From IMG/VR virus record IMGVR_UViG_3300025424_000009: a DNA stretch of 64,000 bases; one strand, 5' to 3'. This document shows, piece after piece, positions 1 through 64,000 of this stretch. The stretch comes from a virus. Every line of letters starts with the position of its first letter. Within the stretch, counting starts at the first letter, position 1. Both the position numbers and the translations under genes were made by a program. The notes below the pieces were generated by a model, which did not search any database, was not told where the DNA came from, and saw only the letters and a program-made list of their open reading frames with translations.

Positions 1-16
1 TATTAATACTAGTAAC

Positions 17-2662
17 TTGACTGCTTATACTCCTTCTGTAAATGGAAGCTATTGTACATTCAGTCTAAATATTGTAGATACAAATAATAATTTAATTACA
101 TCATTAGGGTTGTATACAATAATGAGTTCTGATATAGATTCTCAAACAGTTACTACACACTTCTTATCAAATATAAATGCATTAGGTAATCAAGGATTTA
201 CATTAACACCTTCAGCAACTTATAACCAAATTTATTTAAAATACAAACCTGGGCATGGTTCTAGTGTAAATACTAATTTAACAGGAGGTTATATATGTAG
301 TTTAGTTTACACAGAGTATGATAGTACTGGTAATGCAATAGGATATGGAGGTATAGGCACTTATAACTTCATAGGTGGAGTAGACCCAGCTTTACCTTTA
401 GATACACCAGCCACTCCTTTTGAAGGGGGTGTAACAGGAAATACAGGATCATACCAAGTTATAAAGGGAGGTCCTGATACAGACAGACTAGGAGCTATTT
501 ACTTTATAAATACAGGTAGTAAAGCAAGTCAAGTAAGTAATCTTTTAAATACAATTAATAACTATAGTAGTCTAACTAATGTAACAGGTTCTTTATCTGG
601 AGGTTCTATAGTGTTATCATCCATAACTACAGGATCTATCTATAATTCTTATTATGCAGGTTCAGCCCCTACAAGTTCAGGAATAGTACCTTCTGTATCA
701 CAATCTATGTTCTACGGAGGTTTAGATTCAATTGCAGCAGTACCTGGAAGCGTGATAGGTATACTACACCCTTCTCTTAATAACCACCCTTCTTTAACAA
801 GTTTAAATAACTCAAATTTATTTGGAACCTCAAACAACAGCTTAAGCCTTAGCCTTTCTGGTAATCAAGTTAATCAATCTGGAATTGTATCAATGTACAA
901 TACAGACAAGAACTTTTACACCAAAGTATTAGGAACAAATGCACAAGCTTCTACAGGAGGTGCTTTTGCTTACCTTTACTTCCAGAGTGCATCTTTAAGT
1001 TCAACTACACCTGTTACACTAGCTCTTCAAACTGGTAATTGTACATTCACATCTTCTTACGCAGAAGGATACGATTCAGCAGCAACTCCATGGGTATTAT
1101 CAGATGCTAATACAAGATTATTCTACTTTGAACATAGGTCACAAGGGTTCATGACAAATACAGATGTAAAGGTATCAATTACCAATATAACTGTAAATCC
1201 AGACCCTAGTATATTTACTACCTTCTCTATCTTAGTAAGACAATATGGAGATACAGATAAAACACCTGTAATACTAGAACAATACAATCAAGTAACATTA
1301 AATCCTGATGCACCTAACTACATCGCAAATGTAATAGGAGATAAGTATAATTACTATGATTCTTTACATAACAAAGTAGTATCAAAAGGAGAATTTGATA
1401 ACGTATCAAATTATATTAGAGTAGTTGTTTCCGAAATGGTATCTAAAGGTAACGTAGCAGCTAACACTTCTATATCAGGTCACGAACCTTTATTTGAACC
1501 AATAGCAGGTTTTGGTAGCTTATATAGCTTACCTGCCATAAAGTATGTTCAATCTAACTCAGGTTCTTATTTATATAGCGGATTTGATTTTTCAAATGTT
1601 GATAATAGTAATTACTTAAACCCAGTTCCACTAGAAGCAGGATACGGTAATAACATACCATTCACACTACCTTCTAACGATAATAAATTCACCTTGCCTT
1701 TACAAGGAGGTACAGATGGTACTTCTTACTCAACCATAAAGAAAATAGGATCTGATATCGCAGCAGATGGTACCAATGTATTCGGGTTTGATTTATCAAG
1801 TGTAAGTTCAACTGGATACCTAGCTTTCAAACAAGCATTAGACATCTTATCAAATACTCAATTATACAAATATGGTATATTAACTATGCCTGGTGTAATA
1901 GAGCAATATCACGGTGCTGTAACTGCATATGCACAAGCGATGGTTGAAACTAGAAAAGATACTGTATACCTAAGAGATTTAACAGGTGTAGATGAAAGTG
2001 TAAATGCTGCAATAGAAGTAGCTTCAGGATTAGATAGCACATACAGTGCCACTTACTATCCTTGGGTTAAAGTAAATGACATAGGATCTTCTAAAAAAAT
2101 ATATGTACCTCCAACCGTATTAGTACCACAAGCTGTGGCATACACAGATAGAAATGCAGCACCATGGGTAGCTGTAGCTGGAACAGGAAGAGGTACACTG
2201 GGTGGAGCTATAGATACTAAAAATAGATTATCTAAGGCTGAACAAGGAGCTTTATATGATGCTAACATTAACCCAATAGCTAAAGCCCCTAATACAGGTG
2301 TGGTGATATTCGGCCAAAAGACTTTATCAAAACAAAGTACAGCTTTAAATAGATTAAATGTACGTAGATTACTAATCACTTTAAAAGATTATATATCTAC
2401 ACTAGCAGCAGACTTAGTGTTTGACCAAAACCTTAATTCAACTAGAACTACATTTGTAAACAAAGTAAATCCATATTTACAAACTGTACAACAAAATGGA
2501 GGTATAACAGCTTTCAGTGTAAGATGTGATTCGAATAATAACTCAAATACAGATGTAGCTAATCATATTTTAAATTGTAAAATACAGATTATCCCTACAA
2601 TGTCTATTGAATACATCTTACTTGAATTTGATATCACCCCTCAAGGAGCAGTATTCAGTTAA
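17..2662 (+). CDS. Contractile tail sheath protein (5'-partial; frame is open to the left window edge)
   Basis: C-terminal sheath motifs (YYPWV, PWVAVAGTGRG, NINPI, IFGQKTL, LNRLNVRRLL); directly upstream of the tube gene; no in-frame stop from base 2 to 16. Confidence 0.93.
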   Translation: MTAYTPSVNGSYCTFSLNIVDTNNNLITSLGLYTIMSSDIDSQTVTTHFLSNINALGNQGFTLTPSATYNQIYLKYKPGHGSSVNTNLTGGYICSLVYTEYDSTGNAIGYGGIGTYNFIGGVDPALPLDTPATPFEGGVTGNTGSYQVIKGGPDTDRLGAIYFINTGSKASQVSNLLNTINNYSSLTNVTGSLSGGSIVLSSITTGSIYNSYYAGSAPTSSGIVPSVSQSMFYGGLDSIAAVPGSVIGILHPSLNNHPSLTSLNNSNLFGTSNNSLSLSLSGNQVNQSGIVSMYNTDKNFYTKVLGTNAQASTGGAFAYLYFQSASLSSTTPVTLALQTGNCTFTSSYAEGYDSAATPWVLSDANTRLFYFEHRSQGFMTNTDVKVSITNITVNPDPSIFTTFSILVRQYGDTDKTPVILEQYNQVTLNPDAPNYIANVIGDKYNYYDSLHNKVVSKGEFDNVSNYIRVVVSEMVSKGNVAANTSISGHEPLFEPIAGFGSLYSLPAIKYVQSNSGSYLYSGFDFSNVDNSNYLNPVPLEAGYGNNIPFTLPSNDNKFTLPLQGGTDGTSYSTIKKIGSDIAADGTNVFGFDLSSVSSTGYLAFKQALDILSNTQLYKYGILTMPGVIEQYHGAVTAYAQAMVETRKDTVYLRDLTGVDESVNAAIEVASGLDSTYSATYYPWVKVNDIGSSKKIYVPPTVLVPQAVAYTDRNAAPWVAVAGTGRGTLGGAIDTKNRLSKAEQGALYDANINPIAKAPNTGVVIFGQKTLSKQSTALNRLNVRRLLITLKDYISTLAADLVFDQNLNSTRTTFVNKVNPYLQTVQQNGGITAFSVRCDSNNNSNTDVANHILNCKIQIIPTMSIEYILLEFDITPQGAVFS

Positions 2663-2677
2663 TAATTACTAAACCTT

Positions 2678-2696
2678 ATATTTATTACTATAAATA
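2678..2696 (+). promoter_or_regulatory. Candidate late promoter motif ATATTTATTA followed by TATAAATA
   Basis: Variant of the recurring GATATTTAT motif upstream of the tube gene ATG (2710); a T4-late-like TATAAATA lies at 2689-2696. Confidence 0.5.
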
Positions 2697-2709
2697 AAAA
2701 ATAAAAACA

Positions 2710-3195
2710 ATGCCAATTCTTTCCGCACAAGATATGTTACCTACAGTGTTTGAACCTATCTTGTCACACAGGTTCGTACTTTACTACAGAGACATCCCTA
2801 CCTACATGATTAAAAGCATAGACGGCCTAGGCTGGGATGACGGTAGCGTGACGATTGATTATATTAACGCTTATACAAGTTTTAGGGCTAAAAGAAGGTA
2901 CTCAGATATAAATTTAAGTTTATATGACCCAGTATCTCCTTCTGGAGCACAGGCTCTGGAGTCTCTTGGGTTATTGCAATACGAGTTGCTTTCAGGAAGA
3001 TCAGCGTATTTTGATGTATACGCAACTGATTTTTCTTTACAAGTACTAGGACCTTCTGGAGATATAGTGAGGGAGTGGATAATTAAAAAAGCATTTATAA
3101 TGAATGCTAAATATGGTACTTATGATTACTCTACAGAAGTTTATACTACTATAGATATTACTATTAAGCATTCAGGACTCGTACTTAATTACTAG
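2710..3195 (+). CDS. Tail tube protein (T4 gp19-like)
   Basis: 161 aa, follows sheath; typical tube pattern (FEPILSHRF, LSLYDPVSPSGAQ, LGPSGDIVREWI, YDYST). Confidence 0.88.
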   Translation: MPILSAQDMLPTVFEPILSHRFVLYYRDIPTYMIKSIDGLGWDDGSVTIDYINAYTSFRAKRRYSDINLSLYDPVSPSGAQALESLGLLQYELLSGRSAYFDVYATDFSLQVLGPSGDIVREWIIKKAFIMNAKYGTYDYSTEVYTTIDITIKHSGLVLNY

Positions 3196-3236
3196 TTTAT
3201 ATATCTATATACTTATATATTTTATTATGTGATAAT

Positions 3237-3265
3237 AAATCCGTATCTTTGTGGTACGGATTTTT
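3237..3265 (+). terminator. Hairpin AAATCCGTA/TACGGATTT plus T-run, overlapping a TATCTTTG promoter element (3244-3251)
   Basis: Perfect 9-bp inverted repeat followed by Ts after the tube gene. Confidence 0.55.
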
Positions 3266-3286
3266 AATTAAAAGTGTAAATATAAT

Positions 3287-4609
3287 ATGGATTTTAAAGT
3301 ATGTAAATGTTGTAAAGAAACTAAATTAGTATCAGAATTTTATAAGGATAAAAGATACCCTAACTCTTATAGTGTATTATGTACAAGTTGCAGTAAAAAA
3401 TCAGCGGTTGACTTAGAGATACATAGATCAACTGTTGAGATATGTTGTAATAAATGTAATATTATAAAGCCTGTCAGTGATTTTATTAAATCTAAGCACA
3501 ATATCAATGGTTATGAATATAGATGTAAGGATTGTAATAAGCGTGTTGATATTGATTTACATTTACTTACAAAAGAGATATGCTGCTCAAAATGTAAGCA
3601 AATAAAAACAGTAGATAATTATTATCTCAGTAAATGGGTAAAAAATGGTTATAATATCAAATGTATAAGTTGTATTAAAGATATTGATAAAACTGTTCAT
3701 GAAGACATTAAAGAATTAGAGTGTAAAATTTGTAAGCAAGTACTCTCTAAAAAAGAATTCCAAAAGAAACCTAGTAATCAATTAGGGTATACCACTGTTT
3801 GTAAGGTATGTTATAATAAAAAGAATGAGGAATTAAGGTCTAATATTACTCACAAGAAATGTTCTAAGTGTAAAGAGGTTAAAGAGATAAATCAATTCAC
3901 TCAATCTTTAACTATAAAATCAGGTTATACATACAGTTGTACAGATTGTATAAAAATTAATAAAGAAGCAATACCTACTGTTACAGAAAAATCTTGTACA
4001 AAATGCAATCAGGTAAAACAATCATCAGAATTTTATAAAAATAAAACCCAAAAGACAGGTTTATCACCTCATTGTAAGGAGTGTGTAAAGAAAGATCAAA
4101 AAGAGTATAAGGAAAGAGATATTAAAAAGTATAATGAGATGGTTAAGGCTGTAGGTGTTAGAAGAAGAAAGAAAATGAAAGATGAAGGTAGTACTTACCT
4201 AAGAGATTATGAAAGAAATAAAAGGCATACTAACATTGAATATAATATATTATGTAATCTAAGAGGTAGGGTTTATTCTGCTTTAAAATATAAAAGAGTA
4301 GTAAAATCAAAAAGAACCCTAGATTTATTAGGTTGTACTGTTGAATTCCTAAGACAGTACTTAGAAGAACGCTTTTTACCTACTATGACTTGGGAAAATT
4401 ATGGTTCTAAATGGCACCTTGATCATGTAAAAAGTTGCAACAGTTTTGACCTAACCGACCCTGACCAGCAGAAGCTTTGTTTCCATTATACTAATCTTCA
4501 GCCCCTATTCGCAGTTACTACTATAATTGATGGCGTAGAGTATATTGGTAACATGAATAAAAGTGATAAAGACATAGATTATATAGCCCGTCCAGTATAT
4601 AACAATTAA
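3287..4609 (+). CDS. Zn-finger-repeat protein with C-terminal HNH-like endonuclease domain (putative homing endonuclease)
   Basis: 12 CxxC motifs forming about 6 tandem units; C-terminal LLGCT..MTWENYG..WHLDH..CFHYTNLQPL. Confidence 0.75.
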   Translation: MDFKVCKCCKETKLVSEFYKDKRYPNSYSVLCTSCSKKSAVDLEIHRSTVEICCNKCNIIKPVSDFIKSKHNINGYEYRCKDCNKRVDIDLHLLTKEICCSKCKQIKTVDNYYLSKWVKNGYNIKCISCIKDIDKTVHEDIKELECKICKQVLSKKEFQKKPSNQLGYTTVCKVCYNKKNEELRSNITHKKCSKCKEVKEINQFTQSLTIKSGYTYSCTDCIKINKEAIPTVTEKSCTKCNQVKQSSEFYKNKTQKTGLSPHCKECVKKDQKEYKERDIKKYNEMVKAVGVRRRKKMKDEGSTYLRDYERNKRHTNIEYNILCNLRGRVYSALKYKRVVKSKRTLDLLGCTVEFLRQYLEERFLPTMTWENYGSKWHLDHVKSCNSFDLTDPDQQKLCFHYTNLQPLFAVTTIIDGVEYIGNMNKSDKDIDYIARPVYNN

Positions 4610-4615
4610 TTCAGT

Positions 4616-4625
4616 GATATTTATA
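4616..4625 (+). promoter_or_regulatory. GATATTTATA candidate late promoter
   Basis: Identical 10-mer also at 7416, 9746, 11729 and 58665, each just upstream of an ATG. Confidence 0.6.
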
Positions 4626-4640
4626 ATTAAAGAATACAAC

Positions 4641-5981
4641 ATGCAAAGAAATTTTAAAGAACTTCTTGAACAAGCTAAGAAAGAACTTACAGAAGATATA
4701 AAATCCGGTAAGATAAAGTTGAATGAAGCTGCTGACCTAGATGAGTTAAAAGAGGTACAAAAGCTAGTAAAAATAGCTAATATCCTTATTGAAAAAGGTG
4801 TAGATAAAGATGGAGATAAATTAGAAGTGGTAGATCCTGAATCTACATATGAAGAACCTTACACATACGACCTAATTAAGATAGAGGGTGAAAAAGTGAC
4901 TGTAACTTCTTATGCCACTATGAAAGGTAATAAAAAAGAAGTAGATGTAATGAAGGTAGGTAATATATCTGATTCAGTAGTTGAATACTTAAAGAGTATT
5001 ATCAAAGGATTTAAAAGAGCCTATAAAGAGGCTGGAATACCTCTTCCTACTAGTAAATCTGAATTACAAGAAGGAGAAGTGGTAATTGCAAAAGATGAGT
5101 CAGACCCTCAAGCCAAACAAGCTGCTAATGATGCAATAAAGAGAGGAGATACAGTAAGGTACGTAAAGCCTGGTACCACACTTCAAGAAAAGAAAGACAA
5201 AGAGGAAGAAGAGCCTATTGAAGATACAGAAGAATCAAAACCTGAAGATGTAGAAAAACCTTCCACATCAACTCCAGATGCTATTTCATCAGAGTTAGAA
5301 GAACACATCAAACAAGCTATTGATTCAGCAGCAGAGTTCATTAAATCTATTGATGACAAGAAGTACGAAACTGCTCTTGGGAAAGTTATCAAAAACTTGA
5401 CCATGGCTCAAGGTGCTTTAGAAGCAGTGAAGGTTCGTGAAAATAAACTAGCAGAAGAAGCTGGAATATTACGTGAAAAATCAATTAAAAAGTATAGCGA
5501 TACATTTATCAAGGGCTTGAAGAAATACATCAAGGATGAGACTCTAATGAACAAAATACTATCATTGTATAAAAAGGCAATAGAAGCTTACCATGATAAG
5601 AAGGTTCCTGCTGAGAAGATGACTGAACAAGTATGGAAGCACTTCACACTTAATGAGGGGATGCAAAAGAAGGTAGGTTATATCCTTACCGAAGCAGCCG
5701 GAGACCAAGATTTAGATAATCTAACTCAGTTTGTAAAAGGTCCTATTGCCAACTCTAAGTTCAAGAGTATTGAAAGTGATGTTGATGTTGTTAAGGATGG
5801 TAAAGACCTAGTAGTTAAATACACAGTAAATGGTCAACCTAAAGATCTTCCTACAGATGCTTTAAAAGAACTTGAAAATAAGTATAAAGTAGACAAGACA
5901 CCTAAAGGGTATATCTTAACACCAGGAGTTATTAAACAAGGACCAAACTTAGGGGATGCTCTAGGTAAGATGAGTAAATAA
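4641..5981 (+). CDS. Hypothetical charged protein, possible internal head/core protein
   Basis: ORF track; start moved to ATG 4641 because the GTG at 4614 lies inside the promoter motif; repeated L-x-E motifs. Confidence 0.7.
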   Translation: MQRNFKELLEQAKKELTEDIKSGKIKLNEAADLDELKEVQKLVKIANILIEKGVDKDGDKLEVVDPESTYEEPYTYDLIKIEGEKVTVTSYATMKGNKKEVDVMKVGNISDSVVEYLKSIIKGFKRAYKEAGIPLPTSKSELQEGEVVIAKDESDPQAKQAANDAIKRGDTVRYVKPGTTLQEKKDKEEEEPIEDTEESKPEDVEKPSTSTPDAISSELEEHIKQAIDSAAEFIKSIDDKKYETALGKVIKNLTMAQGALEAVKVRENKLAEEAGILREKSIKKYSDTFIKGLKKYIKDETLMNKILSLYKKAIEAYHDKKVPAEKMTEQVWKHFTLNEGMQKKVGYILTEAAGDQDLDNLTQFVKGPIANSKFKSIESDVDVVKDGKDLVVKYTVNGQPKDLPTDALKELENKYKVDKTPKGYILTPGVIKQGPNLGDALGKMSK

Positions 5982-6054
5982 AAGAAATAGGCCTATATAC
6001 ACCCAGCCCATTTGTTCGAGAATATCGCAGAGGGGTTACCTATCTTAATAATAA

Positions 6055-6086
6055 TTTGTTTATATCAAAACTATTTATTAAATTTG
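6055..6086 (+). promoter_or_regulatory. Bacteroidota-type sigma70 promoter (TTTG ... TAAATTTG)
   Basis: TTTG 6055-6058 and TAnnTTTG 6079-6086, 20-nt spacer. Confidence 0.6.
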
Positions 6087-6090
6087 CATT

Positions 6091-6264
6091 ATGAATGAAT
6101 TAGAAGTAACTACACCTGTAGTTAAGCTTACCAATATAAGTATAGATTCTAACACTAGAAATCTTACTTTAGAATTTGAAGGGTTTGATAATCTTACACC
6201 ATTTCCTATATCTGATGAGGATATGAATAAGATTTTAGAGTTTTACACAAAAGAGTATAAATAA
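6091..6264 (+). CDS. Small hypothetical protein, 57 aa (MNELEVTTPVVKLTNISID...)
   Basis: Translated by hand; below ORF-track cutoff; fills the gap after a promoter. Confidence 0.6.
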   Translation: MNELEVTTPVVKLTNISIDSNTRNLTLEFEGFDNLTPFPISDEDMNKILEFYTKEYK

Positions 6265-6285
6265 ATTTAATTAAAAATTAAAGAT

Positions 6286-7032
6286 TTGAAAAATAGAAAT
6301 CCCCTTAACCTCCTTACGGAGAAGATAGATTTACCTTCTAAAGGTAAGTTATACCCCCTAGACAGCCCCCTATCACAAGGGTTTGTTGAAATACTATACC
6401 CTACAGCTAAGGAAGAAGATATCCTTACTAACCCTAACTACATCAAAAATGATACTGCCATTGATAAGTTCATTGAGAGTATTATGGTAACAGACATAGA
6501 TATAAATGATTTGTGCCTATGTGACAAAGATGCTGTGATGGTTGCTGGAAGAATCCTAGGACTAGGATCGGACTATACAATCAGGGAGGGTTTATCTAAT
6601 CCTATCACTTTCAACCTGTCTGAATTGCAAGACAAAGAAGTAGATTGGAGCTTATTTGATAACACTAACGAATTTGAATATAATATTAAAGATGTTGTAA
6701 TCAAGTTCAAAGTACCTACTGGCCACGACATGATTGCCATGAAGAAAGAAGTAGAAGGACTAAAGAAAATAGATCCTAATGCCACTATCGATACTAGGAT
6801 TATCTACAAGTTCACTATAGTAGAGGTAAATGGTAAAAGAGACTTACCTACTATTAATGATTTCTGTAATAGAATACTAATGGTAGATTCAAAGAAACTA
6901 AAAGCTTATGTGGATTTAGTGACACCTGGATATACATGGAAGGGAACTGGTACCTACATTAAGGATAATAAACAAGAGAAAGTGGAGGGTCTCACTATAC
7001 CAGTAACTACTACATTTTTTTACCCTTCCTAA
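6286..7032 (+). CDS. Baseplate hub / tail assembly chaperone (T4 gp26-like)
   Basis: TEKIDLPSKGKLYP..TAKEEDILT pattern; position upstream of tape measure gene; TTG start. Confidence 0.75.
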   Translation: MKNRNPLNLLTEKIDLPSKGKLYPLDSPLSQGFVEILYPTAKEEDILTNPNYIKNDTAIDKFIESIMVTDIDINDLCLCDKDAVMVAGRILGLGSDYTIREGLSNPITFNLSELQDKEVDWSLFDNTNEFEYNIKDVVIKFKVPTGHDMIAMKKEVEGLKKIDPNATIDTRIIYKFTIVEVNGKRDLPTINDFCNRILMVDSKKLKAYVDLVTPGYTWKGTGTYIKDNKQEKVEGLTIPVTTTFFYPS

Positions 7033-7399
7033 CAGCAACTTACTAGGTATAGCTAAACTAAACATACCTGATGAGCATTTACCTTACATAGTAAAAAGAA
7101 AGGAAATATTTAAAAATGAGATATTCTATTTAGTAAGACATGGAGGGGGTGGATTCACATGGGATAGTTGTTACAGTATGCCTATTAAAATACGTAAATG
7201 GAATGTAGATAAACTTAGTAAAGAGATAAAAGCAGAGAATGAAAGTGTAAAACAAGCATCTAAATCTAATAAAGGTGGTACTCAACTCTCTATGGATGAT
7301 ATGATTAAAGGGAAGGGTGCAGAAGAATTGAAATCAGATTATAAAGCCCCTCCTCGCAAAAACATGAGGAATCAAAACACACCTCTGCCTAACAAGTAG
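7007..7399 (+). CDS. Overlapping frame, gp51-like / chaperone extension, likely reached by frameshift
   Basis: Frame open from 7007 (TAA at 7004) with no ATG until 7178; encodes EIFYLVRHGGGGFTWDSCYSMPIKIRKW; T7 run at 7015-7021. Confidence 0.6.
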   Translation, partial: LLHFFTLPNSNLLGIAKLNIPDEHLPYIVKRKEIFKNEIFYLVRHGGGGFTWDSCYSMPIKIRKWNVDKLSKEIKAENESVKQASKSNKGGTQLSMDDMIKGKGAEELKSDYKAPPRKNMRNQNTPLPNK

Positions 7400-7412
7400 G
7401 GGTTTTTCTTTT
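7381..7412 (+). terminator. Rho-independent terminator
   Basis: ACCTCTGC-CTAACAA-GTAGGGGT stem with G-T pairs, followed by TTTTCTTTT. Confidence 0.6.
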
Positions 7413-7415
7413 GGT

Positions 7416-7425
7416 GATATTTATA
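7416..7425 (+). promoter_or_regulatory. GATATTTATA candidate late promoter
   Basis: Recurring motif 7 nt before the tape measure ATG, immediately after a terminator. Confidence 0.6.
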
Positions 7426-7432
7426 CACAGCT

Positions 7433-9742
7433 ATGGCAGTATCAACTAATTCAGGTGTAAAACCTAACTTAACAGATAAGAATTTATCAGACTATCAACA
7501 GATAACCCAAGATTTATTTGGAACTGTAGACCAGTATACTAATAAGTTAAGGGATATGGATGTTAATCTTGGCAAAGTGTTTCAAAACATTGCCACTAAC
7601 TCCACTGAGATCAATAACTCTTTAAAGAGAACTATAGACTTGACAACAGGTATAGGAGATTCCTATAAGAACTATGGCAAGTTAGTTCAGAATTTATCTA
7701 AGATTGATATAGAGAATAGGAAAATAAAGGCAGCTAAAGAAGCTTTTATAATCAATCTAACCTCGCAAGGCCTAAAGATAGAAAAGGAAATCCTAAATAC
7801 AGCCTTAGAAAGTTTATCTGCAAACGAAAAGAAGCTTAGTACTACTAAAATTCAAATATCAGAGCAGGAAGAATTACAAAGACTTGCTAAGGGAAATGCT
7901 ACTATTCAAGCAACATCTGGAGCGAAGCTAAAAGAATTAAAAGAAGAAGATGAAAAATTAACTAGAGAAAGAGAAGCTCTAGAAAGTAAGTTATTAGAAA
8001 TGCTTGGTGGGCAAAACAGCTCTTACGCCGAACAAAATCTAATAAAACTACAGTTAATTGATGCTGAAATAATAGCAGCAGATAAGGCAAAAATATTAAC
8101 TAAGGAAATTATAAAACAGAATGGGTTTTATGGGCAGTTTTATGATATCTACGAAAAGATATCTAAGATAACCCCTTTAGCAGGTTTAGCTTCAGCATTC
8201 AGTCTAGCGTCTGTAGTAAAGACTCTAACAGACTACGTATTTAAAATAGATAAGTACTCTACTGATATTGCTAATAGCTCTGGGGTAACAAAAGACTTTG
8301 CACAAAAAGTAAGCATATATTATGCCGATTCATCCTCAACACTAAGTGTAACTAACGCGTATCTAGATAAATCTCTTCTAAACCTTAAAGCACAAGCAGA
8401 GGCTCAGGATCAATTACAAAAGTCTACAGGCCAAATGGCATTGTACACAGAAGATAGTGTACAGTCACAAATATATCTCACTAAACAACTGGGGTTACAA
8501 GGTGATGAAGCAGCTCGTATAGCACAGCTTGGATTATTAAACAAAACCAGTACCCAAGATGTAACAGATAACGTAGCTGACCAAGTAGCTAACTTCAATA
8601 AATCAAGCGGCTTAAATCTAAGTATACGTGATGTATTAAAGGATGTAGCAAAGGTCAGTGGAGTTATTGCAGCTAACTATGACAATAACCCTAAAGCCAT
8701 AGCTAGAGCCGTTGCTCAAGCCAAGTCACTGGGGGTATCTTTACAAGAAGCCTCAGCAGCATCAAGGTCTTTACTTGACTTTGAATCTTCTATTGAGAAT
8801 GAACTAGAAGCCGAACTCTTAACAGGTAAAGCTTTTAATCTAGAAAAAGCTAGAGCATTAGCTTTAAGTGGAGATTCAGCAGGGGCACTAGAGGAAGAGT
8901 TAAAGAATGTAGGTTCTCTAGCTGAATTCCAAAGGCAAAATGTAGTAGCCAAGGAAGCAGAAGCTAAGGCTATAGGAATGACAGTAGACCAACTCTCTGA
9001 TGCATTACATCAGCAAGAGGTGTTGAAGGGTTCTACAATTGAGACTAAAAAAGCCTACGAAGAAATTCTAAAGAGTATAAAAGGATCTTCAGAAGAAACT
9101 AAATATAGAGCTGAACTAAATTCAGCTATGAATGGTGCAGACCTTCAAGCTAAGACAAGTTTAGTATCTAAGCAATTAGAGTTTGAAGAATCTATGGAAA
9201 GAGTAAAGGATACATTCAGTGGTATAGTATCTGGGCCTTTAGGTAAGATGGTAGGTGCATTTGTTGATGTATTAAATACTACAGGAGGTATTACTGCTGC
9301 CTTAACTCTAGGAGCTGCTTATATGGGTTTTACAGCAGCAAGAGCTATAGCTACAGCTTTTGCAACAGAAGCAACAGCAGCAGCTATAGGTAATTGGGCA
9401 GGAGCAGCAGCAGGGGCAGTAGCACTAACATATGCAGTAACACAGCTTAATTCAACACCTCCTCCAATAAACGTACATGATGCCTTGATAGGACCTACAG
9501 GAGGTATAATGATTCAAACTGCTGAAGGACAGTTAGTTAAACCTAGTCCGAGAGACTCTGTACTAGTAGCACCTAATGCAGCAGATGCAATAGGAGGAGG
9601 TTCTAGTAACTCTCAAAGCAATTCAAGAATGGAATCCTTACTAGCTGGTATACTTAATGTAGTATCAAGACCAGGAGGTGTATATCTAGATTCCTCAAAA
9701 GTTGGTACTAGTATGGGCTTATCTTATTCCGTATATGCATAG
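7433..9742 (+). CDS. Tape measure protein
   Basis: 769 aa, helical, Ala/Leu/Gln-rich with Gly/Ala-rich hydrophobic C-terminal part; between chaperone and baseplate genes. Confidence 0.8.
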   Translation: MAVSTNSGVKPNLTDKNLSDYQQITQDLFGTVDQYTNKLRDMDVNLGKVFQNIATNSTEINNSLKRTIDLTTGIGDSYKNYGKLVQNLSKIDIENRKIKAAKEAFIINLTSQGLKIEKEILNTALESLSANEKKLSTTKIQISEQEELQRLAKGNATIQATSGAKLKELKEEDEKLTREREALESKLLEMLGGQNSSYAEQNLIKLQLIDAEIIAADKAKILTKEIIKQNGFYGQFYDIYEKISKITPLAGLASAFSLASVVKTLTDYVFKIDKYSTDIANSSGVTKDFAQKVSIYYADSSSTLSVTNAYLDKSLLNLKAQAEAQDQLQKSTGQMALYTEDSVQSQIYLTKQLGLQGDEAARIAQLGLLNKTSTQDVTDNVADQVANFNKSSGLNLSIRDVLKDVAKVSGVIAANYDNNPKAIARAVAQAKSLGVSLQEASAASRSLLDFESSIENELEAELLTGKAFNLEKARALALSGDSAGALEEELKNVGSLAEFQRQNVVAKEAEAKAIGMTVDQLSDALHQQEVLKGSTIETKKAYEEILKSIKGSSEETKYRAELNSAMNGADLQAKTSLVSKQLEFEESMERVKDTFSGIVSGPLGKMVGAFVDVLNTTGGITAALTLGAAYMGFTAARAIATAFATEATAAAIGNWAGAAAGAVALTYAVTQLNSTPPPINVHDALIGPTGGIMIQTAEGQLVKPSPRDSVLVAPNAADAIGGGSSNSQSNSRMESLLAGILNVVSRPGGVYLDSSKVGTSMGLSYSVYA

Positions 9743-9745
9743 TCT

Positions 9746-9755
9746 GATATTTATA
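9746..9755 (+). promoter_or_regulatory. GATATTTATA candidate late promoter
   Basis: Recurring motif upstream of ATG 9770. Confidence 0.6.
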
Positions 9756-9769
9756 ATAAAACAATAATC

Positions 9770-9988
9770 ATGTCATTAATTGATACTATCAAACAATCAA
9801 ATCTTAACTATCAGGGAGGTACTCCACAATCAATGTTAATTGTGCCAGATACCCTCAATGATACATCTACGATTTTAGGTATTCCAGCTTTCTCTACTTA
9901 TCAGCGTGCTTTTTTAAGAAAGCTTAAGCCTACTAAGCTGGCTGCCAACTTTTATCCTAAGCATTACTTAGATAATCCACCTAAATAA
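9770..9988 (+). CDS. Small hypothetical protein in tail module
   Basis: ORF track; operon position. Confidence 0.65.
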   Translation: MSLIDTIKQSNLNYQGGTPQSMLIVPDTLNDTSTILGIPAFSTYQRAFLRKLKPTKLAANFYPKHYLDNPPK

Positions 9989-9995
9989 AAATCTT

Positions 9996-11609
9996 TTGCC
10001 GAACCCTACTCTTTCTGAATTAGTAACCAACCTAAGCACCTTCAACTATTACTCTGGTAAAGGAAACTTCACCAAGAATAAAGTTGGTGACTTCAATCAT
10101 GTACCGATTGAAGAGGTGCTTGCTTTGCAATATCTAGAAAAGAAATCTGCTAACTATCTAAGTAAGCTTTTTAATCCTAGTCAAAGCTACGGAGGACCTA
10201 AACCAGATTATAAAGGTGCCGGTAATGCTGATAACAGCATAGAAGGTAGTGTCGGTACAAGTAACATCCTAGATTTACTAACAGCTATGACGCTTGGGGG
10301 TAATAAGACTTTCCCTAAGCTGCAAAAGGGGGATGTCTACAAATCAGAGAAAGACCTATATAGCTTCAAGAATAATGATGGTATACTAGGATTCTTAGAT
10401 TCAACAACCACTGTAAAATCTTATGCCAGTACCTTTGCTGCTAAGGATGCATCAGCTACCTCAGAAGCTAATGTGGTAGTAATTCCAGAAGAAGATATAC
10501 TAAACATAGACCCTGACACATCTATATTAAGTACACCTTCTACTAAGGGTGTACCTTTTGATTTTTCAATACAAGACTTCAGGGCGTATAAAAAAATTAT
10601 CAACCCAAATGCTTTTCCTGATTACGTACCTAATGTAGGACCTGGAATAGTAAATGGTGCTTATAAAGGTACTAGAATAGTATTAGATACTGCTGAAAAT
10701 GCTCGTAAATATAACATATACAACAGGCTAGGTATTATAAATACCAATAACCAAGATGGATTTGGGACTGTATATCAAGATAGGTTAAATGCACTTAGCT
10801 TATATTATGGAGGAGGTGCTAATGGTCTTAGAAATGAACTGTCTGATATGAATGGTTACAATGTAACTAAAGATACTATCAGAGATCTTATAAAATTCAG
10901 GATAAAAGCTATAGATAATGATCACATAGGTAGTGGAGTATTCATGGTATTTAGAGCGTTCCTTAATGGAGCTATTACAGATAGTATTACCCCTACTTGG
11001 AATCCTATTAAGTATACAGGACGAGGTGAATCATTTTATTCTTATGATGGAGTAACTAGCACTATTAGTTTTAGTTTTACAATAGCAGCGTTGTCTAGGC
11101 AAGAAATGAAACCTCTTTATCAAAAGTTAACTTACCTGAAGTCTATCATGTACCCAGACTATAAGGCTAATAAAATGAGGGGTACCGTCATAGAACTTAC
11201 CATCGGTGATTATATTAAGTATCAACCAGGTATTATTAACTCATTGAGTATAACTATACCTGAAAATACTCAATGGGAGATAGCTCTGAATTCTCCTGAT
11301 TTAGAAAATAAAAATAAATCTTTAGATGATGATATGCATGAACTTCCTATGATGCTTAAAGTGGACATGGAGTTTATACCTATATGGAATTTCCTACCTC
11401 AAAAATCTAAGGTAAGCAGTAATGAAGCTAAACTTACACCATTCATAGGAATTGACAAGTCAATAAATGATAGAAATAATGAATGGAGTTACAGTTCCAC
11501 TTTAGAAGAAAATGGTAAGCCAAAATACACCACACCACCTAATGATTCCAAAGCAATAGCCCCACAGGTAAATACCAGTACATCTGGCAATAACACTCAG
11601 GGAAAATAA
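9996..11609 (+). CDS. Baseplate / tail tube initiator-like protein
   Basis: C-terminal FRAFL..ITDS..WNPIKYTGRGESFYSYDG..ISFSFTI..LYQKLTYL pattern; tail-module context. Confidence 0.65.
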   Translation: MPNPTLSELVTNLSTFNYYSGKGNFTKNKVGDFNHVPIEEVLALQYLEKKSANYLSKLFNPSQSYGGPKPDYKGAGNADNSIEGSVGTSNILDLLTAMTLGGNKTFPKLQKGDVYKSEKDLYSFKNNDGILGFLDSTTTVKSYASTFAAKDASATSEANVVVIPEEDILNIDPDTSILSTPSTKGVPFDFSIQDFRAYKKIINPNAFPDYVPNVGPGIVNGAYKGTRIVLDTAENARKYNIYNRLGIINTNNQDGFGTVYQDRLNALSLYYGGGANGLRNELSDMNGYNVTKDTIRDLIKFRIKAIDNDHIGSGVFMVFRAFLNGAITDSITPTWNPIKYTGRGESFYSYDGVTSTISFSFTIAALSRQEMKPLYQKLTYLKSIMYPDYKANKMRGTVIELTIGDYIKYQPGIINSLSITIPENTQWEIALNSPDLENKNKSLDDDMHELPMMLKVDMEFIPIWNFLPQKSKVSSNEAKLTPFIGIDKSINDRNNEWSYSSTLEENGKPKYTTPPNDSKAIAPQVNTSTSGNNTQGK

Positions 11610-11612
11610 TAT

Positions 11613-11643
11613 TTTGTAGTTTAGATATTAAGTATTATATTTG
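11613..11643 (+). promoter_or_regulatory. Bacteroidota-type sigma70 promoter (TTTG-N19-TATATTTG)
   Basis: TTTG 11613-11616, TATATTTG 11636-11643. Confidence 0.6.
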
Positions 11644-11701
11644 TGTTTTGGTAATTCATTTTAATTAGGGATTTGTTACCCCTACACCCACTTGGATTTC
11701 T

Positions 11702-11720
11702 GCCCTCATGTGGGCTTTTT
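11702..11720 (+). terminator. Short terminator-like hairpin GCCC-TCATGT-GGGC-TTTTT
   Basis: 4-bp GC stem plus T5; competes with a CCCAC/GTGGG pairing. Confidence 0.45.
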
Positions 11721-11728
11721 ATTTAAAT

Positions 11729-11738
11729 GATATTTATA
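11729..11738 (+). promoter_or_regulatory. GATATTTATA candidate late promoter
   Basis: Recurring motif 3 nt before ATG 11742. Confidence 0.6.
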
Positions 11739-11741
11739 TAC

Positions 11742-12044
11742 ATGAACAGATACCAATCTTTACCTACCCTAACCGACAATCTAGGCCGGAGGTATATGAA
11801 AACTCCTAAGTACCCTCAAATACCCTTGTCATCCAATGACATATATATAATGAGTGTAGCTGGAGATAGGGTAGATCAATATGCCAATGATTATTACAGT
11901 GATGTAGAAGACTATTGGATAATCAATGTAGCTAACGGATTTCTAGGAGATAGCCTATATATTCAACCTGGGATACAGGTACGAATTCCTCAAGATATAA
12001 TTACCATAAAAAGAAACTATAACAAACTAAACGGTATAGACTAA
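11742..12044 (+). CDS. Baseplate wedge protein (gp53-like / LysM-like)
   Basis: GDRVDQYANDYY...YWIINVAN...PGIQVRIP pattern; start moved to ATG 11742. Confidence 0.75.
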   Translation: MNRYQSLPTLTDNLGRRYMKTPKYPQIPLSSNDIYIMSVAGDRVDQYANDYYSDVEDYWIINVANGFLGDSLYIQPGIQVRIPQDIITIKRNYNKLNGID

Positions 12045-12045
12045 G

Positions 12046-15000
12046 ATGAGTATTTTTAAATCAACCTTCCCTCCATTTGTATCTAGACAACTATTAGCCC
12101 GTCAACATCTATTACAGGATGGGGATAATTCAGCTACGCGTACACGTAATGTACAGCACTATACATCTAGTAAGACAGCATGGGCAAGGATGGTATCTTT
12201 AGTTAATTACGATGATGGTGGTAATGGGACATTTACAGATGCATTAGCTAGGAAGTATGTACTAGAAGCAGGAACTTTATATACAGACCCGACTGATAAC
12301 AATGTATTTGGACTAAGAAGTGGAGTAGGTACCAGTAAAGGTTCATATGCAGGGGATTATTCAAAGAAGGCTAGGCCACTAGGTATAAGACCTATGCCCG
12401 GCATAGTATCTTTTGACATAGTTAATAAAGGTGCTTTTGGTTCACTTAGGCAAGCCACTATCAGATTTAAGGCTTGGGATAAAAATCAACTAGATGATTT
12501 AGAAGTATTGTTTATGAGAACAGGTTTTTGGGTTACCCTTGAATGGGGTTGGTCTATGTACCTTAATACGTATAAAGAAAGTGATGCAACAGCCTCTGAT
12601 TCAAATGCTTTGAAGGTGTCTGATAGTGAGTTGAAGGGTTATATAGATAAACAAATGCAAACTTTCAAGGACCCTTCCCTAGATCCTTTTGACTCATCTT
12701 TGTCTTTAGAGGATATTTACGACAAGATGGAAGGTTATCGAGCTAAGTTTTGCGGTAATTACGATGGGTTAATAGGCTGCGTAGAAAATTTCACTTTTGA
12801 ATTGATGCCGGATGGAAGTTACGACTGCACTACTGTACTGATTAGTATAGGTAATGTACTAGATAGCTTAAAAATGAACAGACCTAGCTCTAAAGAAATA
12901 GATACTATAAAAACAAACTTCTCCACCACCATGGATAATTTTGTTAATATGCCTATTGGAGAGTTTATAACAAAAGTTCTGGATGGTAATGAGCCTCCAC
13001 GAGGATTGAATACAAACACGTTTATAGATGTAAATACACATACACTCCCTTCTGTATTTAATGGAGATCAACCTAAACCGACACAAGGATCCAATGCACA
13101 AAAGAATGCAATGAAACCTGTGTATATACAGTTTGCATATCTTATTTATATTATTAACATCAAACATAACCTATACGATAGTAAGAAAAACAAATATCTA
13201 AACATCATACCACCATTACCTACTCCTGATAACGAAGATATAGGACTTTGTCTAGCATCTGTGGATAGTGTATCTATTGACCCTCGAAATGTACTAATAA
13301 ACAATACTAGTGCTACCTTTGTTACTGGTATTAATCCAGGAGATACACAAGGGGGATTTGATATAAATGCAGTGATAAATTCACTTGTTTGTGACACTAA
13401 TCTTCAAACCCAATCACCTACTAATGCATCGAGTTATGTACAACTGAACGGTGATAGAATGAAAGATTATCTAGTAGAGGGAGAGCCTAAAGGACACTCA
13501 TTAGGTTATATAGGCAACATATATCTAAATGTGCAGCATGTCAAAGATGTGTTTGAAGATATGATTACAAGCAATAAAAGCTATAGTGGTGATGTAGGTA
13601 TAAGAGCTTTTATAAAAAAACTTTTAGAGGAGATGTCCTATGCACTTGGGGGTATAAATGACTTCGACATATTTGTAACTGAGAATATAATACAAATCAT
13701 AGATAAGAATTATTGTGAACGTACTGCTAAGAGTAATAAGAACACTAAATTCATGTTGAATGTTATGGGTAACAATTCGATTGTAAGGAACTTTAAAATA
13801 TACTCAAAGATATTTCAATCACAAGCCACTGAAATAGCTATAGCTGCACAAGCTAGACCTAATCTAGGTGGTATTTATACAGCCACTCAACAACAGTTCA
13901 ATAAAAACCTATCATCTAGGATATATCACTCACTTAAAACAGAAGAGGAATTAAACAGTTCGACTACCCCTGCACCTCAATCACAAGCTGCTAACATAGA
14001 TAAAACTAAAGAAAAAAAGGAAACCTCCGACCACCTTATTGAGATTGCAAAAAATACCCTTAAATTAAGGCAGTATTTAAGCTTATTCCTACAAGGGTAT
14101 CACTATCCCCCACCTGAGCAAATATCTACAGCTAACACATACTTAAAATCAGTTTTAATAGAGGTTAACCAAGACTCTAACTTTAGAGCACCTATCCCAC
14201 TATCTCTAGAAGTAACTCTAGATGGCATATCAGGAATGATTATAGGACAGATTTTTACTGTAAATACAGATATATTACCACAAGACTATGCTAGAAATGC
14301 ACTTGGATTTATGGTAACAGCTTTGCAGCAACATGTAAAAGGGTCTGATTGGACTACGGTAATAGGGACTAAACCTGTACTGCTTAATCAAGGTAATTTA
14401 GGTAATCCTAAAGATGTTGATTATGTAAAAGGACTTGTAGCTACAGAAGTTTCAAATCAAGTGACTGAGAATTTAAAAACAGCAATAGCAGCTACACAAG
14501 CTTATTTAAGGGTGATGTGCTTTGTTAAATTATACTTTGAAAAAGGTATAGATATAACAGGTGTAATAAATAGAACACACAAGAGTACAACACCAGTACT
14601 TACATTTTTTAATAGTGACCCAACAGCAGAGGATGTAAAGTACACTTTAGAAAATATAAGCACTGCACCTATTAAAGGGACTAGAGCTAATAACATATTT
14701 GAAAGCAGAACTAATAACAGTCTAAGCTATAGTCAAATAGAAGGGTTAATGTCTGATGTAAGAAGTGCCTTGATTAAAAATGTTGATAATGACAAGATTA
14801 TAAAAGCGTTTTTAGAGAAGAACAGTATTACAAATTCATCTGAAAAAATAAAAGAAGTACAAGGTATCATTACTGATAAGTCTAATGTTAAGGTAAACTT
14901 TACAGATTTAAGTTATCAATTATCCCCTACTGAAGATGTCTTTGTACAAATAATAGAATCTTTACCAGATTATAATTTATTACCTTCTTACCTAAAAAAT

Positions 15001-15207
15001 AAAGCTGCATCTATCATAAACAGATTGGTTAAACATGGAGCAGATCATACTGCAAATGTATACGGTTTAAAAGTAAATGCAGATTCTAATGGTACAAACT
15101 TATCTTACATAGAAGATGCTTCAATAGGACAGATGAGTATAAGGTCTGAATCTTATTTCTCAGGTGTCATTACACCCAATTATGCTAAACTTCCTGAAAT
15201 AAATTAA
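12046..15207 (+). CDS. Large baseplate hub-like virion protein
   Basis: 1053 aa after the wedge gene; N-terminal RPMPGIVS..GSLRQATIRFKAW..LEWGWS..YDGLIG.V.NF. Confidence 0.6.
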   Translation: MSIFKSTFPPFVSRQLLARQHLLQDGDNSATRTRNVQHYTSSKTAWARMVSLVNYDDGGNGTFTDALARKYVLEAGTLYTDPTDNNVFGLRSGVGTSKGSYAGDYSKKARPLGIRPMPGIVSFDIVNKGAFGSLRQATIRFKAWDKNQLDDLEVLFMRTGFWVTLEWGWSMYLNTYKESDATASDSNALKVSDSELKGYIDKQMQTFKDPSLDPFDSSLSLEDIYDKMEGYRAKFCGNYDGLIGCVENFTFELMPDGSYDCTTVLISIGNVLDSLKMNRPSSKEIDTIKTNFSTTMDNFVNMPIGEFITKVLDGNEPPRGLNTNTFIDVNTHTLPSVFNGDQPKPTQGSNAQKNAMKPVYIQFAYLIYIINIKHNLYDSKKNKYLNIIPPLPTPDNEDIGLCLASVDSVSIDPRNVLINNTSATFVTGINPGDTQGGFDINAVINSLVCDTNLQTQSPTNASSYVQLNGDRMKDYLVEGEPKGHSLGYIGNIYLNVQHVKDVFEDMITSNKSYSGDVGIRAFIKKLLEEMSYALGGINDFDIFVTENIIQIIDKNYCERTAKSNKNTKFMLNVMGNNSIVRNFKIYSKIFQSQATEIAIAAQARPNLGGIYTATQQQFNKNLSSRIYHSLKTEEELNSSTTPAPQSQAANIDKTKEKKETSDHLIEIAKNTLKLRQYLSLFLQGYHYPPPEQISTANTYLKSVLIEVNQDSNFRAPIPLSLEVTLDGISGMIIGQIFTVNTDILPQDYARNALGFMVTALQQHVKGSDWTTVIGTKPVLLNQGNLGNPKDVDYVKGLVATEVSNQVTENLKTAIAATQAYLRVMCFVKLYFEKGIDITGVINRTHKSTTPVLTFFNSDPTAEDVKYTLENISTAPIKGTRANNIFESRTNNSLSYSQIEGLMSDVRSALIKNVDNDKIIKAFLEKNSITNSSEKIKEVQGIITDKSNVKVNFTDLSYQLSPTEDVFVQIIESLPDYNLLPSYLKNKAASIINRLVKHGADHTANVYGLKVNADSNGTNLSYIEDASIGQMSIRSESYFSGVITPNYAKLPEIN

Positions 15208-15209
15208 AT

Positions 15210-15785
15210 ATGGCATATTACCCCCTCAATAAAATAACACCTAATCTATTCACCTCTGGTAATGAGTTCATACTCACTACATCAGGTAAAGACTATAAAG
15301 GCTACTATTACAGTGCCTATGATGGAAAGTATTTTACAGGTAAGACTGTATCCCCAGAATCAGAAGAGTTAATCAAAACGTCTGATAAGATTATACCAAG
15401 TGTAAGTCTTGCTACACAACCTTATGACAACATAAGTAAATACAGAAATAACATAACACCACCTTCATCCTCTGTGACGGTACCTACAGAACAAGATTAC
15501 GTAAATGGATATTACTACAGATACTTCAGTAAAAGAGTGAATGGTGACTTATCTACCATCATAGAGTTAAGTAAAAGTAGCTACGACTCACTTGCATCAA
15601 ATGTATTGTATAATAGAGTACAGTTAAGATGGATGATAAGAGGACCTTTGGAAGATCAGTATATTTCAGGCATGCTAGTACTAGGAGTTATTAACAGAAA
15701 CCTAAAAGAGATACAACAAGCATCTAAACAAATGCTATACTTAGATCAATATTTAATTAATCCAACACAGTATTTTAAAAAATAA
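15210..15785 (+). CDS. Hypothetical protein, probably virion-associated
   Basis: ORF track; last gene of the tail operon. Confidence 0.7.
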   Translation: MAYYPLNKITPNLFTSGNEFILTTSGKDYKGYYYSAYDGKYFTGKTVSPESEELIKTSDKIIPSVSLATQPYDNISKYRNNITPPSSSVTVPTEQDYVNGYYYRYFSKRVNGDLSTIIELSKSSYDSLASNVLYNRVQLRWMIRGPLEDQYISGMLVLGVINRNLKEIQQASKQMLYLDQYLINPTQYFKK

Positions 15786-15786
15786 T

Positions 15787-15817
15787 TTTGTTGGTATTGT
15801 TATGTATGCTATATTTG
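15787..15817 (+). promoter_or_regulatory. Bacteroidota-type sigma70 promoter (TTTG-N19-TATATTTG)
   Basis: TTTG 15787-15790, TATATTTG 15810-15817; opens the replication module. Confidence 0.65.
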
Positions 15818-15837
15818 CATTGTAATAAAACATATTT

Positions 15838-16170
15838 ATGGAAACAACAAGAGAGGATTGTATAGAGTTAGTAGACGAGTTAAACGCTGAATTAACTAAA
15901 GTAACTTTTTTTGAAAATTACTTTAATATAAGATTTAAATATATGACTGAAGGTTATGACGATTATATTATGTTAGGTGATATAATCTTATATACATCTC
16001 AAGATGGATGTCTATATAAGTGGCGTGATGGTCTACCTGTAGAAATTACTTTAAGAGAATACTTATTAAAAGAACTTAAAAAGTTATTATTTAACACTAG
16101 AAAGATGTCTTTTTGGGTACACAATGAATTGAAAAGTTATGAAATCAAAGAAGATAATAGCACTGATTGA
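15838..16170 (+). CDS. Hypothetical protein
   Basis: ORF track. Confidence 0.65.
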   Translation: METTREDCIELVDELNAELTKVTFFENYFNIRFKYMTEGYDDYIMLGDIILYTSQDGCLYKWRDGLPVEITLREYLLKELKKLLFNTRKMSFWVHNELKSYEIKEDNSTD

Positions 16171-16318
16171 GATAATACTAATAGTAATTATCTGCATGGT
16201 ACAGGTATTTCCTAACTGGAATAATAAATACACCACACCAGGTGATTTATTTTGCCTAGAGATAGTAGGGTTATTAAGTTGGAATATTTATGAAAATTTA
16301 AAAAAGAAAGTTAGCTAG
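16139..16318 (+). CDS. Small membrane protein, 59 aa (MKSKKIIALIEIILIVIICMVQVF...)
   Basis: Translated by hand; hydrophobic segments; its TAG overlaps the next GTG. Confidence 0.55.
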   Translation: MKSKKIIALIEIILIVIICMVQVFPNWNNKYTTPGDLFCLEIVGLLSWNIYENLKKKVS

Positions 16319-17640
16319 TGTTTTATATAGTAGAGACAGAAGAGCAGTTACAAAAGTTTTCAGAATACAATCTGGAGAACTCATTCATTGAGCCTATCCC
16401 CTTCAATGACAACTATCACCCTGCACTAACACAAGTGTGTGCCTACTATATCAAACCTTTTCAATCCAGAACAGGATTTATCTTACCTATTTCACATTCA
16501 GAAACTTTATCATTAGATGAAGATAGGATATTACAACTATTTGCTAATAAGGTGCTCAAGGCTTACGTATTTGACTTAAAAAGGGTTATGTATCACCTTA
16601 ACTTACAAGTCCCCTTTATATGCCTTAAAACGGCTAAATTCATAGAGTCACATCAAATATTAGATTTAAAGTCTTTCAATCAGCCTATACACAACTGGTT
16701 ATATAGCCAGAATGGAGATAGGTATGATATCAATAGGATTGTACCCATATCAAAGTTAGCTGAGAAGTACGATAACTTTATTAATTCTCAAAAGAGCTTA
16801 CTTAAGAGTACAATATATACCAAGAAGCATTTTAAGTTTTACAACGAGTACGTAAATAAAGTCCTGCATGAAGTAGAAAAGCAAGGCATAAAAGTATCTA
16901 CAATTGATGTACCGAATGTAGATTACATGTATGATGGAGAAAGGGTATACACACACTATAACCAATATACACAAACAGGTCGACCTTCTAATGCATTTAA
17001 TAATGTAAACTTCGGAGCATTAAATAAAAGCGATGGGTCTAGGGAGATGATTATACCTAGTAATGACTTCTTATTAGAATTTGATTATAGTAGTTACCAT
17101 CCTAGAATATTGGCTAATTTAGTGGGGTATGACTTCAAGGGAGAAGATATACACACTCACCTAGGTAAGATGTATTTTAACACAGATGAAATCACAAAGG
17201 AACAGCATGATGAAAGTAAAAATATTACTTTTAAAATTCTTTACAATAATTCAAATGAATTCACTAACTTTGTATTCTTCAATAAGGTTCACGAATTAAC
17301 AGATAAGTTATGGTATGAATACAACAAGAAGGGATTTATAACTTCAATATTAAGTAAAAAACCTATTACAGGTATTACGAGTAAAACTCAAGTATTACCT
17401 TATCTACTTCAAGCTTATGAAACGGAGCGTAATATATGGGTAATGTTTAACTTGACGGAGTTACTAAAAGAGTTCAACAGTAAGCTAATTTTGTACACGT
17501 ATGATTCGTTCTTAATAGATTACAGTAAGGCAGATGGCAAAGACTTAATAGATAAGATAAAAGAGATTACAGACGAGGATGGTTTTGTAACTCAAGTAAA
17601 GTATGGTTATGACTACAATAATATGAAAAACATTAATTAA
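16318..17640 (+). CDS. Divergent, compact family A DNA polymerase-like protein
   Basis: TQTGRPS, motif A LLEFDYSSYHPRIL, DIH, motif B SKNITFKILY, motif C LYTYDSFLID; no clear exonuclease catalytic motifs. Confidence 0.8.
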   Translation: MFYIVETEEQLQKFSEYNLENSFIEPIPFNDNYHPALTQVCAYYIKPFQSRTGFILPISHSETLSLDEDRILQLFANKVLKAYVFDLKRVMYHLNLQVPFICLKTAKFIESHQILDLKSFNQPIHNWLYSQNGDRYDINRIVPISKLAEKYDNFINSQKSLLKSTIYTKKHFKFYNEYVNKVLHEVEKQGIKVSTIDVPNVDYMYDGERVYTHYNQYTQTGRPSNAFNNVNFGALNKSDGSREMIIPSNDFLLEFDYSSYHPRILANLVGYDFKGEDIHTHLGKMYFNTDEITKEQHDESKNITFKILYNNSNEFTNFVFFNKVHELTDKLWYEYNKKGFITSILSKKPITGITSKTQVLPYLLQAYETERNIWVMFNLTELLKEFNSKLILYTYDSFLIDYSKADGKDLIDKIKEITDEDGFVTQVKYGYDYNNMKNIN

Positions 17641-17644
17641 AAAG

Positions 17645-18127
17645 ATGACAGAGCGAGAAGTTAATTACAACAGAGTACAAGAAGTACAATCAGTTCAAAA
17701 GAGTAAAATTGCCAACAAGATCTTTACTACATTTTGTAAAAAAGAAGATTTACAAGATATGATAGATAAGATAAAATCTACCTATTCTATCCTAAACAAT
17801 AGGATACTTGTATTCACATCTGAGCAAACAGAAGAATATATACTTACCTATAATGTAGAGCCTGGTAATCTATTAGAAGTAGAAGTAATAGGAAATACAG
17901 TATTACTGCATCGTAACAAAGATTACAAGACACTATTCTCCATTAATGCAATTAACATGCTGAACCAAATGGAAAATGGTAATACTGATAACTATTATAC
18001 CGTCCCATGGGAAAAGTATGAAAAGAGTATTTTATTGACAAGGAAGGGTGCTTTCTGTCAATTAAAAACAGAACTCTATAAAACTATAGATACCACACCA
18101 AAGACAGAAAACAATTTTTTTATTTAA
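17645..18127 (+). CDS. Hypothetical protein
   Basis: ORF track; directly follows the compact polymerase. Confidence 0.7.
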   Translation: MTEREVNYNRVQEVQSVQKSKIANKIFTTFCKKEDLQDMIDKIKSTYSILNNRILVFTSEQTEEYILTYNVEPGNLLEVEVIGNTVLLHRNKDYKTLFSINAINMLNQMENGNTDNYYTVPWEKYEKSILLTRKGAFCQLKTELYKTIDTTPKTENNFFI

Positions 18128-18142
18128 TAACAAATATCAATT

Positions 18143-18571
18143 ATGAGCACAAACACAGACAACAAAGACTTAACAGTCGATGAACAAAAGCAAGATGCAG
18201 GTAAAACAGAAAAAAGTTTTAATGCAAACCTTAAAAAGGTAGTTTCAATACTAGGAAGTAAAGATTTACTTGCCCCTAGTAAAAAAGTAAAAGGTAATGT
18301 AGTTTCTGATATAGTAGCAGAACTCACAAAAGACCGAGAAGAACAAAATAGGCAAGCAGTAAAGACGGAGCTTTCTACCTTACTGACAAAGTATGTAGAA
18401 TTTGAAACTGAAGTGAAAAAGAAGGAAGAAGAGTTTAAAAAGCTGAAAGAACAGAAACAAAAAGAATTCATTGACGCATCTAACAAATTCTTCAATAAGA
18501 TTCAAGAAGTAGATACATTTATCAAAAGTATGGAACAAGCTTTATTAAAAGCATCTGAAACACAAGAATAG
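18143..18571 (+). CDS. Hypothetical coiled-coil protein
   Basis: ORF track; K/E-rich heptads. Confidence 0.65.
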   Translation: MSTNTDNKDLTVDEQKQDAGKTEKSFNANLKKVVSILGSKDLLAPSKKVKGNVVSDIVAELTKDREEQNRQAVKTELSTLLTKYVEFETEVKKKEEEFKKLKEQKQKEFIDASNKFFNKIQEVDTFIKSMEQALLKASETQE

Positions 18572-18572
18572 T

Positions 18573-18983
18573 ATGAATACAAATAGTTATGAAAAGGTAT
18601 TAGTGTATACTATTACTGAAACAAACAAAACTTTGAATAGATGGAAGATTGAAAAGTGTAATCATCTAGTTATAACTAAGCAAGATATAAAAAGTGTGTT
18701 TAATTCGTATTTTGAAAAGTATATAAAGCATTATTTAAATCTTGATAATGTACAAGCAGCTAAACTAATGACTTGGCATAAATCAGATATATTCATTAAT
18801 GATCAATATCAAATAGTTCAAGTAAGATTCCTAGATCTTAATGATAAAGATCACTTTTGTATACATCACCTAAAAAAAGTCCTAGAAACTATAGATTACA
18901 ATAGCTTACAACACACTAAAGAGGAATCTTTAACACTGGTAGAAGATATATCTTTCAACTCTATTCAAAGTATTAAATTTTAA
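18573..18983 (+). CDS. Hypothetical protein
   Basis: ORF track. Confidence 0.6.
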   Translation: MNTNSYEKVLVYTITETNKTLNRWKIEKCNHLVITKQDIKSVFNSYFEKYIKHYLNLDNVQAAKLMTWHKSDIFINDQYQIVQVRFLDLNDKDHFCIHHLKKVLETIDYNSLQHTKEESLTLVEDISFNSIQSIKF

Positions 18984-18996
18984 AACAACAATTATT

Positions 18997-20160
18997 ATGG
19001 CACTAAGCATCAGAGAATTAGCAGCACAAAGACTTAAGAAGTCACAATCAAGCGGAGGTGGTAACATAGATTACGCCAAGCTTAAGTTCAAACCTGAAAT
19101 AGGTAAAGAATACCAAATTCGTATTCTCCCTAATAAGTACTCAGAGTATCCTATCCAAGAGTTAGAGATACACAAGTATGACACCTTTAAAAAATCCCCA
19201 ATTGCCCTAACATCCTTTGGAGAGCCTGACCCTATTGTTAAGTTCATCAAGAGTCTATGGGATGAGGTAAACAAAGCAAAAGCAAGTAATGACCCTAACT
19301 TAGCAGTTATTACAAAAGAGAATGGGGATATTGCCAAGGCAATGAAACCAGGTAAGCGTTTCTTTGCACAAGTGATAGTACGTGGAGACGAAGCTAAAGG
19401 CCCCATCATCTGGGAATTTGGTTCTACTATTGCATCACAGATAGACAGTTTTCTTGCTTCTGAGGATTATGAAAACCTAACTGGTATTCAAGACGGCACT
19501 GATATAGTAGTTACAGGTATTGAAGCTTCAATGAAAAGTGGTCAGAAGTACACAGATGTATCTATTACCCCTCGTAAAAAAGAATCTCCTATATCTAAGG
19601 ATCCAGATACAGTTGAAAAATGGTTAGAAGATCAAAAAGACCCAGCACAAGTATTGTATAAAAAAATGACTTATGATGAGTTAAAGAAAATGTTAAAAGA
19701 TTACTTAAATCCAGGAGATGGAGATGATGAAAAGGAAGAGCAACCAAAGAAGAAGCCTCTCCCACTTAAACCTGCAAAAGCACCTGTTAAAAAAGTAGAA
19801 GTAGAGGAACAAGATGAAGACGAAGAGGAAGATACTCCACCCCCACCACCGGTTAAAAAACCTATTAAAAAGACAATAGAATTAGAACCAGAAGACGAAG
19901 ATGAGGAACCTGAAGAGGAAGAAGAAACAGACGATTTACCTTTCAAAGCTCCTGCTAAATCTTCAAAAGCATCTTCAAGTAAAGTTCCAAAAGAGTACGT
20001 AGAAGAGGAAGATGAACTACAAGATAAAATCCCAAGTGTAAAAGGTTCTGCAAAAGCTGAAATTAAAACTAAGGCTCCTGTTACAAAAAAAGCAATCACA
20101 CCTACTTCAACTAAGAAATCTTTTGAAGATGTGTTTGACGAAGATGAAGACGATGAATAA
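18997..20160 (+). CDS. Single-stranded DNA-binding protein (T4 gp32-like)
   Basis: YQIRILP..DPI..PGKRFFAQVIVRG..IWEFG..G.D pattern; long acidic/Pro-rich tail ending DEDEDDE. Confidence 0.8.
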   Translation: MALSIRELAAQRLKKSQSSGGGNIDYAKLKFKPEIGKEYQIRILPNKYSEYPIQELEIHKYDTFKKSPIALTSFGEPDPIVKFIKSLWDEVNKAKASNDPNLAVITKENGDIAKAMKPGKRFFAQVIVRGDEAKGPIIWEFGSTIASQIDSFLASEDYENLTGIQDGTDIVVTGIEASMKSGQKYTDVSITPRKKESPISKDPDTVEKWLEDQKDPAQVLYKKMTYDELKKMLKDYLNPGDGDDEKEEQPKKKPLPLKPAKAPVKKVEVEEQDEDEEEDTPPPPPVKKPIKKTIELEPEDEDEEPEEEEETDDLPFKAPAKSSKASSSKVPKEYVEEEDELQDKIPSVKGSAKAEIKTKAPVTKKAITPTSTKKSFEDVFDEDEDDE

Positions 20161-20276
20161 TTAGCCCCTGATTAGGGATCGAAGGCACATCATACCTAGT
20201 CATAGGTACACTCTGATGTTGGGAACGTAGGCCCATGAGTTTCTTGATTCTAGAGCATTTTCCAAAAATCAAGGGT
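20161..20276 (+). ncRNA. Candidate structured non-coding RNA of unknown class
   Basis: Stems CCCT/AGGG, ACATCA/TGATGT enclosing TACCTA/TAGGTA, TGGG/CCCA, CTTGATT/AATCAAG; GC-richer than surroundings. Confidence 0.35.
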
Positions 20277-20350
20277 AAACAAGTTAGCTCAATTGGTTAG
20301 AGCACCCTTATTGTAAAGGGTAGATGGAGTTCGAGTCTTCACTTGTTTCA
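20277..20350 (+). tRNA. Degenerate tRNA, Thr(TGT)-like anticodon loop (possibly pseudo-tRNA)
   Basis: AACAAGT/ACTTGTT acceptor, TAGCTCAATTGGTTAGAGC D arm, ATTGTAA loop, GGAG-TTCGAGT-CTTC T arm; irregular stems, no CCA. Confidence 0.6.
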
Positions 20351-20516
20351 CAAAAGCAGTAATTATAGAAATACCCTTGTACCCCTGCACTAGGGTTGGG
20401 TTAGACATAGTTATTCTGATTTAAGGTTTAATTACTGTATATAACCATACCTTTAAGAATAACAAGTGGGAGTACTCCCTGCCAGAGTGGGGGTAAATTT
20501 TAAAAAAATAGATAAT

Positions 20517-20774
20517 ATGAGACAAACAGGTAGAACAGCTAGAATTGTAGATTTTGTTGTAGATCAACTATTTAGTATAGGGCAATGTATAGTTACAGAC
20601 CATATAGCATTTGAGTTTGAATATATCAAAGGATCACACTTACAACAGAATCTAATTAGCAGAGTACAAGAAAGAATAGCATTTAATCTTAGGCATTTTG
20701 AAAATCCAAAACAACTTAATTCTGAAATATTAGATATAAAAGGATTTAAGGTTGTACACTTTTCTTTAATTTAA
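20517..20774 (+). CDS. Hypothetical protein (MRQTGRTARIVD...)
   Basis: ORF track; start moved to ATG 20517 after an A-rich leader. Confidence 0.6.
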   Translation: MRQTGRTARIVDFVVDQLFSIGQCIVTDHIAFEFEYIKGSHLQQNLISRVQERIAFNLRHFENPKQLNSEILDIKGFKVVHFSLI

Positions 20775-20792
20775 AAATAAAAAATAGATAAT

Positions 20793-21923
20793 ATGGCAAA
20801 ATCAGCTAAGACATCAGCTACAACAAAAGAAAAAGAAGAACCTAAAGTAAACCTAAAAGCAGCCGTTACACAAGCGGTGGGAGGGAAGTTTGATAAGGCT
20901 AAATCAGATGCATTACAAAGGTTTAAGAAGTCTCACAATTTATCTGACACTGCTAACTTTAAACCTCAATCTTGGTTACCTATGTCCCCTGCTTTTAGGA
21001 AGGCTACTGGGTTACCAGGGTTATACGAAGGGGGTTTGAATATAGTTAGGGGTTGGTCAGATTCAGGTAAGACTACAGTACTTATAGAGGCTGCTATATC
21101 TGCTCAGAAAGCTGGAAAATTACCAGTTTTTATTATAACCGAACAAAAATTCAAATTTCAACATATAATTGACGCTGGATTCGAAGCAGAAGAAGTGGTA
21201 GATGAAGAAACAGGTGAGATTACCTATCAAGGGGATTTTATCTACATTGACAGAGAGCATATAGATGTTTTAGAAGATGTTGCAAAATTTATATTAGATT
21301 TATTTGATGAGCAAAAGAAAAATTTGCTAATGTTTGATCTTGTAATTTTGTGGGATAGCGCAGGGAGTTTACCATCAAGAAGGTCTGTAGAATCAAAATC
21401 TAACAACGCTCAATGGAATGCAGGATGTATGTCAGAAGTTTTTGGTCAACATGTGGTTCAAGAGTTTGCAAAAAGTAGAAAAAAATCATACCCGTATATA
21501 AATACCTTTGTTGTATGTAATCAAGTAAGATTAGAGCTTCCAGCTAACCCTATGGCAGGACCTGCTATAATGAGGAATAAAGGTGGAGATGCTTTATATT
21601 GGGCAGCAGACCTTGTAATTACAATGGGTAAGCTTACTAATGCAGGGTTAGCAAAAGTAGAAGCAACAAAGAACGGCAAAAAGGTTCTATTTGGTAAGAT
21701 TACTACTATAGCAATTTCAAAGAATCATATCTCAGATGTTACTACAAGTGATAAAATAGTAATGACTGCACATGGTTTTATTGAAAACACTAAAGAGGCT
21801 ATTACAGCTTATCAAAAAGCAAATAGTAAAAGGTGGCTTACTGAGTTTGGAACTGAAGATGTAGATGTTGTTATCAGTGAAGAACAAGGAGATTCTCAAC
21901 CTAATCTAGAGGAAGAAGATTAA
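20793..21923 (+). CDS. recA: RecA/UvsX-like recombinase
   Basis: Walker A GWSDSGKTT, FIITEQK, Walker B-like VILWDSAGS, VVCNQ, KGGDALYW. Confidence 0.85.
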   Translation: MAKSAKTSATTKEKEEPKVNLKAAVTQAVGGKFDKAKSDALQRFKKSHNLSDTANFKPQSWLPMSPAFRKATGLPGLYEGGLNIVRGWSDSGKTTVLIEAAISAQKAGKLPVFIITEQKFKFQHIIDAGFEAEEVVDEETGEITYQGDFIYIDREHIDVLEDVAKFILDLFDEQKKNLLMFDLVILWDSAGSLPSRRSVESKSNNAQWNAGCMSEVFGQHVVQEFAKSRKKSYPYINTFVVCNQVRLELPANPMAGPAIMRNKGGDALYWAADLVITMGKLTNAGLAKVEATKNGKKVLFGKITTIAISKNHISDVTTSDKIVMTAHGFIENTKEAITAYQKANSKRWLTEFGTEDVDVVISEEQGDSQPNLEEED

Positions 21924-21947
21924 TCTCAACTTTTCTCTCAACTTTAT

Positions 21948-21965
21948 TTGATATTTATTAATATA
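21948..21965 (+). promoter_or_regulatory. TTGATATTTATTAATATA candidate late promoter
   Basis: Identical 18-mer at 35112-35129; both precede a small ORF plus endonuclease. Confidence 0.6.
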
Positions 21966-21971
21966 ACACCT

Positions 21972-22139
21972 ATGGGCAGATTGAAAAAATATAAGACAGC
22001 AGAAGAATTAGCAATAGCACGTAGAGGTTATAGTAAAAATTATTATAATAAAAATAAAGAGAAAGTAGATGCCAGAACCAAAGCAAACTATTACAGAAGA
22101 AAAAAGGATAGCGAAGGTATACCGAATTGTGAATCCTAA
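21972..22139 (+). CDS. Small basic protein (MGRLKKYKTAEE...)
   Basis: ATG after the promoter motif; K/R/Y-rich; overlaps the endonuclease ORF. Confidence 0.5.
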   Translation: MGRLKKYKTAEELAIARRGYSKNYYNKNKEKVDARTKANYYRRKKDSEGIPNCES

Positions 22140-23529
22140 AGGTAGTATTTATGTAGGCAGTACCATACAAAAAATAACAAATAGGTGGAGCCCTTATAAA
22201 ACACTAAATTGTAAAGAGCAAAGTAAACTATATAACTCATTGAATAAGTACGGTGTAGATAACCATATCTTTGAAATTATATGGGAAGGTAAGTTTGAGC
22301 AAATGTATAAGATGGAACGTACATTTGGTGATTACTATAATGTACTTGATAGAGATAGTGGACTAAACTTAGCTTTACCTGGTTATGATGATATACCTGG
22401 AGTATTATCAAAAGAGACTAAGGATAAGATACGAGAGTCAAGAGCTTATTTATGTAAGCCTAACAAAAAATGGACTAATTCAATAGTAGTAAATCAATAC
22501 AATTTAGAAGGTGATTATTTAGACACTTTTTATAATTTAATATATGTCAAACAAAAATTTAGGTTAAGTAATCAAGGACTTAAGTCTATGTTAGATGATA
22601 AAGATTATGTTTATGGTGATTTCATATGGATGCTTTATGAAGGAAATACTGATAATATCAATGTAGAAGATTATCCTATAAAAGTTGATAAGTATGACCT
22701 AAAAGGGAATTACATAGAAACTTTTAAATCTACTTTTGAAGCAGCTAAATCTATTGGAGGTAAAGTTCATCATAATGCTAGGAGTATTAGAAATTGTGTT
22801 AAAAAATTAAATAGAACTAGTTTTGGATTTATATGGAAGTATACTAGTGAAAAATTTATTCCAGAAAAAGATAGATATGAAAGACCTTCAGGAAAACCTT
22901 TATCTCTATCTCATAGAAAGATATTAAGTGATAGACATAGTAAAGCTGTAGTTATGTATGATGAAAAGGGTATTAAAATTAGAGAGTTTAAATCTGGTAC
23001 AGAAGCTGCTAAACATGTTGGGACTACTTCATCAGAAGTAAGTAGATCTTGTATAGTAAACAATTCTAGAACAAAAGGTTATTATTTCAGATATAAAGAA
23101 AGCTATAATGAGTCTACTTTACAAAAATTACAAGTATTTGTAAACCCTAAAAAATTAAGAGTAAAACAGATTTGTCCTAAAACTTTAGAGGTTATTAAGA
23201 TTTGGGATAGTATCACCGAAGCAGCCTGTTTCCTTAACGGAAGTACAACAGATATATCTGCGGTATGCTATGGTAAGAGAAAAACCTCAAAAGGTTTTAA
23301 ATGGGAACATGTTGAAGAAGGTATAGATAAAAGAATATGTCAAATTAATAAAGATAATAATGAGCTTATCAAAGTTTGGGATGATGTAAAACTTGCATCA
23401 GAGCACCTAAATTTAGAAGGTAGTAATATTTATGCAACCATAAAAGGCACCAGAAGAAAATCTTGTGGTGGTTTCATTTGGAAGTATTACTCAGATTACC
23501 TACCTTCGCAGGAACAATTAGTTAATTAA
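22069..23529 (+). CDS. GIY-YIG homing endonuclease with NUMOD1-like repeats
   Basis: KVYRIVNPKGSIYVGST; several repeats of type V.QY...G..I..F.S..EAA......I..C......GF.W. Confidence 0.85.
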   Translation: MPEPKQTITEEKRIAKVYRIVNPKGSIYVGSTIQKITNRWSPYKTLNCKEQSKLYNSLNKYGVDNHIFEIIWEGKFEQMYKMERTFGDYYNVLDRDSGLNLALPGYDDIPGVLSKETKDKIRESRAYLCKPNKKWTNSIVVNQYNLEGDYLDTFYNLIYVKQKFRLSNQGLKSMLDDKDYVYGDFIWMLYEGNTDNINVEDYPIKVDKYDLKGNYIETFKSTFEAAKSIGGKVHHNARSIRNCVKKLNRTSFGFIWKYTSEKFIPEKDRYERPSGKPLSLSHRKILSDRHSKAVVMYDEKGIKIREFKSGTEAAKHVGTTSSEVSRSCIVNNSRTKGYYFRYKESYNESTLQKLQVFVNPKKLRVKQICPKTLEVIKIWDSITEAACFLNGSTTDISAVCYGKRKTSKGFKWEHVEEGIDKRICQINKDNNELIKVWDDVKLASEHLNLEGSNIYATIKGTRRKSCGGFIWKYYSDYLPSQEQLVN

Positions 23530-23543
23530 TAAAACAAACAATT

Positions 23544-23765
23544 ATGGTAAGAAAAAATTTGACAGATGTCACACTACCTGCAAGTGAAGTAATAGTGAAT
23601 CCTTCTGGGCATTGTGAAGTGCTTGTATCTTTAAAAGATGTACCTAAAGATAAGTTATTAAACCATCTTTCACCAGATGATGTAGTAAACTACTTCGGAG
23701 TCGAAGACTTAATAGACACAATAGGACAAGATGTAGTATTCAAACATTTTAATATAGAGAATTAA
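23544..23765 (+). CDS. Hypothetical protein
   Basis: ORF track. Confidence 0.6.
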   Translation: MVRKNLTDVTLPASEVIVNPSGHCEVLVSLKDVPKDKLLNHLSPDDVVNYFGVEDLIDTIGQDVVFKHFNIEN

Positions 23766-24118
23766 TGATAATTAATAACTTTGTTTCAGATAAAATATTT
23801 AATGATATTTGTAAGTTTCGTATAAATATGCTATACGATGTTCAAATACTTAAATATCCAAGCAGTCTCTCAGCTATAGCTGATTGTATTAGAAAAGATT
23901 TAATACAAGGAGACTTATTTAAAGAATATCGTTTAACTGATGTCAGAATAACTTGTAGTATTAAAGACGATAAATACATTGAAGTCAGAGCGGAAATAAT
24001 AGATTTACCTTGGATGCAACCTAGAGTTGAAATTCACCTTAGTAAGATGAAAATTTATCATAATGAGGAAATAATTAACTCATTTGCATACAATATAATA
24101 TATGCAGTACTAATATGA
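23765..24118 (+). CDS. Hypothetical protein
   Basis: ORF track; coupled overlaps with neighbours. Confidence 0.55.
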   Translation: MIINNFVSDKIFNDICKFRINMLYDVQILKYPSSLSAIADCIRKDLIQGDLFKEYRLTDVRITCSIKDDKYIEVRAEIIDLPWMQPRVEIHLSKMKIYHNEEIINSFAYNIIYAVLI

Positions 24119-25146
24119 AAAATAAAAGATTATTATCTATTTTCGACAAAATAGAAGATGAGATAGAGTTACCCCAACACATCTCTGCTAAGCATCGTAT
24201 TTTGGTCGTTGACGCTATGAATACATTCCTGAGATCATTTGCAGGATTTAATAAACATAATGTTGCAGGACATTTAGTATCTGGCCTAACCGGCTTCCTC
24301 CAAAGCCTAGGATCCGCAGTAAAGGAAATAAGGCCTACTAAAATCATAGTTGCATGGGATGGGGAGAAAGGCTCTCAAGCTCGTAAGTACCTTTGCAGAG
24401 ACTACAAAGCAAACAGAGATAACACTTCAATTATCAAGAAGGGTATCTTTGAATCTAAATCAGAAGAGGATGAGAGTAAGCAAGGACAACTACTTAGATT
24501 GGTAGATTATCTTAACTGCCTTCCCCTAACTATGATTGTTAAACCTAACCTAGAGATGGATGACATTGCAGCTATCCTGGTACAGCACCTAAAAGGTAGA
24601 CCAGATACTCACACATATATCATGTCTACAGACCAGGATTTCTATCAACTAATATCAGATGCGGTAACAGTTTATAAGCCTAAAGAGAAGCAGTTCATTA
24701 CAGAACACGAAGTATTAGCTAAATATAAGGTACACCCAGTTAACTTCTCTGTATTCAAAAGTTTAAATGGAGATACCTCAGATAACTTATCAGGTATCAG
24801 TGGGTTAGGAGAAAAGACCATTCCTAAACTATTTCCAGCACTTTCTACCTCTAGCAAGGTAACTTTAAAGGACATATACCAAACGTGCCAGGATAAGCCT
24901 CAAAATAGCGTTCTGTACGATAGAGTTCTATATTGTAAAAGCACCCTAGAAACCATGTTTAAAATCATGGACTTACATAATGTAAACGTAAGTGATAGCG
25001 ACAGAGAAGAAGTAATAGCCGAATTTGAATCAAAAGTAAATTTGTTTAATCGGAAAGAATTCCTAAATTTGCATTCCGAGGATAGGTTATATGACACCAT
25101 CCCTAACATAGTCAAGTGGCTAGATATTTTTAATAACGTAAAATAG
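24115..25146 (+). CDS. 5'-3' exonuclease / flap endonuclease (T4 RNase H-like)
   Basis: LVVDAMN, AWDG, EMDDIAA, STDQDFYQL, GDTSDNLSGISGLGEKT. Confidence 0.9.
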   Translation: MKNKRLLSIFDKIEDEIELPQHISAKHRILVVDAMNTFLRSFAGFNKHNVAGHLVSGLTGFLQSLGSAVKEIRPTKIIVAWDGEKGSQARKYLCRDYKANRDNTSIIKKGIFESKSEEDESKQGQLLRLVDYLNCLPLTMIVKPNLEMDDIAAILVQHLKGRPDTHTYIMSTDQDFYQLISDAVTVYKPKEKQFITEHEVLAKYKVHPVNFSVFKSLNGDTSDNLSGISGLGEKTIPKLFPALSTSSKVTLKDIYQTCQDKPQNSVLYDRVLYCKSTLETMFKIMDLHNVNVSDSDREEVIAEFESKVNLFNRKEFLNLHSEDRLYDTIPNIVKWLDIFNNVK

Positions 25147-25152
25147 AGATTT

Positions 25153-25959
25153 ATGATAGAAGACAAAGGTTTAAGGTTTAATACAGGGAAGACGCGTTAT
25201 GACTTAGTTCCAGCATTTGCACAAGAACAGTATGCAAAAGTTATGACTAAAGGGGCTGAAAAATATGCCGAGAGAAATTGGGAAAATGGGATGAGATGGA
25301 GTAAAGTATTAGCTTCATTAGAGAGGCATTTAATGGCTGTTAAAAAGGGAGAAGATTATGATCCTGAGACAGGGTTGTTTCATTCAGCACATATTATGTG
25401 TAATGCTGCATTCCTGACTGAGTATTATAAAATATACCCCCAAGGTGATGATAGACCTCATAGTTATTTAACTACTCCTAAAATAGGCCTAGATGTTGAT
25501 TGTGTACTAGCTGATTGGATAGGAGGTTATAAAAAACAATATAAATACCCTGATAATCACGAGTTTGATTCATGGTATCTACATTTCAATATAATTGGAA
25601 GGTGTAATAATGAACTAAGTGAGGATTTTTATTTAAATCTTAAGCCTCTCATAAGTCCCAAAGACTTACCTTTTGAACCTCATTGTTACATTACATCAAG
25701 GAATATACCTTCCTCAGTAACAGAGGAGTGGTTGTATAAAAATGGATTTCCATGTAGACCGGTACGTACAGTAGGCTTATCAGAAAGTAAAGCTGAAGTG
25801 GCAAAAGAGATGGGTGTAGAGTTATTTGTAGATGATGTATATAAAAATTTCCTAGAGCTTAACAAAGCTGGTATATGTACTTTCCTATTTGATGCACCCC
25901 ACAACAGGAGATTTGAAGTAGGTTATAAGAGATTAAGTAATCTAAAAGATCTAGTATAA
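25153..25959 (+). CDS. dATP/dGTP diphosphohydrolase-like domain (DUF5664 type) fused to a HAD 5'-nucleotidase-like domain
   Basis: GKTRYDL..GAEKY..NWENG..SLERH..GED.DPETGL.H.AH..CNA.FL; then IGLDVDCVLADW ... LFVDD. Confidence 0.75.
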   Translation: MIEDKGLRFNTGKTRYDLVPAFAQEQYAKVMTKGAEKYAERNWENGMRWSKVLASLERHLMAVKKGEDYDPETGLFHSAHIMCNAAFLTEYYKIYPQGDDRPHSYLTTPKIGLDVDCVLADWIGGYKKQYKYPDNHEFDSWYLHFNIIGRCNNELSEDFYLNLKPLISPKDLPFEPHCYITSRNIPSSVTEEWLYKNGFPCRPVRTVGLSESKAEVAKEMGVELFVDDVYKNFLELNKAGICTFLFDAPHNRRFEVGYKRLSNLKDLV

Positions 25960-25982
25960 ATGTAGCATCAAAAAATATAATT

Positions 25983-26177
25983 ATGACACTAAAAAGATTT
26001 ACAATTAAGTTAAATTTCGACATTGACTTAAAGTTCATAGCCATCCTGCCAGCACTAAACATCAATATGCACAGCAGTTCATTAGAGTTTGAATGGTTAG
26101 TATTTGCAATTTATGTAGACTTCTCTAAAGAAAAGAAACACACTTACACACTACTAGATGAAAATTATTATTTCTAA
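25983..26177 (+). CDS. Hypothetical protein
   Basis: ORF track. Confidence 0.5.
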   Translation: MTLKRFTIKLNFDIDLKFIAILPALNINMHSSSLEFEWLVFAIYVDFSKEKKHTYTLLDENYYF

Positions 26178-26231
26178 CTAGTATCTATACAATCAGTTTT
26201 ATCCTTACTACACACTAAAATTTTTGCATAG

Positions 26232-27551
26232 ATGACAATGAAAAATCTATCTGCATACGGATATGACTTCCGTGTGAAGGTAATATACAGTATAATAACC
26301 TCAAAAGAGTTCCTACAGAATGTAGCAGACATAATAGACTCAGAGCATTTTGAATCTGTTTCTCAACGGTGGATAATTGATAAGACTATTGCATACTTTA
26401 ATAAGTATAATACCTATCCAACCATGAACTTCTTTAAGATAGAAATAAAGAAGCTTACTGATAAGATATTATCTATAGCAGTGTTTGAAGAGCTTAAGAA
26501 AGCTTACGAATGTGAAGATAAAGATCTTGACTATGTACAAGAAGAATTTCATAAATTCTGTGCCATCCAAAAGGTTAAAGCAGCTTTACTATCTTCTGTA
26601 GACATGCTAGATGCAGGTTCAGATACAGATGATATAGCAACGGTGGTTACTAAAGCAGTTACTGCCGGTAAACCTAAAGATAAAATACACATCTACGAGA
26701 AGGATGTAGAATCTAGGTATAGAGAAGATGCTCGTAACCCTATCCCCTTCCCATGGAAGACGCTTACAGATAATACTCAAGGTGGTATGGGTGGTGGAGA
26801 CCTTATTGTACCTGTCTCTGGACCTAAAGGAGGTAAATCTTGGATATGTATAGCATCAGCAGCATATGCAGCTACACTAGGACATAACGTAATGTATTAT
26901 AGCCTAGAACTATCAGAAGACTATGTAGGCAAAAGATTTGATGCCTTCTTCACCAATATAGATGTAGACCAACTAAAAGGTAATACAGAGTTAATTGCCA
27001 AAAAGATTAGTGAAATAAAAGGCCGGATACGTATTAAAAAATACCCACCAGGTAAAACAACCCTTTCTCAAATTGAGAATCATCTAAGAAGAATGAAGAC
27101 TCAAGAAGACTACATACCACATTTTGTTGTAATAGACTATCTAGAAAAGCTCGGCAATCCTAAAAACAGAAAAGACAAGAATGAAGACGCATCAGATATC
27201 TTCACAGAGGCAAAAGGCCTAGCTGAGATATTAAACGTACCTCTTATGTCTCCTGCACAGGCAAACAGAACAGCAGAGGGGTTAGATGTGATAAAGGGTC
27301 AGCACCTTGCTGGTACCTATGAAAAGTTCATGATTGCTGATATTATCTTCACAGTAGCTAAGAAAACTAATATATGGTACATAATGGGTAACAGATACGG
27401 AGAAGATGATATATGTTACAGATCCACCTTTGACCGTAAGACAGGTCATATTGTAATTGACTCAGAACCATATGATCCAGATGGGGAGGTAGACCTTACT
27501 AACCCAGACACCAAACAACGAATGACACAAAAGTTCAGAAAGTTAGAATAA
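26232..27551 (+). CDS. Replicative DNA helicase (DnaB/gp41-like)
   Basis: GDLIVPVSGPKGGKSW, YYSLELSE, IKKYP, VVIDY, AQANR. Confidence 0.88.
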   Translation: MTMKNLSAYGYDFRVKVIYSIITSKEFLQNVADIIDSEHFESVSQRWIIDKTIAYFNKYNTYPTMNFFKIEIKKLTDKILSIAVFEELKKAYECEDKDLDYVQEEFHKFCAIQKVKAALLSSVDMLDAGSDTDDIATVVTKAVTAGKPKDKIHIYEKDVESRYREDARNPIPFPWKTLTDNTQGGMGGGDLIVPVSGPKGGKSWICIASAAYAATLGHNVMYYSLELSEDYVGKRFDAFFTNIDVDQLKGNTELIAKKISEIKGRIRIKKYPPGKTTLSQIENHLRRMKTQEDYIPHFVVIDYLEKLGNPKNRKDKNEDASDIFTEAKGLAEILNVPLMSPAQANRTAEGLDVIKGQHLAGTYEKFMIADIIFTVAKKTNIWYIMGNRYGEDDICYRSTFDRKTGHIVIDSEPYDPDGEVDLTNPDTKQRMTQKFRKLE

Positions 27552-27632
27552 ATATAAGAACATTCTACACGAATAAAAACTATATTTATTAACCCTTCGA
27601 TATTGGAGGAATGAAAAATTAATACAATACAC

Positions 27633-30600
27633 ATGACGGATTTAGGATTGGAGGCGTTATCTAAAACAGTGACGTTTACCAAGTATGCAAAGTATATCCC
27701 AGAGTTAAAGAGAAGAGAGTCTTGGGAGGAAATAGTTGATAGATATACAGTTATGATGATGAAAAAGTATCCTCAGTTAAGACCTGAGATACTTAAGAAT
27801 TCACAGTTTATTTTAGATAAGAAGGTACTACCTTCTATGAGGGCATTGCAGTTTGCAGGCCCTGCTATAGAGACTAACCCAGCTAGGGCGTTCAATTGTT
27901 GTTTTTTACCTATAGATAGTTACCATTCTTTTAGTGAGACAATGTTCCTTTTATTAGGAGGGACTGGAGTAGGATATTCAGTACAAAAGCAAGATGTAGA
28001 AAAATTATTACCGATAGTTAAACCTACAAAAGAAAGAAATTATTTAATAGAGGATTCAATAATGGGTTGGGCTGATGCTGTAAAAGTATTAATGAAGTCT
28101 TATATGTGTGGAAAGCCTTTACCTAAATTTGATTTTAGTGCTATTAGAGAGAAGGGTGCACGACTTGTCACAGCAGGGGGAAAAGCTCCAGGACCTGAAC
28201 CTTTGAAGATTTGTTTGCAAAATATAAAGACCATACTAGACAGAAAAAAAGACGGTGATAAACTAACACCACTAGAATGTCACGACATACTTTGTCATAT
28301 TGCTAACTCTGTTTTAGCTGGGGGTATCAGAAGGAGCGCATTGATATGTCTTTTTTCTGATGATGATTTAAGTATGATTGAATGTAAATCTTCTAATATA
28401 TCTTCTACAATTATTAGTAAAGAGCACCCTAAGTATACTAGTAAAAATGGTTTAGAGGAAGATATTACTAAATATATTTTAACTGTAAAGCAAGGTGATA
28501 TAATTTACAAAGATGTAGTATTACATGCAGATTCTAAGACTGGTAAGTTTTTTGATTTAGACCAATACGATTATGATCAAACTTTAGGTTGGTGGGTTTG
28601 TAACGAACAAAGAGGTAGATCTAATAACAGTGCAGTATTAAAGAGAGGGGAGTATAGTAAAGAGAATTTTCTAAAGCTTTGGAAGAAAATAGAGAATAGT
28701 GGTAGTGGAGAGCCTGGTATATATTGGACTAACAATACCTCTTGGGGGACGAATCCTTGTTGTTTTACTGCTGATACAAAAATATTAACACCTACTGGTT
28801 ATGTGAAAATAGGTGATAATGTAGGTTCATTAGATTTAATAAATAAGGATGGAGAGATTATAAATGGAAGTATTTGGTCTAACGGATTTAAAGATGTTGT
28901 AGAGGTTAAAGGTTCACAAGGATTTAAAGTTAGATGTACTTCTGACCACAGGTTTATGCTAAGTACAGGAGAGGAATGTCAAGCAAAAGATCTTGTAGGA
29001 AAGAGAATAATGCCGTACTTCAGTATTAATAAGGAAATTAATGAATTTGTTAAATATGGCTTTATACAAGGAGATGGAGGTTTAGGTAGACTTGATTCTA
29101 TTTCACATAAAGGCTTAGAGGTAAATATAGGTGATAAGGATGATGATATAATAGAGTTATTTGAAGTAATTAGAGAAGTGGGTAAGCGTTCTTACTATTT
29201 AAATGGATTTAATGAAGTATTAAGATCTTTACAGTTTGATACTAATTCTTTACCAAATAGAGGTTTTCCTAAAACTTTTAATAGTTGGTTGGATAAAGAT
29301 AAGTTGATGTTCTTAAAAGGTATGTATTCTGCTAATGGAAGTATTATAAAAAGTTCTAGGATATCTTACAAAACAACAAGTAAAGCCTTATCCGAACAAC
29401 TGTTAGATACTTTAACTTATTTTGGTATATCGGCTTACATCACAACTAACAAAGAAAAAGAAGTAGAATTCAGCAATGGAAACTATACATGTAAAGAATC
29501 TTATGATATCAATATATGTAAATACGAAAGTGTTATTAGATTTGCAGAGTTAATAGGATTTGTACATTTGTATAAGCAAGTATCTTTATCTAACTTGATT
29601 AAAGAAAAAGCACCTAAGATATCATCCGTAAAATCTACTGGTAGTGAAGAAGTATTTGATTTTAATCTAGATGATGATACTCATTGGGGTGTAGTTGAGG
29701 GTGTTGTTGTACATAATTGTGAGATAGCTCTAAGACCATTCCAATTTTGTAATCTATGTGAGATAAATGTAGATAATATTACTAGTCAAGAAGATTTAAA
29801 TGAAAGAGCTATTATAGCTGGATTCTTTGGTACATTACAAGCAGGATTCACTAAGTTTCATTATTTAAGACCTATATGGCAGAAGACTACTGAGAAAGAC
29901 GCTTTACTTGGAGTAGGTATGACAGGGATAGGTAGTGGTAAAGTATTAAAGTATAATTTACAAGAAGCTGTAGATTGTGTAAAAGCTGTAAATAAAGAAG
30001 TATCTGCAATCATAGGCACTAACGAAGCAGCTAGAACAGCCTGTGTTAAGCCGGCAGGAACAACTTCCTGTGTACTAAAATGCAGTAGTGGTATACATGC
30101 TTGGCATGATGATTATTATCTCAGAACGTTAAGGTTTAATATGAATGAGGATATAGCCAAATTCTTTTTAGAAAACCATCCTGAATTTTGTGAGTTAGAT
30201 GCAGCTAAACCTAAAGATACTCTTTGCGTTAGGTTTCCTATAAAAGCTCCGGAAGGTTCTATATTTAGAACTGAGACAGCCTTGGATACTTTAGAAAGAG
30301 TTAAAAAGTTTTCATTAGAGTGGGTTAGACCAGGACATAACAATGGAGATAATACACATAATGTCTCAGCTACTATTTCTATTGATAAATCTAGATTATA
30401 TGATAATAAAGATGAATGGGAAGTTGTAGGAGAATGGATGTGGAATAACCAAGAGTTTTATAATGGGTTGTCAGTATTACCTTACTTTGGAGGTACTTAC
30501 AAACAAGCCCCTTTTGAAACTATTACAAAGGAAGAATATGAATTGAGATCTTCAACACTAAAAGATATAGATTTAACTAGAGTAATAGAAGAAGATGATT

Positions 30601-30659
30601 TAGTGGACTTTAGTCAAACCAGTGCTTGTGCTTCTGGAAATTGTGAGATTAATGTATAA
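27633..30659 (+). CDS. nrdJ: Class II (B12-dependent) ribonucleotide reductase with intein
   Basis: VLPSMR, FNC, LLGGTGVG, GGKAPGP, GGIRRSA, GEPG, GTNPC/CEI, FCNLCE, VKPAGTTS, C-terminal ACASGNC. Confidence 0.93.
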   Translation: MTDLGLEALSKTVTFTKYAKYIPELKRRESWEEIVDRYTVMMMKKYPQLRPEILKNSQFILDKKVLPSMRALQFAGPAIETNPARAFNCCFLPIDSYHSFSETMFLLLGGTGVGYSVQKQDVEKLLPIVKPTKERNYLIEDSIMGWADAVKVLMKSYMCGKPLPKFDFSAIREKGARLVTAGGKAPGPEPLKICLQNIKTILDRKKDGDKLTPLECHDILCHIANSVLAGGIRRSALICLFSDDDLSMIECKSSNISSTIISKEHPKYTSKNGLEEDITKYILTVKQGDIIYKDVVLHADSKTGKFFDLDQYDYDQTLGWWVCNEQRGRSNNSAVLKRGEYSKENFLKLWKKIENSGSGEPGIYWTNNTSWGTNPCCFTADTKILTPTGYVKIGDNVGSLDLINKDGEIINGSIWSNGFKDVVEVKGSQGFKVRCTSDHRFMLSTGEECQAKDLVGKRIMPYFSINKEINEFVKYGFIQGDGGLGRLDSISHKGLEVNIGDKDDDIIELFEVIREVGKRSYYLNGFNEVLRSLQFDTNSLPNRGFPKTFNSWLDKDKLMFLKGMYSANGSIIKSSRISYKTTSKALSEQLLDTLTYFGISAYITTNKEKEVEFSNGNYTCKESYDINICKYESVIRFAELIGFVHLYKQVSLSNLIKEKAPKISSVKSTGSEEVFDFNLDDDTHWGVVEGVVVHNCEIALRPFQFCNLCEINVDNITSQEDLNERAIIAGFFGTLQAGFTKFHYLRPIWQKTTEKDALLGVGMTGIGSGKVLKYNLQEAVDCVKAVNKEVSAIIGTNEAARTACVKPAGTTSCVLKCSSGIHAWHDDYYLRTLRFNMNEDIAKFFLENHPEFCELDAAKPKDTLCVRFPIKAPEGSIFRTETALDTLERVKKFSLEWVRPGHNNGDNTHNVSATISIDKSRLYDNKDEWEVVGEWMWNNQEFYNGLSVLPYFGGTYKQAPFETITKEEYELRSSTLKDIDLTRVIEEDDLVDFSQTSACASGNCEINV
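28761..29717 (+). mobile_element. Intein (319 aa) with LAGLIDADG endonuclease in nrdJ
   Basis: Starts CFTADT, ends VVHN, followed by Cys; internal GFIQGDG and FLKGMYSANG motifs; removal restores GTNPCCEIALRPFQFCNLCE. Confidence 0.93.
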
Positions 30660-30665
30660 ATACTT

Positions 30666-30734
30666 ATGACTCATGACTACCTAGTCCAGAATATCATTAA
30701 TGGTATATACCACTGGATACGAATACATAGATAA
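30666..30734 (+). CDS. Possible 22-aa peptide MTHDYLVQNIINGIYHWIRIHR
   Basis: ATG 6 nt after the nrdJ stop; ends just before the terminator. Confidence 0.35.
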   Translation: MTHDYLVQNIINGIYHWIRIHR

Positions 30735-30741
30735 ACATTAA

Positions 30742-30773
30742 CCCCTTGCCCCACCAGGCAGGGGATTTTTTTT
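30742..30773 (+). terminator. Rho-independent terminator
   Basis: CCCCTTGCC-CCACCA-GGCAGGGG stem followed by ATTTTTTTT. Confidence 0.8.
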
Positions 30774-30782
30774 AAAGAAATA

Positions 30783-30813
30783 TTTGGTGATATCAAAAAC
30801 ATTCTTATCTTTG
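30783..30813 (+). promoter_or_regulatory. Bacteroidota-type sigma70 promoter (TTTG-N19-TATCTTTG)
   Basis: TTTG 30783-30786, TATCTTTG 30806-30813, directly after a terminator. Confidence 0.7.
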
Positions 30814-30833
30814 TGTTCTAAAATATAAAAGTT

Positions 30834-31049
30834 ATGGGAGTATTTGTTTTAATTGCAGTAGCAATCGTAAGTTTCGGTCTTATTTTTCAGTCCTCGTTAC
30901 CTATCTTACAATGGGAGCCAGAGGGATGGCCTAAATGGCTAGTAGTAACATTAAAAGTATTAGGTATAACTATCCTTACTATATTCATTATAGTAGGTGG
31001 TATCTGTGCTGCAATCATCGGAGGAGGTTTTGATTCAAATAAAAAGTAA
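30834..31049 (+). CDS. Small membrane protein
   Basis: Two hydrophobic helices. Confidence 0.65.
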   Translation: MGVFVLIAVAIVSFGLIFQSSLPILQWEPEGWPKWLVVTLKVLGITILTIFIIVGGICAAIIGGGFDSNKK

Positions 31050-31058
31050 AAATATATT

Positions 31059-31259
31059 ATGAGAACAGCACGAGAAATTGTAAATGAAGTACATATGGAA
31101 TGTAGTTTTTATAATTGCCAAAGCTGGCAGATAATATCTGCACTATCTGTTGAGAGAGGTGTTAAAGAATGTATAGAAGATATTATAGAAAAGCTACATG
31201 ATATAGAAACTATATCTGAATTAAAAACATTTATTAGTAAATTAGAAACAATAGTATGA
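31059..31259 (+). CDS. Hypothetical protein
   Basis: ORF track. Confidence 0.55.
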   Translation: MRTAREIVNEVHMECSFYNCQSWQIISALSVERGVKECIEDIIEKLHDIETISELKTFISKLETIV

Positions 31260-31474
31260 GTAAAATAAAACATTTTAAGTATGTTGATAGACCTTCTTTA
31301 GCAGAGTTATATATTGACTTAGAAAGAGGAGAAACTTGTTATGCAACAAGAACAGAAGATGAAGTTATTAATGGTATTTTAGATTATAATAATAACGAGT
31401 TTAAAACCCTTGCTATATTCTACCCTAAAGGAGAAAGACCTAATTGTTTACCTCACCCAGTTAATAAAAAGTAA
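31256..31474 (+). CDS. Hypothetical protein
   Basis: ORF track; ATGA overlap. Confidence 0.55.
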   Translation: MSKIKHFKYVDRPSLAELYIDLERGETCYATRTEDEVINGILDYNNNEFKTLAIFYPKGERPNCLPHPVNKK

Positions 31475-31499
31475 ATAGTATAATACAAAATAAACAAAC

Positions 31500-32282
31500 A
31501 TGGAAGTAAAATTTAAAAAAACACTAGACGTACCTACCCCTATCTATGCAACAGATGGCGCAGCAGCAATTGATTTATATGCAGGTACAAAACCTGAATG
31601 GGATATAAAGGGACAATACTACGAATACGACACAGGGATAGCACTTAGTATCCCTTCTGGCTATGGAGCATTACTCCTTCCCAGAAGTTCCATAAGCACT
31701 AGAAATCTAATGTTTGCCAATACGATTGGACTAGGAGATCCAGATTTCAGGGGGTCGTTAAAGGTTCGTGTTAAGTCTATTGATAGAGATTATCACTTAT
31801 ATGATAAGGGAGAAAGAATAGCTCAACTACTTATCATCCCTTGCCCTAAAATTACACTTACAGAAGTAGAAGAGTTAGACAGCACTGATAGAGGAGAAGG
31901 GGGGTTTGGCAGTACTGGGACTAAAGAACAGCTTAAAGTAGGTGATGAAGTAAAAGTAACGCTTGATTGTGAAGGTGTAACTGAAGGTAAAATATATACC
32001 GTATATACTGTACCTAATGCTAATAGACTAAGTATTTTAGATGACAACAATGAAGAGTTAGGTTTGTATAAACATGAAGTCAAATTAGTGACAGATACCA
32101 AAGAAAGACAACCTAAAGTAGGAGATAAGGCTAGGGTAATAACTACATTAGGGCATCATTTTAAACTAGATGAAGAGGTCGCAGTAGTTAAAATGGCTGA
32201 CGAAGCTGGACTGTATAAATTAAAGTCAGCAGATAAAGATTTAATTCAATATCTATTTAGAGAACAATTTGAATTATTATGA
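31500..32282 (+). CDS. dut: dUTPase (trimeric type) with C-terminal extension
   Basis: AAAIDLYA, LLPRSSI, DPDFRG, GERIAQL, RGEGGFGSTG; about 120 extra aa after motif 5. Confidence 0.88.
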   Translation: MEVKFKKTLDVPTPIYATDGAAAIDLYAGTKPEWDIKGQYYEYDTGIALSIPSGYGALLLPRSSISTRNLMFANTIGLGDPDFRGSLKVRVKSIDRDYHLYDKGERIAQLLIIPCPKITLTEVEELDSTDRGEGGFGSTGTKEQLKVGDEVKVTLDCEGVTEGKIYTVYTVPNANRLSILDDNNEELGLYKHEVKLVTDTKERQPKVGDKARVITTLGHHFKLDEEVAVVKMADEAGLYKLKSADKDLIQYLFREQFELL

Positions 32283-32578
32283 TATACCAACTGAAGAATA
32301 TTCAATTCATCTCTGTAACTAAATCTAAGTTAGGTGAGTCTGAAAAGAGACTGTACTTAGAGGTATATACAGGAGACTACACCACCCCTAAAGTAATACC
32401 TCTTAAATCAGAAGCTTGGACTACAACATCTGCAACATTTCATACAGAAGATGATATGTACATTATCGAATTTGATAACATCAAAAATACCAAGTCATTG
32501 ATTACAATGCCCAGGTTCAACCTCACACTCCAAGACATCGAAGAAACATTCGGAATAACAAAAAATAATATAGTATGA
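32279..32578 (+). CDS. Hypothetical protein
   Basis: ORF track. Confidence 0.55.
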   Translation: MIYQLKNIQFISVTKSKLGESEKRLYLEVYTGDYTTPKVIPLKSEAWTTTSATFHTEDDMYIIEFDNIKNTKSLITMPRFNLTLQDIEETFGITKNNIV

Positions 32579-32772
32579 ACGAGTTGTCACCATCCATAGA
32601 ATGTAAAAGGTTCTTATTAGATACCGAAGATGAAGTATTATATGTAATCAGATATAGACTAGGGAAAGTAGTTTACTTCTATGATAATGCATATGAAACA
32701 GAACCTTGGGAATCTGGATTACAAGTATCATCAGTAAAAGAATTTGAAGAAAAGTTTAAAATAAAATTATGA
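32575..32772 (+). CDS. Hypothetical protein
   Basis: ORF track. Confidence 0.55.
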   Translation: MNELSPSIECKRFLLDTEDEVLYVIRYRLGKVVYFYDNAYETEPWESGLQVSSVKEFEEKFKIKL

Positions 32773-33125
32773 GCACAACAGTAACACTCCCAATAGGAGA
32801 ATACCAAAGACTAGTCGAGGTAGACAAGAAAGTAAAGAACGGACCTACTCTAAACCTGGTAGTAACTAGAGATGTTAGGTTTACCGAAGACTTCACTAAT
32901 ACTGTAACAAACAAAGAGGTTATAACAGTAACCGGAGAATGGGTAGAAGGTTTGATGAGTAAACTTAAAGATGCTATTGATACTTCTAATGAAAAGAAAA
33001 AAGAGGTGTATTCACTTATCGAAGAAGGAATAAGACTTAACCAAAAAGCAAAAGAGTCTATGAAAGAAATACTGAATTACACCTTCCTACAAAGACTTAA
33101 GTTTCTGTTCACTAAAAAGATGTAA
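32769..33125 (+). CDS. Hypothetical protein
   Basis: ORF track. Confidence 0.6.
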   Translation: MSTTVTLPIGEYQRLVEVDKKVKNGPTLNLVVTRDVRFTEDFTNTVTNKEVITVTGEWVEGLMSKLKDAIDTSNEKKKEVYSLIEEGIRLNQKAKESMKEILNYTFLQRLKFLFTKKM

Positions 33126-33128
33126 TAC

Positions 33129-34529
33129 ATGAACTTAGACAACGTCTACATTTTCGACATAGAAGCAGACGGACTATTAGACACCGTCACAAAGATACAT
33201 GTACTAAGTGTAGGCAAGGTGAATAGGAAGGGGGAGTTAAAGATAAAATCTATTACTGACTATGAGGAAATGAAAATATTCTTCATGGATAAAGACATTA
33301 CTAAGGTAGGGCATAATATAATACGATATGATTACCTAGTAGTAGAGAAAATTCTAGGTATAACTCCTGCCACTAAAAACACAATAGATACTCTTCCTAT
33401 TAGTTGGTATGCATTTCCAGATCTTTTGAAACATGGTTTAGAAGAGTGGGGAGAGATGCTTGGTGTTGAAAAACCCCATATTGAAGATTGGCAAAATCAA
33501 ACAATTGAAGATTACACCCATAGGTGCCAGGAGGACGTGAAGATAAACCATCTATTGTGGTTAGAGGAGTTATCATACCTACGAGAGTTGTACGATAATG
33601 ACAATGAAGTACTCCACTGTATCAAGTATCTTATATTTAAAACTATCTGTGTACGTGATCAGGAAAAGGTGGGAGTGAGGTTTGATAGAGAGCTTTGTGA
33701 GATTACTTTAGCTGATATTGAAAGAGAGAAAGAAGAAAAGATAGAACAGCTTAGGGCTGCTATGCCAAAAGTAGAAGTTGTATCTAAAAAGAAGAGACCT
33801 AAAGTATACCACACTAAGAAAGGACAATTATCTGCTAATGGTAAAAAGTGGGAAGAATTCTGTAAGGATTATGGGGTGCCTATAGATATGGAAGAAGTAA
33901 GTTATATTTCAGGGTACGCAGAACCTAATCCTCAATCAACAGCCCAACTCAAAGCTTGGTTAGAGTCTCATAATTGGATTCCAGATACTTATACTTATAC
34001 ACGTAACAAAGAAACAAATGAGTTTAAGAAAATTCCTCAGATATTTAACAAGGATACAGGAGAAGTAACTGACTCAGTTAAACTATTAATGGAAGTAGAA
34101 CCTGCTTTAAAAGCCTTAGATAACCTAGGTAAGCTAAAGCATAGGGCAGGTATATTATCAGGCTTTTTAAGAGATGCTATACAACAAGAAGATGGTACTT
34201 GGAGGATATACCCAAGTATGTCAGGGTATACAAGTACACTTAGATTACAACATAAGATTGTAGTTAATCTTCCAAAGGTAGGTGTATATTTAGGTGAGTC
34301 TATAAGAGGTTGTCTTATCGCAGATGAGGGTCATATATTGTGTGGTGCTGATTTAAGTAATATAGAGAATAAAACTAGGGATGCATATATCTATAATTTT
34401 GACAGTGCTTATGTTGAAACTATGAACACACCAGGGTACGACTCCCACTTAGAGCTTGCTCAAATTTCAGGCTATATAACAGAAGATGAAGTTTTATTTT
34501 ACAAGTGGTATAATTCTCAAAAACATTAG
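33129..34529 (+). CDS. polA: Family A DNA polymerase, N-terminal part (3'-5' exonuclease, thumb, motif A)
   Basis: ExoI FDIEADG, ExoII GHNIIRYD, ExoIII RCQEDV, TSTLRL..VVNLPK, motif A CGADLSNIENK, DSH. Confidence 0.88.
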   Translation: MNLDNVYIFDIEADGLLDTVTKIHVLSVGKVNRKGELKIKSITDYEEMKIFFMDKDITKVGHNIIRYDYLVVEKILGITPATKNTIDTLPISWYAFPDLLKHGLEEWGEMLGVEKPHIEDWQNQTIEDYTHRCQEDVKINHLLWLEELSYLRELYDNDNEVLHCIKYLIFKTICVRDQEKVGVRFDRELCEITLADIEREKEEKIEQLRAAMPKVEVVSKKKRPKVYHTKKGQLSANGKKWEEFCKDYGVPIDMEEVSYISGYAEPNPQSTAQLKAWLESHNWIPDTYTYTRNKETNEFKKIPQIFNKDTGEVTDSVKLLMEVEPALKALDNLGKLKHRAGILSGFLRDAIQQEDGTWRIYPSMSGYTSTLRLQHKIVVNLPKVGVYLGESIRGCLIADEGHILCGADLSNIENKTRDAYIYNFDSAYVETMNTPGYDSHLELAQISGYITEDEVLFYKWYNSQKH

Positions 34530-34530
34530 T

Positions 34531-35091
34531 ATGACATTTGAAGAAATGAAAAGTCTTCCACCAGAAGAACAGAAAAGCATAATAAGTCGTATACGTAAGA
34601 GTAGAAATTTAGGCAAGACGTGCAACTTTGCGAGCGTCTACGGAGTGACCTTTAAAACATTATCAAGAAATACCGGTATATCTTTAAAAGAGGCTACTAA
34701 ACTTATAGATTCATATTGGAAAAGAAACTGGGCAGTTAAGGCTTTTGAGGAGACTCTGGAGGTAAAAGATTTATCAGGATATAAATATATAAAGAATCCC
34801 ATTAGTGGCTTATACGTAATTCTCAGAACGGATAAAGACAAGTTTTCAGCAGTTAATCAGTCAACGGCAGTTTTTGTTTTTGACTTATGGTTAAAGGAGG
34901 TAAGAAAGTTAGGTATAACAGTATGTTACCAATGTCATGATGAAATGTTATTTAACGTACCAAAAGGAGAAGAAGATAAATATAAAGACCTACTTCAAAA
35001 GGCTATGGATAATGTGAATAATATATTAAAACTGCCAGTTACTGTGAGAATGGAAGCCCAATTTGGGGATAGATATTCAGATTGTCACTAA
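34531..35091 (+). CDS. polA: Family A DNA polymerase, C-terminal part (motifs B and C)
   Basis: RNLGKTCNFASVYG, FSAVNQSTA, QCHDEM; own ATG 1 nt after the upstream TAG. Confidence 0.88.
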   Translation: MTFEEMKSLPPEEQKSIISRIRKSRNLGKTCNFASVYGVTFKTLSRNTGISLKEATKLIDSYWKRNWAVKAFEETLEVKDLSGYKYIKNPISGLYVILRTDKDKFSAVNQSTAVFVFDLWLKEVRKLGITVCYQCHDEMLFNVPKGEEDKYKDLLQKAMDNVNNILKLPVTVRMEAQFGDRYSDCH

Positions 35092-35111
35092 ATAATTTGT
35101 AGTACATATTG

Positions 35112-35129
35112 TTGATATTTATTAATATA
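35112..35129 (+). promoter_or_regulatory. TTGATATTTATTAATATA candidate late promoter
   Basis: Identical to 21948-21965. Confidence 0.6.
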
Positions 35130-35145
35130 TCAAATACTACAAATC

Positions 35146-35280
35146 ATGATTAAAGAAAAAGACATACTCATTAGAGTTGAAGAAAAATTAAAAAAAGAAT
35201 TGCAAGAAGCTGCTGCAAAAGTAGGTTTAAGTTTATCGGCTTTTATACGTACCACACTTATAGAAAAAATAAGGAGGTAA
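35146..35280 (+). CDS. Small ribbon-helix-helix (CopG/Arc-like) DNA-binding protein, 44 aa
   Basis: Translated by hand: MIKEKDILIRVEEKLKKELQEAAAKVGLSLSAFIRTTLIEKIRR. Confidence 0.75.
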   Translation: MIKEKDILIRVEEKLKKELQEAAAKVGLSLSAFIRTTLIEKIRR

Positions 35281-35281
35281 T

Positions 35282-36427
35282 ATGAATACAGAAGACTTTA
35301 TAAAGAAAGTTATAGAACGTAGGGGGGATGAATTATTTGACTATAGTAAAGTGGTTTATACAAAGACAGAAGAACCTGTTATTATAACCTGTAAGTTACA
35401 TGGAGATTTTACCACCACTCCACACCAATTTATGGCAGGTAAAAATTGCCCTGTTTGTTTAAAAACTATACTAAGTCAAAAATTTAGGTCAACTACAGAA
35501 ATATTCATAGAAAAAGCTAAAAAAGTCCATGGTGATAAATATAATTACTCCGAAGTTGAATATAAGACTAATCATGACAAAATAAAAATATACTGTAATA
35601 CACACAATAGTACATTTCAACAAACTCCAAATTCTCATTTGGCAGGAAAGGAATGCCCAAAATGTGGTAAAGCTAAACGTCATAAAAATAAAACATACAC
35701 TCAAGAAGAGTATATTAAATTAGTTACAGAAAAACATGGTAATAAGTATGACTACAGTCAAGTCAAATATACGGGGTGTTTTGATAGGATTAAGATACAT
35801 TGTCAAATTCACGGATTTTTCTTACAAAAAGCTTCGGAGCATTTGTTTGGTAAAGGTTGTAGACAGTGTGGAAATATACCTAAGCAAGATTATAAAGATA
35901 AATATGCAAAACAGTTTATAGAAAAAGTAAAAGTAGTACATAATAATTTCTTTGACTATAGTAAAACTGTATATACAGGGGCTCATATTAAAATTATAAT
36001 AACTTGTCCATTTCATGGAGACCTGGTAATGAAGGCTAATACACATCTTAACGGTACGGGTTGTAAACATTGTTCAAAAGAAAAAAGCGGATTTGGTAGA
36101 AGTAATTTTGTACACTCCTGCAAAAAAGATGATGGTATATTCTATTTAATAGAATGTTTTAATGAGGAGGAGAGATTTTACAAGATAGGTATAACAGGAA
36201 GATCAATCGAAATTAGGTATGCCAGAAGTAGGGATATACCGTATCAGTTTACTCTTATAAAAGAAGTAAAAGGTTCCCCAGAAGATATTTGGAATTTAGA
36301 AAAGTTAAATCTTAAAAATTTGAAAAATTATAAGTATGAACCAAAATTAAAATTTAATGGCCACACCGAATGCCTTTCCCTCTCTGCCCTACCTAAAATA
36401 AAGTTTGAATTAAATTTTGGTGATTAG
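35282..36427 (+). CDS. Zn-binding repeat (DUF723-like) protein with C-terminal GIY-YIG-like domain, putative homing endonuclease
   Basis: Tandem FI.K....HG.KYDYS.V.Y......I.I.C..HG.F......HL.G..C..C repeats; FYLIEC...FYKIGIT. Confidence 0.75.
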   Translation: MNTEDFIKKVIERRGDELFDYSKVVYTKTEEPVIITCKLHGDFTTTPHQFMAGKNCPVCLKTILSQKFRSTTEIFIEKAKKVHGDKYNYSEVEYKTNHDKIKIYCNTHNSTFQQTPNSHLAGKECPKCGKAKRHKNKTYTQEEYIKLVTEKHGNKYDYSQVKYTGCFDRIKIHCQIHGFFLQKASEHLFGKGCRQCGNIPKQDYKDKYAKQFIEKVKVVHNNFFDYSKTVYTGAHIKIIITCPFHGDLVMKANTHLNGTGCKHCSKEKSGFGRSNFVHSCKKDDGIFYLIECFNEEERFYKIGITGRSIEIRYARSRDIPYQFTLIKEVKGSPEDIWNLEKLNLKNLKNYKYEPKLKFNGHTECLSLSALPKIKFELNFGD

Positions 36428-36446
36428 ATAAATGTTTATATATTTG
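36416..36446 (+). promoter_or_regulatory. Bacteroidota-type sigma70 promoter (TTTG-N19-TATATTTG)
   Basis: TTTG 36416-36419, TATATTTG 36439-36446, upstream of groES. Confidence 0.65.
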
Positions 36447-36470
36447 CATCACAATATTAAATAAAAAATT

Positions 36471-36770
36471 ATGGAGTACAAAGCGAAACACGACAGGATT
36501 ATTTTAAAGGAAACTTCTGTAGAACAGAAATCTATAGGACGTATAGTAATTCCCGATTTAGAAGGAAATATCTCAGAGACGTATCTAGTAGTAGCAGTAG
36601 GACCTGGTACGGTCAATCCTCTTACCAAAGATTTTTATCCTACTCAGCACGAAGTGGGAGATGTTGTATACTGTAAGAAGGCAGTAATGCATGAACTGCC
36701 AGAGATAGAAGGAGAGAAGTATTACTCTACTAGAGACAATGAACCATTAGCATATATCTTAAACGATTAA
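36471..36770 (+). CDS. groES: Co-chaperonin GroES
   Basis: HDRIIL, GRIVIPD, VVAVGPG, VGDVV; 99 aa; near groEL. Confidence 0.88.
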   Translation: MEYKAKHDRIILKETSVEQKSIGRIVIPDLEGNISETYLVVAVGPGTVNPLTKDFYPTQHEVGDVVYCKKAVMHELPEIEGEKYYSTRDNEPLAYILND

Positions 36771-36780
36771 ATTATATTAT

Positions 36781-37020
36781 ATGAAAGTAATAGTAAATGG
36801 TGGATTAGAAGATTACAAAATTAAACCTGGAGTATTATTGGTAAGTAAAGCAGAAACCATTATAGTTCTTGTAACAGACTACCCTGAAGATTGTAACTAT
36901 TTCAGTGGAGTTATCTTATACCGTTATAATAAAGAGTATATTGGACGCTACGAAGAAGACTTTGATAAAAATGCGTACCCAAATATATTCACTGGTTCTC
37001 TAACCCTCTCAAACGACTAG
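36781..37020 (+). CDS. Hypothetical protein
   Basis: ORF track. Confidence 0.55.
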   Translation: MKVIVNGGLEDYKIKPGVLLVSKAETIIVLVTDYPEDCNYFSGVILYRYNKEYIGRYEEDFDKNAYPNIFTGSLTLSND

Positions 37021-37022
37021 AC

Positions 37023-37286
37023 ATGACAGAAGTAAAAAAGCACTTTGCATTTATATACAACTTACCTGAACCTACTCAAGTGGTTTTATGGCCGGCTTAC
37101 TACGAAGATACACAAGAGTTACTAGAGAACTACGATGAGATAAAAGAATACAACATATCTAATCTAGGATTCTCAGCTTGGTTATCAGCTAATCAGCCGT
37201 ATAAAGTACTAGTTAAGAAATTTCAGCCAGTAGAAGAATCACCTACAACAGAAGATGATAAACCTAAAAAAGTTAAAAAGAAATAG
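37023..37286 (+). CDS. Hypothetical protein
   Basis: ORF track. Confidence 0.55.
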   Translation: MTEVKKHFAFIYNLPEPTQVVLWPAYYEDTQELLENYDEIKEYNISNLGFSAWLSANQPYKVLVKKFQPVEESPTTEDDKPKKVKKK

Positions 37287-37296
37287 CCAATCAAGG

Positions 37297-37417
37297 CTCT
37301 ACCGGGAAAACAACGGGATGTCAAGCTTGTGGAGAACTTAGTTCCTACTTATTAAGTAGCAGGAGTTCTGAGAAGCAAGAATTAAATTCATTAATAACAA
37401 TTTAAAATTTAAAGATT
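37297..37417 (+). repeat. Structured leader element, copy 1 (resembles a TnpB/IS605 right-end RNA)
   Basis: Near-identical to 39666-39785, with differences concentrated in two hairpins that keep pairing. Confidence 0.8.
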
Positions 37418-39076
37418 TTGTCAGTCACAATCACATCCGGACAGGAATTAAAAGAGAAGCTGTTAAAGGGAATAAACCTTTCAGCCAACACAGTAACAGC
37501 AACAATGGGTAGCTCTGGAAGACCAGTAGCTATCAGAGATGATCAAGGAGTTATCCGTATTACTAAAGATGGATACAGTGTAGCTAATGCCATCACATCA
37601 TTTGAAGATCCTATTGAGGATATGGCTTTACAGCTACTTAAAGCTTCTGCTAAGAAGACAGTAGATGAAGCTGGAGATGGTACCACTACCACTACCTTGT
37701 TAGTACAGTCTATAGTAAATGAATGTTTAGATATTACTTCCAAGGATGTCAATATAGTAGAAGTACAAAAAGGTATTAATACCTCAGTTGATAACATCAT
37801 AGCTAACCTAAAAGAGCAAGCTATGGAGATTACTACCGAAGAACAAATCTATAGTGTAGCTAAACTATCAGCTAACGGTGATGATGTGATTGCTAAATTG
37901 ATTGCAACATCAATAGATAAAGCTGGGAGAGACGGAAGTATTTCTATTGAAGAATCTAAGTTTGCAGAAGATTCATTAGAAGAGGTAGAAGGTATGGTGA
38001 TAGATAAAGGTCTTTCACATCATCACTTCATTACCGATGAAGCTAAAAACCATTCATTCCTTACAGAGCCTCTTATCCTTCTAGTAGACGAAGTAATGAG
38101 TACCTTAGAATCAGTTACCCCTTTCATGGTGTATGCATCTGAGAAAGAAAAGCCTCTATTAATCATAGCAGAAGGAGTAGAATCAGCAGCTATCTCTGTT
38201 CTAATTGTGAATCACCTTAGAGGTAACTGTAGAGCAGCAGTAGTAAAATCACCTGACTTTGGCCCTAGACGTAAAGCTATCTTGGAAGATATTGCTATTA
38301 TGACTGGAGCTACTGTATTAAGCAGAGAGAAAGGACACGACTTAAAGAAGTTAAAAGATGTAGGGCAGTATCTAGGCTCTTGCCGTTCAGCCACTATTAC
38401 TAAAGATAGCACTACTATCATAGATGGTCGAGGTGATAAGGACCGTATCGAAGAGAGGTTACTAGCTATCAAGGCTCAAATAGATAATGCTTCTTCAGCC
38501 TTTGAGAAAGAGAATCTTCAAGAGAGGTTAGGAAAGATGATTGGAGGAGTAGTTATCATCAATGTAGGTGGTAGGTCTGAGGTAGAAATGAAAGAACGTA
38601 AGGATAGGGTAGAAGATGCTTTATTTGCCACTAAAGCTGCCATTTCAGAGGGTGTAGTGCCAGGTGGGGGATTAGCCTTAATCAATGCAGAACCTGCCCT
38701 AGATAAGCCTCTATTGAATAAAGACCAAGAGATTGGTAGAGAAATAATGAGGAAGGTAATCTTTGCTCCATTTAAAAAGATATTACTGAATGCAGGTATA
38801 GAAAATAGTTATAAAATATATGCTGGAATAAGAGATAACCAAATGGAATTGATACGGTTAGATAAGTCAGAAAAGATGTTATGGCAAGGCTACAACGTTA
38901 AGACAGATACCTACGGAGATGTAAGGGATATGGGTATTCTAGATCCAGTCAAGGTTACCAGAGTAGCTCTTCAGAATGCAGCGAGTACAGCAGGTATCTT
39001 AATGACAGTAGCTGCTGGAGTTAACGAAAACAAATCAGAAAAACATGGTAATAACACTCAAGAGCAGCAATATTAA
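37418..39076 (+). CDS. groEL: Chaperonin GroEL
   Basis: ITKDGYSVA, AGDGTTT, PDFGPRRK, ERKDRVEDAL.AT.AA..EG.V.GGG, GILDP.KV.R.AL.NA.S.A; TTG start; no GGM tail. Confidence 0.96.
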   Translation: MSVTITSGQELKEKLLKGINLSANTVTATMGSSGRPVAIRDDQGVIRITKDGYSVANAITSFEDPIEDMALQLLKASAKKTVDEAGDGTTTTTLLVQSIVNECLDITSKDVNIVEVQKGINTSVDNIIANLKEQAMEITTEEQIYSVAKLSANGDDVIAKLIATSIDKAGRDGSISIEESKFAEDSLEEVEGMVIDKGLSHHHFITDEAKNHSFLTEPLILLVDEVMSTLESVTPFMVYASEKEKPLLIIAEGVESAAISVLIVNHLRGNCRAAVVKSPDFGPRRKAILEDIAIMTGATVLSREKGHDLKKLKDVGQYLGSCRSATITKDSTTIIDGRGDKDRIEERLLAIKAQIDNASSAFEKENLQERLGKMIGGVVIINVGGRSEVEMKERKDRVEDALFATKAAISEGVVPGGGLALINAEPALDKPLLNKDQEIGREIMRKVIFAPFKKILLNAGIENSYKIYAGIRDNQMELIRLDKSEKMLWQGYNVKTDTYGDVRDMGILDPVKVTRVALQNAASTAGILMTVAAGVNENKSEKHGNNTQEQQY

Positions 39077-39170
39077 ACCTAGACAGATAGGTTCTGCATG
39101 GTTTGTAGCAAGTACTATCTTAGAGAGTTATTATAACAATTTATTTAAATCAGAAATAAAAACAAATAAT

Positions 39171-39437
39171 ATGAACATAGAAGATTTAGCTAAAGAGTTA
39201 CAAAGAGTATCTAGAGAGATACATGAAAAAACTTGTAATGGAGAAGCTAATATTGGGTTTATGTCACCTCATGTATATAAGGTTCTATACCCAACAGAGT
39301 ATAAAAATAGATCCTTGGCTTTTAGATTAAAACACAGAAGAAAAAATATTAATTGGTACCCAGTGACTGACCCTATCAAAAGAAAAATATATGATAGCTT
39401 AAACACAGTTGAGTTTTTAACTGTAACACCTTTATAA
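39171..39437 (+). CDS. Hypothetical protein
   Basis: ORF track (39045 start overlaps groEL; ATG 39171 after an A-rich leader preferred). Confidence 0.5.
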   Translation: MNIEDLAKELQRVSREIHEKTCNGEANIGFMSPHVYKVLYPTEYKNRSLAFRLKHRRKNINWYPVTDPIKRKIYDSLNTVEFLTVTPL

Positions 39438-39448
39438 AAATAAACAGT

Positions 39449-39661
39449 ATGAAATATAGAATCGTAGAGACAGAAGGAAAGTTCTTCCCTCAATTCGCAA
39501 ATAGCGAAACAAACAATTGGCTACCTCTTACAGCCAAGGGACTTAACACCAAGGAAGAGGCACAAGTAGTTGCAGATAAACATGCAAACAGTTTTAAAAG
39601 TGTCAACGAAGTAGTACACGATTATATACCTAATTCACAAAAACAAATTTTATTAGGTTAA
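39449..39661 (+). CDS. Hypothetical protein
   Basis: ORF track. Confidence 0.6.
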   Translation: MKYRIVETEGKFFPQFANSETNNWLPLTAKGLNTKEEAQVVADKHANSFKSVNEVVHDYIPNSQKQILLG

Positions 39662-39665
39662 TAAA

Positions 39666-39785
39666 CTCTACCCTAAAATCTAGGGGATGTGAAGCTTGTG
39701 GAGAACTTAGTTCCTTACCGAAGGTAAGCAGGAGTTCAGTGAAGCAAGAATTAAACAATTAAATAACAATTTAAAATTTAAAGAT
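39666..39785 (+). repeat. Structured leader element, copy 2
   Basis: Aligns almost without gaps to 37297-37417. Confidence 0.8.
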
Positions 39786-40091
39786 TTGGAACAGCAACAA
39801 TTAAAAATTGATTTAAGTAAAACAGCAGGGTGTATATGCCCTGCTTGTAGTAACAATACCTTTAAAGAGGTACTACTTATAAGAAAGGTAAGTAAGTTCT
39901 TGATAGGGTCTAATACGGATATGCACATGCCTATTCCGGTATTCTCCTGTACTAAGTGTGATACTATTCATACAGGATCTCTCACACCTCAAGTAAGAGA
40001 TTTATTAAATGTAAGTGATGATACAGTAGATGTAGAAGAGGAAGAAACCCAACAGAGTGCTAAAATAATTTCAATGTTTCCTAAAAAGTAG
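39786..40091 (+). CDS. Zn-ribbon protein
   Basis: CPAC ... CTKC; TTG start after repeat copy 2. Confidence 0.7.
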   Translation: MEQQQLKIDLSKTAGCICPACSNNTFKEVLLIRKVSKFLIGSNTDMHMPIPVFSCTKCDTIHTGSLTPQVRDLLNVSDDTVDVEEEETQQSAKIISMFPKK

Positions 40092-40096
40092 TAACT

Positions 40097-40279
40097 ATGA
40101 TACGTGTTTTAGAAATACTAAACGAACAATTAGAAGAGAAACGTTCTCAACTAGAAGAGTTAATGACTAGCGGTAAAGATATAGTTAATGATCCTGTATA
40201 CGAACTGGAATGTGAAGCTTTAACTTCGGAGATAGATTCAATATTGGAACAGATAACTAAAAATATAGCAGATGTCTAA
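40097..40279 (+). CDS. Hypothetical protein
   Basis: ORF track. Confidence 0.55.
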   Translation: MIRVLEILNEQLEEKRSQLEELMTSGKDIVNDPVYELECEALTSEIDSILEQITKNIADV

Positions 40280-41225
40280 AAAGAAAAAGGCTCCACATCC
40301 TATTCTGGAGGAGATTAAAAGTAAGATAATACCTAAAGTACAGGGCACCAGGAATATTTCCTATAGCCAATTTGCCACATATTTAGAATGCCCACACCAG
40401 TTTTACCTTAAATACGGTTTATCTAATTATCCGTTTAGTAGTTCTATACACTCAGTGTTTGGTACAGCTTTACATGAAACAATTCAAGAGTATTTAAACC
40501 TACTATACAATTCTACAATAAAAGCTTCTGATGAATTTCAGTACGATGTATTCTTACAAGAAAGATTATTATCCATTTACCAATCAGAGGTAACTGCTAA
40601 TGAAGGAAAACATTTCTCCACTAGAAAAGAATTGGAAGAGTTCTACGAAGATGGCTGTAACATAATGTGGTATATCAGAAAAGAACGTAAGAAGCTTTTT
40701 GACACTAAGTACGAGATATTACTAGCAAATGAGTTACTACTCAATATACCTGTTATAGAGGGTAATGAGACTATAAGGTTTACAGGATTTCTAGATACAA
40801 TTATCTTTGATACCTTTAACAACAAAGTAAAGATCTTAGACTGGAAGACTTCTACATCAGGTTGGTCTAAGTGGCAAATATCTGATGATAAGAAGTTAGC
40901 ACAGCTTAGGTTGTATAAACATTACTTCTCTAAGCAATACGGTATTCCATTCGAGGATATTACCTGTGAATTTAAGGTCCTTAAAAGAAAGGTAAACACC
41001 TTCGAGTTCGAGGGGTATAACATGGAGACTCCTAGACTTTCTACAGTTAAACCTTCCCAGGCAGCCATCACCGTTAAGAAAACAGTTATGCTTCTAGAAG
41101 AGTTTGTACAAGATTGCTTTGAACCAGACGGCAAAGTGAAGGAAGGTTATTATACTCAAGCTAATACAGACCACGCATGTAGGTTCTGCCCTTTTAACTC
41201 AAACAGTGAATTATGCTCCAGATGA
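40272..41225 (+). CDS. PD-(D/E)XK nuclease (Cas4/RecB/AddB-like exonuclease)
   Basis: ISYSQ..YLECP, FGTALHE, GFLD, ILDWKT, QL.LY, CRFCPF. Confidence 0.85.
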   Translation: MSKKKKAPHPILEEIKSKIIPKVQGTRNISYSQFATYLECPHQFYLKYGLSNYPFSSSIHSVFGTALHETIQEYLNLLYNSTIKASDEFQYDVFLQERLLSIYQSEVTANEGKHFSTRKELEEFYEDGCNIMWYIRKERKKLFDTKYEILLANELLLNIPVIEGNETIRFTGFLDTIIFDTFNNKVKILDWKTSTSGWSKWQISDDKKLAQLRLYKHYFSKQYGIPFEDITCEFKVLKRKVNTFEFEGYNMETPRLSTVKPSQAAITVKKTVMLLEEFVQDCFEPDGKVKEGYYTQANTDHACRFCPFNSNSELCSR

Positions 41226-41497
41226 TACTAGTCTTTATATTTTTAGCTTTAGTTTTTAGTGGGTTATGTTTTGCAGGAGTGATAGTGTTCAAACCTAATG
41301 ACTGGTATCCTGTATGGGTTGATAATGGTTTCTATTATTGTAATAGTTTACGTAGGTCAACTTTTTGTGCTTATGAAATAAGATATTCTAAAAGTAGAGG
41401 AAAGTATAAATTAATAGTTAAAGGAAAAGATGCAATATCAAAACCTGCATATAAAGTAGCAGTGGCTGAACTAAATAAATTAATAAACAATGGCTAG
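41213..41497 (+). CDS. Hypothetical protein with N-terminal hydrophobic segment
   Basis: ORF track. Confidence 0.55.
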   Translation: MLQMILVFIFLALVFSGLCFAGVIVFKPNDWYPVWVDNGFYYCNSLRRSTFCAYEIRYSKSRGKYKLIVKGKDAISKPAYKVAVAELNKLINNG

Positions 41498-41717
41498 ACA
41501 TAAGACATCATTTAAGTCAAACGAAGTAGACTTAAGACTTACAAGTGTAGAGGTTATACCTGAACTGCACGATGAATTCAAGAAGGAATGTATAAGTAAT
41601 CCTATCCTAAGCTCTAAAAAATTATTCAATAGAGCTATGTACCTGTACATGAATGATACCACCTTCAAAGATTATATACTCAGTTGTACAGATTTAGTTA
41701 CAAAAGGTAACCTATAA
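41490..41717 (+). CDS. Small hypothetical protein, possibly ribbon-helix-helix-like
   Basis: LTSVEV-strand then helices (ELHDEFKKEC, KKLFNRAMYLY). Confidence 0.55.
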   Translation: MARHKTSFKSNEVDLRLTSVEVIPELHDEFKKECISNPILSSKKLFNRAMYLYMNDTTFKDYILSCTDLVTKGNL

Positions 41718-41722
41718 TTAGT

Positions 41723-41754
41723 TTTGGAAGTTTCACACTAAACATTTACCTTCG
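41723..41754 (+). promoter_or_regulatory. Variant Bacteroidota-type promoter (TTTG-N20-TACCTTCG)
   Basis: One mismatch to TAnnTTTG; upstream of the first glycosyltransferase. Confidence 0.45.
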
Positions 41755-41770
41755 CTTAAAATATTATTTA

Positions 41771-43228
41771 ATGTATAAATACATCCCCAAAGAACAACGT
41801 AAAAAGCTTTTGTTTATTTCAGATACCATCACAGGTGTATCTGGAGTAGCAAATGTATCCAAAGACCTTATTGCCTATACAGCACACCACTTTAATTACA
41901 TCAGTATAGGTGTATCCCTCAATAAAGATTCAAAAGGAAAAACTTTTGATTTATCGCAAGCCATCAATAGTGAGATTGGCATTACTGACTCACAGGTAAC
42001 AAGTGTAGAGTGGGATAGATATGCAGACCCAGAATTCATTCGTCAAGTACTTATGGCAGAAAAGCCAGATGCACTTGTATTCATTACGGACCCTAGACAA
42101 TACATAGACTTATTCGCTATGGAGTATGACATCCGTACTGGAGCTATTAATGGAAAACCTTGTCCAATGATTTATATCCAGGTGTGGGATAACCTTCCTC
42201 AACCTAACTATAACTCAAATTTCTATAAGTCTGTAGATATGTCTTTGTGCATTAATAAGCAGACTGTACTGATTAATGAAATGATTTTAAAAGAAGATAA
42301 GTTAAAACCTATTATAAAGTACTTTCCCCATGGAGTAAATGTAGATAAGTTTAAACCTATCTCAAAAGATGATGAAAGTATCCTAGCTTTAAAGGAACGT
42401 TTATTAGGTACATCAGATACTAATCTAGTTGTATTCTTTAACTCACGTAACATCAGACGTAAGTGTGTAAGTGATTTAATCATGGCCTTTAAAGGGTTGT
42501 TAAGAGTACTATCTGAGAATCAAGCTAAAAAGGTATTCTTAGTACTACACACCCATCCTACTGATGAGAATGGTACTGATTTACCAAAAGTAGTTAAAGC
42601 TTTATTAGGGAGTCAATCTAATCAAGTAGTATTTGATACTGAGATATGCTCTCCTGAACACATGAACCTAAGATATAACATGGCAGATATTACGTGTTTA
42701 ATATCCAATGCAGAAGGGTTCGGGTTGAGTGGCTTAGAGTCATTAGCAGCAGGTACACCTGTCATTGTGAATGTAACAGGAGGTATGCAAGACTATTGTA
42801 GATTTGAAGATGAGAATGGTTATTGGTTCACACCTAATGAGCAAGTATGGTCTAACCACAATAAGACCTACACTAAACATGGAGAATGGGCTTTTCCCGT
42901 CTACCCTAGCGTCAATACTATCATAGGCTCTATTGCTACCCCATACATCTTTGAAGATGTAGCTTCATTTAGGGACATCACAGATAGACTAATTGAGGTG
43001 TACGAAATGAATAAGCATGACTTGCAAGATAGGGGATTAAAAGGACGTGAGTGGATTATGAGTGAAGAGGCTAAAATGAGTTTAGATTTCATGACTGAGA
43101 GCTTTATAAGTTCAGTAGATAATTTACTAGAGATATTTGAACCTCGTAAAGCTTACTCAATAGATAAAGTAAACACCCCTAAGAAGAACATCGAAATAGA
43201 ATTTCCTGACTATATATTTCAAGAATGA
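41771..43228 (+). CDS. Glycosyltransferase, GT-B fold (family 4-like)
   Basis: SGVANV, PHGVNVDKFKP, RNIRRK, NAEGFGLSGLESLAAGTPVI. Confidence 0.85.
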   Translation: MYKYIPKEQRKKLLFISDTITGVSGVANVSKDLIAYTAHHFNYISIGVSLNKDSKGKTFDLSQAINSEIGITDSQVTSVEWDRYADPEFIRQVLMAEKPDALVFITDPRQYIDLFAMEYDIRTGAINGKPCPMIYIQVWDNLPQPNYNSNFYKSVDMSLCINKQTVLINEMILKEDKLKPIIKYFPHGVNVDKFKPISKDDESILALKERLLGTSDTNLVVFFNSRNIRRKCVSDLIMAFKGLLRVLSENQAKKVFLVLHTHPTDENGTDLPKVVKALLGSQSNQVVFDTEICSPEHMNLRYNMADITCLISNAEGFGLSGLESLAAGTPVIVNVTGGMQDYCRFEDENGYWFTPNEQVWSNHNKTYTKHGEWAFPVYPSVNTIIGSIATPYIFEDVASFRDITDRLIEVYEMNKHDLQDRGLKGREWIMSEEAKMSLDFMTESFISSVDNLLEIFEPRKAYSIDKVNTPKKNIEIEFPDYIFQE

Positions 43229-43425
43229 TATTCAATAATACAAACAATTCGCAGATACCGCAAAAGGTAAAAGATAGAATACCTCCCAAGCTTTGGTATA
43301 AATACTTTTATGAAAAGCCAGTTGAACTCAGGTGGGAAGGTATACAGTTACCAAAAATAAATAAGTTTTTTCCTAATATAACAGCAGATCAAATAATAAA
43401 AGAACATGACATTTCAATTAAGTGA
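43225..43425 (+). CDS. Hypothetical protein
   Basis: ORF track. Confidence 0.45.
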   Translation: MIFNNTNNSQIPQKVKDRIPPKLWYKYFYEKPVELRWEGIQLPKINKFFPNITADQIIKEHDISIK

Positions 43426-43772
43426 ATCAGAAGTTAAGAAATTCCAAGAGAAAAATGCACAGTAATATGACAGATGATAACTTAATACGTAAATGGAGAG
43501 CTACAGGGTTATTAGAAATACCTAAAGTTATAGCATTAGAGTTAGCAAGAGTCTTTGAATTACTTTCAAAAAAGTACCTGATAAGTAGACAGAATACAAG
43601 TAATGAAGAATTTAGAAATCAATATCTAATATTCCCACTATATGCAAAGATGTACTATGAAGGTAAGAAAGTAAATAATATAGACAAGTTTATAAGAGCA
43701 GTTGATAATTCTAGCATAGATGAAGATAACCCTGAATCAGTAGATAAATTTATTAAAGAATATAAAGAGTAA
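43422..43772 (+). CDS. Hypothetical protein
   Basis: ORF track. Confidence 0.55.
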   Translation: MNQKLRNSKRKMHSNMTDDNLIRKWRATGLLEIPKVIALELARVFELLSKKYLISRQNTSNEEFRNQYLIFPLYAKMYYEGKKVNNIDKFIRAVDNSSIDEDNPESVDKFIKEYKE

Positions 43773-43776
43773 TGAT

Positions 43777-44031
43777 ATGAAACAAAAATTTAAACTAGTA
43801 GGCTTATCAAAAGAAAAGTCACTAACGTGTAAAACACTAACTACAGAAGATTTCTTCTGGCCTACCAACAACCTAACTCAAGCTGAGTTTGATTCTCTAT
43901 ACGAGTACTTCTCATCAAGTAAAGATAGCTGGGAGAAAGAAAGATTTGTATGGGTGACGTGTGATGGTTTATATGAAGATGGAACACCTATACATCCGGT
44001 AGCAGAATCATTAACAGACATTGAATTATAA
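43777..44031 (+). CDS. Hypothetical protein
   Basis: ORF track. Confidence 0.6.
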   Translation: MKQKFKLVGLSKEKSLTCKTLTTEDFFWPTNNLTQAEFDSLYEYFSSSKDSWEKERFVWVTCDGLYEDGTPIHPVAESLTDIEL

Positions 44032-44052
44032 AAGGTTAAATTAGATATTAGA

Positions 44053-44721
44053 ATGGTAGAATTAGTAGATTATTTCGGTAGTGATTTAATGGTGGTTAAC
44101 GCAGCTCGTTGTAGTTACAATAAGGTAAAAGAAGTGCTAGATGAAAAAGATTCTAAGCTTATAGTGTTTTTAAAAGAGCATAAACACATAGCACCGTTTA
44201 GACATCCTCAATTGCAATTTAGAGTCACTTGTCCTATATATGTAGAGAGGCAATTAAGAAAGCATGAGATAGGTACAGAGCTGGGATTGCCTCCTGAACC
44301 TAATTCATCTATTAATAGTATTAGCGGTAGGTATGTGGACTTCAGTGATAGTTATACTACCATAAAAGAATGGAGAAAACAATCTAAGTCAAGTAAACAA
44401 GGTAGTGAAGGGTTAATAGATAATCCAGAACAAGCAAGTTTTATAGAGAATAATATAATAGGGTTGTGTAAAACTGCTTACCAAGAGCTAATTAAGCTGG
44501 GTGTATCAAAAGAACAAGCAAGAACAATACTACCTTTAAATCTTAATACAACTTTTATTTGGACAGGAAGTTTACTTTCTTTTTTACATTTATTTGAATT
44601 AAGATTAAAGCCTGATGCTCAAGCTGAAACTAGAGAAGTTGTTGCTGAGATGTTGAACTGTATTCTAAACATAGAAGGAAATCCTTTTGAGCATACTTTA
44701 AAAGCATTTAATCTTAACTAA
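44053..44721 (+). CDS. thyX: Flavin-dependent thymidylate synthase
   Basis: GSDLMVVNAARCSY, H.APF.H, RQL.KH, NSISGRY, EQARTILP, AQ.E.R. Confidence 0.92.
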   Translation: MVELVDYFGSDLMVVNAARCSYNKVKEVLDEKDSKLIVFLKEHKHIAPFRHPQLQFRVTCPIYVERQLRKHEIGTELGLPPEPNSSINSISGRYVDFSDSYTTIKEWRKQSKSSKQGSEGLIDNPEQASFIENNIIGLCKTAYQELIKLGVSKEQARTILPLNLNTTFIWTGSLLSFLHLFELRLKPDAQAETREVVAEMLNCILNIEGNPFEHTLKAFNLN

Positions 44722-44723
44722 TT

Positions 44724-45233
44724 ATGAATAAACAAGCAACCTACCTTAACCGGTATCGAAACAAGATAGTATTTACCCAAGAAGGTGATACTGTAGTTAT
44801 GACAGGATATAACCCAGAGTGGCTGGGATGTTCATATGAGAATGATTATGATACACCTTATCAAGCTTTAGAGTTTGATATGTTTCAACGTCTTAAAAAC
44901 GATGATGGGTTAGACACTATATCAGAATTTATTTTTAAAGGGTTATTTAAATTTTCAGGTTTAAATGAAAAAGATATTCCTCAATACAAAATAGCACCTA
45001 AAGAAGAATTCATCAAGTACCTCTTCGAGTACGACTCTGAATTAAAAGAATATAAGTGTCCTCAAAAGTACAGAGACCTTTGTAAGAGTACAGATATCAT
45101 TCATAGTGTAGATCCTTCAGGAGGACCTTACATCGCTGTAGGATTTGACTTAAATGAATTCTTCAATGATGGAATTGAACGTGAAATAAAAAGTATACAA
45201 ATACAACCTAATCAAATAACATTTAAATTATGA
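44724..45233 (+). CDS. Hypothetical protein
   Basis: ORF track. Confidence 0.65.
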   Translation: MNKQATYLNRYRNKIVFTQEGDTVVMTGYNPEWLGCSYENDYDTPYQALEFDMFQRLKNDDGLDTISEFIFKGLFKFSGLNEKDIPQYKIAPKEEFIKYLFEYDSELKEYKCPQKYRDLCKSTDIIHSVDPSGGPYIAVGFDLNEFFNDGIEREIKSIQIQPNQITFKL

Positions 45234-46069
45234 GTTTAAAAGCATACGATGGTATGATGACCAAAGAAGGTTTTCCATACCTACAAGAAAAGATTAAAGA
45301 AAATATATCTAAATTTAAAGAAGCATCTTTAAGAAAATTAGGTAAAACTTATGCAGGAATTATACAAAAACATGTTGATAAAGAATTGTCAATATTAACA
45401 TATTCTAGAGTTTTTAGTTTAACAAAAAGTGAGGATGAAGAAATAAAGAATATTGAAATTAATGATGATACTTTATTAATTTCATATTTATTCCAAGTAG
45501 GAAAAATTGCAGCAAAGTCAGAATACTTAAATTATTTCACAACTCATTTAACTATGACTATTGAACAAAAAGATGATATACTTTTATGTTATCCTGGTAT
45601 AAATGTACCTGAACATAAAGATATTCTCTTAACATTTTTAACTGATTGGTACGCACAAAATCAAACAGACCCTGATAAAAATGTCCCAGAAGATGAGTGG
45701 GAGAAACGTTGTAAAGATTGGGATGATTTTAACGAAACAAGAGGATTGCAAATTGTTGTTAAATTATTTGACCCTAGTCATTATTGGAATAATTTAATTG
45801 ATTTTGTTAGAGGTGAGGAATTATATGATTTAATCCTGCCTAACATAGAAAGTGATGATAAGAGGAGAAAAAACATTTGGTATTTAAATTTTATGGAAAT
45901 ACTAATGGAAAGAAATGTTAAAGAAGAGGGGTTTGCAAAATATTTAAGGTCAAGAGAATACTTGAATACAGAAGAAGGAAAATTGGAATATGAAAAATAT
46001 AAGCAGGATAATCCAATTGAATTAACACCAATTACTACTGAGTTATTAAAAACACTAAAAGTTAAATAA
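45230..46069 (+). CDS. Hypothetical protein
   Basis: ORF track. Confidence 0.65.
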   Translation: MSLKAYDGMMTKEGFPYLQEKIKENISKFKEASLRKLGKTYAGIIQKHVDKELSILTYSRVFSLTKSEDEEIKNIEINDDTLLISYLFQVGKIAAKSEYLNYFTTHLTMTIEQKDDILLCYPGINVPEHKDILLTFLTDWYAQNQTDPDKNVPEDEWEKRCKDWDDFNETRGLQIVVKLFDPSHYWNNLIDFVRGEELYDLILPNIESDDKRRKNIWYLNFMEILMERNVKEEGFAKYLRSREYLNTEEGKLEYEKYKQDNPIELTPITTELLKTLKVK

Positions 46070-46070
46070 T

Positions 46071-46478
46071 ATGAATAACTATTATCTATCATTAATACCT
46101 ATCCTGCCCTATTCACTAGGAGGTATTGCAGATGCAATAATGGATACATGTTCAGATCACTTCAGTGTAAGTATATTCAAGAATCTTAATCCTAACTATT
46201 GGAATAAGAACATAAGCTGGACTAATAAGTATATAGACAACGATGTTAAGAAAGGTTTAAAGAAATGGTGGATATTTAATAAACCAGTAGCACTTACAGA
46301 TGCCTGGCATTTATTTAAAAGTATTAAAGAGATACTAAATACTCTCGCTATCACTAGTGCAATACTTATACCCTTTACATTTGAGTTCTGGTATATACCT
46401 CTATACTTCATCTTAGTAGGTTTATCAAGAGACTTAGTATTTGATATATTTTATAATTACCTTTTAAAAAGTAAATAA
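46071..46478 (+). CDS. Hypothetical membrane protein
   Basis: Hydrophobic helices; DAWHLFK. Confidence 0.65.
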   Translation: MNNYYLSLIPILPYSLGGIADAIMDTCSDHFSVSIFKNLNPNYWNKNISWTNKYIDNDVKKGLKKWWIFNKPVALTDAWHLFKSIKEILNTLAITSAILIPFTFEFWYIPLYFILVGLSRDLVFDIFYNYLLKSK

Positions 46479-46479
46479 C

Positions 46480-46692
46480 ATGAAAGGAACAATAGTTAAA
46501 TCCTCTACAGGATTATCAGTAGCGTATATCGGCAAAACGTTAGGTACCACAGCCGGAATTGCAACCATTAGTATTAATCCTGCTCAACAGGATGAGTACA
46601 GAAACAGAGTAGGAGAATCAGTTAATTTTGAAGGTATAGAATTTATTGAGCCTGATATTCAAAAAACTACTATCTTCGCAAAAATTAAATAA
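46480..46692 (+). CDS. Hypothetical protein
   Basis: ORF track. Confidence 0.55.
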   Translation: MKGTIVKSSTGLSVAYIGKTLGTTAGIATISINPAQQDEYRNRVGESVNFEGIEFIEPDIQKTTIFAKIK

Positions 46693-46886
46693 TGAAAGAG
46701 AAGTTAGATAATCAAGATGTGTATAAAGTTGCTGAAAAATTATATAAGCACATTAACCCTACAAGTAGAATGGAAACACCTAATAGTGTTTATATGACTG
46801 TAGGTAAATGGTATGCAGAATATTCTAATAAAGATGTAAATATATCATTTTACGATTGGTGTATTATAAATAAACAGCCTAAGTAG
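46692..46886 (+). CDS. Hypothetical protein
   Basis: ORF track. Confidence 0.55.
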   Translation: MKEKLDNQDVYKVAEKLYKHINPTSRMETPNSVYMTVGKWYAEYSNKDVNISFYDWCIINKQPK

Positions 46887-46887
46887 T

Positions 46888-47085
46888 ATGAAACAGTTAT
46901 TAACAACGCTATCTGTAAGGTGGTTATCAAATCAACTCAGAAAAGATGAAGGTCTCTACTTATCTTGGAAATCAGCTATAGCTATGTCGTTTCAAGATAA
47001 TTATCATCAAGCTAAAGATAAAAAAGACATATATAAAATAGCAAATGAAAGTGCTGATTATTTTCTTCAATTATTAATTCAATAA
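46888..47085 (+). CDS. Hypothetical protein
   Basis: ORF track. Confidence 0.55.
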   Translation: MKQLLTTLSVRWLSNQLRKDEGLYLSWKSAIAMSFQDNYHQAKDKKDIYKIANESADYFLQLLIQ

Positions 47086-47091
47086 GCATAT

Positions 47092-47706
47092 ATGAGTAAA
47101 GCAAGGGTAGTATCTGCATTTCCAGGTACGGGTAAAAGTTTTTTATTTGACAATAATTTGAATCTACGTATATTAGATTCTGATAGTAGTCAATTTAGTT
47201 GGGTTGTGAAGGAAGATGGTACTAAGGAACGTAATCCTGAATTCCCTACAAATTATATAAATAGGCTTCTTGATTGTATTAAAGATTATGATTTAATATT
47301 AGTCAGTAGCCACAAAGAGGTGAGAGATGCTCTCATAGATAACCTAATACCTTTTGATTTAGTATACCCATCTAAAAATCTAAAAGAAGAGTACTTAGAG
47401 AGGTATAGGCAAAGGAGAAGTGGAGAGAAGTTTATACAGTTAATATCAGATAACTGGGATGCATGGATTGATGAACTATCTGGTATTGAAAGTAAGCTAG
47501 TGTCACACATACAGTTTACTGATGAAGATTGTTTTATTTCTGATTTAGTTTATACAAAAGAATCTATTAGCTTTACTATACATCTTACACCTAATAGAGT
47601 AATAAATTATAAAGATATAATCCAAGCTAAGGCAGACTTTAAATCTAGACTAGAAGGGTATAATACACCTGCATTAGATTTCATAAAAGAATTATCAATT
47701 AAATAA
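47092..47706 (+). CDS. P-loop NTPase / nucleotide kinase-like protein
   Basis: N-terminal VVSAFPGTGKS, LDSDSS. Confidence 0.7.
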   Translation: MSKARVVSAFPGTGKSFLFDNNLNLRILDSDSSQFSWVVKEDGTKERNPEFPTNYINRLLDCIKDYDLILVSSHKEVRDALIDNLIPFDLVYPSKNLKEEYLERYRQRRSGEKFIQLISDNWDAWIDELSGIESKLVSHIQFTDEDCFISDLVYTKESISFTIHLTPNRVINYKDIIQAKADFKSRLEGYNTPALDFIKELSIK

Positions 47707-47712
47707 ACATAA

Positions 47713-49029
47713 ATGAACAAAGTAAAAATCATATGTTGGCTACCCTATGCCAGCCTAAGTGGGTATGGATTACGATCATACGACTTGTTAAGGTCAATAA
47801 TACAGTTAAAAGAAGATGAATGGGATATAAAGATAGTATCACTATCATTTGGCAGATCCCCTCAAAGAGAATTAGATTTATCAGACCCTATTAACAAGAA
47901 GATAATTGATTGGACTATTCCTAGAGAACAAGCGGCACAACAATCTAATAATGACATAGCTATATTTTGTACTGTTCCTTCGGAGCTAAAAGGAGTTAGA
48001 ATAGGAAAATTTCAGATGCTTTTTACAGCCTCGATAGAAAGCACTCTATGCTCATCTGATTTTATCGAAGGTTGTAACAATATAGACCTAACTATATGTA
48101 GTTCCAACCATGGTATGAAGGTTATTAAAAGTACTGTATATGATCGAAGAGATCCACAAGGTAATGTAATAGGTCAACTTAAATTAGATAAGCCGATTGA
48201 GGTTTTATTTGAAGCTGTTAACACTGCTGTCTATGATAGAAAGAATACACAATCATTTGATTTAGATATACCTGAAAAGAATGCATTCCTCATTAACGGT
48301 ATGTGGTTACCAGGTTCATTTACTAATCCATACGGACATGACCGTAAGCATATAGCAACTACCATCAAATGTTTTCTAGAAACATTCAAGAACACAAAGG
48401 ATAAGCCGGCTTTGATACTTAAGGTTAATTCAGGCACCTACTCACACACAGACCGAGATTACTGCTTAAGTAGGATAGATGAAATACGTAGTACAGTATC
48501 TGGAGATTTACCTAACATATATTTAATACACGGTAATTTAACTGAAAGTGAACTAGTAGGTCTATACCAACACCCTAAAGTAAAAGCTCTCATCGCCATT
48601 GGAAACGAAGGCTGGGGTAGAAGTCTACCTGAATACCTCTGTGCTACAAGCAAACCTGTCATAACAACTATGTATGGAGGTCCTGCTGATTACATCAAAC
48701 CTGAATTTACGTTGACAGTAGGAGGTTCTTTACAGTCTGTACATAAGTCAACTGCTGACCAATTTCTTTTAGAGACTGCTCAGATATACTATCCTGATAT
48801 AAAGCAACTATCATCCTCAATGGTGGCAGTGTTAAATGATTACAAAAATATAGAGGAGAAGGCCAAAAGACAGGCTCATTATATAAGGAGTGAGTTCACT
48901 CAAGAGAAGATGACTGAGAAGCTAGATGAGATACTAAAGAAGTATGTACCTGAATTTCCTAAAGTAGTTCAGATTAAGCTTCCGAGTTTATCAGAAATTA
49001 AATTACCTAAAATACAAAAAGTAGATTAA
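47713..49029 (+). CDS. Glycosyltransferase, GT-B fold (family 4-like)
   Basis: SGYG..S.D, DRKH, GNEGWGRSLPE...KPVIT..YGG..DY. Confidence 0.8.
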   Translation: MNKVKIICWLPYASLSGYGLRSYDLLRSIIQLKEDEWDIKIVSLSFGRSPQRELDLSDPINKKIIDWTIPREQAAQQSNNDIAIFCTVPSELKGVRIGKFQMLFTASIESTLCSSDFIEGCNNIDLTICSSNHGMKVIKSTVYDRRDPQGNVIGQLKLDKPIEVLFEAVNTAVYDRKNTQSFDLDIPEKNAFLINGMWLPGSFTNPYGHDRKHIATTIKCFLETFKNTKDKPALILKVNSGTYSHTDRDYCLSRIDEIRSTVSGDLPNIYLIHGNLTESELVGLYQHPKVKALIAIGNEGWGRSLPEYLCATSKPVITTMYGGPADYIKPEFTLTVGGSLQSVHKSTADQFLLETAQIYYPDIKQLSSSMVAVLNDYKNIEEKAKRQAHYIRSEFTQEKMTEKLDEILKKYVPEFPKVVQIKLPSLSEIKLPKIQKVD

Positions 49030-49030
49030 T

Positions 49031-49810
49031 ATGTTGACAATAGATGAGATACGAGAGCAGTATCCTGGAATAGCTATTTGGTCTGATAGGTGTATTGAAA
49101 CTGTGTATGAAAATATACTTGAAGGTTGCTTAGAACCTATTACTGAATATTTATCTACTATAAATGCAGACAAAACTGTTAACACACTTGATAATGATAA
49201 AGTTCCAAGTGTAAATAGAATCAGCCTAAATAAAAATAAGGATACTATTCTCATCTCATTTTCTCATTTAGTACAATCAGACTTAGATAGAATTAATCAT
49301 AAGATGGAAAGCTTTGGATGGCTTCCTTCAGGTGTAGCTTGCAGTAAAAAGAAAGGTAAATATTCTAGTGTTATACAGTCTATATTATATGATAAGACAA
49401 TAACTGGGAATATTGTAATATCCTATGAAGCAAAATATGACAGAGAGGTTGTAATAGATAGGGGGAGTTTATATCATATATGCCCTGATATAGTATATGA
49501 AAAAATTAAGCTAGTAGGCCTTACACCTAAAAGTCAAGGTAAGTTAGTAGATCATCCAAGCAGAGTTTATCTTATAAAGAAAACTTTACCTGTAGATGAA
49601 AACACTTTTAATAGTATGGCAATAGCTTTGTATTTAAATTATGCAAATAAAGATAGAGTTAAACAAATGTACGTACTTAAGATAGATGTAGATAAGGTAA
49701 AGGATTTTAAATTCTTTGAAGACCCTAACTACAAAGAAGGCAGTGGTGTGTATACCTATCAAAACATACCTCCATATGCAATTTCTTTGAAATATAAAAT
49801 TGATGTTTAA
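49031..49810 (+). CDS. Putative ADP-ribosyltransferase-fold protein (Tpt1/KptA-like C-terminal domain)
   Basis: LYHICP..YEKIKLVGLTPKS, RVYL, VLKID, FFEDPN, VYTYQNIPPYAI. Confidence 0.55.
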   Translation: MLTIDEIREQYPGIAIWSDRCIETVYENILEGCLEPITEYLSTINADKTVNTLDNDKVPSVNRISLNKNKDTILISFSHLVQSDLDRINHKMESFGWLPSGVACSKKKGKYSSVIQSILYDKTITGNIVISYEAKYDREVVIDRGSLYHICPDIVYEKIKLVGLTPKSQGKLVDHPSRVYLIKKTLPVDENTFNSMAIALYLNYANKDRVKQMYVLKIDVDKVKDFKFFEDPNYKEGSGVYTYQNIPPYAISLKYKIDV

Positions 49811-49858
49811 TTTGTTATTTTCAATAAATACAATTACTTTTACAAAAAATAGATTAAC

Positions 49859-50338
49859 ATGAATGATAATTTAATCCAGTGTAAGCACTGTGGCTCTTCA
49901 TTAGCATATGAAGAAATAAAAGATGGAGTATCCTACGAGGTACAATGTGTTAGTTGTGGGTTCTTTACCAACAACAGTTTACTAGAGGGTACCGAGGAGT
50001 TAAAAGTATACCTAGAAAGTATCCCTACAATCTATGCAGAGTTGAAATTCATAGATGAAGATGGATTATGTTGGATACCTATGTACAAAGATATATACGG
50101 TAAAGGTGTGATTGCCATTAACGGAATATCCAAAGATAGATACATGTGGTCATTCATACCTTATGTACCTCTTTTAGACACAGATGCTGATAAGGATATG
50201 TGGATAAATTCAGATGGTACATACCCAGAGTGGAAGCTTGACTTCACTAAGCAAGAGCACTTTAGTAAGCATGATTTCTTATTAGCCTTGCACAAGCTGG
50301 GATTCTTCAATGAACTTCAAACTATTACAAATGATTAG
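49859..50338 (+). CDS. Hypothetical protein with two CxxC motifs
   Basis: CKHC, CVSC. Confidence 0.65.
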   Translation: MNDNLIQCKHCGSSLAYEEIKDGVSYEVQCVSCGFFTNNSLLEGTEELKVYLESIPTIYAELKFIDEDGLCWIPMYKDIYGKGVIAINGISKDRYMWSFIPYVPLLDTDADKDMWINSDGTYPEWKLDFTKQEHFSKHDFLLALHKLGFFNELQTITND

Positions 50339-50966
50339 TATATCATATATCATAGGGGCCCACAACGAGGGTCAATCTATCAAGACTTTGGTAGATACCA
50401 TTCTAAAAGAAAAAGATCCTAATGATGAGCTTATAATCGTAGATAATAACAGTGATGACATAAAGACTCTAGCTATATTGTCAGAGTATGACCAATATGT
50501 ACACACATATACAGAACCTATCAAGGATTTCTCTCACTACAAGAATTTTAAGAAGGCATTAGCTAAGGGTAACTTTATATTTGACCTAGACGGAGATGAG
50601 TTTCCTAACCCTATTCTCCTAAAGACCTTGAAAGAGATTATCCTCAACAATCATACAGTAGATGTATATGTAGTTCCGAGAGTCAATATAGTAGAAGGTA
50701 TTACTGATGAGTATGTAAAGCAGATGGGATGGAATAAGGATCAGGATGGGTTTATTAACTTTCCAGATGGGCAAGCACGTATTTACCGTAATACTCCTGA
50801 TATAAAATGGGTTAACAAAGTGCACGAAACTTTAACTGGCTATAAGGTAATTACCAGGCTTCCTTACCAGAATGAGACAGGCAAGAAGGTTACTGATTAC
50901 AGTATCCTACACCTAAAGACCTTCGAGAAGCAGAAACAACAAAATGAATTATATTCTAAAATTTAA
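50331..50966 (+). CDS. Glycosyltransferase family 2-like
   Basis: ISYIIGAHNE, IIVDNNSDD, FDLDGDE, VPRVN, FPDGQ.R. Confidence 0.85.
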   Translation: MISISYIIGAHNEGQSIKTLVDTILKEKDPNDELIIVDNNSDDIKTLAILSEYDQYVHTYTEPIKDFSHYKNFKKALAKGNFIFDLDGDEFPNPILLKTLKEIILNNHTVDVYVVPRVNIVEGITDEYVKQMGWNKDQDGFINFPDGQARIYRNTPDIKWVNKVHETLTGYKVITRLPYQNETGKKVTDYSILHLKTFEKQKQQNELYSKI

Positions 50967-50969
50967 ATT

Positions 50970-51362
50970 ATGACATTAACAACGATATTTTCAATAATTA
51001 TAATCCACTTTTTGGGTGATTTCGTATTACAAACTGATAAACAAGCAAAGGGTAAAAGTAAAAATTGGTTAGATTTATTAGAACATACAGGTACGTATGT
51101 ATCAGTATTCGTTCTACCTATTTGTCTTTTACTAGGTAAAACCAATCCTTATGGAACCTGTGAATGGTACGTATTAAATACCCTTGCATTTGCAATTATT
51201 ACGTTTATGTTTCATACTGTAACAGATTATTTTACAAGTAGATTAAATAGTAAACTATGGCAAGAAGGTAAGACACATGAATTCTTTGTTAGTATAGGAT
51301 TTGATCAAATATTACATTATGTTCAATTATTCACAACATATTATTTACTTACTAAAATATAA
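50970..51362 (+). CDS. DUF3307-like membrane protein
   Basis: HFLGDFVLQT, LLEH, FHTVTD, GFDQILH. Confidence 0.75.
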   Translation: MTLTTIFSIIIIHFLGDFVLQTDKQAKGKSKNWLDLLEHTGTYVSVFVLPICLLLGKTNPYGTCEWYVLNTLAFAIITFMFHTVTDYFTSRLNSKLWQEGKTHEFFVSIGFDQILHYVQLFTTYYLLTKI

Positions 51363-51365
51363 GGT

Positions 51366-52298
51366 GTGAATATACTTTTCAGAGAGAATCAGTTTAATGA
51401 GAGAGGTACTTCGGTATCTCTCTTCGATTATGCTCACTACGCTGAGACTATACTAGGACACACCTCGTATGTCTGTGCTCCTGTACTATCAGACCTTTCA
51501 TCCTACGAGAAGTTCATCAATAGGTTCGGTGACAGATGTTGCCTATATAAAGATAACTTACAAGGTATTGTTGATGACTGTAACATAGATGTAGTTTACC
51601 ACCAAGTGTCAGGTCAAGTATGTGACCTACGTGTACCTAACATAAAGAATGTATACCATGGCGTATTCAACTTTAAGAATCTTGAAGTTACTGCCTACAT
51701 CAGTGACTGGCTTGCCAAAGAGAACAATAGCATATCTGTACCGTACATAGTAACACTTCCAGATATAAAACATAATTACAGAGAATCTCTAGGGATACCT
51801 TCTCATGCACCAGTAATAGTACGTACAGGAGGCTTTGGAAACTTTGATATACTAGATGCTCAACGTGCTGTATATGAAACAGCTCTAAGACAACCTAGCA
51901 CATACTTCCTTATGCTCAATACAGACGAATTCTGCCCCCCTATTCCCAACATCATACATATACAAGCAACCACATCTAGAGAGGAAATAACAGCACTTCT
52001 GAACACCGCAGATGCATTCCTGTATGCAAGGTCAAGAGGTGAGACTTTCGTACTATCTATAGCTGAGGCTTTACACCAAGATGTACCTGTCATATACTAC
52101 AATGGTGGGTATGATAAAAATCATTTAGAGATGATGCAGGATAGAGGGTTTGAATGGAATGCATACGCAGAGTTATTCTCCCTACTAGATTCATATAAAT
52201 ATACTAGGGGTTATGAGAAAAGTACTTACAGTTCACTTATAAGTGAATTCACTCCTGAGAAGGTAATGGAAAAGTTTTCAAAAGTTTTTTTATATTGA
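51366..52298 (+). CDS. Glycosyltransferase, GT-B fold
   Basis: ERGTSVSLFDYA, ADAFLYARSRGETF.LSIAEAL...VPVI. Confidence 0.75.
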   Translation: MNILFRENQFNERGTSVSLFDYAHYAETILGHTSYVCAPVLSDLSSYEKFINRFGDRCCLYKDNLQGIVDDCNIDVVYHQVSGQVCDLRVPNIKNVYHGVFNFKNLEVTAYISDWLAKENNSISVPYIVTLPDIKHNYRESLGIPSHAPVIVRTGGFGNFDILDAQRAVYETALRQPSTYFLMLNTDEFCPPIPNIIHIQATTSREEITALLNTADAFLYARSRGETFVLSIAEALHQDVPVIYYNGGYDKNHLEMMQDRGFEWNAYAELFSLLDSYKYTRGYEKSTYSSLISEFTPEKVMEKFSKVFLY

Positions 52299-52312
52299 GT
52301 TATACAAACTCA

Positions 52313-52320
52313 TATCTTTG
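52313..52320 (+). promoter_or_regulatory. Bacteroidota-type -7 element TATCTTTG
   Basis: Exact TAnnTTTG 16 nt upstream of ATG 52337. Confidence 0.55.
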
Positions 52321-52336
52321 CTAAAAATATTATTTT

Positions 52337-53071
52337 ATGGTAATACTCCCTATCTCAATAGTCATCCTATCATGGAAGGCTCCTAAGACGTTACACAACA
52401 CCTTATCTACCTATAAGGAGAAAGGGTTATTAGACATCACAGATGATGTAACAGTATTCTTCCAAGAGATGCAAGAAGAAGATTCTTTCATATGCCAAGA
52501 GTTTGGTGTAAAAGGGATAGGCTCTAGTACTAATATAGGTATTGGAAAAGCATTTGAAGTATTATTCAATCATGCTAAGTATGATGTAGTGCTTGCACTA
52601 GAGAACGACTGGGTAATAGATATACCTAGTGGTGGTGAAGTACATGATATACTTCAAGCATCTAGAGAAGATTTGAAAGGTTACCATGTAGATTTTGTAA
52701 GACTTAGACACAATAAAGTGCCTGGAGTCCCTTTATACACAGCTCAATTCCATGGACGTGAGATGGATTCCCCTGAGCACCTAATAGAGCAAGTTCATTT
52801 TTTAGGTAAAGATTTGTCTACCAAATTCCCTGACATATTCACATATACTGTTCAAGGGGATGCAGGATTTGTTATAGGAGACAGTCAATACTCTAATTAC
52901 AGTAACAACCCTTTTATGTGCAGGAAAGACTTCTACTTAACTGAAGTAGCACCTTATTCTGGTACAGCAGGAGAGAATGAAACATTAATACGTGATAGCT
53001 GGATGAAAGGACACTACAAAGTAGCTTTCAATATACCAGGAGTATTCACACATAAAAGACTAGATAGATAA
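52337..53071 (+). CDS. Glycosyltransferase family 2-like
   Basis: ISIVILSW, VLALENDW, YSNNPF. Confidence 0.7.
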   Translation: MVILPISIVILSWKAPKTLHNTLSTYKEKGLLDITDDVTVFFQEMQEEDSFICQEFGVKGIGSSTNIGIGKAFEVLFNHAKYDVVLALENDWVIDIPSGGEVHDILQASREDLKGYHVDFVRLRHNKVPGVPLYTAQFHGREMDSPEHLIEQVHFLGKDLSTKFPDIFTYTVQGDAGFVIGDSQYSNYSNNPFMCRKDFYLTEVAPYSGTAGENETLIRDSWMKGHYKVAFNIPGVFTHKRLDR

Positions 53072-53958
53072 TGAGAATACTATATATTACAAATTACATT
53101 AAGATACAGCAAGCCGGTGGATACATTAATGACTATATGAATGACCTTCTGTTCTATGGCTTGTATGAATTACAACAAGAGGGTATTATAACTGAGTTAG
53201 TGGACTCAACCTCTATTGCACACTTGTACAAATATAATGATTTGTTTATATCTAAACAGGCACTGTGGGGTAAAGGGTTCTCACAGACCTTCCTTATAGA
53301 AGGTGATGGCCAAGATGTAAATAGACAAAATATAGTAAGTAAAATAGTTAACCAATACTTTGATGTAATCATATACGGAGCTTGGAACAGATGCCAAGAT
53401 TACAGAGATGTAGTTGAAGAATCTTTCAACGGTAAAGTAATAGTGGTAGATGGTGCTGATGATACCTTGATAAGACCTAAACCCTCTAGGTGGATAGGAT
53501 TCAAAAGAGAACTAATGCCAGGTGTAGAAGGACAACTACCTATCTCGTTTGCAATCCCAGAGTTTAAGTTTAGTCAACCTAATTACAAGAAGACTAAAGA
53601 TTATGGGACTGTTATCCCAGGAGATAACTCTACATATATCTTCACAGATGAAGCCTCTTATTACAAAGACTATAATGATTCTTTCTATGGTGTAACTACT
53701 AAGAAAGGTGGCTACGATTGTATTAGACATTACGAAATACCAGCATCATACTGTATGCCTTATATTCCTGATATAGATTCATTCCCAGACACAGTCCTGA
53801 CTAACTATCCCAAAAAGCTAATAAAGATAGCAATGTCTTTACCTGACAAGGACTTTGATAATAATATGTACTATCAACTCATGGATGAGGTATACCAGTA
53901 TGCAAAGGAAAACCTTACCACTAAAGCATTAGCAAAATACGTTCTAAGTAAAATTTAA
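53071..53958 (+). CDS. Glycosyltransferase-like protein
   Basis: VVDGAD, FKRE, KKGGYDCIRHYEI; GT-island context. Confidence 0.55.
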   Translation: MRILYITNYIKIQQAGGYINDYMNDLLFYGLYELQQEGIITELVDSTSIAHLYKYNDLFISKQALWGKGFSQTFLIEGDGQDVNRQNIVSKIVNQYFDVIIYGAWNRCQDYRDVVEESFNGKVIVVDGADDTLIRPKPSRWIGFKRELMPGVEGQLPISFAIPEFKFSQPNYKKTKDYGTVIPGDNSTYIFTDEASYYKDYNDSFYGVTTKKGGYDCIRHYEIPASYCMPYIPDIDSFPDTVLTNYPKKLIKIAMSLPDKDFDNNMYYQLMDEVYQYAKENLTTKALAKYVLSKI

Positions 53959-53962
53959 GTCT

Positions 53963-54703
53963 ATGATAATAAATAAAACATACTTTGATGATTACAATAA
54001 TATATTACCCACCCTTCCTGACAAGTCATTTGATGCTATTATAGCAGACTTACCTTACGCACAAACAAAAGCAAAATGGGATATACTAGTAGATCTCCCT
54101 TCCCTATGGCTTCAGTACAAGAGGTTAATAAAAGATAATGGAGTAATACTACTATTTTCAAAGACTCCCTTTGATAAGATTCTTGGTTGCTCTAATCTTC
54201 CTATGCTTAAGTATGAATGGATTTGGGAGAAGACTCAAGCTACAGGGTTTTTCAATGCAAAGAAGATGCCTATGCAATCTCATGAGAATATACTAGTATT
54301 CTACAACAAACCTCCTAAGTATTACCCTCAAAAGACACAAGGACACTCACCTGTTAATTCGTATACAAAAAAGAAAGATATAGCAGACAAGACATTAGTA
54401 TATGGGGAGAATACAAAAGATATACAAGGAGGAGGTAATACAGATAGGTATCCAAGAACTATTCTCAAATTCAGTTCTGACAAGCAAAAGAATAAGCTGG
54501 ATGGTACTATACACCCTACACAAAAGCCCTTGGCTTTACTAGAATACTTAGTCAATACTTATACAGACGTAGGAGATTTAATACTAGATAATGTGGCAGG
54601 GTCAGGCCAGACAGGATTGGCAGCAAGGAACTTAAATAGAAATTACATCATGTGTGAGAATGACCCCTTCTCCATCGAAATACTTAAAAAAAGAAATTTA
54701 TGA
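53963..54703 (+). CDS. DNA N6-adenine/N4-cytosine methyltransferase (beta class)
   Basis: IIADLPY, YEWIWEK, HENILVF, HPTQKP..LLEYL, ILDNVAGSGQT. Confidence 0.9.
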   Translation: MIINKTYFDDYNNILPTLPDKSFDAIIADLPYAQTKAKWDILVDLPSLWLQYKRLIKDNGVILLFSKTPFDKILGCSNLPMLKYEWIWEKTQATGFFNAKKMPMQSHENILVFYNKPPKYYPQKTQGHSPVNSYTKKKDIADKTLVYGENTKDIQGGGNTDRYPRTILKFSSDKQKNKLDGTIHPTQKPLALLEYLVNTYTDVGDLILDNVAGSGQTGLAARNLNRNYIMCENDPFSIEILKKRNL

Positions 54704-55515
54704 TAATAAAAGATTTAGTAAAAGACAATTCGGCATACGGATCCATAGCCTGTATAAAGGGAGAAGAATCAGTAGTAAGTATAAGAGGATACTTAGCATA
54801 TAACTTTGATTTTATCAAGGAGTTTGACACTATTATCCTAGCAGTGAACTGGTTAGATGGAGTTACTGATGAGACAGTAGATAGATACTTAGAACAATGG
54901 TATATGGCATTTCCTAACTCCTATATATACACTACACGTATATCTAAAAATCTTGGCCATACACTATCAACTATGGAGTTAGATAATCAACTATTCAGTA
55001 AGTGTAAGCAACTGCATATTAAGTGGTTATTCAAATCCACAGAAGATGTTATCATCAACAGTGCATTTCTAGATAGAAAAATATCTAAATCAGACTTTTA
55101 TTACTTTAATGGAATTGGAAAAGGAGGTATGGAAAAGTACAACTTTGATTATAATTATATTATAGATGCAGACTTCTATCCTAACACCAACTTTTATATC
55201 ATCAATACTTGGGCAGCAGATTGGTTATATGATGAAGAGCAGATATACGAGGTAGATAATTACATTAAAGGTATAGAAAATTATAATGGACGTATCTGGG
55301 AATGGGTACCAGGATTCTCTAGTGAAGGTAAGTTGGCCGAGTTGATTGAGAATAGAAATATAGAGAGTGCACATTTATTAAATACCAGAGAGTATATACT
55401 CTTACTTACATTCGTAGACAGGTATAATATTCATGATAACAGTTTTAAAAACATCATGTGTGGTGATGTATGTCACTTTCATTTTCCTAACCAACCTGTA
55501 ACAATAATTGAATAG
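54700..55515 (+). CDS. Glycosyltransferase-like hypothetical protein
   Basis: NLGH, WLFKSTEDV, YPNTNFYII; GT-island context. Confidence 0.45.
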   Translation: MIIKDLVKDNSAYGSIACIKGEESVVSIRGYLAYNFDFIKEFDTIILAVNWLDGVTDETVDRYLEQWYMAFPNSYIYTTRISKNLGHTLSTMELDNQLFSKCKQLHIKWLFKSTEDVIINSAFLDRKISKSDFYYFNGIGKGGMEKYNFDYNYIIDADFYPNTNFYIINTWAADWLYDEEQIYEVDNYIKGIENYNGRIWEWVPGFSSEGKLAELIENRNIESAHLLNTREYILLLTFVDRYNIHDNSFKNIMCGDVCHFHFPNQPVTIIE

Positions 55516-56224
55516 CATGACAGTCATATATCGTATCTCAGACTCTGGATATCTTAAGCAAAAGCCAGAGTATATAAATAACGTTAATTGTTTATTAAAT
55601 GCATCTAAGGTATTTCAACACTGCAACTGGCATGTTATAGTAGATAATGTAAAAGAACAAAAAACATTAGACACTATCAGTTATGTATCCGCAATAGTAA
55701 ATGAATTTAGTAGTGAAGTGGTATCAGTAGGTCACGGTGCAGGTACCTTTAATCTGGCATTAGACTATGCTTTGCAACTACCTATTAACGAGACCGTTTA
55801 CTTCCTTGAAAATGATTATTTACATCTACCAGGTTCAATTGAAGCGTTAGAAGATATGTTTTCATTAGGAGCTGACTACACTTGTCTTTATAGGCATCCT
55901 GACAAGCACATACCCCCATCTCAAGGAGGTAACCCTCAAGTAGATGAAGATGGTGGGTACCTTACTAAGCTGTATCAAGGTGAGAAGGGTTTATACTTTT
56001 TAGTTAACTCTACTACTATGACATTTGCAGCTAAGGTGAAAACTTTAAGAGAAGATGAGCAGATACTAAGAGATTATACTAAAGGTACCTATCCACAAGA
56101 TTACCTGATGTTTCTTGCACTCAGAGATAAAGGAAGAAGTCTCTTATGCCCTACAGAAACTAAAGCTACCCATGGTGAAGTGGCGTGGCTTAGTAAAGGT
56201 GTCGAATGGGATAAAATTTGCTAA
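55508..56224 (+). CDS. Glycosyltransferase family 2-like
   Basis: VIVDN, GAGTFN.ALDYA, VYFLENDYLH, STTMTFA. Confidence 0.7.
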   Translation: MNSMTVIYRISDSGYLKQKPEYINNVNCLLNASKVFQHCNWHVIVDNVKEQKTLDTISYVSAIVNEFSSEVVSVGHGAGTFNLALDYALQLPINETVYFLENDYLHLPGSIEALEDMFSLGADYTCLYRHPDKHIPPSQGGNPQVDEDGGYLTKLYQGEKGLYFLVNSTTMTFAAKVKTLREDEQILRDYTKGTYPQDYLMFLALRDKGRSLLCPTETKATHGEVAWLSKGVEWDKIC

Positions 56225-56228
56225 ATTA

Positions 56229-56260
56229 TTTGGTATGTTGATATTTATTTAGTACCTTTG
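56229..56260 (+). promoter_or_regulatory. Composite promoter: TTTG-N20-TACCTTTG with internal GATATTTAT (56240-56248)
   Basis: Both motif types seen upstream of the endonuclease ATG 56285. Confidence 0.55.
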
Positions 56261-56284
56261 TACTAACCAAAATTAACAAAATCA

Positions 56285-57202
56285 ATGGCATACGTTTACA
56301 AACACACCACTAAAAATAAAGAAGTTAATGAAGTATTTTATATAGGAATAGGAAGTGATGAAGGAGGGAAGTATAAGAGAGCTTACAATATTAGACATAG
56401 AAGTGAGTATTGGAAAAGTACTTATAAAAAATACGATCGTGAAATTGAAATACTATTTGATAATTTAACATGGGAAGAAGCTCAACAAAAAGAAATAGAA
56501 CTTATAAAGTTTTATGGCAGAAGAAATTTAGGGTTAGGTACATTATGCAATCTGACAGATGGGGGAGAAGGTTCACTAGGTTATGTACCTACTGAAGAGA
56601 CTTTAATAAAATTATCTGAATCTCATAAAGGTAAAAGTAAAGCCCCTCTTACAGAGGTACATAAAATGAAGTTAATAGAGGGTTTAAAAAATATAGTAAG
56701 AAAACCTGTAAGTGAGGAAACTAAAAAGAAGATGTCTGAATCAGCTAAAAATAGACCTCCTGAAAGTGAAGAGACCAGGCAAAAAAGGAGTGCTTCTCAA
56801 AAATTAAGGGAGGTAAGTGAAGAGACTAAGCAAAGATTAAGAGAAATGAGTTCAGGCAAAGGTCCTACAAAAGAAGCTGCTTTAAAAATATCTAAAGCTA
56901 ATAAAGGTAAAAAGAAGCCTCCAAGGACTGATGAGCATAAATTAAATTTAAGTAAAGCTTGGAAAACTAGACCGCCTATTAAAGATAGTACTAGAGAAAA
57001 ATGGTCTAAAAGTAGTAAAGGTAATAGTTATCGTGCTATACCTGTATTGCAATTAAGTACAGGCAGAATATTTAAATCAATAGAAGAAGTAGCAATTTTT
57101 CTAAATATAACTAGAAACTATCTGTATAAAAAATTCAGTAAATTTACAGATTTTAAAAAATTAGATTCAAAAGAAAATTTAAATAATATTAATAATGAGT
57201 AA
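56285..57202 (+). CDS. GIY-YIG homing endonuclease with NUMOD3-like repeats
   Basis: AYVYKH...VFYIGIG, E..LI..YGR....G.L.N.TDGGEG; repeated SEETK.KMS motifs. Confidence 0.85.
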   Translation: MAYVYKHTTKNKEVNEVFYIGIGSDEGGKYKRAYNIRHRSEYWKSTYKKYDREIEILFDNLTWEEAQQKEIELIKFYGRRNLGLGTLCNLTDGGEGSLGYVPTEETLIKLSESHKGKSKAPLTEVHKMKLIEGLKNIVRKPVSEETKKKMSESAKNRPPESEETRQKRSASQKLREVSEETKQRLREMSSGKGPTKEAALKISKANKGKKKPPRTDEHKLNLSKAWKTRPPIKDSTREKWSKSSKGNSYRAIPVLQLSTGRIFKSIEEVAIFLNITRNYLYKKFSKFTDFKKLDSKENLNNINNE

Positions 57203-57980
57203 ATCTATTTCAGTTATTGTACCTACTTTTCGTGAACCTTCACATTTATCTTTATGTCTAGAATCATTAATAAAAGGACAAGATAATGATAATGAGATTA
57301 TTGTAGTGTGTGATGGCTATAGAATTGAAAATCAACATGTACTTGATAAATGGAAAGATAATATTAAAGTATTAGACTTAGAAACTAATCAAGGTCTTGC
57401 ACGAGCAACTAATTATGGTTGTTATGTAGCCAGTTGTGAATTAATCTTAATAATTAATGATGATAATGTTATGCCAAATCAATGGGATAGTAGGTTACTT
57501 CAAGATTATGAAGATAACTCAGTAATCTCTATAAATCAGATAGAACCAGTACCTTCTATGTTTAGACAATTTTATATAAAAAATTTTGGACGTACTGTAT
57601 CTGAATTCAATCTTTCTAAATTCACAGAAGAAGAATTGAATATATCAAATACGTATGGTAAAGAATGTGGGTATATAGATAATACAGGGAGTACACTACC
57701 ATTCTTAATATCAAAAAGAAATTTTCTTATGTTAGGTGGATGGGATATAGAGTATAATAAACTTGGGGTTTGTGTTGACTGGGATTTTTTTTTAAAAGTA
57801 AGCCTTTCCCATTTAAAAATTAAACGTACATACAGAGTACATGTATATCATTTTGTATCAGTCAGTACAGGTACTAATAGGCAAGAAATAGAACGTATTG
57901 GTCATGACTTTGCTAAATATAAGTGGGGCTATTATATTCAACATGACCCATACACTAATAAAAAATATTTGGCTAGATAG
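57195..57980 (+). CDS. Glycosyltransferase family 2
   Basis: ISVIVPTF, IIVVCDG, NQGLARATN.G, INDD, GGWD, DWDFFLK. Confidence 0.88.
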   Translation: MSKSISVIVPTFREPSHLSLCLESLIKGQDNDNEIIVVCDGYRIENQHVLDKWKDNIKVLDLETNQGLARATNYGCYVASCELILIINDDNVMPNQWDSRLLQDYEDNSVISINQIEPVPSMFRQFYIKNFGRTVSEFNLSKFTEEELNISNTYGKECGYIDNTGSTLPFLISKRNFLMLGGWDIEYNKLGVCVDWDFFLKVSLSHLKIKRTYRVHVYHFVSVSTGTNRQEIERIGHDFAKYKWGYYIQHDPYTNKKYLAR

Positions 57981-58015
57981 AATAATACTATTATCTTTAC
58001 AAAAAAATAATAATT

Positions 58016-58390
58016 ATGGAATTTATAGACATTAGGAAGTTAGTAGGAAAAACTCTCACAAGTATTAAAGGTGGGGTAGGTAGTGACGAACTTATATTAA
58101 CTACTACAGAAGGTGTAGTTTACAAAATGTTTCACGATCAACATTGCTGTGAATATGTATATGTTCAAGACATCATAGGAGACTTAAATGACTTGGTAGG
58201 TACCACTATCATACAAGCAGAAGAAGTTACAAGTGATAAACATCCTGAAGGATATAAGCCTGATGGATATATAGACTCATTCACATGGACATTCTATAAG
58301 TTTGCAACTATAAAAGGTTATGTAACTATAAGGTGGTTAGGTGAGTCTAATGGATATTATTCTGAATCAGTGGAAATTATTAAATGGTAA
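58016..58390 (+). CDS. Conserved-looking hypothetical phage protein
   Basis: HDQHCCE.V...I.GDL.DL.G, TWTFY, W.GESNGYYS. Confidence 0.7.
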   Translation: MEFIDIRKLVGKTLTSIKGGVGSDELILTTTEGVVYKMFHDQHCCEYVYVQDIIGDLNDLVGTTIIQAEEVTSDKHPEGYKPDGYIDSFTWTFYKFATIKGYVTIRWLGESNGYYSESVEIIKW

Positions 58391-58399
58391 AACAAATAT

Positions 58400-58654
58400 A
58401 TGACAAGTAAAACAAGTGTGTATGCTGCTAAGATAGCAGAGCAATTAGCAGGAATCTTTGATCCCTCTTCTCCCAATTACATTGATTTAGAAAGTCTATC
58501 AGATAATGATAACTTTGAAGAATTTATGTTTGCACTAGCAGTAGTGGTTCCACATACAGTGTATACAAAAGGTACAGATTCAGAAGTAGATGTACTAGAG
58601 TTTAATCACCTCATGAACAGATTGATATTTAAAAGAAGTTTATCTGATGTATAG
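58400..58654 (+). CDS. Hypothetical protein
   Basis: ORF track. Confidence 0.6.
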   Translation: MTSKTSVYAAKIAEQLAGIFDPSSPNYIDLESLSDNDNFEEFMFALAVVVPHTVYTKGTDSEVDVLEFNHLMNRLIFKRSLSDV

Positions 58655-58664
58655 GCGTAGGTTT

Positions 58665-58678
58665 GATATTTATAAATA
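58665..58678 (+). promoter_or_regulatory. GATATTTATAAATA candidate late promoter (contains palindrome TATTTATAAATA)
   Basis: Recurring motif immediately before ATG 58678. Confidence 0.6.
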
Positions 58679-59592
58679 TGATGTATCAATTCATAGACGA
58701 GGCTTTTTTACTAGAGGCAGGTGCAATAACTCAAGATAGGATATCTGATGCTGTCAAGAATAAAAGAGTTGTTACTATAGCTTACAAAGGAGAAGAAGAG
58801 GATGAGCCTGGTGTACGTACCATAGAGCCTTCATGCTTCGGTGAAGATAAGAAAGGCCGAATGGTAATAAGGGCATGGCAAAGGGCAGGTAAATCTGTTA
58901 CAGGTATAAACCCACCCCCTGTTACTAAAGGGTGGAAGTGGTTTTTAGTTAGTAGAATAAGTTCATGGAATGAAAGTTCTAATCTAAACTTCACTACCAA
59001 ACGTCCTAAGTACAATACAAAGGGAGATAAGCATATGTCAAAAATATTTGCTATATCTGACTTTGATGGTAAGATTAAGATAAGCCCTTTACCTAAAACT
59101 CCTAAGAAACCTACCCCTGTTAAAAAACCTGGTATAGTAGGTAAGAAAAGTTCTAAAAATCCTAAAGGTACTATTAGTACAACTGTAGTGCCTACAGGCA
59201 AGGAGTACAAGTCTAATGAGAAGATGAGAGACCCTCAAGGAATGGTTAAAACATTCTTTCCTACCAATACTAAAAAAGTGAAGGTGGCTTTATCTCCAGA
59301 GGAGTATAGGGAGATACAAGATCCAGGTAAGTTAAAAGATGCAGTTAAGCTTATAGCAGACAAGGTAAAGAGTCCAAATAAAGAGGTGTTTATAGATATC
59401 TCAGGAATGGATAGTGATAAAATTATAGCCTTCTCGAAGTCAAAGATAAATGTAATGGAATCCTTGTTAGAGCAAGTAGAATGGTTTTCTTATAATTATG
59501 AATTTCCAGTAATATCAAAAAGGTTCATGACTTTAACTGAAATATTAAACTCTGACTTATATGAAGACAACCACGAAGAGCAAGAAGATTAA
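58678..59592 (+). CDS. WYL-domain protein with basic/Pro-rich linker and C-terminal domain
   Basis: VVTIAYK...RTIEPSCFG...IRAWQ...WKWFLVSRI. Confidence 0.75.
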   Translation: MMYQFIDEAFLLEAGAITQDRISDAVKNKRVVTIAYKGEEEDEPGVRTIEPSCFGEDKKGRMVIRAWQRAGKSVTGINPPPVTKGWKWFLVSRISSWNESSNLNFTTKRPKYNTKGDKHMSKIFAISDFDGKIKISPLPKTPKKPTPVKKPGIVGKKSSKNPKGTISTTVVPTGKEYKSNEKMRDPQGMVKTFFPTNTKKVKVALSPEEYREIQDPGKLKDAVKLIADKVKSPNKEVFIDISGMDSDKIIAFSKSKINVMESLLEQVEWFSYNYEFPVISKRFMTLTEILNSDLYEDNHEEQED

Positions 59593-59887
59593 AAGACAAA
59601 TACCCTTCCTTGTATTCAACGCTTACAACGAAGAACACTTTGAAACTATTGAAAATGAGTTTACAGTTCAGGACAAGATATACACAGATACCGTAGAGTC
59701 TATCAGCCATGCAATAGCAGAGGGATGTAAGACTGCGGAGCTGTTTAAGCTACAAGATTACTATTCGGTAATTACCCTGTCAAGAAATGACTTTAAATCG
59801 GTTTTAGAAAATGCAATGGCATTCTATGCGAAGCATGACAACTTTGATAAAGCTATAGAGTGTCAAGGTTTAATTCAGTTAATTTAA
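59561..59887 (+). CDS. Hypothetical protein
   Basis: ORF track. Confidence 0.6.
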   Translation: MKTTTKSKKIKRQIPFLVFNAYNEEHFETIENEFTVQDKIYTDTVESISHAIAEGCKTAELFKLQDYYSVITLSRNDFKSVLENAMAFYAKHDNFDKAIECQGLIQLI

Positions 59888-59900
59888 AAAATTTATAATT

Positions 59901-60347
59901 ATGATGTTTGATGATGAGGATTTAGATGAATTAGAAGATGACTTTATTGAACCTGAATTTACCCCTCCAACTGCTGAAAGGGTAAAGACAAGTATCGATA
60001 AAATAATAGGAAGGAAGACTACTGTACGTAAATCTAAAAAGACTCCGGAAGACAAGAAGCGTGAGAAATTTGTACAACTTATGTTTGATTATGAAAGAGC
60101 CTATACACGAGGTGTTCTTACCTCAGAGTTTTTAGATATGGAAGACTGGGATGATACTTGGATGGATATCATAGATACACTCCTAGAGTTGATATATACA
60201 CCAGCACAGTTAAATATAATACATTTTTATATATTTGATAGGATAGATGATCAAGGTCAAGTAATACCCTATGATTTAGGTTCGGAGAAGTATGTATTCT
60301 TAGATACACCCGAAAACCTATATGAGTTATTGAAACAAATAAAATAA
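59901..60347 (+). CDS. Hypothetical protein
   Basis: ORF track. Confidence 0.65.
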   Translation: MMFDDEDLDELEDDFIEPEFTPPTAERVKTSIDKIIGRKTTVRKSKKTPEDKKREKFVQLMFDYERAYTRGVLTSEFLDMEDWDDTWMDIIDTLLELIYTPAQLNIIHFYIFDRIDDQGQVIPYDLGSEKYVFLDTPENLYELLKQIK

Positions 60348-60350
60348 ATT

Positions 60351-61040
60351 ATGGCAGTATCAAAATTAGTTAGAGCGAGAGGTATACATAAAATAAATAG
60401 GTCTGATATAGAACGTGGGATGTTACATTGTAATTCCATGGTTCAACTTGCTGAATACCTTGATATAAAAAGACAATCTCTTAGAGTACATATGGATTCA
60501 CACCTAGACGAAAATGGTGTATCTCTATATCAGAATTTTTGTAAAAAGATAAAGGAGCAAGGTAGAGGTCGTAAGAGTAATTTAGATAGAGATTTTATAA
60601 CTCACCTACTTGAAATAGGATTACTCGGAAATAAAATGCCTCCGTCCATGGTTAAAGATAAGCTCCTGGACGAGGGTTATTTTGAAAAGAAATGCATGTG
60701 TTGTGGGTTTAGTGATTACAGGAAAGAAGATGCCAAGTATCCACTCTTAATCAATTTTAAGGATGGTAAAAGATCTTCATGGAAGAGAGAGAACTTAGAG
60801 ATACTCTGTTATAACTGCTACTACATTAAGGTCGGGGATTTAATGTTTAAAGACCAACTAGAAGCTTTGGAATTCTATGGTCAACGTAAAAGAAGAGAAG
60901 TTTTTGGTAATGTAAATAGTGAAGCTGTTCTAGACCAAGCTAAGGCTTACAAGTCTGAGATAGATGCTTTACAACAAGATTATGAGCAAACAGATCAATG
61001 GGCTAATGATATTATAGCTTTCAATAAGCTTAAAAAGTAA
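60351..61040 (+). CDS. HTH plus HNH-like Zn-binding protein
   Basis: SMVQLAEYLDI; CMCCG...LLINFKDG....W.RENLEILCYNC (catalytic His appears replaced by Asn). Confidence 0.6.
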   Translation: MAVSKLVRARGIHKINRSDIERGMLHCNSMVQLAEYLDIKRQSLRVHMDSHLDENGVSLYQNFCKKIKEQGRGRKSNLDRDFITHLLEIGLLGNKMPPSMVKDKLLDEGYFEKKCMCCGFSDYRKEDAKYPLLINFKDGKRSSWKRENLEILCYNCYYIKVGDLMFKDQLEALEFYGQRKRREVFGNVNSEAVLDQAKAYKSEIDALQQDYEQTDQWANDIIAFNKLKK

Positions 61041-61166
61041 TTTAAGAAGTGGAGGTTCTGAATGTACATCTTCCTCTAAATTAGGTATCGTTGAAGGTTT
61101 TCTAGCCGTAACAACATAGCCTAGCCGGTAACAAGAAACATTGACTTTCGAGGAGAGACTCGGCCA

Positions 61167-61239
61167 GAATTCTTAGTTTAACTGAATAGAACGTCCATCT
61201 ACGGAGTGGTTAGTGAAGGTTTGAATCCTTCAGAGTTCA
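61167..61239 (+). tRNA. tRNA-Arg(ACG), somewhat degenerate
   Basis: GAATTCT/AGAGTTC acceptor, GTTT/GAAC D stem, CTACGGA anticodon loop, GAAGG-TTTGAAT-CCTTC T arm; no encoded CCA. Confidence 0.7.
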
Positions 61240-61260
61240 CGAAAAATAAAATAATCAATT

Positions 61261-61557
61261 ATGAGGTTACCTTTCAACATTGAAGAGTTACTAGACGAAG
61301 TAGAGGAAAAGTTAGATGGCAGTCGTTTGCCATGGAGATTAACTTCTGCTGTTGAAGATTATGTATCTGAATTAGAGTCAACCATTGAACAACTGGAAGA
61401 TGAAATAGAGAATTTAGAATCTCCACACAAACTGCTTGTAGATGAATTAAAAGAAGAATGGTGGCATGAGGTTAAACAAAAGTTTACATTACCTCAACTA
61501 GAATCTATTTTTGGAACAAGATTTAATTTGAAAAGTTATGATCAAATCATTAATTAA
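61261..61557 (+). CDS. Hypothetical protein
   Basis: ORF track. Confidence 0.6.
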   Translation: MRLPFNIEELLDEVEEKLDGSRLPWRLTSAVEDYVSELESTIEQLEDEIENLESPHKLLVDELKEEWWHEVKQKFTLPQLESIFGTRFNLKSYDQIIN

Positions 61558-61572
61558 CTAATAATTACAAAC

Positions 61573-62910
61573 TTGAAATTACAAGACTTAGTAGAAAAGT
61601 TTATCAAGAACCCTTCCGAAATGAGAAGGGGTGCAGGATTTATGTCAAAGCGTTATAAGATGTCTACAGATGATATAAAAAAAGCAAGAGAGCTAGCTAA
61701 GAGTAGTCTAGAGAGTGCAGACTTCTATCAGACGGTTGATATACCTACCACAGAGAATACTCTAACTACTTCAGGTACTACAGAAGATGTTGCAATAACA
61801 GAGCTTGGTAAACCTAAACTAGTAAAAGAAAAGGTATCTGAAAACGGAGATAGAGATTTGGAAATTCTATCAGATAAACCTCTTAGTAGAGAGGAGATTG
61901 AAAAAGAATTTCATATAGACAATATCTCCACTACCTTATCTAACTACTGGAATAAAGCTACACCTAGTGGTAGGTACCTAGTAAGTGCCTTTATAAAGTG
62001 TCATCATAATAACTTCCATTCAGAAGAACAATTAAGAGAGAAGTTAAAGTCAATGTTGATTGACACTGAGCCTACCTTAGTAAAGAAAGCTGTCAGCCCT
62101 TCTGAAAAGATATGTATCGTTTACTTATCTGACGAGCATGTAGGGGCTTTAAATCATGTAGATGATGTACATGGTAACTTCTATTCCTCGGATATATACA
62201 TAGGAAGATTAGAGCAAGTGGTGCAAGAGGTATTAGATTTGGAATCCACCTATGAGAAGTTATACATTATTAATCTAGGAGATGAGGCTGATAGCCAGCT
62301 TGATAAGATGACTACTAGGAAAGGTCATGTATTACCTTCAGAGAGTGGTAAAGTTCAGTTTGACATATACATAAAAGGACGTAGGATGCTATTTGAATCT
62401 ATCTTCTCTTCTGGAGTATCTGCTGAGTACGAAGTTATAAATTGTAATAACAGTAATCATAGTGGTAATGATCTTAGTTACATATGGAATAGAGCAGTAG
62501 AGATATGGCTTGAAGCAAGGTTTCCTGAAGTGATAGTAAAGAACGTTACTAAGTATATTGATTGTTTTGAATATGGCAAGCATGTAGTAGCTTTTGCACA
62601 TGGCAAGGATGATAAGGATATGGGTAAGAATTGGCCTTTACAAATTAATACTAATGTTGATGGGTGGATTATGCAATGGTTTGATAGAAAAGGTTACAGC
62701 TCTTCTAGAAATTGGCTACATGTAAGGAAGGGAGATTTACACAGTCTCAATGTAAGTATGGGGAAATTTGGAGATTATATTTCTATGCCTTCAGTTTATG
62801 GAAGCTCTTCATGGATTGGCCTGAACTTTGGGCTAGGTAGGCCTGGAGCTTATATAGAAGTGTTATCAAAGAAATCTCCATCTGTTACTAATAAATTTAT
62901 TTGGTTTTAA
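61573..62910 (+). CDS. Calcineurin-like metallophosphoesterase with N-terminal extension
   Basis: YLSDEHVG, NLGDEAD, NNSNH, FAHG, GDLH. Confidence 0.75.
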   Translation: MKLQDLVEKFIKNPSEMRRGAGFMSKRYKMSTDDIKKARELAKSSLESADFYQTVDIPTTENTLTTSGTTEDVAITELGKPKLVKEKVSENGDRDLEILSDKPLSREEIEKEFHIDNISTTLSNYWNKATPSGRYLVSAFIKCHHNNFHSEEQLREKLKSMLIDTEPTLVKKAVSPSEKICIVYLSDEHVGALNHVDDVHGNFYSSDIYIGRLEQVVQEVLDLESTYEKLYIINLGDEADSQLDKMTTRKGHVLPSESGKVQFDIYIKGRRMLFESIFSSGVSAEYEVINCNNSNHSGNDLSYIWNRAVEIWLEARFPEVIVKNVTKYIDCFEYGKHVVAFAHGKDDKDMGKNWPLQINTNVDGWIMQWFDRKGYSSSRNWLHVRKGDLHSLNVSMGKFGDYISMPSVYGSSSWIGLNFGLGRPGAYIEVLSKKSPSVTNKFIWF

Positions 62911-62970
62911 ATAGTAGTGAAATAAAAAAATCCCATCAACCCTTTTACCTCTAAACAAAATCTCTCTCAT
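62866..62970 (-). pseudogene. Truncated YopX-family gene remnant (MREILFRGKRVDG...)
   Basis: First 13 codons match the typical YopX N-terminus, then similarity is lost and the frame runs antisense into the phosphoesterase gene. Confidence 0.55.
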
Positions 62971-62972
62971 AA

Positions 62973-63206
62973 TTATATATTTTCTATTTCTTTTTTAACT
63001 TTTAAGTAATCTTCAATCTCGTACCATATGTTATCATTGTCATCAATATTATTAAATTCATCCTCATACAACCCTTCTAAAATTAAATCTACCTCTTCTA
63101 AAGACTTTTCCTTTGCTTCCCTTGTACGCTCTTTAATAGAGTTAGGGTGAGTATAGTTTAAGTAATGCTTAGTAAATATTTTTGAAGCTTCAAATTTATG
63201 ATTCAT
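62973..63206 (-). CDS. Hypothetical protein
   Basis: ORF track; part of the - strand block. Confidence 0.6.
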   Translation of the reverse strand: MNHKFEASKIFTKHYLNYTHPNSIKERTREAKEKSLEEVDLILEGLYEDEFNNIDDNDNIWYEIEDYLKVKKEIENI

Positions 63207-63762
63207 TATTTTCTAATTTATAAGTCGTTCTAACTCCACCTGGTTCCCAGCTACAAGGTGGTAGTGTTTCTATAACCTTGTTCAAATTATCTAATGCTTC
63301 TTGGAGTTCTTTAGGTAATTCACCATCACCGTCCTCCGGCATTCTATCACTCCAATATTCCGGTTCAACCTTATCATAATGTAAGGGATCACAGAAGAGT
63401 AAATCTAATTTAGTTAATTCATTCTCATCCATGTACTCAATGATATCTTCCTCATCGAAGAAATACCGGTCACCGAAAGCCTCTATCACAGGAGATCCAT
63501 CATACTCCTTGAAAGGCATCCTCAAGTAATTAGCTTGGGCAGTTTTATTTCTACAATCCTTACAGGTGAGATAAAATTTGTTGTCGGTGAGGTTACCACA
63601 ATTTTTACACTTAATATGAGTGCAGCTATCATATCTTGCCATGTGTTCTGCACTATCACCTCTACTATAAAATTTGCCGTTAGTACTTAGCCACCCTTTT
63701 GCATTTGTGATGTAAGTAGCCGCTTCAGGGCTATCATACAGTATTACTTTTTCATTTTTCAT
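63196..63762 (-). CDS. Hypothetical protein with Cys motifs
   Basis: ORF track; CKNC/CKDC. Confidence 0.7.
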   Translation of the reverse strand: MKNEKVILYDSPEAATYITNAKGWLSTNGKFYSRGDSAEHMARYDSCTHIKCKNCGNLTDNKFYLTCKDCRNKTAQANYLRMPFKEYDGSPVIEAFGDRYFFDEEDIIEYMDENELTKLDLLFCDPLHYDKVEPEYWSDRMPEDGDGELPKELQEALDNLNKVIETLPPCSWEPGGVRTTYKLENNES

Positions 63763-64000
63763 AATCTTCTATTTTAGCATTTAATAAATAAAACATTTCC
63801 CCATTAAACATAATATCTTCGACCTCTGCCGAAAAGCAAGCATCATCCAATTCTACACAATAAGATTCACCCTCATCTGTATAATGAAGAACTTCTGTTT
63901 CGCCTGTTTTGTCACTAATGAAATGTCCTTGATCCATACTTTCACATTCACTATCTGAGAAGTTATACCTTTGGACTCTTGAAAATGAATATGCCTTGTC
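63752..64000 (-). CDS. Hypothetical protein, possibly 5'-partial
   Basis: Frame stays open from ATG 63937 to the right window edge. Confidence 0.55.
   Translation of the reverse strand, partial: DKAYSFSRVQRYNFSDSECESMDQGHFISDKTGETEVLHYTDEGESYCVELDDACFSAEVEDIMFNGEMFYLLNAKIEDYEK

Follow-up and report, generated by a model that had tools for sequence, protein, structure and literature searches.

The window analysed here, a stretch of 64,000 nt within the 147-kb record of a Bacteroidota-type phage, contains two plus-strand genes whose TTG start codons directly follow the two copies of a ~120-nt repeat. Copy 1 (37297..37417, plus strand) lies between an 87-aa ORF and groEL (Cpn60; 37418..39076; Pfam PF00118, E 6e-54), and copy 2 (39666..39785, plus strand) between a 70-aa ORF and a gene from the ORF list for a 101-aa Zn-ribbon protein with two CxxC pairs (39786..40091). 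No Pfam family was found for the two upstream ORFs or for the Zn-ribbon gene product. In both downstream ORFs TTG is the first canonical start and other canonical starts are absent; the start of groEL is also confirmed by alignment with a relative in which an ATG occupies this position and the protein begins MSVTITSGQE.

These two copies are the only full ones in the phage record, and BLAST and pattern searches across the whole 147 kb returned no third. A repeat search resolved them into blocks of 50 nt (86% identity) and 61 nt (89% identity) with a common spacing of 2369 nt. A core 24-mer and a tail 26-mer each occur exactly twice in the window, the latter once per copy, with none expected from shuffled sequences. 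The sequence-only reading had described a nearly gapless alignment that keeps base pairing in its variable blocks and ends in TTG, and it was right on each of these points: the copies align ungapped over 124 columns with 26 differences, and the pairing segments change in a compensatory manner. Four pairs of an apical 6-bp hairpin are altered on both sides with pairing kept throughout, and the first hairpin shows, in copy 2 relative to copy 1, one G-C to C-G swap and two additional pairs. The remaining differences fall in loops, in a 3-nt k-turn bulge and at one linker base. They are clustered well beyond a uniform spread (p ~6e-5) and avoid all core positions, a pattern equally compatible with ongoing selection on the RNA and with divergence in the parent elements. 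Homology between the copies ends at the TTG, and the flank beyond it, which corresponds to the guide position in omegaRNAs, is unique; left of the common 5' boundary the sequences differ over the 10 nt and 4 nt that separate the copies from their upstream stop codons. Outside this record, blastn of the element against GenBank phages gave no match and blastn of the locus gave groEL homologues only, a tail-specific pattern search of viral contigs was likewise without a match, and a search of genome contigs returned only two Lysinibacillus loci.

The supported fold consists, from 5' to 3', of hairpin 1, a k-turn stem-loop with an apical hairpin, and an unpaired AU-rich tail. Hairpin 1 has 3 bp in copy 1 (37302..37316), where it is homologous to the covarying first hairpin of the scaffold family described below, and 5 bp in copy 2 (39671..39685), where the predicted fold, the alignment between copies and a covariance model of that family (R1) agree. 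The k-turn stem-loop of copy 1 (37326..37379) was aligned to the R1 consensus and is predicted to form an NC stem, GGA opposite a 3-nt bulge plus GAA, a C stem, an internal loop and the apical 6-bp hairpin (37345-37359). Its counterpart in copy 2 (39695..39748) is supported by the predicted fold, the Rfam alignment and R1, and its apical hairpin (39714-39728) includes a 16-nt identity with scaffolds of contig IMGVR_UViG_3300037502_002993. Both copies have the same key k-turn positions: C:G at -1b:-1n, tandem G:A/A:G, A:G at 3b:3n and G:U at 4b:4n. Of the stems proposed earlier, TCCT/AGGA overlaps the apical hairpin; the two are mutually exclusive, and the supported fold has the latter. The tail forms the last bases of the element in copy 1 (37380..37417) and is delimited in copy 2 (39749..39785) by the identical 26-mer, the alignment between copies and comparison with an empty site.

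Several findings link the repeats to TnpB. The motif pair CTTGTGGAG ... GAAGCAAGAA has matches in more than 119 viral contigs; of 121 matches, 69 (57%) sit on the same strand as a tnpB ORF, at its 3' end or within ~100 nt of it, in keeping with the ACGE...KQE ending of tnpB genes cited in the sequence-only reading. A covariance-model check gave the same answer: R1, built from 46 tnpB-adjacent scaffolds of other viral contigs with the study copies left out, recovers copy 1 (37294-37386; 46.3 bits, E 1.3e-9) and copy 2 (39663-39755; 56.1 bits, E 3.6e-12) as its only two matches in the 147-kb record. Its training set was picked by a 19-nt motif also present in the study copies, and the independent part of these matches is therefore hairpin 1, the linker, the C stem and the spacing. 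Across the scaffold family hairpin 1 shows five covarying pairs, with both sides changed in 4-17 sequences, and the C stem covaries as well. In the closest full-length relative, L115 (IMGVR_UViG_3300017447_000001), the matching stretch closes a 390-aa tnpB, and the TTG at the element's end serves as the start of the following ORF (213 aa); L205 is a second full-length relative of this kind. The tnpB elements of L115 and L205 end in tails related to those of the study copies. The 120-nt element carries no protein gene, and its sole reading frame is a relic of the tnpB end, reading STGKTTGCQACGE and STLKSRGCEACGE in the two copies and PTVKTTGSQACGD in the TnpB of L115.

The Rfam evidence is weaker. 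A scan of the whole window reported one tRNA and nothing else; copy 2 resembles RAGATH-18 (RF03064) at 25.8 bits, below the gathering score of 44.9, and copy 1 gave no match up to E 10. A search of the phage's own record with RF03064 returned noise only and missed the 25.8-bit site. Because the match is sub-threshold, we rejected membership of RAGATH-18 and did not assign the element to that family. These low scores, together with the recurrence of k-turns among unrelated RNAs, might suggest a duplicated intergenic k-turn hairpin that resembles TnpB scaffolds by chance. However, this explanation is hardly tenable and is largely refuted by the R1 scores of 46-56 bits with just two matches in 147 kb, by the tie of the motif to tnpB 3' ends in 57% of matches, and by the likeness to L115, which is not confined to the k-turn but also covers hairpin 1, the linker, the tail and the relic reading frame.

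Comparison with related phages shows what the two sites look like without the element. In the related loci L128 and L129, whose GroEL is 77% identical to that of the phage, the entire unit is missing from both sites as far as the start codon's TG, and both genes start with ATG immediately after, or overlapping, the upstream stop codon (a stop/start overlap in L128 at the empty site matching copy 2). The Zn-ribbon homologue in L128 is 63% identical and also has an ATG start. In the phage under study the element sits between the upstream stop codon and this TG, and its final T makes the start codon TTG. Two alternatives can be set aside. Tandem duplication as the source of the second copy was rejected because the right junctions adjoin the start codons of two different genes. 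For the two full copies, we also rejected the possibility that the tail is an ordinary phage leader beside which the element landed, since the empty sites have no such tail and the tnpB elements of L115 and L205 carry related ones.

Taken together, the homology to tnpB-linked scaffolds, the insertion point, the change from ATG to TTG and the absence of tnpB indicate that the two repeats are probably orphan right ends of TnpB elements (OMEGA systems of the IS200/IS605-IS607 superfamily) kept as translation leaders. This bears out the core of the sequence-only reading, which had proposed an orphan TnpB right end or omegaRNA as the 5' leader of groEL and the Zn-ribbon gene. In the history we envisage, each element landed precisely between the upstream stop codon and the TG of the next gene's ATG, its last T restoring a start codon as TTG. 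The tnpB gene would have been lost, with the omegaRNA scaffold and the terminal AU-rich tail retained. The scaffold would presumably be co-transcribed within the operon, and the unstructured tail (~37 nt) may now act as a translation initiation region lacking a Shine-Dalgarno sequence. Leader and TTG derive from the element's end; the downstream gene would therefore depend on it, and that end could not be lost. No left end could be identified at either copy, and no TnpB fragment occurs nearby beyond the relic of the last ~30 codons; thus, full-length ancestors at both sites are only inferred. Both copies begin at the same base, which is unexpected under random independent deletions and points to a common orphan ancestor, to a mini-element that moved as a unit, or to selection for a complete scaffold.

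A motif search further identified four genes that carry only the last 19-30 nt of the element followed by TTG. For example, a 248-aa gene on the plus strand has ~19 nt resembling the element's end plus its TTG at 6266..6288; it has no other start, and the motif is missing from relatives at 83% identity, which use ATG. In two of the four cases, relatives start with ATG or GTG and the tail is absent; in the other two, relatives were not found or were too distant. At 6266..6288 the ordinary leader of the relatives is likewise AT-rich and somewhat similar, and convergence could therefore account for part of the tail-only resemblance. The four genes suggest stepwise decay, in which a full element would be reduced first to scaffold plus tail and then to a tail-only footprint.

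The position of a structure directly 5' of two start codons, its preservation between copies and its well-formed k-turn, a common protein-binding module, might equally bring to mind a domesticated cis-regulatory leader that works independently of TnpB, as a thermosensor or as a site for a k-turn-binding protein. We regard such a regulator as improbable. The nearest relatives express both genes without the element, which marks it as a recent insertion and not a conserved regulator, and the tail with its TTG serves four genes that have no scaffold. The start codon and the tail are unsequestered in the predicted centroid folds of both copies and the fold energies are ordinary (z -0.37 and -0.76), so the thermosensor or translational switch suggested earlier finds no support. 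Moreover, groEL and the Zn-ribbon gene have no evident common function.

The absence of tnpB from the window, noted in the sequence-only reading, was confirmed with a family HMM, which found only two tnpB genes in the 147-kb record, both intact and lying ~72 kb upstream and ~40 kb downstream of the copies; both products have complete D-E-D catalytic triads. The copies are orphans because no tnpB adjoins them. Genes for a serine recombinase (Resolvase, PF00239) or a Y1 transposase (PF01797) were absent from the record. The two TnpBs raise the possibility that the copies are working stand-alone omegaRNAs, a use in trans that the sequence-only reading had also suggested. They would be released from the operon mRNA and taken up by one of the phage's own TnpBs, and the first 16-20 nt of groEL or the Zn-ribbon gene would serve as the guide. 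Such a complex would cut element-free alleles, with stop codon, ATG and the same start of the coding sequence, in co-infecting relatives, repair of which would copy the element in, and it could also hold back translation of both genes. All scaffold core positions are intact in both copies, with compensatory stem changes and clustered differences, and their common 5' boundary lies near the scaffold start in relatives. One of the phage proteins (TnpB1) also groups with the TnpB of L115 in a quick tree, and stand-alone omegaRNAs have been reported to be active in trans with compatible effectors (PMC10691335), with PATEs as a further precedent. We nevertheless consider this function rather unlikely. 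With filters off, R1 did not recognise the 3' ends of either tnpB gene in the record (best 8.9 bits), and the two TnpBs are just 33-34% identical to that of L115. A scan for sigma-70 promoters and terminators around the copies gave nothing above chance, and the tail-only footprints show that such elements decay in the phage. The would-be guides mismatch the sole available empty alleles at 2-4 of 16 positions, and no TAM could be derived, the left flanks of the two empty sites having none in common.

Returning to orphan right ends kept as leaders, we tentatively consider a broader possibility, namely that the right end of an AT-tailed TnpB subfamily is a portable translation-start cassette, made of an AU-rich leader and a T that creates TTG. 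Such a cassette would allow insertion at the stop-start junctions of densely packed phage genes while leaving the downstream gene unsilenced, and it would remain after decay of the nuclease gene. Past insertions would then have rewritten the starts and leaders of six or more genes of the phage, among them groEL and two that are likely structural, and both complete scaffolds could still act as spare guides for a phage TnpB.

The locus offers a dated, site-by-site case of RNA-guided nuclease elements colonising and then decaying within a lytic phage genome, with the empty sites in relatives as controls. By serving as leader and start codon of an essential-looking gene, the end of the element would fix a fragment of a selfish element in the genome; we found no description of an element end turned into gene leader and start codon in the literature searched. 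To annotators of such phages, an intergenic k-turn hairpin ahead of a TTG start would signal an old TnpB insertion and not a dedicated regulator. Should a TnpB still load the scaffolds, the phage would possess a multi-guide system directed against the start regions of its rivals' genes.

Several known systems share parts of this arrangement. RAGATH-18 (RF03064) is the reRNA scaffold of IS607 TnpB, published as a wholly intergenic scaffold of 187 nt (Ren et al., 2024, PMC11061315), and its k-turn has been crystallised (PDB 7EAG; PMC8191799). All key k-turn positions of the study copies equal those of the crystallised RNA (model alignment against Table 1 of PMC8191799), and the NC stem has the same sequence on both strands. 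In contrast, copy 2 scores 25.8 bits where 44.9 are required, its middle part measures 24 nt against 39 in the Rfam model, and the phage record lacks the serine recombinase of IS607. Of 17 related loci, L079 alone passes the Rfam threshold, and RAGATH-18 is therefore best seen as one branch of a wider class.

TldR proteins are nuclease-dead, TnpB-derived RNA-guided repressors found in prophages, whose guides are located beside the protein and directed at host promoters (Wiegand et al., preprint, 10.1101/2023.11.30.569447). The resemblance lies in phage-borne guide RNAs of the TnpB type used outside transposition. Unlike TldR, the study copies have no protein beside them, the triads of the TnpBs in the record are intact, and the would-be guide is the flank.

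Stand-alone scaffolds of this kind are already known, both as effector-less omegaRNAs of OMEGA systems (Altae-Tran et al., 2021, summarised in PMC10691335) and as PATE-like, protein-less derivatives of IS200/IS605 (Meers et al., 2023, preprint, 10.1101/2023.03.14.532601). Like these, the phage copies are TnpB guide scaffolds without a nuclease or transposase gene, with intact tnpB elsewhere in the genome, and each scaffold, itself intact, borders directly on a unique flank, the would-be guide. They differ in having no identifiable left end or paired transposon ends, in their phage host, in the fusion of the element's end to a start codon, and in a scaffold similarity that does not support compatibility with the phage TnpBs. 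The tnpB-only (IS1341-type) phage element L115 retains a 390-aa tnpB overlapping the scaffold and, at the left junction, a 9-nt copy of the target, whereas the study copies lack ~1.1 kb including the tnpB gene. L115 nevertheless has the same hairpin 1, linker, k-turn stem-loop and AU-rich tail, and there, too, the end of the element forms the TTG start of the next gene.

The ~120-nt unit occurs twice on the plus strand of the window, with copy 1 (37297-37417) preceding groEL (37418-39076, plus strand; Pfam Cpn60) and copy 2 (39666-39785), 2369 nt away, preceding a gene for a 101-aa Zn-ribbon protein (39786-40091, plus strand). The window corresponds to G000:C1:19132-83131 (minus strand) of the 147-kb IMG/VR virus record of this phage. 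Phages of Flavobacterium, Cellulophaga, and Bacteroides encode the GroEL proteins closest to the one encoded here. Within the window there are exactly two occurrences of a core 24-mer and two of a 26-mer tail, against none in shuffled sequences, and no third full copy was found across the whole 147-kb record.

Two related contigs (L128 and L129) encode a GroEL that is 77% identical, within the same gene order, and lack the element. There, a 65-aa ORF ends one base before the ATG of groEL, and the start ATG of the Zn-ribbon gene shares bases with the upstream gene's stop codon. In the phage, the unit is placed exactly between the upstream stop and the TG that remains of the start codon, such that the last T of the element yields a TTG start, versus ATG in the relatives; apart from this start codon, the same N-termini are encoded (MSVTITSGQE for GroEL). 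These empty sites in a conserved gene order indicate that the entire unit, including the tail, is an insertion. The 65-aa ORF (L128:2799-2996, between the homologue of an 87-aa gene and groEL) is absent in the phage (window 37287-37296), where the element occupies its place, and a phage ORF after groEL (39045-39437) has no counterpart in L128.

A sequence-only reading had likened the unit to the guide-RNA scaffold at the 3′ end of tnpB. In Rfam searches, only copy 2 gave a match, a weak one to RAGATH-18 (25.8 bits, below the gathering score of 44.9), and copy 1 gave none; the window also contains a tRNA gene (61167-61239; Rfam, 49.5 bits). The reRNA that directs IS607 TnpB nucleases has RAGATH-18 as its core (PMC11061315). 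As an independent test of the TnpB link, we searched viral contigs for both invariant strands of the kink-turn stem (CTTGTGGAG, gap 20-50, GAAGCAAGAA) and found them in more than 119 contigs. Of the 121 matches, 69 overlap a tnpB ORF on the same strand or have one ending at most ~100 nt upstream. A covariance model (R1) was built from 46 non-redundant tnpB-adjacent scaffolds, excluding both phage copies. Hairpin 1 and the C stem covary in this alignment, and R1 finds exactly two sites in the phage record, the two copies (56.1 and 46.3 bits). All training sequences share the 19-nt motif by design; what matches independently of it is hairpin 1, the linker, the C stem, and the spacing.

Among full-length relatives, the closest (L115, IMGVR_UViG_3300017447_000001) has hairpin 1, the linker, the kink-turn stem, and a related tail in common with the unit, and there this sequence forms the 3′ end of a 390-aa tnpB; a second relative, L205, comes from metagenomes. 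Both copies can still be read as the end of the protein (STGKTTGCQACGE and STLKSRGCEACGE versus PTVKTTGSQACGD in the L115 TnpB), in agreement with the amino-acid pattern pointed out in the sequence-only reading. Just one locus among the 17 related ones reaches the Rfam threshold, and thus RAGATH-18 is one branch of a wider class of kink-turn-bearing TnpB scaffolds. For this reason, we rejected filing the unit under RAGATH-18.

The predicted folds of both copies are consistent with the family model: a short hairpin 1 is followed by a stem-loop (asymmetric internal loop, C stem, internal loop, and 6-bp apical hairpin) and an unpaired AU-rich tail of ~37 nt. The asymmetric internal loop, with GGA on the 5′ strand and three bulged bases plus GAA on the 3′ strand, is as modeled a textbook kink-turn (-1b:-1n C:G, G:A, A:G, 3b:3n A:G, 4b:4n G:U). 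These key positions are the same in the RAGATH-18 kink-turn, whose structure was solved by crystallography (PMC8191799). Fold energies are ordinary overall (z of -0.4 and -0.8), so the case for structure is based on comparison rather than energy.

The window contains no tnpB or transposase, as originally claimed. A family HMM detects two TnpBs in the 147-kb record and nothing further down to E = 1, ~72 kb upstream and ~40 kb downstream of the copies (G000:C1:118475-119674, 399 aa; G000:C1:1944-3098, 384 aa). Both are intact, including their D-E-D triads, with no transposase nearby, and no Y1 or serine transposase was found in the record. The 3′ regions of these genes keep the general layout (hairpin with GGGCA loop, stem-loop, hairpin) without a canonical kink-turn.

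Both scaffolds may still be used as guides. Between the copies, 26 of 124 aligned positions differ, with strong clustering (p ~6e-5 versus a uniform spread). Eleven fall in the apical hairpin, where four pairs are altered on both sides with pairing kept, the rest being in the loop; six fall in hairpin 1 (one swapped pair and two pairs gained in copy 2), and the others in the 3-nt bulge (2), the linker (1), a small AT loop (5), and an extra T (1). This clustering, the compensatory changes, the intact core, and the identical 5′ boundary would all fit continued guide use. However, R1 misses the 3′ regions of both tnpB genes in the record, even unfiltered, and the two TnpBs are only 33-34% identical to that of L115, with which TnpB1 groups in a quick tree.

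Orphan scaffolds are common in other viral contigs: ~30 R1-positive scaffolds have at least 1.2 kb upstream without a TnpB fragment, and a few retain only the last ~70 tnpB codons. In two loci (L013 and L124), an orphan scaffold (~4852-4943, minus strand, in L013) lies flush against a tRNA gene that belongs to a tRNA cluster and is preceded by a good sigma-70-like promoter (TTGACA, 17 nt, TATAAA-like). By its layout, it looks like a separately transcribed stand-alone guide RNA with the 5′ end of the tRNA gene as its guide. A 220-kb jumbo-phage contig (IMGVR_UViG_3300037502_002993; loci L012, L061, and L071) carries at least five scaffolds of this family, some tnpB-adjacent and some orphan, with an apical hairpin identical to that of copy 2 over 16 nt, as well as a HEARO (IscB) RNA (L061:5353-5562).

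The host group is not generally known to use Shine-Dalgarno pairing. In the ORF that follows each copy, the TTG at the copy's end is the earliest canonical start, and the best-supported reading is that the tail and final T give groEL and the Zn-ribbon gene their putative translation initiation region and start codon, a passive but real role in predicted translation. A thermosensor-type switch, also suggested earlier, finds no support in the predicted folds, and the element is missing from the nearest relatives. Searches for promoters and terminators near the copies gave nothing beyond chance, and the gene block is preceded by a GATATTTAT motif (~35114 of the window); most likely, the scaffold is co-transcribed with the operon.

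The last 19-30 nt of the unit plus TTG also precede four further genes, whose ORFs have no start other than TTG: a 248-aa gene at 6286 (footprint at window 6266-6288), a 395-aa gene (G000:C1:95457-96644; footprint at G000:C1:96645-96670, minus strand), a 142-aa gene at C1:7591 (G000:C1:7570-7593), and a 78-aa gene at C1:10453 (G000:C1:10425-10455). Relatives of the 248-aa gene with 83% identity have an ATG start and no tail motif; their own leader is also AT-rich, and some of the resemblance at 6286 may reflect convergence. Of the 21 relatives of the 395-aa gene, 19 have an ATG or GTG start, and the tail is seen in none. Most carry a conserved GATATTTAT-type motif shortly upstream of the start (GATATTTAT(A/T), 3-25 nt upstream in ~18 of 21 contigs, L215-L235), and the phage has ~25 extra bases between this motif and the TTG. 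GATATTTAT(A/T), with 25 plus-strand sites in the phage record, is probably a phage promoter. The four sites themselves are probably footprints of decayed TnpB elements. Decay would run from the full element (L115) through scaffold plus tail (the two copies) to tail only, and the part that always survives would be the part needed by the downstream gene.

In L115, the TTG start of the next ORF is likewise formed by the end of the element, and at the left junction the original ATG and next 9 nt persist as a duplicate. A 9-nt direct duplication containing the TG of the downstream start codon borders the tnpB element on both sides (reverse strand, 1085-1093 and 2326-2334); in its left copy, the retained ATG opens an 8-codon mini-ORF. 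Y1-type transposition is not known to make target duplications.

Our literature search returned no description of an insertion precisely at a stop/start junction in which the element's end gives leader and start codon, nor of a trail of tail-only footprints at other genes. Stand-alone omegaRNAs lacking effector or transposase have been described, with action in trans reported (PMC10691335), and protein-less PATE-like elements with omegaRNAs were noted by Meers et al. (10.1101/2023.03.14.532601).
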